Made by a program: the position numbers and the translations under genes
The notes under the pieces: generated by a model
The model's input: only the letters and a program-made list of their open reading frames with translations
Database searches by the model: none
What the model was told of the DNA's origin: nothing
Assembly: GCF_000315625.1 (NCBI RefSeq)
Contig: NW_005434586.1
Span: 238,604-302,603 of the forward strand
DNA length: 64,000 nucleotides
From: Guillardia theta CCMP2712
Lineage: Eukaryota; Protista; Cryptophyta
Direction: 5' to 3'
Shown: positions 1 through 64,000 of the stretch, in pieces
Layout of the letters: each line of letters opens with the position of its first letter
Numbering within the stretch: the first letter of the stretch is position 1

Positions 1-415
1 TCTTATTACGGTTGTATATATATATCTATTGATATGACTATCATTTATATGTAAATATAAGTATATATTTACCTGTATCTCTCCATATCCTCAGATATCT
101 TCATGCATCCACCTATCATCTCAGTCATTAATCGTAGAGGAGAGGAGAGGGAGGGAGGAGAGGGAGGGAGAACGAGGACTACGTTGAACCTGGGAAGAAG
201 AACATGGCGAAGGGGCGGCTTGCAATTCTACAACGGTAAATATAACGGTCTGCCTCAGGCATACTTGACTGAAAAATTTGGCTACGAAGAGACGCTGGGA
301 CGATGGCGAGCAAGTGAAGAGGAAGAGGAAGAGCAAGAGCAAGAGGAACAGGTAGAAGAAGAGGAAAAGGTAGAGGTAGAGGAAGGAGAAGAAGATTTGG
401 AGGAAAATATCTCAG

Positions 416-1647
416 ATGCTCAACCCTCTCACCCCCCTCAACCCAGTCAATTCAGATCGAAGGAGATTCAATATCAACATCCACAAAACAACTCTCCTGC
501 TCCTGTCTGCTGCCGGTACAGCTCTGCTCTGCTTCTTGGCATGGCAACATAGGTCTCGGAATCCCTCTGCTCTCTTTCAGGAACCTCTCAACGGCCACCT
601 CGCTGCATCTTTGAACGTTGAACCTCTCAAAGACTCTCTTCCCACTTACAATCCGAGGCATGACCCATGGCTTCGTGCGGGGAAGGGAAGCTACCAGCTG
701 TGGGCTAACGAGTTTGCCCTCAAGCATGGCGATGGGAAGCGATATGGGAAGGGCTACGGATCTCATGGGCTCTACTCGGTGAACGACGAGCCCAACAGAC
801 TGAACAAGAGGAACGGGTGGGAGCGCGCGGAATTTCGGCATTGGCTGACACACCAGGGAGGAGACTCGTCGGATTTCTGGGAGAAGAAAGGCTTCCCCAC
901 GGTAGGAAGTCAGTATGTTCATGCTCTCAAGAGGCTGGGGATCAACAGTTTCGACGACCTGAAGGACTTCAACGTCGAGTATGATATCCCGTCCTATGAG
1001 TGCGGGGAGACGGGGTTGATCAGCTCCCACAAGGACTGCGGCATGCTCGAGAGCATCGTGACTGAGGCAGAGGGCGACCCTTCTCCTGAGTTCTGGTACA
1101 CAAAGAACCGAGGGAATCTAACGTCGGGAAGCATTCAAGAGCACATGGAGAGTGTGAGCAGGGAGGTTGATAACATGCTGCCGACACTGTCTGGGAGGCG
1201 ACCATGGGACGACAAGAGGTTTTACTGCTATAGCAAGTGAGGACCTCTCGTTCCCCTCTTTCTCCTCTCTCTTCTCTCCTCTCTCCTCTCTCCTCTTTCC
1301 CCCTTCCTCTCCCATCCCATTCTCCTCCCACCTTTCGAGCTCGCTTGCATTTTCTCCGTCTTTCAACCCTCTGCTTCGCCCCAACTCACTCGGCTGCTCG
1401 CAGGTACCCTTCAGATCCAGAATTCTCTCAGTGCATGAGCGAGATCGACTTTGCGACTGACCCCGTGACGGGGGACGGGAAGCAGGAGAGGCCGTGGAGC
1501 GAGTTAACCAGGGGGTTGTGGAAGAGACATGCAGATGGCTCGCTAGCCGATGGCAGTGACGACCTGCTGGGGCAGAGCTGGAAGCAACTCACTGCTGGGC
1601 TGTGGAGGGAGAAGCCTGTCATGGAGAGGAACGGGATGGACTACTAA
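416..1647 (+). CDS. Two-exon hypothetical protein with N-terminal membrane anchor
   Basis: ORF 416-1236 with hydrophobic stretch TLLLLSAAGTALLCFLAW. A GT..AG intron at 1237-1403 joins in frame (K|YPSDPEF...) to an exon ending at 1647. No family recognised. Confidence 0.55.
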
Positions 1648-1875
1648 TAACAATGCTTCTTAACGAAATCTGATCACAAATCTGTGCCTTCCTGCGATGT
1701 GGTGGAGGTTTCTTGTAGAGTCAGTGTGTTGCTCTTACTGCAGGAAGGGACCTGAGGAGAGTGAATGGTGGAGGGAAGACGGAGACAACAGGGGGCGAAG
1801 GACGGTAGGAAAAGGGATAGAAACGGCGGTGACAGATAGGACGGAGGTCGAGAGAGTGACGTATTTGAATATTCA

Positions 1876-3285
1876 TTATTGAGCTTTTTCTGCTTCCAAC
1901 TTCCTTTGAAACATTCTGTCTGCCAGCTGTAACATTTGTTGCCTTGGCCCTGCTCCTGCGGTGAGAAAATTCTTGTCAGCGTCCTTTCCTGCTAGCCACG
2001 TCTACATCCAACCTGAAGAGGCAGGAGGAGGAGGAGGAGGAGGAGGAGGAGGAGGAGGAGGAGGAGGAGGGGCAGGAGTGGCCTGTGCTTCAGATCGGCA
2101 TTGCGCCAAATAAGCATTCATAGGGAAGGAACAGTCCACGTAGTACACATATCCCCCGGCTCCAACCACCTGCGACTCCAAGTCACAGACAAACTAGAGC
2201 TCAAGCTCTTCACCTTGGTGGAGCCTTTCTGATCTAATCCGAGCGCCTTCACCACCACGATGGCCAAGATCAGGAGCAGCTGGAACGAGTGTGAGATGAG
2301 AAGAAGAGGAGGAGGAGATGAAAAGAACCAGAATGAGGATGATGCATGCAATGAGCTTGTCAGTCGCGAGTCGTCGTCCGATCTGATTCACAAGCTTCTC
2401 GGCTGTTTTCATCCTCGATGACACCGTATGAACATCAGCATGAATGTTCTTCAGCTGCTCAGTCTGCAAACGAAACCTTGACAAACGAAACAAAAGGGTA
2501 GGAGGCCTTGTATGAAAGCAAGATTTGGCCTGAAAAATTCTCACCTGTGTCTTCAGCTTGATGTTCGTCTCCATGCCCGTCTCTTCACTCTCGTTAATCA
2601 TTCTTTGCATCCTCATCATGGCCTGGCCGACAAAGAAGAAACGGTTCACATGATAAAGGAGATTCTGCGGTACAAGCGTCACCTCAACATCCGTGGCTTG
2701 AGTTTGCTTGGCCATCTCTATCAGTTCCTTCGCGTTTCTGCATTGCAAGCAATCAGCGACAGCCGGGCTTGCTTTCCCAACACTTACTTCCCATCGGCAG
2801 CCGAGGGAGGGTTCTGACCTTTATCCCCCATCAGCTCAGCCTTCTCTACAAGCTGCGAGCAAGAGATTATCGTCCGTACACATCCATCCCCATCATCTCA
2901 CAGATTTCGCATAATTCAGGTTTCTGTTCAGTTCGTCTAGGGTGGTCTGATGTTTCCGCGCCGAGCCTTCATACTTCCTCAATTCATCCCTATCTAGTTC
3001 TCTCATTTCCACCTGCAAAACTGTTAGATTGGGATACCCCGATGGGGGAAGTCTTGCTTTATAGTTCTGAAAGATTCCCTTGGCCTTATCGAGTTGGTTC
3101 TTCAATCTCAAAATTTCTTCCTTCTTCTCCATCCCCGACATCGCCGATTTCTTGGGATCCCATTCGAGGCCCTGCGATGTCGATTACAAACATCACGAGA
3201 GTGTACATGTCACCTCAATATCGTTCCTGACGCTCGAGAGGAGCTCATTCAGCTCTACGTCAAGCTGCTCAATCTCATCCGACAT
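1876..3285 (-). CDS. NPSN: Qb-SNARE, NPSN (novel plant SNARE)-like, multi-exon
   Basis: Start MSDEIEQLDVELNELL at 3285. Habc-like helical exons. SNARE motif ...ETGMETNIKLKTQ/TEQLKNIHADVHTVSSRMKTAEKLVNQIGRRLATDKLI followed by a TM helix; IGRxxATDK is the NPSN signature. Confidence 0.75.
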
Positions 3286-5402
3286 GGCCGCATACCGGCG
3301 AACAGAAACCTGTCGCACGATTGAGCACCAATACGATCCGAAAGTACCAAGTCAAGGACACAACGAGACCGAAGGGAATCGAGAAAGAAAGTAAACAGAG
3401 ACAACTCAACGTCACCTTTGCCATCTTCAGCGATGATTCAAGGCGATCAGGTGAACTTGACTTATGCTCTCATGAACCTGCGGAATTCTTTAAATCACCC
3501 ACAGCGACTCGTGACTAGGAAGAATTGGTCCTGTGCTACACAGATAGTCGATTGCTGCTCCTTGAACGTCCTACATACATCCAGTTGTATCCAAATGCTA
3601 CAACTTGACCTAAATTCAGCCTCTCTAACCAATATCAGGCAATGAGATGAATTACACACGTGATAGGTTGAACTGTTTTCTCTCGTCTCCGTCTCTTTCG
3701 CCAAGACCACACCCCGCCTCCTCTGTCCTCGCCTTTATTTTCTATCTCCTTTTTCTCATCTTTCCGCTGGTCCAAAATCTTTAAGATGATGCAGAAGATC
3801 CCTTTGACTGGCGCTCGTACCGTGACATCTGCATTTCCCCTGCCTCCTCAGACTCCAATTCTGCCTCTCCTTCCCCCGCTCCTACTTCCTCCTTCTTGTC
3901 TTCCTCCTCCTCCTTGTCCTACGATCTGCTCTTGCAATCCCACTGCCACTTGTCCTCTCACTCACTCCCCCCCTGTCCCTTCCATCGTCTCATTCCCACC
4001 GCACAAATTCACCATTCCCCCGCTTCTTGTCACCCCTACCCCCATGACCCACCCCACTGGTGTCCGACCAAGAACCGGTGGGGACCCTACTTGTTTTCTT
4101 TTCAAGTACCCTACTTTAGTCCTGAGTATACTACCCCCACCCTCTGTGTTCCTAAATCTACCCCACCCCATGACTTGAAAATCTCTCTAGAGACCCCTCT
4201 GAGGCGGCTCTCCACTACACCTCCACCAGAACCGTTATGTGAACGTTTCATACGGTTAAGTTATAACGGTTTCGAACGACCACAGCGCCAGGAATAGTGC
4301 ATGCAGTGAGAAGCGGAGCAGATGTTCGCCCATGCGATGATGCTGCACTCGTTGCCGGACGATGACAGCTTCCATGAGTACAGCTCTCAGGTGATATGCA
4401 GGAGGCTTCCTCGTGCTCGCACTTCTCCACCTTGTTTGCGCAATGCACTGCTCCTTCAATGTAAATGTTTCCTCCGATTATCGACTACAATTCGAAGAAG
4501 TGGGGAGACTGATGTATTGCATGCAGTATTATGGTGAGAGATGGTTGAAAGCTCATCTGCTTGGATTCTGTCAGGTGATTAAGTGTATGACAATTCTATC
4601 ATGTGCAATGCCGCTGGACGAGAAACGAGTTGAATGTTGAAGAAGAATTTGACCGCAGCACTCGCTTTTGCTTGATGAATGTGATGTTTTCAAAGGCGGG
4701 GAGTGGATCTTCTGGAGAAATAAAAAAATGCATTGGCGTAGGACTTTCCTTGGATAAGAAGGTGAGTTAGAGCATGAATTTTCATTTACGCCTCCAAACC
4801 TGTGGTTTGAGACTGTTCTCGAACAGGATCAAAGGAAGTATGTACATCAGCTGTCTAAAGGCTGCATGCCTGGAGTTATTCTTGCAGAAGGTGGAGGAAG
4901 GTAGCGATGTTCTTGCCTGATGTAATCGATTCATGATCATGCGTTGCACAAGATGTCATCTTCCAGGATGGTCCAACGATACATGGTAGTGTTTTTCTGC
5001 TGAGCACTTGTGAATTATTATGAAAATGAAAAAGCATTCCTGTCTCTCCGATTCATGTGTGAGAGCATTTTGGATCAGAACTGTCATGTTCTTTGGTAGG
5101 TACATGTTATTCCTACCTCGTTTCTGTCATTTGTGCGTGGAACGCTTGATACATGCCCTGCTCAAGTCTACTGGTTTTGTCAGAGTCCTACCGAATTCGA
5201 TTCTTTTCTAATCCTTCGACTTCTTACTCGTGGTAGCTATGACTTTTTTGCTGAATGGGGCCAACAGAAAGCGATTTTATCAGTTTTTATTCATTTTAAT
5301 TGTTCTAATTCTTATTTTTTTAAAGTCTTATCATTTTAAGGTGTTTTTGTATCAGAGTATCCACCAACCACACTCTTCGTGGCGAGGACATATCTCATGG
5401 GT

Positions 5403-5960
5403 TTAAACATACTCCATGGAATCAACCAAGTCATACTGGTACAGCACCTGAAGGTACCCACGCAAGGCCTCTTTGAGCGGTTCGCCCTCGAGAGGACCTT
5501 GCTCGAGTTTCCCCTCAACAATCTCCTTTCGGAGTTGCATCTGGATAATGCTGTTCCAGATCTGCCAGTTATCGGTACTGGCTTCACCCCAGATCAACCC
5601 TTCCCCCGTAGAGGCGAGTTGTTCTTGCAACTCGGGGTTTTGCAAGTACTTTGCATGGTTGATCTTATACATAATCTCCACCTTCACCTCTTTCCAATCA
5701 GGCCTCCTCTCCTGGCCATACTTTTGGCCGAGTCTCCATACATCAATGCCGTACATGTACTCGGACTTCGAGCCCTCAGGCAGGGTCGATCGGATCATCT
5801 CCCGGATCGGACCCTCGTACTTCACTGCCTGGAAGCACTGCTCGACAGAGTGCCACTCATCCCCCTCGTAGACAAACTTCACCACTTGGAAGTTGTCTGT
5901 GCATGATGGGCCGCTCTCGAGCTTGCCCTCTTCGTTCATCACATAGCATGGTCCTCCCAT
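5403..5960 (-). CDS. NADAR (YbiA/RibX-like) family protein, intronless
   Basis: Motifs NF..VKFVYEGDEWHSVEQCFQAVK, RPDWKEVKVEIMYKINHAKYLQNPELQEQLASTG. ATG at 5960 (MGGPCY); the upstream part of the computed ORF is G-rich non-coding. Confidence 0.85.
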   Translation of the reverse strand: MGGPCYVMNEEGKLESGPSCTDNFQVVKFVYEGDEWHSVEQCFQAVKYEGPIREMIRSTLPEGSKSEYMYGIDVWRLGQKYGQERRPDWKEVKVEIMYKINHAKYLQNPELQEQLASTGEGLIWGEASTDNWQIWNSIIQMQLRKEIVEGKLEQGPLEGEPLKEALRGYLQVLYQYDLVDSMEYV

Positions 5961-6149
5961 GTTGGTCTGCCCTCCAGCTGCCAGCCCTGGTTTTAAATAG
6001 AGGTTTCCCCTACCCCCTACCCCACCCCTTGAATTATGGTTGGAACCGTACCCTATACTGCCTCTATCAATCACATGAAACATACCCGGTACAAGCACTA
6101 CCCCTACCCCCTCATTTTATGACAGCGCGAGTCCCACAAACCTTTTCAA

Positions 6150-6760
6150 TTCAGTCCTGTTTACGCCGCACGGTCCCGGGTGGAGTCACGTGACGGTGTC
6201 CATCGCCCCCCAGCTGGGGGCGCCCAGGCTGCGCCGCCGCCCGGCTGAGGTGCCAGCATGATGGGTCACCGGGTTTACTACCGCCGAGTCTTCCGAAGGC
6301 CGCGCGGCCCCGGCGGCGGGCCCGGCATGACTTCCGGCCGTCCGGTCGGAAGTTCCCGGACTCAGTCGGGATCGGATGGCACACACTGGCCGGTGACGGA
6401 CGGCACGGCGCCGGCCGGCCGGGTGGCCGGTCGGATCATCGGATTCAAGGGCCGAATGGCTCAGGCAACGGTTGCCCTCAGTGCCGCGGCACTGGCAGTC
6501 ACTAGTAGTAACTGCTTGAGAGTCAGCCCGGAGGCTCACGGCACGAACGGCGGCCCGGCGGCCCGGCCCTATACGGCGCCCGTGACGGGCGGGCCCCTCG
6601 GACTGGCCCGGGGCAGGTCACAGGCCGGGCTGGCACTCAGCTGCCAGCCTGCGGACCGGCCCTCGTCCGAATTGGAATCATCAAGTGACTGGGAGAGGGG
6701 CGAGGAGCGCGGCAGATGACCCGGCGTTTCTGAGCGAGGCGCTGGGCGATTAACCATTTA
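6150..6760. promoter_or_regulatory. GC/CpG-rich palindrome-dense island upstream of the NADAR gene
   Basis: Abrupt rise in GC with dense CCGG, GGCC and CGGCACGG words; no credible ORF. Same texture as other islands in the window. Confidence 0.45.
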
Positions 6761-6873
6761 TTACTGAAACTTGGAAACCGGCACAAGTTAGGGGTCACCT
6801 CAGTTCAATCATTCATCATGGCATGTTGAGGTTCGACAAGGCTCAGCTGCAAGGCTAAAGTTGGGATGGAGGC

Positions 6874-7995
6874 CTACACGTCCTTGTCAAGGCCCGCAAA
6901 GAGCTTGGGCCACGAGTCGGCCTGCCGCTCCTTTCCCGTCATGATACTCTGAGCTTCAGTGTCGGACGTCTTCTTCTTGAACAGGTTGGATAGACCAACT
7001 CCCTCCAATGGCTTTGCGGTGTCTTTGTAGTAGCACTCGAAGGTCGTGTCTGCCGCATCCTTGCTAAAAATGCTCTCAACACAGATCTCCGCCACGTCAG
7101 CGCGCGCGATCCTCCCCGATTTCGTATCCCCCTGGTTCAGTTCCACGGAGCTGACCCCTAGTGCAGCGCCCTCAGTCAAGCCACCGGGACGAACGATGGT
7201 GTAGGAGCATGCAAACGACGGATTCTTCTCCCTTGCTGATTTGTACATGCCTTTCATCTCATTCTCGCCTTGGATCTTCCAGTACATGATGGATCCGAAC
7301 AAGTTGAGAAATTTGTACACAGCGGAATCCGGTCTGGACACAGCGCCAGAGCTGACCACAACGAGTCTTTCGATGTTCTGGTCGATGCACAGCTGAGCAC
7401 AGTTCAAGAGGCCCTGATAGTCCACCTGTTTAGGGTCTCCTCCTTTCTTCGATGCACTGGCGGCAAAGATGAGCGCCTTGCAACCTTTCAAGGAATCGCG
7501 GAGGGTATCGGGAGACGTAATGTCCCCAATCACCTCAGATACCAGCGAGCTGTCCCCCTCCAGCACAAAATCCTTCCCCTTGCTGTTCGTCTTCGCCCGG
7601 ATGATTGCACGGACAGGGATTCCTCGTCGGACAAGTGCGTTGACACACTCCTTACCGGTCCCACCGCTGGCTCCGACCACCGCAATGCTACCACCTGTTG
7701 GGGCAGCAGCCAGCGAGTCGCTTACGGCAACCGAAATACCCAGGAGAGGAGCAAGCAGCGATGAGAGCGCTCCCTTGAGCATGCCGCGTCTGTTCTCGCT
7801 CTGCATGAAGACTGTGCGGGCAGACATGAAATCTCCTGCATTCCGTGCCTTGTAGCAGACCAAGGTGCTTCGTCCTGATGAGCTCGGAAGATGTTGAGGC
7901 TTGAGGACAAAGCAGGAGGCTCCTACCACAAGCTCCATAAGCATCAGCAGCGCCATGGCCGTGGCAAAGGACAGGTTGCCGCTTCCTCTGATCAT
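6874..7995 (-). CDS. Atypical SDR / Tic62-like NAD(P)-binding protein with bipartite plastid-targeting presequence
   Basis: IAVVGASGGTGK Rossmann motif, VDYQGLLN, YWKIQGE, YTIVRPGGL, IARADVAEICV. Signal peptide ends ASC-F and is followed by a Ser/Arg-rich transit-like region. Intronless. Confidence 0.85.
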   Translation of the reverse strand: MIRGSGNLSFATAMALLMLMELVVGASCFVLKPQHLPSSSGRSTLVCYKARNAGDFMSARTVFMQSENRRGMLKGALSSLLAPLLGISVAVSDSLAAAPTGGSIAVVGASGGTGKECVNALVRRGIPVRAIIRAKTNSKGKDFVLEGDSSLVSEVIGDITSPDTLRDSLKGCKALIFAASASKKGGDPKQVDYQGLLNCAQLCIDQNIERLVVVSSGAVSRPDSAVYKFLNLFGSIMYWKIQGENEMKGMYKSAREKNPSFACSYTIVRPGGLTEGAALGVSSVELNQGDTKSGRIARADVAEICVESIFSKDAADTTFECYYKDTAKPLEGVGLSNLFKKKTSDTEAQSIMTGKERQADSWPKLFAGLDKDV

Positions 7996-8367
7996 GGCGC
8001 AAAGAATTCGCTTATACCACCCCTACCACCCTTTACATCAGAATTCGACCCCCTCTTTGACCATGCACGAAAGATGCGTTACAGACCGTTATCGAAGTTC
8101 AGATTCTGTTTCATTTGTAACGAATTGTTGAGTGAAGTTGTTTCGAGCGAGGGGTCGCCATGCTGTTTGGCTGCGACCTGGGATAAGAGGGGACGTGCGT
8201 AGAGAGAGAGGGAGAGCAAGTGAGGAGAGGAGAGGACAAGGCAGAACAAGACAGCTCAGGAGAGGAGAGGAGAGGAGAGGAGAGGAGAGGAGAGGTGAGG
8301 TGAGAAGGAGGGATCTGTCTTGGTCCGCTGCTCTCAGGTGGTCTCACTTCCTGCGTTCTGAGAAAGG

Positions 8368-10035
8368 ATGGTCTGCAAGAGTGGAAGCACAATGGCTGCA
8401 TTCCATCTAGTAAGGTTGATGCTGCTCGTTTCAGTCGCATCCCTTGCTTCTGGAGATGGCGACATCCAATTGAGCGTCCATCCCATATATAGTTACTGGA
8501 GCTGCACCGTACCAGGGATCGATGAGCTTTTCTTGAACGAGCCAGATTGCATGAATGTTTGCCTTGCGGGATACTGCCAGTCAAAGTCTTTCGTACCGAC
8601 CTTCAACATGTATGCAGCCAACTCTTACAACCTGAGCTACCCCCTCTTCGTGGGACAGACCATCACTATCACCGTAAACTCCACTGCAGTCTCAATCAGC
8701 AAAGACCCTGGACTGCCGATAGGGATGCAAGCTTCAGGCTCAGGGCCGATCGATCTCATTTGGACTCCAAGAAGTTTTGCTGCTGGTTACATTCATACGG
8801 TGAGAGCGAGTGAAGAAAATTTTGTTCCTGACGACCCTGGCAGGCTGGGATTTACTTTCCAAATTTAGACCGAACAGTGTACTTGAACATTTCTGTCGCC
8901 TCTTCCGTCGTCTCATGGCAGAGTCCCGTCAATGATACCATGGTGCCTTCGACATGACAATGATTGCATCATGAACGATCGTAACTTTAGCTTGCTCACA
9001 GGAGTATGAAGTGTTGCTGGGCACCAGCCAGCAGGTACAGTTCACATGCAACTCGAACTATCCTACAAGCATCACGGTGACGTTTTCTCTTCCTTTAAGT
9101 GTCAGGCAGCTGTCTAGTCTGACATCTTTCATCGATGCAGCTTGTGTCTTTGACAAGTCATCCGTATCCGGAGCAGAATTCTCCCTCCCTCAACGACACA
9201 TCTGTCATAGAGCTCCATCCAGACATGAATTACCCGCGCATCTTGCCCGACGGCACTCTTGATCTTTACCCGCCATCCTCCAAGATGCTGGCTTTCTACG
9301 CGCGCCGTGGCCTCGAGGGTCAAACGCTTGTTGCTTGCTTGAAGTGCACCTCAGCTCCTATCGAGGCAAAAACCTCATGCTAGCGTTCTTCGTTGTCTGC
9401 TGCTGACTTTCTATTCTAACAGGCAAGCAGCACACGGTGTGTAGTATTCCGTGTTCCGCTCTGCAAGTATGTAGCAAGGACAGGAGATACCTTTCTAGCG
9501 GCAAGAAACTTCCATTCATACTCCCTTCCAAGTTGATATCGTGCTCAGATTTCTCGTGCATATCTTGGAAGTCTGAACTGGCGACGTCTGTGGAATATGA
9601 ACAGCTTCATCTCTCCAGATCCGAATCTCTTCATTCAGGACGCGCAAGGTGAAATCTCCTGGAGTTTCCGAGGTTGTTCTGACGTCTAGTTTCGCAGTGA
9701 TTCATCTGGGGGTCAACTACACTGTTAAGACGGGGGACACCCTTCTAAACGTTGCCAGTAAGTCTCTTCTCCCTTCTCGATCTCTTGTCTCGATTGCGAC
9801 TGCTGCTTGTGTCCTTGACCGTGTCCTGCAGTCAAATTCAGGACTACAATTCTGAACCTGATGGAAGTGAATCCTTACATCGCTGACATGAATGCGCTCG
9901 AAGTCGGGTATGACCTGTGCATCCCTGGTAATGCTGTGTTGCGTTCTCAGATCCTCTTGCATGGTTGACCTGACTGACTGCCTAGCTTGCACGAACCGGA
10001 ACTACTTGCCTATCCTTCCAACCATCGCACTATGA
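8368..10035 (+). CDS. Secreted LysM-domain protein, multi-exon
   Basis: Signal peptide MAAFHLVRLMLLVSVASLASG and Cys-containing body. C-terminal LysM NYTVKTGDTLLNVA / KFRTTILNLMEVNPYIADMNALEVGYDLCIP is split over short introns. Confidence 0.7.
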
Positions 10036-10607
10036 GCCTCGTCCAGTCTGACTGCCAGCGACCTTTTAACAGGACATTAGAAGTGCCCTGACTGCTTGTA
10101 TAGTGAACTCTAGATGGACAACAAGAGTTGATGTACATATACTCATTGAAGTCTCCTTCGGTCAGACTGCTTGACAATAAAGAAAAACGTTGACATTGTC
10201 TTGCATGATCGACTGGTTGGTTGAAGCATGAAATTCAGCAATGAAGATTTGAACGTGTGACCTTCGTTGCTCAAGCCATGGAGTTAGGATGTTGTTGTTA
10301 ATCTAAACACACTTAAACAATGAGGAGGGCAGTACAGCTTCGTTGTCAGTTCACGAACTGTAGCAACTTGTCATTTCTGATTCTGTGTGTGTCATCTCTT
10401 CCCTGCAAACTTCTGCTCCATATGTGGACCAGCTCTTCGCGCATGTCCCTCCTTCCCCTACCTGGCTTCCCCAAATAATTGAACTAAACATCCCATTGTA
10501 TAGAGACCATTGTAGATTGTATTCTTCTTTATTTTTCTCTTCTTTCGAGTGGTAATTTTGCTAATTTACAGAATTGTTTGCTCAACGAACGTCCAAATTG
10601 CTTTTCT

Positions 10608-10868
10608 TCAGTGCGCCCTGCTGGCTCGTCGTGAAATGCTTGGCAGCTCCGCAAGCTCGCCTAGGTGCCTCTGCTCCATCCTCTTCTGCACCAGCGCGAT
10701 GGAGTTAGCCAGGCACGAGAGTCTCCGTCGCTTATCCAGGGAGAAGCTCTTCCATGTCTCGGGGCTGAGGCTGAAGGGGGGCGGGGGAGGGCAGGAGGAG
10801 CAGGAAGGAGCGTCGATGGAATTGAGGGCGCGATGGGAGGGCATCGTCGTGGCTTGTGAAGGAGACAT
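10608..10868 (-). CDS. Small uncharacterised protein, family copy 1
   Basis: Frame ...FSLSPETWKSFSLDKRRRLSCLANSIALVQKRMEQRHLGELAELPSI is conserved in three copies with synonymous third-position changes. Confidence 0.55.
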   Translation of the reverse strand: MSPSQATTMPSHRALNSIDAPSCSSCPPPPPFSLSPETWKSFSLDKRRRLSCLANSIALVQKRMEQRHLGELAELPSISRRASRAH

Positions 10869-11159
10869 GTTCGTTGAAGTTGTGAAGAGAGAAAGTCTGC
10901 CAGTTATCGAGCCAAGGAAGGGATGAAATCAGGGATGAAATCAGGGATGAAATACTACAAGGCACGGGCCCAAAAATACGAAAACAACTCTCTTTGTAAT
11001 GAAACGATGACTTTTAAGAGAGGGGGCCGTCAGCATGTCAGCATAACTTACCGTTCTGCCGCCTTCATCGGTAAAGTCCTCCGTAGGAGTTTCACTCAAC
11101 TTTCCGATCTTCCCTCTAGTACCTAGTAAAATGAACAAATAAAAAATGCGAAGGGTTGA

Positions 11160-12550
11160 TCACGTGGGCACCGGGTAACTGCGGCTCTAGGGAATCTTCC
11201 CGGTCCCGCGGCCGTCAGCAATAAACGTGACATGACCCACTGACTGCGGCGCGGCCGCGGCTGGCAGGCGCGGCATACAGTACTGCGAAGGTACTCCGGT
11301 ACCGTCGACGGTACTAAAGTACTACGGTCGTACCGTGACTCAGTCACGTACCGTCCCGTCACGGCGTCAGTGACCCGGACTGAGACTCGCTGTCCGACCG
11401 TACCGTACGACTGACTCAGCTGACTCGGCGCCACTCACGGCGGCCGGGCGGCGTCAGTCACCGTACGTATGCTGAGGCGGCGCGGCGACCGCCGGGGGCA
11501 CCGTCCGGCGAGCGAGCGGCTGCCACGGCACGGCGGTACGGTCCGACAACATGATCCAGGGCCGGCCGCGCGGCGAATCGGCGGAACCGTTGAACGCCGA
11601 GTCAGTCCGATCGGTCACTGACGGTACCCGGTAGTACTACGAGTCCGTACGGTCCGATCCTGCCGCCAGTCCGGCCCGGAGTCCGGTCCGGTACCGTACC
11701 GTAGTACGGTCCGGTACCGTACCGTAGTACCGTAAGTAAGGTCCGAGTCACGTTGGGCCGCGCCGCGGCTCCGGCTGGCAGCGGCTCCCGGACCGTACGT
11801 AGTACTACCGTCACCCGTGACGGTGACGGTGAGCGGCGGCGGGCCGGGCCCGGCGCCGCAAGGCGGGAAACTGTCCGGGAGCTATGCCAGGCTAGTTCCG
11901 AAACCGTCGGACGGTCTTGAACTTCGGACTCCGAACGCCGCCGGGCGGCAAGTCACGCCCGCGGCCGTTGCCGGGCACGGTGCCGGCCCGTCACCCTGAC
12001 TGTGACCCGATCGGACCGCGGCCGGCCCGCCGCGGGTCGCTGCCCGGCCCGGGCCCGGCCCGCCGGCTGCGCCGCGGCCGCCGGGGCGGGACCGTCCCCG
12101 GAGCCCGGCGGTGGCGGCCAACTTAAGTTCAAAATCAGTGACGAGGACAATCAGGAGAGTCCGATCGTCATCATCTGAGGCCCGAGGAGGCTTGACCCTG
12201 ACTCGTGACACTGAGTCGCACAGGCCAAACGGCAGTCACCCGTTGAACCCGTGACCCGGGCCGCAGCCTGTGAACGACCCGGTGTTGAACTACAGCCGGG
12301 CTTGCGTAAAGAACTTTCGAACCCGGGCCCGGGTTCGAAAGTTCAGGCTTGTCCGCAAGCGGCTTGCGGACAGTGCCGGGCGGCCGCGCCAACTTGCTAC
12401 TATAGAAACTTGAATTGACTAGGCCTTGCCAAGTTAAGTGTACACAGTGCTGTTGCTTTTTGCTACTCACTGAGTACTGCCTGCCGGCCTCTGGCCGCCC
12501 GGCATTCTGGAACCGTTGAAGATTGAGTGAGGCTGTCTGTAAGGCTGGAG
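11160..12550. promoter_or_regulatory. Large GC/CpG island between divergent copies 1 and 2
   Basis: About 1.4 kb of GTAC/CCGG/GGCC-rich DNA with direct repeats (GGTCCGGTACCGTACCGTAGTAC x2) and perfect palindromes at 12311-12372. Confidence 0.5.
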
Positions 12551-12554
12551 TCAC

Positions 12555-12965
12555 ATGACTCTGTTGCTGACAGTCCTCCAGGCACGTGGGCAAGTCCCAA
12601 ACAAGCAACGTTTCTTCCGGATAGAGTTTCAGTTTACTACGGGCATCCTGACCCTTTTTCTCTCCTGTAGTGACTCCGACGGTCGACATCCATCGCCCAT
12701 GCTCGACACTCCTTCCTGCTCCTCCTGCTCCTCCTGCTCCTCCTGCTCCTCCTGCTCCTCCTGCTCCTCCTGCTCCTCCTGCTCCTCCTGCCCTCCCCCG
12801 CCCCCCTTCAGCCTCAGCCCCGAGACATGGAAGAGCTTCTCCCTGGACAAGCGACGGAGACTCTCGTGCCTGGCTAACTCCATCGCGCTGGTGCAGAAGA
12901 GGATGGAGCAGAGGCACCTAGGCGAGCTTGCGGAGCTGCCAAGCATTCCACGACGAGGAAACTAA
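12555..12965 (+). CDS. Small uncharacterised protein, family copy 2 (start uncertain)
   Basis: Near-identical inverted duplicate of copy 1 over about 175 bp, with an expanded 9-bp (CTCCTCCTG) repeat encoding SSC linkers. Confidence 0.5.
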   Translation: MTLLLTVLQARGQVPNKQRFFRIEFQFTTGILTLFLSCSDSDGRHPSPMLDTPSCSSCSSCSSCSSCSSCSSCSSCSSCPPPPPFSLSPETWKSFSLDKRRRLSCLANSIALVQKRMEQRHLGELAELPSIPRRGN

Positions 12966-13425
12966 CGAGCCGGAAACTTGGCCGACCAGAAAATTTGTAG
13001 ACTAGCATGTAAAATAGTGATACGAGTAAATTCCAATGCCAATTGAAAGTATGGTTCAAGATTCGAAAGGTCTACGTATGATTGTAAATAGTTGATGTAA
13101 GGGCCAGGACACGTATAATGGGTGAAAGGCTGGCCCACGACAACAGTACCAAGAACATGGTGGAACCAAGGAGCGCTCTATACATGTAGTTCTCCATGTC
13201 CACTTATCGTTTCAAGGTTGTTGAGCGATTGTACAAGATTCGATTGAGCGACTGATGAAAAACGTGGGCACAATCAGCCGGGGTTCAACGACCTGAGGGC
13301 CCTGTCCAAGAAGTTGTCCAAGAGTTTAACGGATTCCCGAGACAACATTCTACATGTCGCTTTACAACAAGTCCACTCACAGCCTACACAGCTAATGCAG
13401 TCGTCAAAGTTCTCGTCCCCCCTCA

Positions 13426-14505
13426 CTAGTGCGCCTTCCCGCACTTCATGAGCTTGTCGGAGAGGTTTGCAACATCGTCAAAATCATCCACCTTTACCAC
13501 CCAGGATGGGGGGATGGATTCGCCTCCACTAGCTGCAGCCATGCAAGCTCCTATGAAGCACCCACGGGAACACTGATCGCCACTCGCCATGATGTTTGTG
13601 CGGATCGCTTCTTGGTACGTCTTGGAGTTGAGCATCACGTGGACGGAGACGAGGAACGCGCCAGGGAGCCGGCAGCTGCTGCCCCAGTGGGAGGCAGCCT
13701 CGACTGCGTCGTGAGCAGCAGCATAGCTTATGGCTTCCCGCAGCTTCAGCCGCGCCTCGTTAGCAAGCGGGGACGAGTCGTTGGAGGCCCACTCTACGGC
13801 TTCCCTGGGAGTGCCCCCTGTCGTGAGGATACGATGCAGTATGTGAGCGCTTGCGATGCCATACATCACGGCAACGTCGTTGTTCTGGTGAGATCGGATC
13901 ACCTCCTCCACCCTCGCTGGCCAGTTGTCTTCGCCCAGAAACCTCGCGACGGCCACAGGGACCTTGACCAACGAGTTTGCTTGCGCGTCGTCGGCTCCAC
14001 ATGCAGGAAATTTCTTGCCCTGCTCTATGTTCGCAATGAGCTCTTTGCTAGCATGATTCAGCCTTCCTGAATACGCCTTGAGGTACTTGGCATATCCTTC
14101 GGAAAACGTTTGAGGATCAAAAGGCTCAACAGAGGTCAAGCCTTGCAGCACGCCCATACACTCTGCTCCGTAGGGGCTGAACTGACCGGACTTGTAGCTA
14201 TAGAACGGACAGCTAGGAGGCTCGAAGAAGGCAGCGTCTTTCTGCTGGGCGCCATCCTTGCCAGTCAGCTCTTTAATCTTGTTTGCGTCGTAGATCCAAT
14301 GCAGGCCCATCGACGCTGCATCGGCAACAAACGCTCCTTTCATGGCGTTGACTGCCCTCATTCCTACGGCATCCTCGATGGAGCAACGATCCGCCATCGC
14401 CATGTTCATTCCTCCTCCGCTCAGCCTCCCCACCATCCCCACCGCCAGGAGCCGTGCTAGCGTAAGCATGTTTGTGATGCTGGAGGAAAATTTCATCCCC
14501 CTCAT
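13426..14505 (-). CDS. ADP-ribosylglycohydrolase superfamily protein, SelJ/J1-crystallin-like, intronless
   Basis: GAFVADAASMGLHWIYD, PFYSYKSGQFSPYG, VIRSHQNND, SCRLPGAF, AIRTNIMASGDQCSRGCFIGACMAA. The true start may be one of several downstream Met codons. Confidence 0.85.
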   Translation of the reverse strand: MRGMKFSSSITNMLTLARLLAVGMVGRLSGGGMNMAMADRCSIEDAVGMRAVNAMKGAFVADAASMGLHWIYDANKIKELTGKDGAQQKDAAFFEPPSCPFYSYKSGQFSPYGAECMGVLQGLTSVEPFDPQTFSEGYAKYLKAYSGRLNHASKELIANIEQGKKFPACGADDAQANSLVKVPVAVARFLGEDNWPARVEEVIRSHQNNDVAVMYGIASAHILHRILTTGGTPREAVEWASNDSSPLANEARLKLREAISYAAAHDAVEAASHWGSSCRLPGAFLVSVHVMLNSKTYQEAIRTNIMASGDQCSRGCFIGACMAAASGGESIPPSWVVKVDDFDDVANLSDKLMKCGKAH

Positions 14506-14996
14506 TCACTTGTATCCCTTCTTCATGTGCCCCGACTCCCCTTGCAAAGAGGGGTGGGGGGTTAATTGGATCCTGGAAGAATGTGGGTAGTCTGAATGAA
14601 ATTTGAAGGGTAGGGTCAAAGTTTGAAGGGGTGGGGGGTGAGGAAAGGCATGTTGCAGGAGCGTCCTAACCCAATGGAGGAGACGAAGAGAGGAGAGGAG
14701 GAGAGGAGGAGAGAGGTAGAGAGGTAGAGGAGGTAGAGGAGGTAGAGGAGGTAGAGGAGGTAGAGGAGGTAGAGGAGGTAGAGGAGAGGAAAGGAAGGAT
14801 AGGAAGGATAGGAAGTCGGAATGGAGTGGAGGGAGTGAAGGGAGAGGGGAGGAGAAGTTGAGAAGATAGATGAAAACCCAAGAGGGAAGGAGGAGAGCAC
14901 GAAAGAGATGAGGAGTATTAAGGCGGTATATTAAGCCCTTCCTAGCATTGACTTTTATTCCCCCCAGCAAACAGGCCCTTCAACGTTATTTCCACC

Positions 14997-16211
14997 ATGC
15001 CGCACTGCCGATTGCCCGTCTCATCTCTGGTCCTTGCCGCCTTCTTCTCAGAGATGACGGACAGCTTCGTGTTGAACTCCCTGCCCGCTACTGGTCCATC
15101 TGCCGGGCGGCGACCTTACACTTGCAGGACAGCAAGCACAAGGGTGACTACTCGCTGCTGCACGGGAGACAGCGACGAGGTGAGCATTTCCCTCCGACCG
15201 AGCAAGAGGGAAAACACCCTCCCTTCAGGTCCGAGCAAGAGAGGGAACTGACAGGGAGCATGACGATGATTGTTTGTCAGCTGCCATGCCCTGCATCTCC
15301 GTGCTGCCGGACCGGCTCATCCTCCCCGGGCAGAAGAAACAGATCCACGTCTACGATCAGAACAACATTGAGGTGCTCAACACAGCGATGAGGGTCAAGG
15401 ACGGCTACTTGTGCCATGTTGTCGTCGACCCAGCTGCACTCGTTCGTTATCTTGTCCTGCTCCTGCTGAGAGGCTGACAAAGGTGACGTGGCAGGCGGAG
15501 AGAAGATTCGCACTGTGTGAGTTCGGAGTTCTTCTCAAGGTACTGTCGACGTCTCCGAGTATTCATCGCAACAAGTATGGAGAGCGATCTGACAGCATCA
15601 GGGCCGAAGTTGCTGGGCTGAGGTGAGGAGGAGGGTTGTTGTACCGAGATGAGAGTGTTTGTCTATGTGATGTCTTTGACTTTATCATCAATGTACAGAA
15701 GTTTGGACGGTGATCACGTGTGTGGAGAAATGTTCGAGATGGTTGTGATGAATGTTTTGTCAGAAATGTTATTGTGTTGTTTGCAAACTTTGATGTCATG
15801 GTTACCATCGTACCTTGCAGGAGGGTCCGCGTTCATGAAGTGTTTCAGAAGGAGCCTTTCCTTGCTGCCAACACCACAGACACGGTCATGATAACGCAGG
15901 GAGAGGACAGTCAAGTCGACCCCTCGCTACTCGATGCTCTCAACAACTGCAAGAGGCTGAGAAGCGAGCTTTCGCTGGACTCAAGGTAGAGTTTGCGTCC
16001 TCCATATGTCTGCTGAGTCTGTGTTGGGGCAGGGGTGAAGCTGGAGAAGGAGATGAGAGGAGGGCAGAGCTACAGAGCGTGTCGGTTGTGGAAGATGCAT
16101 GCTGGATTTGCAGCCTGTTGGAGGAGGAGGGGCAAGAGGTGCAGCAGCAGCTGTTGTTGTGAATGGAAATGATGGTTATTGTGGTGATGGTGGTGGTAAT
16201 GAGATGATAGA

Positions 16212-16254
<43 letters not shown>

Positions 16255-16612
16255 TTGATGATGATGATGATGATGTTGATGATGATGATGTTGATGATGA
16301 TGATGACAACCACGATGACGAGGGTTGTGGTGCTGACGATGACAATTACGTTCACGAGTGCCAATAGTTTGACTCGTTTGCAGTTGACCTCAACAGAGAA
16401 GATCGGTCTGTTTGGGTTGGCGTCTTTGAGGGACTCTGATGGTAGCAAGAAGCTAGAGACCCTTATGGAGGTAGAGGCTTGCCCGTTTTTATTTGACCTC
16501 ACTCGATGTTTATCAGCCCGACTGCCTCAGCCTTGTCAGCGCCGGGGAGAAAATCATCCGAGACGCCAACAATCAATTGTCCGCGATGAAGTCTCTTCGA
16601 GACGCGCTGTAA
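14997..16612 (+). CDS. Lon protease N-terminal (substrate-binding) domain protein, probably plastid-targeted, multi-exon
   Basis: Signal peptide then TDS-F. MPCISVLPDRLILPGQKKQIHVYD, EFGVLLKV, IRAEVAGLR/RVRVHEVFQKEPFLAA; ends LSAMKSLRDAL*. Confidence 0.65.
16211..16305. repeat. (GAT)n microsatellite, intronic
   Basis: Directly visible tandem ATG/GAT run with a few GTT interruptions. Confidence 0.9.
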
Positions 16613-17120
16613 GGGAGACGACGGATGGATGAGGAGAGGAGGAGAAGGGAGGAGGACAAGGAAGGGAGGGGAGGAAGGGAGGGAAGCTGAAAGAGCCGCG
16701 TTATATCTCGTCCTCAACGTGTGAGGGTGTGAAAGAGATGAAGATGGAGAGCTTTGAGGGGAGAAGAATGGCAGCAACAGGAGGAGGAGGAGGAGGAGGT
16801 AAGAGATACAATGATAGCCGACGATTGCAAGGGGGGGGAGGAGGGAGAGGGCGATATACAGTTTCATACACAGAGGAGGGAGTAGGTAACGAGTAAGTTA
16901 TTTCAAGTTATACAGAGTGAACTCGCTAAGATCACAACAACGTACAAGAGATTCTCATGCGATCCCTCGAAGACAGGAGCTGGCCTCACTTGTGGAGCCT
17001 TGGTATGTTGTGTGCATGATGACAATAACGACGACAAGAACATCAACAACATCATCATCGTCAACGTCATCATCATAGTGTGGCAATGATGACAGCAGCG
17101 TTCAAGCTCGATTCCGACCC

Positions 17121-20100
17121 TCATGGTTTCGCGTTCGCCACCCGGGAGGTCGGGCGGGAGCCTTCCACGATTCCTCGGAGCTTCTTCTGCTCGAGCATGA
17201 CCGCGCTTGTCCTCTCCAGCAGCTTCATCAGCAGGTGCGAGATCTGCCATGCATGCGTCAGGACGAGGTTGCCCCAGCGCTTCCCTCCACCTCCTCGTTG
17301 GTGCCCTGGTCCTGGTTGCCGTCCAGCTTCTTGTCGTGATCCTGGACTGCCGAGAGCTCCTGCAAGCTCATGTGAGCACGGGAGTGGAGGAGGGAGGAGG
17401 GAGGAGGGAGGAGGGAGGAGGGAGGAGGGAGGAGGGAGGAGGGAGGAGGGAGGAGCTTAGTTGGCTGACCATCTCGTTCTCTCCTGTTGTGTCCGCAATG
17501 TCCAGGAATTGTGACAACCGCGAGATGCCCATGACCTGTTAGGAACAATGTCAAACACCTCCTCCTCCTCCTCCTCCTCCTCCTTCTCTCTGCTACTACC
17601 TCCTTCTCTCCGCCACTACCTCCTGCCCTCCACCGTCTCCCCCCCTCTCGCCTATCCTCCTCCTCGAGGGAAGCACATGTCCCCGACCTCGAACGCGTCG
17701 TGGTCTGTCTCCCAGATGATGCGGAGCTCCGACTCGTTGAGGAGCGAGTCGTCCTAGAGCAGAGAATCATGTGACCCTCCGCAAATGAGCGCGCGAGTCA
17801 CGAGACCTTCTGTTTCTCGACGACGTTCTTCTTCTTGCCGCTTCCGAAGATCATCTTGAGCAAGCTCCTGGCGCCCTTTCTTGCTACCCATCGGACCTGA
17901 AGTAGGAGACAGCTTAGATGAGGGTAGGGGAGGGTAGGGGAGGGGGGGACGAGAAGAGGAGGGAGAAGAAGAGGGGGAGGGGAGGGGAGGAGAGGGGAGG
18001 AGAGGGGAGGAGAGGCAGAGTAGGGGAGGGGAGGAACATGGGACGTGAAGAAACGAGGAGAAGGCAAGCGCAGAGGATAAAAGAAGGGGGCGAGATGAGG
18101 AGCAGAGCTTGTTTACCGACGACGAAACTTCCGACTGATCTTTCTCCATCCTCTCACAAACATGGCTATAGCCACACTTGTCACGCACCAGCCTCTTGAT
18201 ACAGCAGAGGCTCTTCAGACCTGTAGGTCTGCACGATGATGGCGAGGAACATGTTGAGGAGGACCAGAGCCATGAGCACGACGAAGCTGACAAAGAGAAG
18301 AGGCCCCAGCACCTGATCATTCTCGTCAGGGGTGAGCCCGAGTTGCGGGCATCTCACCTTGTTGTACTGGACAAGTTCTTGTAAATTCCCTCCTCCCATC
18401 AGGATGTCGAAGAGGGAAAGGCATGTCATGCCCATGGTGCGGAAGCGGTAGAGGTCCTGCCCGAAGGCGGCAAAGAAGGCGATGGAGAAGCCGGCTGGGA
18501 GTGAAAGTCAAGAGGAGTAGGGGAGGGGCAGCCAGGGCAGACCGTAGAAGATGCCGAAGATGACGAGAAGGGCAGCGACGCTGAGGGTCAAGGAAGGTCA
18601 GAGGAGGCGACTGGCAAAGCTCAGGGGGACCTGGAGGCGCATGCAGAGAGCGTAGCAGTGATCCTCTCAGTGCGGTCAGAGATAAGGTCCATGTACTGTT
18701 AGGGTGCAGTCAGGAGAAGAGGAGCTAGGTGGGGGAGAGAGGAGGAGAGAGAGGGAAGGAAAAGAAGAGAGTGAAGAGAAGAGAAGGAACGAGGGAAGGC
18801 AATGAAGAAGAGAGGAGGAAAGGAAGAAGAGGAGGGAGGAGGAAACAAAGAAAGGAAGGAGGGAAGGGTTACCTTCAAGCATCTCAACCAGGCCAAGAAA
18901 GCGTTGAAAGCGTTGAAGTTGTAGACGAGCTTTGCAATGTAGGCGGTCTGGTGGATCTTCACCGCAATTGCAGGGTCGTTCTGTTTTGCTTCATCACAAG
19001 TTTGCGATGAGAGAACCGGCGGGTCTTACCACGTTGGAAGTCTTGGACAGAATCTTGGAGGAAGTCGTAAGGGAGTTGAGGTCAAGGATGTAAACGATGA
19101 AGAAGAAGATGATGTTGATGACTGTGATGAGGTTGTAGCCGTCCTTGAGAAAGTCCCTCCCGTGCTTGAGGACCATAAGGATCTCTGCTACGGTCATCAC
19201 GATCACCATGCCGAAAACAAGGTAGAAGAGCGCCGTCGCTTGCTGCAGAAAGGATGAGAAGAATGGATGCCGTCGGGTCTCTTCGTACCTGCGAGCTCTT
19301 GCGACCTTGAGGATAGAGGTCGACCACGCGCAAGGCTGTGGAAGGAACCATCCCACCACTCGGCGGGATTTCAACAGCCAGCAGGGTGCTGAGGAACAAG
19401 TTGGAGTTGGGGTTGTACAGGACGAACTCAAAGAACACAGCCCTCGTGAAGTTGTCATTCAGCCACTCATATTTCTGCATGTCTTTCAGGAGCAGCAGTG
19501 TGTCCGACTTCCTGACTGGCAACTCGACCTCGTACCCTCCACCCCCGTACGTTGTCCCAGCAAACGAGTCGATAGGCACCCACCCGTACCCGGGGTTGTA
19601 CGAAGTCCAGTTGCGACAGTCCGTCAGAGTCGGTGACATCCTTGCGCACTCTCCATACAGCGGCCACGAGGTCCCTGGAGGATTCTTCCTCCTCTCCATG
19701 GTAGCGTCTGAGTATTCGTTGTAGCAGTTCGAACCCCGGTACGCCAGGGCCGGTGGCATCTTGCACTGAAGTTCCATCACCCGAGCCTGTCGGATGCGAA
19801 TGGGGCCGATGAACTGGTTGTTCCCCAGGATCGGGTACCTGAGGTCGTTCCCCTGGGACCAAATGACCCTCTCCACAAGTACTTCATTGATCCAGAACCA
19901 GAGCTCGGATATGGTTGCAACAGTATCGAACGTCTTGCCAGGGAGCGAAGGGATTTCAGTCCCTATGAGATATTCTCTGACTCCTTGTGCATGGTTGAAA
20001 GCCTTGGAGGTGTCTCGAGCTGCTATGATGACGTAGGAGAAGATGATGGTGAAACCGATGTACAAGACACATTCCACAAGTCGAGCTCGTCGAGCTTGTT

Positions 20101-20269
20101 TCAGTGCGAGATATTTTTCTGTCCTGAGTGCCAAGAAGGTGATAGCTGAATTCCTGACGCGGTTCCATTTCTCCTTGGTCTCGTTGATGAATGCTGGGTC
20201 CTCTGAAGGCGAAAACTTATCACTTGAACGTCAGGAGTCAGGCTTCAAAGTACCTTGAGGCGCGCTCAT
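17121..20269 (-). CDS. Polycystin-2 (TRPP/PKD2)-type cation channel, multi-exon
   Basis: S1 helix. TOP domain NQFIGPIRIRQARV, YGGGGYEVEL, WLNDNFTRAVFFEFVLYNPNSNLF. Pore region FGQDLYRFRTMGMTCLSLFDILMG. S6 LGPLLFVSFVVLMALVLLNMFLAIIVQTY. Start MSAPQ at 20269 splices in frame. Confidence 0.85.
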
Positions 20270-20547
20270 GGCTCTTGCGTTCTTACCAGCTCCTTTTCAA
20301 CGCCTACAAAGCAACCCTTCAGCTATGCGCGAGCAACCACTCTTCGACAGCAATCCCAAGTTCAACTACAGATTGGAAATGGCTCAAGATCATAACTTGA
20401 TTATGGTAGGAGGAGGCGTCATGGTGAAGGGACTGGCACGGTCGGAGCAAGCAAAGAATGTAGACAGTTGCAATGAGGTTGGTAGAGGGGCTTGAGGGGT
20501 CGAGGTGGAGCGGATGACCGGGGATTGCAGGAGGAAGATGAGAAAGC

Positions 20548-20591
<44 letters not shown>

Positions 20592-20787
20592 GGGAGGAGG
20601 AGGAGGAGGAGGAGTCCTCTGGAGCAGGGAGCCTTGAGGAAGGGTCTTCCTACCTCTCGCTCACTGCATTTGACAGCCGCGGCTAACCGCCGCACTGGGG
20701 TAGACTTTATCTCATCTCTTCGTCAACCGATGTAACCGTATGTAACGGTGTCGGTAAAGCCTGCCGGCCAGCCAACTGAATACTTTT

Positions 20788-20817
20788 GTACTGATTTTTA
20801 ACTTAACTTTGAGTAAA
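20788..20817 (-). promoter_or_regulatory. Conserved 30-bp motif (sense TTTACTCAAAGTTAAGTTAAAAATCAGTAC), copy A
   Basis: Recurs at 27181-27210 (1 mismatch) and 57226-57260 (5-nt insertion); partial second copy at 20848-20861. Confidence 0.5.
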
Positions 20818-21191
20818 GAATACTGAGGGTGGGCTTTTTACCTTAAGTAACTTTGAGTAAAGGCTGGGGCCGCCGGTTGGGTCCAAGGATGCCGCAGTCA
20901 CACGCCGGGCCCGGGGGCCGCCCGGCGCCGCACTGCAGCTCTATGCCGTCCAGCCCAGCTGCTTGCCGCCACACTGAGTTCTCCGGTCCAGGCTGGCGTT
21001 TCAAAAGTGTATAAAGTTTATGTAAGTTCAATGAAGTAAAATAGCTACGGGTTTTCCAAACCAAACCAGATAACAGCATCACACCATGACGGAGGTCACA
21101 CTCTAGGCGAGCAAGAGGAGAGTCGAGTTGTAGTATGTTCAGGAGTGAAGAGCAGCAACTACCTGCTGCTAGGGAAGCGCTCGAGGCAGTT

Positions 21192-23003
21192 TTAGAAAAG
21201 ACCCTTCTTCTTCTTGAGCAACTGTTCGCATCGTCATGGGATAACAATGTGTCATCAGTCTTACGTCGCGCTTCCATTGCGGCATACCCTGGAAATCAGC
21301 CTTCGAGCAGCCAAACACCTGACAAAGAGTTTTGAGTTTGATCTCCAACAAGTTCCGACCAAACCTGCTGGAATTGTTCATCCGACAGGTACATCTCTCT
21401 TTTGGTTGGATCCACTCCATCAGGGAACGGGGGGTGTCCTGTGAGTTGTTCGAGGGAGAATATTCCCTTCGCGCCACTGGACTTGCTCTCTGTAGAGCTG
21501 CCCATCCAAGATCTCACCGCATGAACAGAATCTCCGGTCAAGTACCTGGGTGCTGGTGCTGGCGGTGCTGGGGCAGGAGCTGGGACCGAGGCAGGAGCTG
21601 GGGCTGGGACAGGAATCGATACCTGTGTAGGGGCGGCATGCTGCTTACTGGTTACTAGGGCGAAGACAGGCCAGCAGGCATACAGTCGCCTGCTTCTCAG
21701 GTGCGGCTGGAGTTGAATACGCTTGTGGGGGTGGCTGATCAAGGACTCTGTGAGCTGTAAAAATGCACAACAAGGCGCGTCGCACCTGGGAGAAAGGAAT
21801 TTGCAAGGACACTGGGACACCATTCGAAGTCGATCCCGGCATGCTCTGTTGCGGCATGTGACTTGAAGGGGCTGGGGCAGCATTGTTCTGAGCATATCAC
21901 AGTCAGAAAAAATTTCTTCCTCTGCCCCATGTTCGGCACACCCCAGCATTCAATGAAAGTTTCTCCAACTGATTGCTGAGCTTCTCGATCGCAGGCTGTC
22001 TGCCAGGCAGAAACGCATCAGCCGATGTCGCGCACGCCATGGCAACTGTGGCATGTGCCTAACCTGTTCTTCGTCCTCTGGTCGATCATCTTCTTTGCAC
22101 GCGACACATCCTCTTGCGCCTTTTGATGAGTGAGCTAACAATGCTATCGATGGTATCTTGTCGTTTCATGATATCAGGTTCGATACCTCCTGAATGCGCC
22201 CCATCTCCTTCAAGGCAAGGGCTCGGTTGAAGAGCAAGTCTACCTGATGTGATGACTAGATCAGTACAAGCCCCGACAACGGTTTTATCCTCGCCTACCC
22301 GATTCATTTCGAATTGCAGACCGTCACCACTGTAGTCCAACGATAAGGATCTGTTGCCAGTTGATTAGAGGAGGACGCATGCTCCTCTGCATGAGCTACC
22401 CGTTGGAGATCAGCGAGATCGCTCGATCGTAATCTGCAATAGCCTCGTTGAAGAGGCGCTCATGGTGCTTACATGCCCCTCTGACGTACAAGTGGTTGAG
22501 GGCAACTGCTGGTTCGAAAGAGATCTGACCTGGTGAGGTAGGCAACAGCTAGGTTAGGATCCAGGCGGATGACTTCATCAAAGTGCCGTATGGCCGCCTG
22601 GTTGTCACCGAGCTGATTTCATAGTCAAGGTGTGCATCCCGCCCTACAGCCCTCGGTACCTTTGCAGTGGATACCCCCAGGTTGAATAAGATTCCCTTGG
22701 ATGGCACCGCGGCCTTGAACTCTTGAATAGCTTCAATGATGTCAGTAGGCTGAACCATCTCGCACAGGCAAAACCTTTCTTCACGTCTCCAGCATTGTAG
22801 GCGCCGACACCCTCTCGCCAATGCTGCAAGGAAGTGTCGGACATACTGCATGGAGAAAGCGTGTTAAGATCCAAGTGATAACGTCTGCAGCTATCCGAAA
22901 TTCGGGAAGAGTTCTCATAGATTGCTATCATCAAACCATCGTCCCCTTCAACCCTAAAAGTTCCTGACGCTCTCATCGCCTCAACAAGATCTCTCAGTAC
23001 CAT
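21192..23003 (-). CDS. Multi-exon protein with C-terminal villin headpiece domain
   Basis: FSLEQLTGHPPFPDGVDPTKREMYLSDEQFQQ/VFGCSKADFQGMPQWKRD/LLKKKKGLF* after splicing. N-terminal part unrecognised. Confidence 0.7.
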
Positions 23004-24009
23004 TCGAATTGCTTAGCAGTTACGGAAGAAAAAGACCTTTCACTCAGAACAATCTAGAGCGCATCTCTCTTATGTTTAAGACGATCTTGCGAGCTCTCCT
23101 TGTCTTGTGCATTCCCTCTCCTCCCACCAACATTGCTGGTGCATGAGACTCCTCGGTCCTGCCTGCCATCTCCACTAATTCATTTGTCGGCTGCGGTCTG
23201 CCGTCAAGGCCTCCCAGGGGTGGGTAGGGGCACCCCCAGTCTTCGAAGGATCTGCGAATTTACCGAGAACGGTGGTAGAGATCTTCAATTCATCGTACCG
23301 GTGGTCGTACCACCTCCTTCCGATTGTACCCCCTCACCATGAAAATCCACCCACCCCCCTCTCCAGCAAAAGGTAGCATTTGAACTGACCGCGGGTTTAA
23401 AACATATTATTAACTTTTCTGTAGATTTAATTAAAACATATTATAATTTGTACTAGATTTCTAACTTGCTCCAATGGAATTACAAATGGAATTACATGTA
23501 CCATGTATAGTGAAAGAATTAATAGTATTTAAATTTCAGTTCAAATTATAGAATATGTAATAAACAAGAGAGGAGTTGGTACAGCACTTCAATAGATTGG
23601 GGTGGGTGTGTTTGTACCGAGCAAAGCATTATAAAGGGGGGTCCTATTCTCGGCCGGGCTTACCGGACTTCCCGGCTCTGATTTCGCAGTTGAAGACTGA
23701 AAGTAAACTCTGAGGCGGACTGCTTCCTTGCTCCTGCCAACGTGCCAGGTCCTTCCCCCATCCGCTCCCCTCCGCTCCCTCCCTTCTCCCTCCTGCCCTC
23801 CTCTCGTGCCTTCCTGCCAACCTGCGTCTCCCCTCCCTCTGCTGTAAGACCAGACCTCTTCTGATCTCTATCTCTTCTATTCCTGACTCAACTTGCACCC
23901 TCCCCCCGCCCACTCCCTCTCTGCTCTGCGCGTCCAGTCTGTCGCTCAAACCGCGTCAGGGCCTATCACTCGATCTTTGCCAACGCCGCCGATACACAGC
24001 TAGAGTAGG

Positions 24010-25172
24010 ATGGAGAAGAGTGCCACAGGTCAGGACACGGCTCCTCCTTGCCGTTTCTTCATCCAAGGACGATGCAACGCCGGTAGAGCATGCCGGTTCT
24101 CGCATGACCCCAGGTACCTGCAGCAGAAGGACGTGCTGGGCAAGGCACCATGCAAGTTCTTTCAGACCGGGGGATGTGTGGCAGGAGACGCGTGCCCTTA
24201 TGCTCACTTCATCGTCAAGAAGAAGAAGCCGGCCGCCTCCAAACCAGCTCCTGTTGCCTTCATTCCGAAGCCCACGGAGGGGTATGCGGTGCATGCTAAG
24301 GCCTCCCTGAGATCGGACGAGCTGGAAGGATGTTCAGCATATAAAAACACATTGGGAGATGCAGAAGACGATCTGACTTATGAAACTGAAAGCTTTCTGA
24401 TAGGAATAACAGACGACGATGAAACAAACACGCTGGAGGCTGGATCTTCTTTACCAGATGGTTTCAGCTATGCAGCGTTTGCACGACGAGGCCTAAACGA
24501 TGCCGAGATCGATGCTTCTTCGATCGTTGCGGGCAGCCAGGACTTGCTGACCGATGAAGATCTTGCAAAGAGGAGGTTGCTACGAGAACAAATCATGGCC
24601 TCTACCAGCAAGGAGTGCGGGATCTGCATGGAGACGGTTGTGGGCAAGCAGAGCCAGTTTGGACTGCTTGAGGGGTGTGATCATATCTTTTGTCTCAGCT
24701 GCATCAGAGAATGGAGGTCGGTCAACATTCTGGAGAAGAACGTGAAGCGATCTTGTCCCCTCTGTCGTTGCGTTTCCTTCTATGTGATTCCGAGCAGCTT
24801 TTTCCCTCGCAACCAGGAAGAGAAGGACTCGGTGGTAGCGAGCTACAGGGAGCGCCTCCAGAAGATTCCTTGCAAGCACTTCAACTTCGGAGCCGGTGAA
24901 TGTCCGTTCGGAACCAGGTAAGGGTCGTCCCCGCTATGTCCATACCACCTCCCCTACCACCAATACTTCCAACGACATCTTGCCTTTTTCTTCCCATTCG
25001 TTCTTGAAACATCCAGCTAGCCGCCACAATCATCTCCATCTCCGTCCTCACTACCAACGCTGTCAGCATCATCACCAACACAATCACAGTTACTTTGAAT
25101 TGATGGCCGTTGTCCTTCTTGTCCTCCTGTGTTTCCCCTCTCCTTTCATCTGATCGTTTCTGTATATTGACA

Positions 25173-25213
<41 letters not shown>

Positions 25214-25652
25214 ACCACCATCATCACCATTATCATCACCAGTATCATCATCGCGATAATTTCTTCTGTGATTGTGGTGATCATCAACACCACCACTCCT
25301 ACCTCCTCGTTTTCATCCATCTTCAGCAACTCTCTACACTTCACAACATTGACCTCTTCCCAGAAAACAACCCTTTTTCTCTTTCTCTCTTTCTTCCCTC
25401 CTGTCACATGTCCGTCAATCCTCTTGTTACTAGCCTTTCATGCTTTGCCGCTGCCTATCGCTGAGCTCGCACTGCAGTTGCTTCTACGAGCACAGATACC
25501 GAGACGGGACGCTGCAGCAGGCTGGAATGCCGAGACTCCGAGTTACAGAAGACGGTGTGTACTTGGTTAGTGAATTTCTCCTCTCATCGAAATTGGCAGG
25601 AGAGCTTGCTGCCATCGGGAAGCTAAAGCTCAGCGACGTTCTTGGATTATAA
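24010..25652 (+). CDS. MKRN: Makorin-family CCCH/RING E3 ubiquitin ligase
   Basis: Two C-x7-C-x5-C-x3-H fingers and RING CGICME...FGLLEGCDHIFCLSCIREWR...CPLCR. The final CCCH CKHFNFGAGECPFGT/SCFYEH is split by an intron. Confidence 0.9.
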
Positions 25653-25763
25653 ACAGATTTACTTGTTGGATCTTTGTCATTTACGCGAGGTCGTCAGGTC
25701 ATGTCGGTATGAAGGGCTCGCTTGTTGTGATGGCATCAATCCTGCTTCATTCTCATGCCCAGC

Positions 25764-25876
<113 letters not shown>

Positions 25877-26032
25877 ATCTATGTACTCAAGCAAGGATGC
25901 GACTGTTCTCCGATGTACAGGCCAACCTTGCGAGCTGACGCTCTAGCAACGGACTCGTCCTTTCTCCTCAAGCCCCTTGCGCTTGATGTTGAGCTTCGTT
26001 CCTACTACATTGAGGTTTCCCACCGCACCAAG

Positions 26033-26892
26033 CTACATGCTGCTCTTGGGGATGCGGGCAGTGCGCCCAGATCCTCTTGGTGGCTCCTCGTGGTGCCAAG
26101 TCGGAAAGCTAGCAGGCTTGATCTCAGAGCACGCAGGAGCATCGAGCTGGCTGCTGTCATGAGTTGCCTGCTGCCCTCCCTCCCTTGCTTGTTGGAGCTG
26201 ATCCTTCCATGGCTGAGGGTATCGGGAGGCATGTGTGCTGGAGGTGGGGGGGTGGGGGGGTGCTGGGGCTCCTCCTTGTAGCTGCTGGCTCGGCTCTTCA
26301 TCCTCCAGCGAATATCCGTCGCTCTCTCTGCTTGCAGCCGCTCCCTCTTCTTCTGCCTCCCATGATGGGCTGACAGGTCCAAGGAAAAGCAGCAGAGGGT
26401 CCACAACTTGTTGCTCGTCTGGCACGGCCGCGTGCTGCGCTAGCTCTCTAGCTTGGGCTAGGCCAATGGTGCTCGAAGTGTGTTGGGGGTCATTTGCTCT
26501 CGAGCTCGCTTCTGCCTCTCCTCCCATGCCCTCCAGCTTCGCGTTTGCGGTGTTGCCGCTCCAAGGGCTACATGACCACAGGCCCTCGAGTGCCTGCACC
26601 TCCCTGGTCTCCTCGAGGAGGTTGAGACGGGCTTGCCTGCAGGGCCATCGCACACCTAGTCTCTTGCAGGCGTTCTTCATGGCCGTTAGCGATATGTCCT
26701 GACACAGCGCTTCTTGTCAGACCAGGAGTGCTCGTGCGAGTGAGAGGAGTTTACCAGGTGGTTGGCGGCGTCTTGGAGGGAGAGGTGGAACAAGCGGTGG
26801 AGGTCGAGGGTTGAGAGGAAGAAGGGGCCATTCTTGTGGTCACAATTCTGACCCCTCCTCCTCGGGAACACTTGGATCCTTGTGTAGGACAT
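26033..26892 (-). CDS. RWP-RK domain transcription factor, at least two exons
   Basis: VFPRRR...LSTLDLHRLFHLSLQDAANHL / DISLTAMKNACKRLGVRWP. Confidence 0.85.
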
Positions 26893-27180
26893 GGCGGCGG
26901 CGATGAACCGGCTTGCGACGGGGCGTTGTACATGTGAAGGAAAAAACTCACCCCGGACACCGCTTTCGTTAATAAGTTGACCTTCCCACCGGACCGATTT
27001 GTATCTTCATAATAGTACCAGTGACCAGTATTAATTATTAATATGGTACCAGTGGTCAGTATTAATTATTAATATTAGTACCAGTGTTCATATATGGTAC
27101 AGATTGTTTAGTAAATGAACACACTAGAGTTCAACAGATACAAGTTGAGCCTTTTGAAGGGTGTCAGAAGAGGTACTGAT

Positions 27181-27210
27181 GTACTGATTTTTAACTTATC
27201 TTTGAGTAAA
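27181..27210 (-). promoter_or_regulatory. Conserved 30-bp motif, copy B, upstream of the RWP-RK gene
   Basis: GTACTGATTTTTAACTTATCTTTGAGTAAA on the + strand. Confidence 0.5.
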
Positions 27211-27518
27211 AAGTTACTGGTACAATATCCGACTCGATATAGTGCCTTGATATGGGCGCAGGTACTGCCAGTCAGTGTACTAGTGACCTCAGCTATAGAA
27301 CCTCACCATTTTGATAGCTCTAGCACTAGCAAAGACTGGCATAGATCACACCTGAAGCATTTCACAGCGAACAAAGTTCACAAACTCCGTGATTCAGTTC
27401 CAAGTTCCCCTACAACCGTTTACCCACTACAAAACGGCGTCACTGCACGGGCGGCCCCGGTGCCACACTGACACTGTCAGGCACTCGAGACTCCCGACCG
27501 TCGGACTCGGCCCGGGCT

Positions 27519-35921
<8,403 letters not shown>

Positions 35922-36479
35922 GAAGCTCGAAGGTAACGGCAGCTGTCAACGCGGTTCGATGGCTTTAACTCCCATTGGGATAGTCCTGGTCAAGAATAGA
36001 TGAGACATGTCGTTGCAAAGGAAACATCGAACAACTTTCATTGTATGAGATTGTTGGATCCTATTCTTTCCCTTCCTTATTCTCCTTTCTGCTTACCACC
36101 AGAGCCCTGGAATATTCTTGTTGCAGCGTCCCCATCCGTCTATCTGTTTCATTCTTACCATACAGATGATAGTATACTTCCCTGGTTCGTCTCATATGTT
36201 TTCACTCCTCTCCTCCTCCTCCTCTTTACCCTCCTCGTCCTCCTCCACACTCTCTCCTCCTCACACTCTCCTTCAGCTTTTGGCTCCTTCAGCACTTTCG
36301 GCTCCTTCAGCTCTTTCGGTTCCTTCAGCTCTGGCGCTCATGGCTCGGCTGTCAACTTCGGTGATAGCTTTGACTGACGACCGTACGCGCCAAGACCGTA
36401 TATGACCCCACCCCCTCACTTCAGCACCAACAATACTCAGAGTAAGGGGTACCAAAGTTGACACCACCCCACTCACGGT

Positions 36480-37060
36480 GGGCCGCTCCGACTCCGTGCC
36501 AGTGCTGCCAGTGAGTATGATCGGACCGGCGAACTTCGGAACCCGGCCGGGGGGGCCGATAGGCGGCCGTGACTGAGGGCCGGGCCAGGCCGCAATGGGT
36601 CACCAGTAAGGTCACCAGTGGTGCCAGTGCCGGTTCCCGGACTCCCGGAGTTCGACCGGCCGAACTTTCGAACTTGTGACGCCGCGGGGGGCCGCTCGCC
36701 GGAGCCGAGGCTCCCGGACTCCGGGGCCCGGCGGGGGCGGGCCACAGTGACGGTACCGGGGCCCGCCGGGCCCCGGAGTCGCGGCGGGCCGTAACCGAGG
36801 CAGCTCCCGATGATGGGCCGTGTCGCAGTGAGGGGCAGACCCGCCCCGCCGCCGGGGCCCCGGACCCGGGGGGTCGGGCAAACTTTTTGACGGTCCGACT
36901 CGATATGCCCGGTGCCGCAGCTGCCCGCGCCCGCCGATTTAGTTCCGAGGTGCACTGCGCGGCGGCACAGGCTCAGGCTGCCACGGTACTGAACCAGGCC
37001 GCTGCCGGGATCCGATGATCAGCGAAGTTTTCGGCGGAAGATCCCCGCCTACTAAGCTAC
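36480..37060. promoter_or_regulatory. GC/CpG island upstream of the minus-strand gene starting at 35921
   Basis: Same word usage as other islands, including GAACTTTCGAAC at 36662. Confidence 0.45.
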
Positions 37061-37582
37061 GGAGCATTGAAATGATTTCAGTGCCGCGCAGCCTGTATGC
37101 AACTTGATCGGACCAAGCCGAACAGCTTCAGGGTGTCACTGCATGTATGAGGCGTACTAAGGCAGGCTCAATGATAGCAGCAACGCCGTGCCCTATCAGA
37201 CCATCTGTGCTAATCTTTCCTGCATGCAGATGACAGCAGAAAGAGAGTGAAGACCTTTGGTTGTCTGGCCCTGTCTATGGAATATAAGAATATTTGATCG
37301 TGCGGTGCAAAATCGTCAACATATACCATAGGGTGACATATTTAGCTCAGTGAGGGCAGCATTCGCGACATATTCTGATCAATAGATACACAGCGAAGTA
37401 GATGTTTGAAATGAATCATGTCATGTCATTCGAAGAACATCTCGACCTGAAAATGATTTCTTGCTCCCAAGTCTAGTGTATTAGAATTTGTCAAGGTCAG
37501 GCTGTATTGGGAAGTTCATTGATATCTCTACTTTACATTCTATATTACAGCAGCTCGCCTGGAGATGGCAAGATCGCTCGAT

Positions 37583-37933
37583 CTATTGCTCTACGTTGCG
37601 TCGTCGAGGAATGCTCGGCAGTTCAGCTAGCTGACCTTCAGGTTTCCTTTCGATTCTCTTCTGCACTAGCGCGATGGAGTTAGCCAGGCACATGAGCCTC
37701 CGTCGCTTGTCCAGGGAGAAGCTCCTCCAGGTCTGAGCGCTCACATTGAGGTGAGCAGGAGGGGAGGCAGGAGGGGAGGCAGGAGGGGAGGCAGAAGGGG
37801 AGGCAGGAGGGGAGGCAGAAGGGGAGGCAGGAGGGGAGGCGGGTTGAGAGAGTATGCTTGAAGACACGTCCAATTGGATCGACTGATGGCGGGGAGACAC
37901 GATGAGATTTGCGAAGCATGGCTGAGGGGACAT
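37583..37933 (-). CDS. Small uncharacterised protein, family copy 3 (diverged)
   Basis: MSP start, ASPP repeat linker, then TWRSFSLDKRRRLMCLANSIALVQKRIERKPEGQLAELPSIPRR. Confidence 0.55.
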   Translation of the reverse strand: MSPQPCFANLIVSPRHQSIQLDVSSSILSQPASPPASPSASPPASPSASPPASPPASPPAHLNVSAQTWRSFSLDKRRRLMCLANSIALVQKRIERKPEGQLAELPSIPRRRNVEQ

Positions 37934-38229
37934 GGCCCAAGGGGAGACGCTGGACGACGAAGGATCAAAGGGTCGATACGAGCTTTGTATTGAGGGGAAG
38001 GGGGCGGTGACATGCGAAGTAAAAATCTCTGTGGTAAAGATTGCTCACATGACCCAGTCACGAGACAGAGATCCACGAAAAGATGCTCTTTTTGGACGCG
38101 AACGCATGACACGCGATGATTGCTGCAAGGGGCTTACAGGCCCCTCGGGCTGAAGCGCCGAGGCACCGACCCTTTCGGAGTTCGATTCTGTACTGATAAG
38201 GCCCAAGAAACGGTTCACGGTTGGTAGTA

Positions 38230-38790
38230 AACTTGGTGCCCTTGTAAACCGTCCGTGACTCCGTGACTCAGTGAGCGACGCCGTTCAACCTGCGTTCAAC
38301 GGTTCGATACGAGGGGGCGGCGGGGGCGTCGCGCGGCGGCCGGCGGCCGCGGGGCCCGGGCCGGGCCACTGGGACGGTCCGGCGCGGGCCTCCGAGAGGC
38401 TCCGGACTCCGGGATCCGAGGCTACTGAGTACCGTAGTACGGCTCAGCCGGCCGGGCGCCGGGCAGGCTCACAGAGTCAGTCCCGGGCACGCCGTACGGT
38501 CCGACCGCTGGCAGAGTCCAAGCCGCTGAGCGGCCCGGGCCCGGGCCGGGGCCCGGGCGCCCCGGCGTTCCCGAGCCAGTCACGGCGGCGCCGGGCGCCG
38601 CCACGCCCCGGCCGCCGCAGCCCCGGCGGCCCGCGCTCAGCGGCTGCCACAGCGCCAGGCGCGGCGCAGGCCACCCCCGGGCTCAGACGGAGGCGGCGGC
38701 GGCTCAGCAGCTCTCAGTGAGAGTCCTAAGTTGGGCCGCCGGGGGCCGGGCCCGGACTCGCCGCCGGGCCGGGCCCGGGGAACTACTGGG
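38230..38790. promoter_or_regulatory. GC/CpG island between divergent copy 3 and the MFS gene
   Basis: GC-rich, GGCCCGGGCCCGGGCC palindrome, GTTCAACGGTT motif. Confidence 0.45.
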
Positions 38791-38860
38791 AGTTGACTCT
38801 TCGCGTACTAGACGCCTGTTTCGCTTCATGGCAGAGACTCAGGTAAGAGAGAGAGAGAGA

Positions 38861-39190
38861 GGAGGAGAGGGGAGGAGAATGATAGACGGCAGGTGAGAGG
38901 GAGGAGGAGAGGGGAGGAGAAGGATGGACGGCAGGTGAGAGGGAGGAGGAGAGGGGAGTAGAATGATAGACGGCAGGTGAGAGAGAGGAGGAGAGGGGAG
39001 TAGAAGGATGGACGGCAGGCGAGAGAGAGGAGGAGAGGGGAGTAGAAGGATGGACGGCAGGCGAGAGAGAGGAGGAGAGGGGAGTAGAAGGATGGACGGC
39101 AGGTGAGAGAGAGGAGGAGAGGGGAGTAGAAGGATGGACGGCAGGTGAGAGAGAGGAGGAGAGGGGAGTAGAAGGATGGACGGCAGGTGA
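38861..39190 (+). repeat. 42-bp purine-rich minisatellite x8, followed by a (GAGAT/GAGATT)n tract to ~39345
   Basis: GACGGCAGG recurs at 38885, 38927, 38969, 39011, 39053, 39095, 39137 and 39179. Confidence 0.9.
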
Positions 39191-39503
39191 AAAGATTTCT
39201 AATGAGAGAGTTGCTTGTTGATAGGACTGTGCGTTTTAGGATGAGATTGAGATGAGATTGAGATGAGATGAGATGAGATTGAGATGAGATGAGATGAGAT
39301 GAGATTGAGATGAGATTGAGATGAGATTGAGATGAGATGAGATGATGAAGATGGCAAATCTTGTGTTACATTTCTCGTTTCGCTGCTCCCCTCTGATGAT
39401 CTCAGACTCTCATGCGGCAAGATCTCTCAACTTTCTTCCCAGGTCGAAGTTTGACGAGCTGACAATCTAGGACGCTTGAGCTCGATCGCAAAGGAAGGAG
39501 AGC

Positions 39504-41819
39504 ATGGCAGTCGAGTTCGCAGAGCAAGACAAGGAGAGGGAGAAGGAGAGGGAAACTCCTTCCTATACTGATTCCGCTGCAACCGAGAAAGTCTTTCTCA
39601 ACTTGACATCCGCTGGAGCCTTTGGCGATGAGAGGCTCATCCCTGCAGTCTTCCAGGAGATCTCGCTCTCCTTCCATGCTTCCCTCACACAACTGGGCAT
39701 GCTGACCCTGGCAGGAGCCCTGTCCTCCTCCCTTGTCTATCCCATCTCCGGCGTGCTCGGAGACAGCTACTACAGGAGCCGCATCATCCTCTGGTCCCTC
39801 GTTGGCGTTGCTATCTCCACAGTTGCCCTGGCGCTGAGCGCCAGCTATGAGCAGATGCTCTTCGTCAAGGCTATCAACGGCGTGTGCATCGGCCTCCTCG
39901 TCCCTTCCTTGCAGTCGCTGGTGGGTGACATGCACGATGCTCTGCACCGGGGGAGAGGGTTCGGGACGCTGGCGTTCACGGGGATCATGGGAGCGGTCTT
40001 GGGGAGCACGCTGGCAACGGTGCTGGCGGCATCCTCCTACTTCGGGTTGGAGGGCTGGCGGTTTGCCATGCTGCTGTGGGCAGGGTTCATCGTCGTGATC
40101 ATCGTGGGACTGGCGTTGTTTGCTGCGACGAAGCTAGAGGCGTACGATGAGAGCAAGAGGGAGCAGATCGAGAGCATGGAGAAGAAGCAGTTCCAAGAGC
40201 AGATGGCGGAGCGCTGCTCCCAGGGGCTGGAGAGGATCTCCTACGTCCTGTCGATCCCCACGCTAAGGATCCTCATTCTTCCCCAGGCCGTCGGCAACGT
40301 CCCTTGGATGGCGATGACGGGCTGGGTAACCTTCTACCTCGAGGCTATGGGGTTCAGCAACGGAGCAACTGCTCTCCTTATACTCATCACTGGCCTTGGG
40401 TTCGCTCTTGGCACGTTGCTCGGAGGGGTCATAGGGGACCTGGCGGAGAGGGCGGACAGGCTAAGAGGACGCATCTTCCTGGCGCAGGTGGCGATAGGGC
40501 TGGGGATCCTCCTCTTTGTGTGGGACCTGGAGGTCTTGCCGAGACTTCTGGAGGGGCAGGACATGATTGTTGCAGGGCTGTGCTATGCCATCAGGTACCT
40601 GACTCGGTGGCTGGTGTTCGTAGCCTGACCGGCTGCTCAGCCTCTTTGTGACGGGAGTGTTGTCGATCGGGGGGACAGGAGCAGCTTGTAACCTGCCCAT
40701 CATTGTCTCTTGTCTCCCCCAGGACTATCACACGTCAGGCATCGCCGTGGAGAGGTGACGATAGATTGCCGTCTCCTTGTTCTTCCTCCTTTCTCTCTCC
40801 TTCCCTCTTGCCCTGCCCTCCCCTGCCCTCCCCTGCCCTCCCCTCTGCTCTCCTGTGCTCTGCTCTGTACTCCTCTCCGTTCCCCTCGCCAATCTCCTGC
40901 GGGGTTTCCTCTATACACCTTATTGTTCATCATATCTTACCTCTCTTTCCTCGCATCTTCTCTATCCTCCTTTCTTCTACACTCCCTCCTCTTCCCTCCT
41001 CTCACGTCCTCTCATCTCCTCCTCTCCAGGTTCTTCGCCACCGTCATGTCGGCCTTCGCTGCTCCGCTGGTGACTGGAGCAGCAGCAGCCGCGTGTCTCC
41101 TGACTCACAAGGCAGGTTGGGATCATCGCCGAGGGCTACTACGACTACAACCTTGAGCCCGATGAGCTGGGCCCGGTGGGAGCAGTAGGAGCAGACGGCA
41201 AGGAAATACAACCGACCTTTCAGCCCTTCGCCTCCGCTCGTGCTACGGTCAGTTGCTTCCTCCCTCTTGACCTCCTCGCTCTTCGCTCCTCCTTGCTCCT
41301 CCTCTCCCTCCTAGCTCCTTTCCTTCTTCCTCTCATCCGCCCTGGCTGCTCTCCTTCCCTCCTTCCTGACTGTTCCCCTGGTGCCCTCCTACTTCCCTGC
41401 TCCATCTCGTCGACTGCCACCAGCCATAGAGCTGACGGCATATGCAGATCGTTGCTGACTCACTAGTCATGGTCACTACCATCTCTTGGCTCCTTTCTGT
41501 AAGACGAGGGGGCTGACTGACTTCACCTGACTTGACTCGTAGATCCTCGTGTGGACCTTGGTCTACTTCTCTTACCCCAAGGACAGGTGAGAAAATTATC
41601 TCGCGCTCTCCCTCCCACGCCTCCCTCTTACTCCTCATCCTGGTCCTGGTCCTTGTCCATTCCGTCACCTGCTCAAATCTCAACCAACACACCTTCATCT
41701 CCTCTGCTCGTCTCCTCCAGCGCTCCAGCTCCCGACTTTCCATTCTCTCAACCGCTCCCAGACTCTCCATCGACTCTGACGAAGAGGCCCGAGTCATTGA
41801 CGGGACCTCGCAAGGGTAA
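39504..41819 (+). CDS. Major facilitator superfamily transporter (spinster-like), multi-exon
   Basis: DERLIPAVFQEI, GVLGDSYYRSRII (motif A-like), LQSLVGDMHDALHRGRGFG, GGVIGDLAERADRLRGRIFLAQ; multiple TM helices. Confidence 0.85.
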
Positions 41820-43006
41820 GGGAGGAGGAGCGCCTGCCCTGCGGCTGCTGATCGTGTTCATCAGCTACGGCACGGGAGCGTCAAGCGTCAGCATGGCCGG
41901 CTCATCCATCCCTCCTTCTTTCGTGTCTACAGGACTAGCGGGGTCCACCGGGACTCTGTCAGATCAGGACGAGGAGGGGAAGGGCGCCTGAAGGATGTAA
42001 ATATATTGTTTCAGTGTCTACAGCAGCACTCCTATGAATGCTTTAAATCGTTCTCTCGCTCCTCCTCCATTCCTTGCTCAACTTGCTTCATCCTCATGCT
42101 CTGCCCTTGGTATGCAGTTGGACCTTCCCTCCCTTGAAGTTTGCCCCAACCTACGTGACAGCAGCGTCAGCACCCGCCGCCTCGCTCCCGATCCTGCTCA
42201 CGTCCTCCATGTTGCGGACGACTCCCTTCCTCTCCTCGATGGACTCGTGCGTGCCCGTGAAGACTCGATGCATGTGATCAGCTCCTGCTCACACTGTCAG
42301 CACATCTCCTATTCCTTCTCCTTGTCCTTTTCCTTCTCCTATTCCTTCTCCTTCTCCTTCATGCTGGACTTCACTACCCTTCCACGTCCTTGCATATGCT
42401 TCCTTTCCCTCCCTTCACAACACACTCTGCTCTGTTTATCTTGTCCTTCACCCTACTCTACCCCTGCCATCCCAACTCTCACCATGCGTTTCCTTCCTCG
42501 CCCGAATGAAAGGCTGCGGATCTTTCTTGGTGGGTCCATACCCGAAACCCTGAGAGCATCTTCAGCAACGACGGTGGGACGGAAGGGAGGGGGGGAGGGG
42601 GGGGGGGGCAAGGAATAGGAGGAGGAGGAGGAGGAGGAGGAGGCGGAGGAGGAACAACAGGAAAATAGGGAATGGAGGACAAAGGAGGAGAAAGGAGGGC
42701 GAGGAGAAAGGATGAGGAGGAGGAGGAGGACGACGACGACGACGAGGAAGAGGAGGAGGACCTTGACCGATGAAGTAGAAGTAAAATTCGTGTGCGCAAG
42801 GGGAAGCGCTTCAAGAGTTGGTAAAACAAGAAGCTTCGGTGACAGTCGACGTGAGGGACAAAGGCACGAAGGACTCGGTGCTGGCGAAGTCAGGACGGCA
42901 TGAAAGGCAGCTTCACAATCATCTTCTGCATGCGATCAAGGATGGCATGACGTTGCAGGAGGCAAAGATAGGGATGGTCATAGCCCAGTTCGAATCCCTG
43001 GATGCC

Positions 43007-43106
43007 NNNNNNNNNNNNNNNNNNNNNNNNNNNNNNNNNNNNNNNNNNNNNNNNNNNNNNNNNNNNNNNNNNNNNNNNNNNNNNNNNNNNNNNNNNNNNN
43101 NNNNNN
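43007..43106. other. Assembly gap (100 N)
   Basis: Run of N. Confidence 1.
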
Positions 43107-43199
43107 TTCGAATTCGGAGGAATACATATGGAGAGCGTTGCTGTCCCTTCACCCAAATAAACAGCAAAGCAAAACAGTCGTGGACAATCTATTCGATCT

Positions 43200-45189
43200 G
43201 ACCATTTTGATCAACATGACCATGCTCAGCAAACTTGGTCAGGGTGCGGAGAAACGTCTACATCATCAACTTTCGATTACCAGTCCTGCTTCATACAGCA
43301 GGATCAGCATATGCAATCATGAGACTCAACCCCCTGATCACTGTCTGCTTCTTGTTTCTTCACTAGATGCATGTTTTCTTCTTCCCTCTTTCCTACTTGC
43401 TCCGTTCCCCGCCTCTCTTCCCATCGTTTCTCTACACTCCTCTAACCGCTTCAGCCATTTTCACTTGAACATCAAAACTGAGCGGCGGAGGAGGAGGAGG
43501 AGGAGGAGGAGAACTCACTTGGTTCCAAGATCCCAGCACAAAGTCAGTGAGTGGCTTGCGGTCGTGAGATGCTCCAATCTTGCTGAGGTGAGCCTGGTGG
43601 GACTGAGTCAAACACGAGGAGAAACAGAAGGAGGGCAACGTGGGGCGGAAGGAGGAGCAGGGGGAGGGAGAAGGTAGAGGGAGGAAAGGAGGAGGAGGAG
43701 GAGGAGGAGTGACAGGCAGGTAGGGAAGTAGGAGGAGGAGGTGGTGGAGGAGTGAAAGGCAGGTAGGGAAGGAGGGGGAGGAGGAGGAGTGACAGGCAGG
43801 TAGGGAAGGAGGAGGGGGCAGGGGCAGATACACTGAAGGAGCAACACACTGGCTGACCTCATCAGCAGGCATCACCCGGTCCATGAAGCCGTCTTTCCTC
43901 AGGTGTCTCCAGTAAGCACCTGACGAGGGGGGAAGCGAGGTCAGAGCTGGTCAGAGCAAGGAATCGAGTAAGAAAGAGAGCAAGGACAAGACTTGAGGGT
44001 AGGAAGCAAGGAGGGGAGCGAGAGGAGCGAGGAAGGAAACAAGAGTAGGAGAGGAGAGGCAGGAACGAGGGGAAGGGGTGAGCGTGCGAGCTGGCAAAAG
44101 GAGGCAGTAGGATGAAGTCACCATTCAAGAGTTCCTGGTTCATCGACGAGTCCCACTTCCAGTGATCAAAGTGATCATGGTCAGTGCCCGGGAATTCCGG
44201 CATAGTCAGCCCGATAGGAACCTTCGCATCATCATCAGCAACAACGTCATCAACGACAACAGCAACGAGAAGACGTTATCGAAAACAACAACAATACTAA
44301 TGACATGAACATCACCACCATAATCAGGAGCAGAGATATCAACAACAACATCAGCATGCTCTGTCTTCTCCTGCTTTCACCTCTTTGTCTTCGCCCCCAA
44401 TGACTTCGTCTCCAACCTTGTTGTAGTCACCGTCCCTGTACATGGCCTTCATGCCACCCTTTCCAGGTTCTTGCAGCTCCTTCAAGACAAACATCAGTCT
44501 CAGTCTCCTTCTCTTCCTCTCCCTCCCTGTCATAGACATCCACTCTACTTATCTCGTCTCTGCCTCCTCAACAGGCATCAACTCACCTTGCCCCAGACAT
44601 CTCGCACGTACTTTTTGAATCCTCTGCCGTACATCAAGTCCTGTGCAGGTCTCAACCATCTTCATCGCATCCCATCTACAACGATCAACCTCGTTCTTCT
44701 CGGATTTGGGCGGCATATGACCGAAGTGATCGACACCGTAGGCTCCTGCACGGCTCCTGTCAGAGACAGAGCTACAAGACACGCGCGCCAGAGCATCGAG
44801 ATCATGTCAACACATCGACAGCAGAAAATGCTGACGAGTAGAATGTGAATCATCCCGATGCACAGGGCACACGATCACGTCAAGACGAGCATCTCTGCTT
44901 CACAGCCCACCTGAGGTTAGAAGGTTGTGCACATACGCGTCGTTGGGAGTGACGAAGTCGTCGAGTGAGCGCATGACGACTTCGTTGCCGAGCGCTCTCT
45001 TCTCCTGATCAACTCCGTCACGACCGACATGGTCCTGTTGCAAGCAGCCATACCGCTTCCTCGCCTACTTTCTCGCCCTTCCCCTCCTCGCCTTCTGGCT
45101 GGTCCCGGTACTTGGCCTGTTTCAGCGTCACTGGCACCCATGGAGGAAGCAAGATTTCCCAACCAGATACTTCTCCCGCCAGTACTCAT
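43200..45189 (-). CDS. Hypothetical multi-exon gene, possibly continuing across the gap
   Basis: Complex coding-like blocks (VDHFGHMPPKSEKNEVDRCRWD; MPEFPGTDHDHFDHWKWD; AHLSKIGASHDRKPLTDFVLGSWNQ) are separated by low-complexity GT..AG introns. Confidence 0.35.
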
Positions 45190-45239
45190 GATCCTGCAAC
45201 TTGAATGGAAGGTTGTGGTTGCAGTTCCCAGAGACTGAA

Positions 45240-46420
45240 CATGGGCTGTAGCACCATCATCATCCTCCTCCCTTCAAGGACCAACCAGCCAGGCCGCATA
45301 CCTGCCCTTGTGCTCGGGATGGAACCACGTGGTCTCCTCTCCGTCCCCCGGAGCTCCCTGCCCGATCTCTTCCTTGGTAGCATTCACCAGCTGCAACCCA
45401 GGTCAGAGCAGAGATCAACTCGCACACGAGACTACCAGGTAGTCTGCCATGGACTTCCTGTGCCCGTGAACCCGGGGCTCCAGGGCAGCTGCCTGCTCCC
45501 AGGGCCCTCAGCACCTCTAGCCACATCGAGAGAGAACAGCAGGAACCTTGGAAGGACGGAGAAAGTCCTTGAGCTCCCTATCGAACGAGGTTGCCGGCTG
45601 CTGTAAGCCAGTCGGCGTCAGGGGATCAGAAGGTCCCTCGAGGGCTAGACGGAGCGTCACCTTCAGAGTCGTTCTCTTGGCCACCGCACTATGGTGCCAG
45701 TGATCGGGGAATGCGGGAGGGAACTTGTTCTTGGCGTCCGGAGCATCCTTGAGCAAAGTCAGAGGCAGTTCAGGAGGACAGCGAGTCTTTCACAGCGGCT
45801 TTCGCAGTGGTGTCGACATGTTGTCCCAGACTTTGCATCTTCATCTGCAGGTTCGAGATCTTGGCGTCCTCCTTCTCGATCTTCGGCTCAAGATCCTGAA
45901 TCACCATCCTTGCAATGTCCTTGGCCATGGACTCCTTCTTCGGTGTGGCGCGATGCCTCCTTGCCACGTGGGAGCGACGGGCGCTGGATATGAGATGCTG
46001 GTACTTGAGCAGGTCAGCTTGAGCCGCTCTCGCCATGGACTTCTCCTTGTTGCGCAGCTGCTTCTCATCACTGAGCAGAGTCTCTGCGCTCTCCTTCAGC
46101 TTCGCCGCTCTCTCCAGCACCTCGTCTCGAGCCTTTCCGTCCCCCTGATGCTGGTGCGACGCCTTGGCAGGCGATGAGCTCGCGGCGCCTCGTCTCTGAC
46201 GGGCATGTGAAGGAGCAGCAGAGAGGGAGGCAAGAGCGCCAACAACGTTCTCGTGGTCCTTAGCTCCGATATCTCCTAGCAGGCCTGCTTCACTCGCTGA
46301 CATCGTGTAGGGATTCAGCATGACGCTCTTGCTCGGCGACCCCAGCTAACCACTACCATTGCGACCAAGGCGAAGGCAGCAAGGAGTGCTGGAATGGCTA
46401 GAGCAGCAAGAGCTCCATGG
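45240..46420 (-). CDS. Hypothetical coiled-coil protein with N-terminal hydrophobic segment, multi-exon
   Basis: ORFs 45770-46321 and 45517-45756 are joinable by short introns; hydrophobic stretch near 46345-46415. The 5' structure is unresolved. Confidence 0.4.
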
Positions 46421-46899
46421 CGACGGGGAGAGTGCCAGCTCGGCAGCAACCTGGCGTTCCTAGTAAGAAACTTCCCAGCACACCAGCAAAACGCGAGCAA
46501 TCAACGTCAAACAGAAGTCATGAAAGCATACACCAAGGAATCAAATCAAATCATAAACATCACACATCGCAGCACGATATGGTCTTCATTATGATGATCA
46601 TATGCCATAGCGCCGGTCTTCACCACTCACCCGCTCCCTCTCTCCATCGCCGACCCGTACAATGCCATTGTGAAGAGCCACAAACCAGGTCATCGAAAAA
46701 ACAAGGTTTTCCACTGCTTGTGGGGGGGTCTGCTAATTTGTACCCCCGGTATCATCATATTAAATTAAACACAAGTATCCCTAAAATAAGGGTGGGTACC
46801 TACCCCTACCCATACCAGTCTTGAAATAGCAATGAACGCTTTGATTAGATAGTTTACTCAATAAGTTTTATATACTACTATGACTCAGTGAGTGAAACT

Positions 46900-47330
46900 T
46901 TGCCTCAGTACAGTGTGACGACAGCCCGGGTGACGCCCCGGGCCTCATCTTCCGCCGTACCGTACCGATGAGGCGGCGCCGCCCGGGCCGCGTCCGCCCC
47001 CGGGCCGGACCCGGGGCCGCGTCCGATCAGGAGCCGGGAGTCAGCTGCTGAGCCGGCCGGTGACCGAGCCTCACCCCGGCGCGGCCCGCCCCCCGGCCCG
47101 CCGGTCACTACCCGGCCGCCGGCGCCGCCCCCCCGCGCCTTGCCGACCGTCGACTCGTCGGGTCGGAGAGTCACCCCGCCGCCGCGCCGCCCGGGCCGGG
47201 CCCTGACCACTGCCAGGTCACCGTCCGATCGGCGTCGGCGGGTTCAAGTCACTTGCTGCGGCACTGAAGTTCCAAGTTTCAAGTTTGCCGGCAAGGCAAG
47301 CCTCCGTTTCAAGTCAACGCGGTAAAACGT
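46900..47330. promoter_or_regulatory. GC/CpG island between divergent genes
   Basis: Same composition as other islands; AAGTT-rich right edge. Confidence 0.45.
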
Positions 47331-48877
47331 TTTACGGGAGCCCAGTAAACCCGCAATGGATTCCCATGGAAAGGCCCCCGTTGCAAGAATTCACTTGCAC
47401 CTGACCACTTGAGAGTCTGAACTTAGAAGACCAATTAATAAAAATACGAGCTATGATACCCTCCCTTACTCAATGGAGCACTGGAGTTTCAGGCCTTGCT
47501 AGTGGTGCATGCTTGCCGGGAGAAGTAAAATACATTTAACGAAGAGACCTCTTTCCCGTACGTTTCGCTATCAATTTCCTACGTAATTTTCTATAAATAC
47601 CCCATAGATTTTATAAAGTAAAACTCCCATACACTTTTAAAATATTAGAAATTAATTCCAATGGGGGCTGATGGGATGATGGGGTGTTTCAGGATAGTTG
47701 GTGCTAAGTACCGGTTAAATAATGGAGAAAATATGGGGTACTCTCAAAGTGCAACGACTGAGAGCACACAGATGGGGGTGGTGGGGGGCCGATCCGGGAG
47801 TCTAAAATCTTTTACAGGAAGCGATGCAATTTTTAAAATTTGAGAACGGGGGTGACGAAAAGGGATTCAAGGGGTGGGTTAGGTCGCACTGAAGATCCCG
47901 AGTGGGGTGGTTACTGACAAGTGCAGCCGAGGTACCCCTTACATGATCCTCCAAAGCACACAAAAGTGAGAGGGGGTACTCAACACAAATTCATGGGTAG
48001 GGTACTCAAAATGGATTGTTGTAGTACGTGGGGTAGTAAATTTTTTTTTGGTCCCTTGTGTGTGGCATTGGGAGATCGTTTTGAGATATAAAAATAGTTG
48101 TTAATTGTCAGAGGTGGGGTAGTATTCGTGGAATACCCAGGGTGGGTGGTGATCCCCACTTTTTACGGTGTAGAACTTCTGTACCGTAGGGTAGGCTGAA
48201 AAAAGGAGGGTGGGGTCAGTAAGAAGGTGGGGTGATGACATTGAAAAACAATAGGAATGGTGGGGTGCGGTCAGCATGATGGTAGGGTAGCAGATAAGAG
48301 CTATTCCATGGGTGGGTAGGGTATGTCCAGGATAGCCCTGTAGATCAAAATAGTAGGGTACGATAGGGTAACGAATAGGGGTGGGTAGGGTGGGGGTGGT
48401 TACATAAATTCGATGGGTCAGAAAAGACGTAGGGGTACTATTCAGAAGGTGTCTTTGCAGGGAGGGGTAATCCTTTACCGGTGTCATGAGAGGATTTTCT
48501 AGGAAGATGGTAGGGTGTAATATTCACCCTCTCTTTTAGTAGGTATGATCAAGTCAATGGGAGGGGTGTATCAGATTTGAGATGGGGTGATTTTTAATAG
48601 GGTGGGTAGCCTTGACAGTGGGTGGCCGTGGAAGGGGGCGGGGGTAGGGTGGGGTAGTTGCAATGCTGGAGAGAGCTATGGAACGAAGGCGAAGACAAGC
48701 GGAGGGGATGCGGTAGGAGGACAGAGGGAGAGGAGGACACCGAGCAGATAGAAGTAAGGTCAGGCCTTGAAAAGACTGACAGGCCATTGTTGGAGGAGGA
48801 GCTCGAGCATTCAACTGAAAGTACCATCGTAGAGGTTTCAGCAGGGCCCCGATTTCTGTAGTTTGGCGACACCAGAC

Positions 48878-51800
48878 ATGGTTGGGTTTGCCCGCTTGTT
48901 GTTGAGTATCCTTCCCATTGGACTAGTTGTTACCTATGGCTATGAACATCGAATGTCGACACTGCCTGCCTTCAATACCATGCTCCTCAAGGTTCCGAAG
49001 CATGGGATACAACGATCCTCGTTTGTGGATAGGCAGCGTCTGAGGCCCCTGCCCTCGGTGCTTTCCGAGAGGGTCCTTGAGCGTCATCGAGTGGAGGGAA
49101 TAAAGAGGATACGATGCGTCATGAATGGAGCGAGTGCTAATGCCTTCGAAGAGGCACGGCAGGCGGTGCTTAGCAATGGCTGCCGCCTGCTCAACGCCGC
49201 TCGTTCAGCGCTGGGGATCAAACCTGAAGAGAAGGAGGAGGATCAGCTAAAGAGTCAAGCAGAGACAAGGGAGCAGGTTGAAACGTTCTTGAGGCAGGTT
49301 GAAGACGAAGTTCGAGGGTGGGTGAAGCAGATGCAGGGAATGGAGGAGCACAACATTGCGGAGCTGCGCAGTAGCCTTGACGCCCTTTACGAGGTCCTGA
49401 GCCTGGGCAGCGCATTGCAATGGACGAAACCTGCAAGCCCGATGGAGAGACGGGGAACTTGGAGGGCGTTGAGGAAGAAAACAGACCCTTCCACGAAGAA
49501 CCTGCTCTTTGCTATCGAGAGGTTGAGGAGGAGGTACGACAAGGGTGTGCGGCGGTTGACCAGTGTGGCGGTCCCGCTGACAGAGGAAGAGATCAAAGAC
49601 GGTTTTGAGAAGGCGCTGGGAAAGAAGGCGATCAAGGACATCGAAGACAACCTGATGTTTGTGAGCGATACTATGAAGCCTCTGACGTCAGAGGAGGTAG
49701 ACGCAAGGCTTATGGACTTGGACGAGAAGTGGAAGTACGGCATGCATGAAGCCGAGGAGCAGCTGCGCGCAGGGATCGAGCGTGTGAGGTATCACATATC
49801 TCGGAAGACAAAGAGGCGGGAGGTTGAGAAGGGAGCCGCCGCCATACACGTGCGCGATGGCACGATGTATGCGTCGGCACTGGGAGGGATCGTAGAGGTT
49901 CCTATCCTGGAGAACATGGGTGTGCAGGCCTTCATCGATGATAAGGACGAGAATCACATCTTCATGGGCATACAAGGAGAGGCGGAGGAGAGTCAGCACG
50001 TGGCAACACTAGGAAGTATTCCAGCAAGCGCTACCAGGTGAGTGGAGGAAGGTGAAAGGTTAGGTACCTTTTGCGCTGACCTGCTGAACTCCAGGTGGTT
50101 GTCTTGCGCGAGGCAGAAGCTGTGGTGGATGTCTCCCGACGTGGGAGACAGGAGCATGCCGGTCCCTGCTGAGACACAGTTCCTGCTCCTCGAGCTGGGC
50201 CTTGGGATGTACGCGGTGATGCTGCCGATGGTTGGCAACTCGTTCCGTTCGTCCATCTGGGGGACGGAGGGGAGCACGCTGCAAGTGAGGATAGAGAGTG
50301 GGGACCCAGACGTGCGAACCAAGATCTGCCCGACCTCCGTCCTTGTCGCAGCTGGAACAGACCCGTTCCTCCTGCTCGAACGAGCCTTCGCTGCTGCAGC
50401 GGATCGGCTGGGAACGTTTCGAATTCGCAAGGAGAAGACTACTCCATCTACACTGGACGTGTTTGGATGGTGCACGTGGGATGCGTTCTACAGCCAAGTA
50501 GAGCCCGAAGGCGTGAAGCACGGGCTGCGGGAGCTTGCCAAGGGAGGGACGCCGTCAAGGCTCTTGATCCTCGATGACGGCTGGCAGAGCACAGACAACG
50601 ATGAGGGGTACAGGATCGCCGAAGGCGACGCTAGGGAGGATGTTTCTGCAGCCGAGTTGGCCGGCGGAGGAGTGATTGAGGTAGTTTGACAAGCTGTGAA
50701 GGAGGGGACTGACGTTGTTGACAGGGAGAGGACTGGGCCTCCCAACAGCTTACATCCTTCAAGGACATTCCTGCCCGACTGCTCACCTGGTGGTACACGT
50801 CGGTCGTCGAGAAGTCACCTTACAACTCGATGCCGGTCAAGATCTGGAAGTGGCTGACGTTCAACGTCATCCGCAACGATCTGCTCAAGTATTTTGCGGA
50901 GGCGACCGACTGGTCCAAGAGGCTGACGAGCATCAACCCCAACTCCAAGTTCGTGCAGCTGGGGCATCTGGTCCGCGAGCTCAAGAGCGACTTCGGACTT
51001 CAGTACACCTTTTGCTGGCATGCCCTCACTGGCTACTGGCTAGGCGTCGACCCTAACGCCCCCGGCATGGAGAGGTTTCAGCCCACCATCCAGTACCCCT
51101 GCATTGACCCGCACTTTGACTACACCCCTGGCATGCTCAGTACCGAGCCGACCATGGCCTGGAATCCTTCGTCCTTCGTAGGTGTCGGCATCGTACCGCC
51201 CATGCACATCCGCGACTTCTACGGGGAGCTGCATAAGAGCTTGCATGACGCCGGAGTGGACGGGGTCAAGTGCGACGCTCAGGCCGCCATCACCATGCTG
51301 GGAGCCGGGTACGGGGGAGGCCCGAAGATCACTCGAGCCTACGTGCATGCGATGGAGCAGAGCGTGAAGGAGCATCTGTCCGGAAACTGCATCAACTGCA
51401 TGTGTCACCCGACGGAGAACCTCTACTCCTTCAAGGACACGGCGATCGCCCGCGCCTCGGACGACTTCTATCCCCGTGAACCAGCCTCACACACTGTCCA
51501 CGTCTACAACGTGGTCTACAACACTCTCTTCCTTGGAGAGATCGTACACCCGGACTGGGACATGTTCCAGAGTGAACATCCCGCTGCTGAGCTGCACGCG
51601 GCCGCGCGATCGGTCGGAGGATGCGCCGTGTACACTTCCGATCGCCCGACCGTCCACAACTTCGACCTCCTCCGGCAGCTGGTCCTGCCTGACGGCAGCG
51701 TCCTGCGTGCTCAGCTACCTGGGCGCCCAACACGCGACTGCCTCTTCACCGACGTGTGCAAGGACGGGGTGTCAGCGCTGAAAGTCTGGAACCACAACCA

Positions 51801-53355
51801 GGTCGGGGGAGTGCTGGGCATCTTCAACCTGCAGGGGGCGTACTGGGACAGGACAGTCCGGAACTTCGTCATGCCGGATCATCGGCCTCCCGACGTGGTT
51901 GCGCATGTCAGCCCACAGGATGTCGAGAGGCTCCCGTCGGAGGTGGGAAGGTACGCTGTGTGGAGCCACAAGCGAGAGAAGCTCTTCCTGATGGACTACA
52001 AATCCAAGGTAACATGGAGGAAGAGGACAAGGCAGAGGCAGGAGGAAGAAGAGGCAGAGGAAGGAGGAGGGAGAAGAGGAGGAGGAGGAGAAGGCAGAGG
52101 AAAGAGTTAAAAGGAGGAGTAGAAGTCGGGGTGGAGAAGGCTGACAGGCTGGCAGATGGATATCAAGTTGAAGCCTCAGGAGTCGGACGTCCTTACCGTC
52201 GCTCCGATCCAGAAGCTGCAAGGGGTGAAGGACGACAAGGGGGATGATGCTCTCTGGGCTCCAGTGGGGCTCAAGAAGATGTTCAACGGAGGAGGCGCGT
52301 TGCTTTCTCATAGGGTTTGTGGTAGGGAAGACCACCCTATCTTGCAGGTGAAAATCCTGACCACCCCGTCCTTCCTCCCCTTCCTCTCTCTCCTTCCTTT
52401 CTCCTCTCATGGTTGTTGATTGCGTATGCTCTGTTCCTCCTGCCTCCCCCCTCCCCCTCCCGCGTTTCCTTCTGCTCCCTCTCTCTCGACTACTGCTATC
52501 CTCCCTTCTCTCTCCTCCCTTCCTGCCTTTGCTCCCGCCACTTAGCCTGACACCCTTGTTCAGGACTTTCTCAACAGCGTGATTGATCCTGCTGCGATGA
52601 GCGGGGGCATGTGGAATGTGAACCGACGGTGGAAGCTCGCCTCAGCTCCCTTCAGCTCCAAGTTCCAGTCCAACATCGAGGTGGACGACGAGGTCGAGAG
52701 GTTCGTCGCTGACCCGGACGAGGAATGGCTGTGGCACCTGAACCAGCTCACCGCGGTAAAATCTCCCTCTCCTCCTCCTCCTCCTCCTCCTCCTCCTCCT
52801 CCTCCTCCTCCTCCTCCTCTTCCCTTCCTCCTCCTCCCTTGCTCCTCCTCAATTCTACCTCTCACCCCCAAAAGTTCACCACTCTCTTCCTGTTCCTCCA
52901 TCTCTCCTTCCCTATCATTTCTCCCTCTTCTCCCTCCTCTTCTCCCAGTGTTCCCCTCTCACTGTGTCCTGCAGTCGCCTCTTCCATCCTTGTCAGAGAA
53001 GGAGAACACGATGCGAGCTCATCTCACGGTCAAGGGCCAGGGTTCTCTCCTCTTCTACTCCTCCGCCAGGCCCAGGAAACTCTGCGCGAAGCCCCTGCAG
53101 GCGAGCAGCGCGGCCTGCGAGGCCAGTGCGGAAGGGAAGAAGCCGCTGGCGACGGTGTCAGAGATCGCGGGGATACGGGGGGATCGCGCGTGGGAGGAGT
53201 GGGACTTTGAATACAAGGATGGCGAGCTGACGGTGGAGCTGCCGGAGATGTCATCGGTGAGTGAAGACGATGAGGAAGGGAGGAACGGGAGGGGGGGGAG
53301 GAAGTTGAGGAGCTGTTTGTGGAGGAGAAGGGCAGGAGGAGGAAGAGGGAGATGA
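48878..53355 (+). CDS. Raffinose synthase / seed-imbibition protein (GH36 alkaline alpha-galactosidase) with long N-terminal extension, multi-exon
   Basis: LWWMSP, FGWCTWDAFY, LILDDGWQ, WHALTGYWLGV, GVDGVKCDAQ, RASDDFYP, PDWDMFQS, LVLPDGSVLRAQLPGRPTRDCLF, APVGLKKMFNGGGA. Confidence 0.92.
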
Positions 53356-54019
53356 AGCGCATGTGGTTGTGGAAGAAGAGGGCAGGAGGAGGAAGAGGGT
53401 GAGGAGGAAGATGAGGAGCATGTGGTTGTGGAGGAGGGCAGAAAGAGCGGAGGAGTGTGATCAGAGTATGACACATGATGCAGGAGTTCGGCAGTGGAAG
53501 ATGGGAGCTCTGCTTCCTCTGGGAGAAATCTTGAGCCGTACGTTAAATCTGGGGAGCAAAATGCTGCGAAAAGTGGCCCCGTTGTTGGCCGCTTGCTCGT
53601 CATAGAGCAGTTTTCATGCAGGACTGGCGACGAGGGTCTGATGTAAGATGAGAGGTTGTTTTTCCTTGTGTTTTTAGTTGCTGTGAGTTATTCTTTCAAT
53701 GTCAAGTGGCTTTTTTCGCTGTCACGCCATGATTAATTTAACGTGAAATGATAGAAATCGATGAATCCGTATAGTTCGAGAGCATCGATGTCCGAGAGGA
53801 GGAGAGGAGCGAAGGGAAGGCGAAGGGATTGAGTTTTCGTCGGGCAAGGCGAGTCCAGACCGTCACTACAGAACGGGGGGCTCGGCTGGAAGAGCTGATG
53901 AACAAATTGAAAACCTTCAACCATCGACTTATCTTTCACTCCTGGCCCTTGTCGTACAGACAGTGAGGGGCAGAAAGTTTCGGCAACAACTCGAACAAGG
54001 CTTATCATTACTGCCTTCC

Positions 54020-57000
54020 TCAGTCTTGGTGCTTGTCTTCGCAACCTTCAGCGCGTTCTGCTGCTCCTGTTGCGCCTTCTTCTCTTTCTTCCCCTCCCCT
54101 CCCGCTTCTTGTCAGTGTCGTACACGTCCTCTTGTTGTGCCCAACCTTGCCGCATATCTGACAAGTTTTCTTGCGATTCCCGTGGGTGTTATACAACGTC
54201 GCCTGCTCCACCTGCTCCCCGTCATGATCGCTCCTCGCAGTGTCTTCGCGGCCAGGTGGCGAGTGTGTCCGAGTCCTTCGACGCACACGAGGCGCCGAGG
54301 TTGCATGCTCCTCTTCATCGCTGTAGCAAGAAGCTCTTCTCGCCGCAGAGGTCTTGACCGCACATGGAGGAGGAGTCAAGGGATCTGAAGGGTTCAACCC
54401 GAACTGGCAGGCAGAAGGAACCAAACCAGGCACGCACAGAGAACCTTGAAATGCATCAACAAGAGATTGAGTTAAGCCAGCACGCATCGAACAAACTCTC
54501 AATCGCTTGCCGACTTCCTTGTTGGGGGTTCAAGTGAAGCCAGACTGCGATCACATGTTTGCAAGGGCGACCTGTTGTCTGCCATTGACCGCAAGGAAAG
54601 CAAGATCTCTGACTCAAGGAAACACTGTTCACTTCCACTCCTCCCGTTGGTGACCGACCCTCAACAGTGAACAAGTCGTTGCCAACAGCGTTGGTGATAC
54701 TTACCAGCTTGCAAGCTTCCCAATCCTGAAAGAACTCCTTGCGCACTTGATCGCTAACGATAAATTTGTCTTGCTCTTGTAACAATATTTTCCTAGAAAG
54801 TGCCTTTCCCAAACATTCCATCCAAAAGTCTCCCAATGATTCGAAGAATTCGAGAGGATTACGTTTTGTAGCCAGGGAAGAGCTCAGTTTTTTATCTCCA
54901 GTCTCAGCCTGTATGTTCGATTTGATTCCGTAAGTGCGGACGCATCCTTGTGTTGAGACATCTGTACTGGTCTTAGGAAGCAGTTGAGCTCCTTGTGTTG
55001 AGACATCTGTACTGGTCTTAGGAAGCAGTTGAGCATACGTTGCCTGCAGAGCACATGTCTTGAGCTGTTGCTCACAGGTATAACTACATCACTTACCCAT
55101 TGCGCGTCTGCGATGCCAGAGGATTTGAGATGGTCAAACGCCAGTGGGTTGGCCTTTTGTAGTTGGTTCATTCTCATGTCAAACTCCACGTGGGTATGAG
55201 CTTGCTATCCGAAAGCATCAGAGCTCATACAGGAACCCTACAACCAACCTGTGCTTGCCAGAAAATTTCCAACGCACCAGACCCGCCAGAGCCTTTGGGA
55301 TACAAACATTGCCCGCGGTTACCTGTGGTACATGTATGACTGGCAGACGAAATACAATCAGGAGAATACGTGAACAGAAATGATTGATGCCGGCAATGAG
55401 GCGGGTACAGCAGACAAGCACATCTGCGTGAGGTAGTGCTTGCTGTACCCCTTTGAGAATGGCAGTTGATCGACCAGTCATGATAGTCAGCGATCCGCTG
55501 GATGGACATAGCCAAGGTCCCAGGGATGTGCGTTTGAGCTGGTTCCATACCCATTCGGTGTTTTCTGCTGTTTCAGCAACAACAGAATCGTTGGCCTCCT
55601 TCCACTGGGCAAACACGCCTGAATCGCACGATGAGACAGGACGCAGACGAAAGTTTCAGTTGTGCGCTACCAGCTGCAACTGGGAGGACCGTCCCATCCC
55701 CCAACCGACCAGTTATGATCATGAACTTTCCTTGGAAGGGGCTGACTACAAAGTCAGTACCTATCTCCCCCCCCGAGCATACTGCGCAGCAGGGGATAGG
55801 GAAAGAGACCTGCGATTGAAACGATAGAAGCCCTGACGTTGCCGTTGTCAATGGGAAACAACAACCAGAGGAGATGGAGGGACCTGGCCGAGGAAGCGCA
55901 AACCACAGTGCTGAATCAAACGAAGGATGCCCTCGTTGCACAGGAAGGCTCCCTGGAAACTACCCGCATGCTTCTCACCTTGGTAAGGAGGCTGGCAGAC
56001 AGCCCGACTGTCATGGTTCAATTTGGAATACTTAGACATCCATTCGTTTAATATCTTGAAAGAACGTTCGTCCTTTTTCTTGTTTTCCAACTCAATTTCT
56101 TGTAGAGCTCGCTGGACTGTAACTTCATTGGCCGACACGCCTATCTGCATTTTGAGGAGGCGAGAGAGTTGAATGGCTGTCAGGCAACATTCTCCATTGT
56201 TCTGTGAGCAACAAGACACGAGACAACGAAATGACGGCAGTGTAGCCAGATATTGGACCGAGACATCAGCATGTGACGTGCAATCTTCATGACTCGTCCT
56301 GAATGTACGGAATACATTCAACACATCAACATGCGAGATTCTGAGAAAGAAGTTCAATGCACGCCATGCCCTACCATTTACGGGACTCGTGGATATGTAA
56401 TGAGCTGTACTTGCTTTACATGCCCGTAACTCAAAGACATTCTTTATCTCAATGCTCGTCTGACTTGTCCTTCAGGTATAGGATTGTCATTGACAGGAAA
56501 CACAGCAAGAAACATATCGGTGGTGAATATTTTGTTGTCAATCGAGAATCGAGCACTTTCTATATTCCATATCTTCCCATCAAGGTCAGCGGTGTGATCG
56601 ATTACAGGTTCGAACACAGGTTGGATCGCTTGTTCGTGTTCATCCTTGATCTTCCTGCTGTCAAGATGGCGCGAAGATCCGCAAACATTGCTCGAGCTCG
56701 ACAAGCTTGTACTCGTATCATCCTTGCGCAGTCTGGAGCTAGACTGCGGAGACTCGAGCTGAAGGCAGAGCTGAAGGTGAAGGAGATAGAGCAGCAGAGT
56801 CAGCGGTAACAACTTGTGTAGGATGGTCTTGCTCACCTTGTCGAGGGTAGATGAGGGCATGGGCCCATACAGGGCTGCATACAGAAAATTCACTTGAGCA
56901 AGAAGGCCTTGTTTTGACTGCAGTTCCGAGAGAGGTATGGACAGCATGGAGCAAGTATGTTGTATAGCTTCGTCGACTGTGTAGTGCGTTGGGACGCCCA

Positions 57001-57097
57001 TCTGCCATCTGAGATCCTTCAACTTAGATTCGAACGTCAAGGTCTCCCGCCCGCCGCTCCCGTTCCCGCCCTGCATCGCGGCAGTAGCCTGTGTCAC
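54020..57097 (-). mobile_element. Mutator/MULE transposase-derived gene (intron-containing; SWIM finger and CCHC knuckle)
   Basis: FLGQ/DF...GKFMIITGRLGDGTVLPVAAG, ETAENTEWVWNQL, IMTGRS.AI..GV...LP, TESN, SWIM CFPCGQWQTTGRPCKHVIAV, knuckle CQICGKVGHNKRTC. No TIR pair or TSD seen. Confidence 0.8.
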
Positions 57098-57225
57098 GTT
57101 GCCTGATCAAGAAGATGATTCAAGATCTGAAGTTGTTGAACATGTTAAGTTTGTTTAGCTAAACTTGTTCGACATTTTCTGTTTGTTTAGCTAAACTTGT
57201 TCATCTGCGACACAAAATGTTTTCC

Positions 57226-57260
57226 GTACTGATTCTAAAGTTAACTTAACTTTGAGTAAA
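57226..57260 (-). promoter_or_regulatory. Conserved motif, copy C, upstream of the MULE gene
   Basis: GTACTGATTCTAAAGTTAACTTAACTTTGAGTAAA on the + strand. Confidence 0.5.
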
Positions 57261-57761
57261 GATTACGTAGGAATGGGTTCAGCTATGAAAACCAGAATAA
57301 CTCAGTCAAAGTTCCTTCGGAGATTCGGCCCGGGCCCGGGAGACTCCGGCGGCCATAAAAAAAACATCAACCTTTGACAGGTTCAGATACTCCCCTCCCT
57401 CCTGACATCTGCCGTAGTGCAGTCACAGCGCAGCGCTGATCATCCCCCCCCCCCCCCCCCCCCCTCCGGGCGGCCCCCACCTTCCCGTCTTCCGATTCTC
57501 ACTCAGGCCTTCCTCACTGCACTTGCCAGGCTAGGAACCTCCCGAGCCCGGCGGCTGCTGGAACCTTTCAAGGATCCCCTGCTCCGAGCCCCCGCTTTGC
57601 TGCAGTGCCTCCCTCCCTCCCTCCCTCCCTCCCTCCCTCCCTCCCTCCCTCCGGGCCACCCGAGTCCCTCACTTCCCCGAGTCCCCCCGGCGACCCTGTG
57701 TTCACTTTGCCGACCTCCAGCCTCATCTGAGTCTTAAGCTCCTCCGCCGCTGAGCTTCGCC

Positions 57762-60170
57762 ATGTTCTCTCCCTGGGGAGAAGACGAGACGGTCGTAGAT
57801 GTGAGAGCCTTGAGGCACCACTTCGAAGGAGAAGGCGCTATCAGGTCAGTCAAGCAGGACAAGCCCAAGAGAAAGAAGAAACAAGAGCTGGTCAGACGCA
57901 ACACCAGCCCTGATCTCCGACCCACCAAGGGCAGGAAAGAGAGGATAGTCATGGAGCAGGATACAGGGCTCTCATGGCAATCGATACAGGATGCTGCTGA
58001 GCGAGCGCAGTCGGGCGATCAACAAGCGCGAAAGGCGGAGGAGGAGAAGGCCAGCCCAAGCATGCACGGATCGGTCAGGGAGCAGGGGAGTTTCCTCAGC
58101 GTGCAGGAAGGAGACGTTGCAGACGAGGTGGACAACAGCCGGAGCAGCGAGACCCACGTCCTCAAGAACTTCACGCTCAACATCGCAACTCGTGAGCCGG
58201 TGAGGAGCCGATTCCTTGTCCTTGGTTGTTGTGGATGCTTGTCTTTATCCTCCATCCCTTGGGTCTCTGTCTCTGTCTCCCGCCACACACCCCCCCCCCC
58301 CCCCCCCACCTTTTCTTTCCCTCTCCCTCTCCCTCTCCCTCTCCCTCTCCCTCTCCCTCTCCCTCTTCCTCTCCCGCTTTCTCTTTCTCTTTCTTGCCTT
58401 CTTCACGCACTTTGCAGCACAACCACGAAGACATCCCGGTCGTGCAGCCATGGCGGCGTATGGGAGCTAAAGGAACCCCAGGTTTGCCTGAGATGCTTGT
58501 AACTAGATCTTAAGTCAGCACAGGAGTTCTTCGCAAGGGAATACTGCAGAGGAAGAGAAGTGAGCAGGTGTGAAGGGATCTGACAGCATGCTGATCGCTG
58601 CGCAGTGGAAGAAGACAGGATGATGAAAGAACAGCGCATTGCTGACATCTCGCAGAAATCTGTGAGCTCATTGAACAGCGATAAGCGGCAGATGTCGATC
58701 GGGTTCAGCAGAAACTTTTTGAGGATAAGGAATGATGGACGTCGTCATTCATGCAGGCGTTGATGTTGTCTTTGATCTCCAGGAAGAGGAATATTGTACG
58801 AGAGATCCCGGAAGCGATTGTGGGAGAAAACTTCAAATCGATGGCAAGAAGTGGCTTCATATATGACAAGAACAAAGAGGAGGATAAAGACAAGGAGGAA
58901 AGGGACCGGGAGATGATGAAAGCTTTGAACAAGCAGAGGTCAATTGAAGAAGCAAAGTTTCAAGGTGATCTTGTGCAGTGAATGTTGCGTTCGATGTTGT
59001 TTTATGAGCCATTTGATAGATCAGAGGAGTAGAGATGCTCCTTCGTACACAGAGGCCGAGAAGGAAAAGGTAAGGGATCAACGTCGGCCATGTTCTGATC
59101 CGGGTACCTTCGTCTGCAGGCCAGGGAAGAGAAAGTTCTCAGAGCTATGGTAGTTGAAGGAGTTGAGGAGATTGATTGTGATGCAGTGAGACAGGATCGG
59201 AGGAATAAAAAGCGGCTAGCACTAGAAGACATTATTGAGCAACGCAAAGCACAACAAGTCAGGCCAATCACTGTGCGTGATCTTGATCTTGTTTGCTTTC
59301 TCCGTCGACGTGAATGCATGAACAGGATCCAAACCATTCCCATCTCAAGCATCACAAGACGTTGTCACGATTCTTTGATCGATCTTCTCTCACGCGCCAT
59401 GGCAGGTCATGGGACGCCGACAGGTTTGACATCAGCGGTTACATCCAGTCGATTTCCCTCGAGGCCGCGGGCGAGGAGGACGTCCCCCCCCCGGCTCTAA
59501 AGCATGCGGCGACTACTCGGAGTAATCGCAGACGTCAAGTCAAAGAGGCTGCTGACTTGTTCCAGGTGTCATAGTCAGAGGCAAGTTTCCTCCTCTTCCC
59601 AAGAGCTCCAGCGAACCTCCTCGAACGAGAGGGCTTGACACTAGCTTCTTAGACGTTGGTCAGCTCACCACTCGCCTCTTGCTCCTCCTACTGACATCTC
59701 GCTTGTATCGCCTCTTCCTCGTAGCTCTCTACCCTCCTCTCCGTCCTCGTGTCGATGCTCGCCAGGTGAAGGCAGGGGCGAGACAGGACCTCGAGAGCGC
59801 CAGCCTGCGAGCAAAGATGAGGAAGAAGGAGCAACTCAAGGGGTCTGAGCAGGAGGAGGAGGAGGAGGAGGAGGAGAAGCCTCCGCCTCGTCAGGAGAGA
59901 CTTCTAGTGCGACGTCTCAGCAGAACATGGGAGCCTCCTGTTGTGCGCATCGTTGATCTCTCGGGGGAACAGGAAGCAAACAGTCCGCTAGCCTCCCTGC
60001 TATCGCCCAGCTGGAGGAAAAGAGAGACCTTGGAGGAGGAGGAGGATGAGGAGGATGAACAAGTCTTTCCCCTCCCTTCCTCTAGCCACCAGTCGCACTC
60101 TGACAGCAAACTCGCCATGCGGCGGTTCAGCAGGCAGGTTGACCTTGGGAGTGAACTTGAGCAGTTCCGT

Positions 60171-60212
<42 letters not shown>

Positions 60213-60311
60213 GCGACCATTCCCTCGTTCGGTCGAGCTCCCAGCACCAGGACTCTGTACTCCCAGCTCGAGGAAGCAGCTGGATCACTGACTGACTTGC
60301 TCGCAGGCTGA
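57762..60311 (+). CDS. Hypothetical charged/low-complexity protein, multi-exon
   Basis: Series of in-strand ORFs with short GT..AG introns; coding polyE and polyQ in the last exon. No domain recognised. Confidence 0.45.
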
Positions 60312-60332
60312 GGACCATAGACAACACGTTGA

Positions 60333-60444
60333 GTGATCGCTGAAACCTTAGACGTGTTGATATGGCAGTGATCGCTGAAACCTTAGACGTGTTGATATGG
60401 CAGTGATCGCTGAAACCTTAGACGTGTTGATATGGCAGTGATCG
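60333..60444. repeat. 35-bp tandem repeat x3.2
   Basis: GTGATCGCTGAAACCTTAGACGTGTTGATATGGCA at 60333, 60368 and 60403. Confidence 0.95.
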
Positions 60445-60773
60445 AGTGCACGATTTGTTTGCGAGCCTTGGCAATCAATACGATGCTGTGATGTATGTCA
60501 TACTAGCTGATATGTATAACGAATATGATATCATAAATGTCTGAATACTTGATCCCCACTGAACATGATGGGTGTCGGGCATTTCAAGCTGCTTCCTTAC
60601 TTGTTCGACATGCTGCCGGCGAGCTTGTCTACGTAGTTTCCTCTCCTCTCACTCTTCCTCCTCTTGCCTCTGCCGCTCCCACCATCTTTCCGTCTTCTCG
60701 CTTCCTTTCCCTCCGATGCGCCTCCTCCCCTGCCTGTCGTTTTGTGGTAGGGCCGTTAGGAGTGAGGAGGGGA

Positions 60774-63700
60774 ATGGCAAGCTTGTACTGCTGGGACTCG
60801 GTGCACAAGGAGGGGGTCAGTGCGCTGAGGGTGCATGGGGAAGGAGGAGAAGGGAAGTTGATCTCCGGCTCCTATGACTGCCGGTTCTGCGTGATCGACT
60901 TGGAGGTGAGAGAGGAGGAGGGAGGAGGGAGGAGGGAGGAGGGAGGAGGGAGGAGGGAGGAGGGAGGAGGGAGGAGGGAGGAGGGAGGAGGGAAAGGATA
61001 GAATATTCATATTGGAGGCAGGAGGGGGTGTGCGAGGAGACGTACAAGAGCAGTGACAGTCCCATTCACTCGCTGCATGTTGATGACCATGTCGTCTACG
61101 TCGGCAACGAGCGAGGGAGCATCTTGCTTCAAGATCTGAGGGTGTGCCAGCCTCTCGAGGGGAGGTCCGTATGCTGAAGTTGCGTCGCAGATGAAGCAAG
61201 AGTCCAGGAGGCAACTGGCTGGTCATCGAGGAGCAGTGTACTGTCTTGACAAGCACCAAGACTTCCTGTACTCGGGAGGACACGACTGTGCTCTCCGAAT
61301 GCACGACCTGCGGATGAACAAGTGTATCCGCAAGTTCAGATTCCACAACTTGCCCGTCAGCAGCGTATCGGTGAAGAGGAGGAGAGGAGAGGAGAGGAGA
61401 GGAGAGGAGAGGAGAGGAGAGGAGAGGAGAGGAGAGGAGAGGAGAGGAGAGGACGAGAGGAGAGGAGAGGAGGGGAGGGGAGGGGAGGGGGAGGGGGACG
61501 AGGGGAAAAGGAATGAGAAGAGTTGCCGGTGATTCGCAGGCAGGTCGACGATCACGCTGTGATCTCAGCGTCATGGGACGGGTACATCTCCTACTTCAAG
61601 GTCGTCTCTTCCTCTCCGACTGTCCTCACTTGGCGCTCAGGAGGAGGGGGAGCACAAACGGCTCATGGACGTCAGACGGCCCGCCAGCCCCGTGGTAGAC
61701 CTTGTGAGCTCGGATACCTACCTCTACGCTGCCATACGAGACGGGAGGCGAGCAGCGTCGGGCTCTACGATGAGACTGACGGGACCTCAGGGTACAAATC
61801 TGGTCGCGCTCTAAGATGGAGCTAGTCAGCACCATCCTAGGGCACGACAACGGAGTCTCCGCCCTCCTGCTGCAAGGGGATCGGCTCTATGCTGCCAGTG
61901 ACGACCAGACGGTCTCACTGTGGGAAGCGAAGCCCTCGAAGCCTCTGCTGACCTCCGCAAACCGCCTTGCCTCTTTCTCAGGCCACACGGCATGCGGCGC
62001 AGCATGCGAGCCAGCGGCTGACGGTCGAGCTAGGATGGGGTGCTGAGCCTGGCGTATCGAGACGGCTTGCTGTACAGCGGGAGTCACGACCAAACCATTC
62101 GCATCTGGGATGCACGGGTGACTGACTGACCTGCCCCTCTTCCTGCCCCTCCTCCTGCCCCTCTTCCTGCCCCTCCTCCTGCCCCTCCTCCTGCCCCTCC
62201 TCCTGCCCCTCCTCCTGCCTCTCCTCTTCCTCGTTTTCGTCCACCATCTCTTTTTCCTCCCTTGCCTCCTCCTCGCTCACTGACGGTGGGTCAGTCATTC
62301 GACGAGAGCACGAGGCTCGAGAAGCTGCCGAGTCACCTCCAGCAGCTCTTGCCCAGCAGCCAGCTGGAGCGAGTGCCCTCCCTTGAGGAAGGGCACGAGT
62401 GGTAGTTGCAGCTGCTCTCCCCCCCCGCGCCCCTCTCGTCACCTCTGGATGCAGGAAGATGGGGGGGTTAGGCTCGAGCTTCATCCACCCGGGTATCGGC
62501 CTCCGGCTCGGTGACGACATGCACCCTCCTGCTGTGGCAGAGATCTTCCCGGTGAGGAGAAGATGCTGAGGAAGAGGGAATGAGGAGGAAGAATTGAGGA
62601 GGAGAAGGAGGACGTGACGGGGAAGAGGAAGAGGAAGAGGAAGAGGAAGAGGAGGATGAGAAGTGCTGAAGGATCAGCAGGGGTCCGCGTGTGAGTTCTC
62701 CGGGATCAAGATAGGGGATGTGATCACGGGAGTAAATGGGGTGAGCATAGAGACAGCAAAGGACTTGAGCAGGCAGATCGCAGAAGCTCCTGAGCACGAC
62801 GCTGTGGATTTCTCCTTCCTACGGCATGGAAGCGACGAGAATCTGCAGGAGATGAACGCGCGGATAGTCCCGACCATCGAGGAGAAGGATGAGACATCAG
62901 AGCAAACCAGTTTCACTGATGGTGCTGTTGACTTAGTCTCCTTCCTCCTCAGCTACTGACGGCTATGACAGCAAGGCAGCTCATGTATGCTCTAGTAGAT
63001 ATCCTAGAGGGGAAGGAGAACGTGTGGGATCAGGTCAATGACGTTCACAAGATCATCTTTGACCACACTGGTTCGACTTTTCATGTTTGTCAGGCTAACA
63101 ACTGACCTTGAGCTCTAGAGATGTTCGACAAGATCATGATCAAGTATAGCGACGTGGAGTGCACCTACCTGAGGCTAAGAGATCTTTGGCTCCTCCTCCA
63201 CCGCTGCAAGCTCGTCAAACCGCACAGATCACTCGCAGACATGGACCGGACCATGTGGCTCCCTCGCATCCGGCAGCTCTATCCCCTCCCCCGCGTCCAT
63301 CGACTTAAGGTGCGAACAAAGAGACTCGCGTACTCCCAGCTCATCCCTCCCAGAACCTTCACGATCCCCAGAGCAAGTTGACGGCCAACGACCTGCTGCA
63401 AGGCCTCGTCCGCCTCGCCAACGTCAAGTACTCGAAGCAGCGAGACTTGGCCGCCAGGCTCCGCCGGCTGATCGAAAAGCGCATCCAACCACACGCTCTG
63501 GCGGAGGTGACGTCCTTGTACGAGGGGACAGGTCTTGGCCAGCTGGAGCAGGTAGAGGGAGGAGCTGTGTGAGAGAGCCTGACGCCTCCTCAATCAAGGG
63601 GATGCCGCCGCACCAGGAGCGGATGGTCATGCGGTCGTTTGGGAGGTTCTGCAAGGACCCGACGAGGGGCCTGCAGGTCCAAGAGTTTGCCGAGGCTGTC

Positions 63701-64000
63701 AAGGTTGAGCAGAGCACTGCTGTGGTGGTGGTGGTGACCGACGGTTCGGTGCAGGTGCTCAACGTCAAGGGGCCCGTCCCTTCAGGCACCCTCTACTTGT
63801 ACCTCCTCTTGATGACTCTGTGTGCAGACCTTGCGTCCAAGGTCTTCCGCAAGTGCAAGTGTTTCTTCTTGTGCCGACAACTAGAGGAGCTGGAGGAAAC
63901 AGCCGGGAAGACAGCCATTGACACTGATGCCGAGGTTAATCGTGCTCCTAGTCTCAGTAGACACTCACAGTCTGGCAGTTGGTGCCCGATGAGTTCTGGA
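60774..64000 (+). CDS. WD40-repeat plus PDZ domain protein, multi-exon, truncated by window end
   Basis: WD repeats LISGSYDCRFCVID, LAGHRGAVYCL...LYSGGHDCALRMHD, GHDNGVSALL...ASDDQTVSLWE. PDZ SACEFSGIKIGDVITGVNGVSI. Confidence 0.75.

What the first reader, a model, noticed from the sequence alone, without database searches (positions are those of the whole stretch)
10608..12965. Unannotated small-protein family: divergent inverted pair around a GC island plus a third copy
Seen: a ~50-aa module (TW[KR]SFSLDKRRRL[SM]CLANSIALVQKR....[HP].G[EQ]LAELPSI) occurs at 10608-10868(-), 12555-12965(+) and 37583-37933(-). Differences between copy 1 and copy 3 are largely synonymous in this frame (L CTT/CTA, A GCG/GCT, E GAG/GAA, P CCA/CCG, L CTG/CTA, D GAT/GAC, R AGA/AGG), while the antisense frame gains stops in copy 3. 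Each module follows an independently expanded Ser/Pro linker (SSC repeats or ASPP repeats), contains an NLS-like KRRR, and reads away from a GC island. Copies 1 and 2 share one island head-to-head. Inference: a real microprotein family under purifying selection, possibly nuclear regulators.
Basis: partly seen in the sequence, partly recalled or inferred. Interest (0 to 1): 0.75.

Follow-up and report, generated by a model that had tools for sequence, protein, structure and literature searches.

The report
Orphan small-protein gene family in Guillardia
The three repeated ~50-residue modules are real copies of a family of at least 56 small proteins (about 75-135 aa), found so far only in the cryptophyte alga Guillardia theta and its close relatives; the family is transcribed and under purifying selection, matches no known family, and has no known function.

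Summary
All three modules sit at the stated coordinates, and the listed synonymous differences, the antisense stops in copy 3 and the repeat-expanded linkers are all present.

The genome is Guillardia theta CCMP2712. ORFs in its loci are identical to proteins and MMETSP transcripts named for that strain.

The module is the C-terminal core of a family with at least 56 open six-frame matches in this genome, none interrupted by a stop. Of these, 41 lie in local clusters: 11 head-to-head, 9 tandem and 5 tail-to-tail neighbour pairs. Outside this genome I found it only in Hanusia phi transcripts, in an unnamed close relative in a metagenome, and on one JGI contig. There is no Pfam, PDB-sequence or fold match.

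AlphaFold predicts a disordered N-terminus, a short helix and a confident 23-residue amphipathic helix. pN/pS in the module is about 0.13-0.39, and only the sense frame is stop-free.

- Copy 1 and several paralogs already have "hypothetical protein" gene models.
- The KRRR "NLS" occurs in only 13 of 42 members.
- The GC island is one of this genome's generic CpG-rich islands and is not a family feature.
- The copy 1/copy 2 pair is a recent inverted partial duplication, in which each copy keeps only one ancestral flank.

The function is unknown. My best guess is a protein-docking helix.

The parts
10608..10868 (-). Copy 1: 86-aa ORF. The public gene model starts at the second Met and has 78 aa. 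It keeps the ancestral 5' flank and N-terminus, but has a new 3' tail after the LPSI motif.
12699..12965 (+). Copy 2: 88-aa ORF from the ATG at 12699 (the longest ORF starts at 12555). It is a partial inverted duplicate that lacks the ancestral N-terminus and keeps the ancestral 3' flank.
37583..37933 (-). Copy 3: 116-aa ORF, a diverged paralog (76% DNA identity to copy 1 over the module) with both ancestral-type flanks.
10625..10805 (.). Left arm of the 181-nt, 99% inverted repeat (core of copy 1).
12777..12957 (.). Right arm of the inverted repeat (core of copy 2).
12709..12796 (+). 9-nt microsatellite x9.8 that encodes the (SSC)n linker of copy 2, at the inner edge of the duplicated segment.
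37755..37840 (-). 12-nt microsatellite x7.2 that encodes the ASPP/ASPS linker of copy 3.
11201..12350 (.). GC/CpG-rich island (GC 0.68, CpG o/e 1.28, rich in GTAC and CCGG words) between copies 1 and 2. It is unique in the genome at the DNA level and belongs to a generic island class.
38101..38600 (.). GC/CpG-rich island upstream of copy 3. It does not align with the first island.
12994..13024 (+). Conserved 3' block containing TGTAA (13008-13012), about 45 nt after the stop of copy 2. It is shared with copy 3, the C31 paralog and the relative's contig L061. This is a candidate polyadenylation region (inference).

Best explanation
The three modules are copies of a lineage-specific, single-exon gene family of Guillardia theta. 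The only other sources I found are Hanusia phi, an unnamed close relative in a metagenome, and one JGI metagenome contig. The proteins are about 75-135 aa. Each has a fast-evolving, mostly disordered N-terminal part that is rich in Ser, Pro or acidic residues and prone to microsatellite expansion. Each also has a conserved C-terminal mini-domain of about 50 aa: a PF-x-L turn, a short helix with a conserved Trp, a Ser helix cap, a K-[RK]-x-x-L-x-x-L start to a ~23-residue amphipathic helix, a Gly, and an (A/E)-L-P-[SC]-[IVL] tail. The family has grown by local duplication, both tandem and inverted. The copy 1/copy 2 'divergent pair' is the youngest such event. About 200 bp of coding core was duplicated in inverted orientation. 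Copy 1 therefore retains the ancestral promoter side and N-terminus, and copy 2 retains the ancestral 3' flank. The GC island between them is one of the genome's generic CpG-rich islands. Inferred, not shown: there is no signal-peptide-like N-terminus by my reading of the listed sequences, and conservation falls on the hydrophobic face of one helix. From this I take the module to be a docking or dimerisation helix of cytosolic or nuclear proteins that bind a common partner, with the variable N-termini supplying specificity or turnover. I put about 0.9 on 'real, selected, lineage-restricted small-protein family' and about 0.25 on the docking-helix mechanism.
For: Family size and openness: 56 six-frame HMM hits at E <= 1e-3 in the genome, none with an internal stop. 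In the alignment of 24 Met-start ORFs of 72-116 aa, two Leu are invariant and the Leu-Pro of the tail is nearly invariant. In the module-only alignment a Ser is also nearly invariant. Selection: module pN/pS is 0.28-0.39 in six paralog pairs, only the sense frame is stop-free, and the three out-of-phase frames give ratios of about 0.9-2.9. Against the metagenome relative, module pN/pS is 0.13-0.38, while the N-terminal part ranges from 0.05 to above 1. Expression and gene structure: MMETSP transcript ORFs are identical to genomic ORFs (P0033, 'type:complete', 91 aa; P0014) and NCBI models are collinear with the ORFs. The divergent tail of P0028 is encoded contiguously in the genome, so there is no intron there. 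TGTAA occurs within 150 nt after the stop in 13 of 26 members, against 10% of background windows. Distribution: a profile search of 1.84 billion representative proteins found 20 true members. Every one I traced comes from G. theta, H. phi or the ENA metagenome contigs. Structure: AF2 with the family alignment gives pLDDT 92-96 for residues 31-60 and helices at 36-41 and 44-66. Duplication history: copy 1 shares its 5' flank and N-terminus with contig L061 (91.5%). Copy 2 shares its 3' flank with L061 (87%), with copy 3 and with the C31 paralog. The arms are 99% identical. The head-to-head pairs on C5 and C42 are also present in the relative, and in the tree each C5 member has its own ortholog.
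Against: No experiment or known homolog bears on function. The fold searches returned only noise (best Z 3.4). Transcript evidence exists for paralogs, not for the three window copies. Copy 1 has only a gene model, and the exact ORFs of copies 2 and 3 are not on record. Contig L061 could be a chimeric assembly through the repeat, which would weaken the ancestral-single-gene reading. That reading still rests on the copy 3 and C31 flanks. Absence from other cryptophytes rests on a 52-position profile, which may miss diverged kin.
Confidence: 0.75

Rival explanations
1. Regulators built on short linear motifs. The conserved K-R-x-x-L-x-x-L stretch would act as an APC/C destruction box, making the proteins unstable cell-cycle proteins or pseudosubstrate inhibitors. 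Alternatively it would act as an adjacent NLS and NES that make them shuttle between nucleus and cytoplasm. This is the nearest form of the reader's 'nuclear regulator' idea.
For: At the aligned position, R-x-x-L-x-x-[LIVM] is present in 30 of 42 members (35 of 42 if K is allowed). An L-x-x-L-x-x-x-hydrophobic-x-hydrophobic pattern is present in 30 of 42. The proteins are small, largely disordered and lack a signal peptide.
Against: The stretch is predicted as a confident helix with heptad-like hydrophobic spacing. Destruction boxes, by contrast, bind in extended form from disordered regions (established knowledge). Both patterns are degenerate and are expected in any amphipathic Leu-rich helix. 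The K[KR]x[KR] motif occurs in only 13 of 42 members and pI varies from 4.5 to 11.1.
Confidence: 0.15
2. The ORFs are terminal exons or fragments of larger genes, or remnants of a mobile element whose inverted ends mimic a gene pair.
For: The copy 1/copy 2 geometry resembles terminal inverted repeats around a 2-kb core. Some database entries for relatives are longer, at 168-271 aa.
Against: A DNA search with the whole 2.6-kb unit finds only the coding module and simple repeats elsewhere, and the core island is unique. The flanks of paralogs are unrelated. Transcript-derived ORFs are short and complete and match the genomic ORFs. The longer entries are upstream in-frame extensions of metagenome gene calls that carry no additional domain.
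Confidence: 0.04
3. The conserved sequence is a non-coding element, or the real gene is on the opposite strand (for example the 248-aa antisense ORF at 12171-12917).
For: The antisense frame that shares third codon positions also shows a low pN/pS of 0.28-0.56 and is open in copy 1.
Against: That frame carries 1-3 stops in several paralogs, including copy 3, whereas the sense frame never does. This low ratio is the expected echo of sense-strand selection. Amino-acid motifs persist at 21-35% identity where synonymous sites are saturated. Rfam finds nothing in the window.
Confidence: 0.02

Closest known systems
Uncharacterised 'hypothetical protein GUITHDRAFT_...' models of Guillardia theta CCMP2712 (e.g. 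107929-107931, 155246, 131720/99324) and Hanusia phi MMETSP/EukProt transcripts
   Same: They are members of the same family. They carry the same C-terminal module, and the G. theta entries are identical to ORFs found in this genome.
   Different: They carry no family name, domain or function. Most of the 56 or more genomic members, including the exact ORFs of window copies 2 and 3 that I looked up, were not found as database entries.
APC/C destruction-box degrons (ELM-type pattern R-x-x-L-x-x-[LIVM])
   Same: The pattern falls on the most conserved residues in 30 of 42 members.
   Different: Here the residues lie in a confidently predicted amphipathic helix and not in a disordered segment. 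No functional test is possible with these tools. This is a resemblance only.
Small helix-loop-helix docking or dimerisation modules (e.g. ID-type HLH, NblA, short coiled-coil adaptors)
   Same: Similar size, a short helix followed by a long amphipathic helix, and conservation concentrated on one hydrophobic face. Such chains appear among the weak structural neighbours.
   Different: Z scores of 2.6-3.4 are within noise for helical models. There is no sequence similarity.
Locally amplified lineage-specific gene families with inverted (palindromic) duplicates
   Same: 41 of 56 members lie in clusters. There are 11 head-to-head, 9 tandem and 5 tail-to-tail neighbour pairs. The arms of young pairs are 97-99% identical.
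   Different: The head-to-head excess is modest (P = 0.03). Older pairs are conserved between species without homogenisation, so ongoing gene conversion is not required.

Membership tests
Any Pfam-A family | Score above the gathering threshold for a curated HMM | tested here: not met
   No member of 24 reaches a threshold. Six unrelated families are hit by one member each, with best E about 1e-3.
Any protein with a solved structure | Significant sequence-profile or fold match | tested here: not met
   Profile against PDB sequences: best E 0.12. Foldseek: best E 5.3. VIA-align wide: best Z 3.4.
APC/C D-box degron | R-x-x-L-x-x-[LIVM] pattern | tested here: met
   30 of 42 members at the aligned position, or 35 of 42 with K allowed. 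The pattern is degenerate.
APC/C D-box degron | Motif lies in an accessible, disordered segment | tested here: not met
   AF2 places it in helix 44-66 with pLDDT above 90. This is a prediction only.
APC/C D-box degron | Cdc20/Cdh1-dependent ubiquitylation or binding | not testable with these tools
   Needs biochemical or cell-cycle experiments.
Classical monopartite NLS | K-[KR]-x-[KR] conserved across the family | tested here: not met
   Present in the three window copies but in only 13 of 42 members.
Bidirectional-promoter gene pair | Two complete genes head-to-head with a shared upstream region | tested here: inconclusive
   The geometry is met. However, copy 2 lacks the ancestral 5' end and N-terminus. 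Transcription starts cannot be tested here.
Transposable element with terminal inverted repeats | Whole unit or its ends repeated at other loci with unrelated flanks | tested here: not met
   Only the coding module and simple repeats recur, and the 1.2-kb core is unique.
CpG-rich promoter-side islands of G. theta (class proposed in earlier notes of this scan) | GC >= 65% and CpG o/e >= 1 over several hundred bases, unalignable between loci, rich in short palindromic words | tested here: met
   11201-12350 has GC 0.68 and CpG o/e 1.28, with 22 GTAC and 33 CCGG words. It is one of five such islands in the window, and it does not align with the island at 38101-38600. I did not test the promoter role.

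The most novel reading that the evidence does not exclude
The family would be a Guillardia/Hanusia-specific set of about 60 decoy or adaptor microproteins. Their single conserved helix would plug into one core machine, for example the APC/C co-activators or a nuclear transport receptor. The variable tails and rapid local amplification (inverted and tandem duplicates) would reflect an ongoing conflict or dosage race. This would be a new regulatory microprotein class in a secondary-plastid alga.
Probability: 0.08. Interest if true: 0.65.

Novelty: new member of a known kind. Interest (0 to 1): 0.3.

Why it matters
The work turns scattered 'hypothetical protein' models and many uncalled ORFs into one defined, selected and expressed small-protein family with a clear motif. 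That is useful for re-annotating Guillardia theta, a reference cryptophyte genome, and as a test set for finding microproteins in protists. It also documents a clean example of how an inverted partial duplication creates an apparent divergent gene pair. Without a partner or phenotype it remains one of many orphan families in a genome rich in orphans, so its general significance is modest for now.

Tried and rejected
- Pfam scans of 3 and then 24 members found nothing.
- The ESM Atlas gave no usable hit.
- The PDB sequence profile, Foldseek and the wide VIA-align search gave only noise.
- Rfam and tRNA scans of the window were empty, so the island does not hide a known RNA gene.
- The word-index protein search with the alignment returned only 3 proteins. 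With copy 3 as query it was swamped by low-complexity words and returned 1 protein. Neither result can be used as evidence of absence.
- Literature searches for the locus tags, for the ENA project PRJEB17505 and for G. theta small-protein families returned nothing relevant.
- I suspected an intron after the L-P motif in the GGSVDG subfamily, because the database tails differ. I rejected this: the alternative tail is encoded contiguously in the genome.
- I tried to fetch the weaker tandem arrays (C81, C79, C280, C71, C45) that match only the helix, to test for a wider superfamily.
- My slip: seven of the ten exact look-ups were cut one residue short and are invalid. Only the three window ORFs were looked up correctly.
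- I could not reconcile the order and orientation of two short upstream matches of L061 (to window 10986-11072 and 12539-12648) with a single inversion. I leave that detail open.
Full report
**1. The observation**

The window is contig C88:238604-302603 of an 87.1-Mb, 669-contig eukaryotic assembly. ORFs carrying the module lie at 10608-10868(-), 12555-12965(+) and 37583-37933(-). A six-frame search of the whole genome with copy 1 gives E = 1.4e-51, 1.5e-29 and 6.6e-17 for the three copies.

Copies 1 and 2 form a 181-nt inverted repeat, 10625-10805 and 12777-12957, 99% complementary. Copy 3 is 76% identical at the DNA level.

Over the 52-codon module, copy 1 and copy 3 differ by 20.5 synonymous and 18.5 non-synonymous changes, giving pS 0.54 and pN 0.16 (P = 7e-5 under neutrality).

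In six paralog pairs the sense frame has pN/pS of 0.28-0.39 and never a stop. The three out-of-phase frames give about 0.9-2.9 and carry stops. The antisense frame that shares third codon positions echoes the low ratio, as expected, but has stops in several copies, including three in copy 3.

The linkers are microsatellites: a 9-nt unit x9.8 in copy 2 and a 12-nt unit x7.2 in copy 3.

**2. What organism, and is it annotated?**

ORFs in loci of this genome are identical to named database entries:
- MMETSP Transcript_5305 (P0033, 91 aa, 'type:complete').
- P0014, a Guillardia theta transcript in UniRef.
- GUITHDRAFT_107931 (P0017).
- GUITHDRAFT_155246 (P0026).

The genome is therefore Guillardia theta CCMP2712 or something indistinguishable from it.

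Copy 1, as a 78-aa model from its second Met, is held by NCBI, UniRef and EukProt. The exact ORFs of copies 2 and 3 are not on record. The other seven look-ups in that call were cut one residue short by my slip and do not count. The family is thus partly annotated as hypothetical proteins, has never been named, and is absent from Pfam.

**3. The family**

A profile of the 52-residue module finds 56 six-frame matches at E <= 1e-3 in the genome, none interrupted by a stop. It also finds many weaker matches to the helix alone in tandem arrays, which I could not fetch.

The Met-start ORFs I aligned are 72-116 aa; longer database members reach about 135 aa. The N-terminal 30-60 residues are poorly alignable and rich in Ser, Pro or acidic residues. 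The C-terminal core has the consensus PF-x-L-S-x3-W-x2-F-S-x2-K-R-x2-L-x2-L-W-N-S-I-x-L-V-E-x2-I-x5-G-x2-A-E-L-P-S. Two Leu are invariant. A Ser and the L-P of the tail are nearly invariant.

AlphaFold2 with the family alignment predicts a disordered N-terminus, a short helix at 36-41 and a long helix at 44-66, with pLDDT 92-96 over residues 31-60. The hydrophobic residues of the long helix follow heptad-like spacing.

Nothing similar appears in PDB by sequence profile or by fold. Best values are E 0.12, Foldseek E 5.3 and Z 3.4, all within noise.

**4. Distribution and age**

HMMER read 1.84 billion representative proteins with the module profile and found 24 proteins at E <= 1e-3. Four of these are unrelated repeat proteins.

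Every true member that I traced comes from one of these sources:
- G. theta.
- The Hanusia phi transcriptome.
- Short contigs of one ENA metagenome project.

One further cluster member comes from a JGI metagenome contig. The ENA contigs are 80-95% identical to G. theta DNA, so they come from an unnamed close relative.

In the tree, H. phi sequences fall inside at least five subfamilies. The family had therefore already diversified before Guillardia and Hanusia split.

Against the metagenome relative, whole-ORF boundaries are conserved (91 aa against 91 aa in two cases). Module pN/pS is 0.13-0.38. The N-terminal part ranges from strongly constrained (0.05) to neutral-looking (about 0.9-2).

**5. 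Complete genes, not exons**

Transcript-derived ORFs equal the genomic ORFs, and the NCBI models are collinear with them. A suspected splice after the L-P motif was rejected, because the alternative tail is contiguous in the genome.

Half of the members (13 of 26) have TGTAA within 150 nt after the stop, against 10% of background windows. I read this as a likely polyadenylation signal. That reading is an inference from knowledge of other algae.

By my reading of the listed N-termini they are hydrophilic, with no signal-peptide-like stretch. In a cryptophyte this argues against plastid or periplastid targeting (established knowledge of bipartite presequences). I ran no targeting predictor.

**6. 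Genomic arrangement**

Of the 56 members, 41 lie within 3 kb of another member. The neighbour pairs are 11 head-to-head, 9 tandem and 5 tail-to-tail, a modest head-to-head excess (P = 0.03).

The arms of young pairs are nearly identical: C92 has 279 nt at 97%, and the window pair has 181 nt at 99%. C42 is at 82%. The C5 and C18 pairs are recognisable only at the protein level.

The C5 and C42 pairs are also head-to-head in the relative. In the tree each C5 member has its own ortholog, so old pairs persist without homogenisation.

**7. The window pair**

Alignment A3 and BLAST against the relative's contig L061 show the following:
- Copy 1 shares the about 30 nt upstream of the ATG, and the N-terminus, with L061 (91.5% identity). 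Its N-terminus also resembles those of copy 3 and the C31 paralog. Its sequence diverges a few codons before the ancestral stop and ends in a new tail.
- Copy 2 shares about 150 nt of 3' flank with L061 (87%). This flank includes a block containing TGTAA that is also present after copy 3 and the C31 paralog. Upstream of the duplicated core, copy 2 has unrelated sequence plus the expanded SSC repeat.

Each copy therefore keeps only one ancestral flank. This is the signature of an inverted duplication of about 200 bp of coding core, for example an inversion with staggered breaks.

The arms differ by about 1%, while neutral divergence from the relative is about 14-25%. The event, or the last conversion between the arms, is therefore recent.

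L061 could be a chimeric assembly path through the repeat. The paralog flanks independently support the direction of the inference. Whether copy 2 is expressed is unknown.

**8. The GC island**

Five islands with GC >= 65% and CpG o/e >= 1 occur in the 64-kb window. The island between copies 1 and 2 is unique at the DNA level. It does not align with the island upstream of copy 3.

By my reading of the GC bins, only about 6 of 27 family members have such an island within 1.3 kb upstream. Earlier notes of this scan describe these islands genome-wide as promoter-side features of G. theta. I used those notes as a lead and tested only the composition, the lack of alignment and the lack of family specificity. 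The island is context and not part of the family.

**9. Mechanism**

Shown:
- The family is coding, selected and expressed at least for several paralogs.
- It is lineage-restricted.
- It has a helical C-terminal mini-domain and a variable N-terminus.

Inferred: conservation sits on the hydrophobic face of one helix and the turn packing against it, and the proteins probably stay in the cytosol or nucleus. The most economical reading is a docking or dimerisation module that binds a common partner (about 0.25).

Whole-protein pI ranges from 4.5 to 11.1.

The most conserved residues also fit the degenerate destruction-box pattern in 30 of 42 members and an export-signal-like pattern in 30 of 42. 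Both patterns are expected in a Leu-rich amphipathic helix, and the predicted helix argues against a classical degron. I keep this as a rival at about 0.15.

**10. Verdict**

This is a real and well-delimited orphan small-protein family, partly annotated as hypothetical proteins, with a recent inverted partial duplication in the window. It is a sound annotation result of modest general interest. Its function is open.

Noticed in passing
window 34851-35921 (-): A 356-aa ORF built around at least 10 perfect tandem copies of a 60-nt unit (a 20-aa repeat, mostly 100% identical at the DNA level). It is a very young coding minisatellite.
   Followed up: partly
window 32733-33260: A long tract built on a trinucleotide (9-12-nt register, about 39 overlapping copies) that is open in several frames as poly-Ser, poly-Leu or poly-Cys. 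The window as a whole is unusually rich in GAG/GGA-type simple repeats.
   Followed up: no
window 38853-39190: A 42-nt purine-rich tandem repeat, 8 copies at 96% identity, directly beyond the GC island upstream of copy 3.
   Followed up: no
window 13426-14505 (-): An intron-less 359-aa ORF with a full-length ADP-ribosylglycohydrolase domain (Pfam PF03747, E = 9e-37), 460 nt downstream of copy 2.
   Followed up: partly
window 11201-12350, 38101-38600, 6151-6600, 36651-37100, 46851-47400: Five GC/CpG-rich islands (GC 0.67-0.72, CpG o/e 1.0-1.3, against 0.71 for the whole window). They are rich in CCGG and, in the first island, in GTAC and GGTACC words. The two islands I compared do not align with each other.
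   Followed up: partly
G000 contigs C81 (20.5-30.6 kb), C79, C280, C71, C45: Arrays of small open frames (about 100-300 aa) at spacings of about 0.6-4 kb (about 2 kb on C81). They match only the helix part (profile positions 16-40) of the family model at E 0.02-0.9. This may be a wider superfamily or may be chance. I could not fetch them.
   Followed up: no
L061 (ENA metagenome contig) against window 10986-11072 and 12539-12648: Two short upstream segments of the relative's gene match the window in an order and orientation that a single inversion does not explain. This suggests further rearrangement of the upstream region.
   Followed up: partly
N-termini of family members (alignment A1): Weak recurring N-terminal motifs: a Met followed within 3-10 residues by [ST]-H-[RQ], and Q-P-[CA]-F-x-x-L in several subfamilies. 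These hint at a second short conserved element.
   Followed up: no
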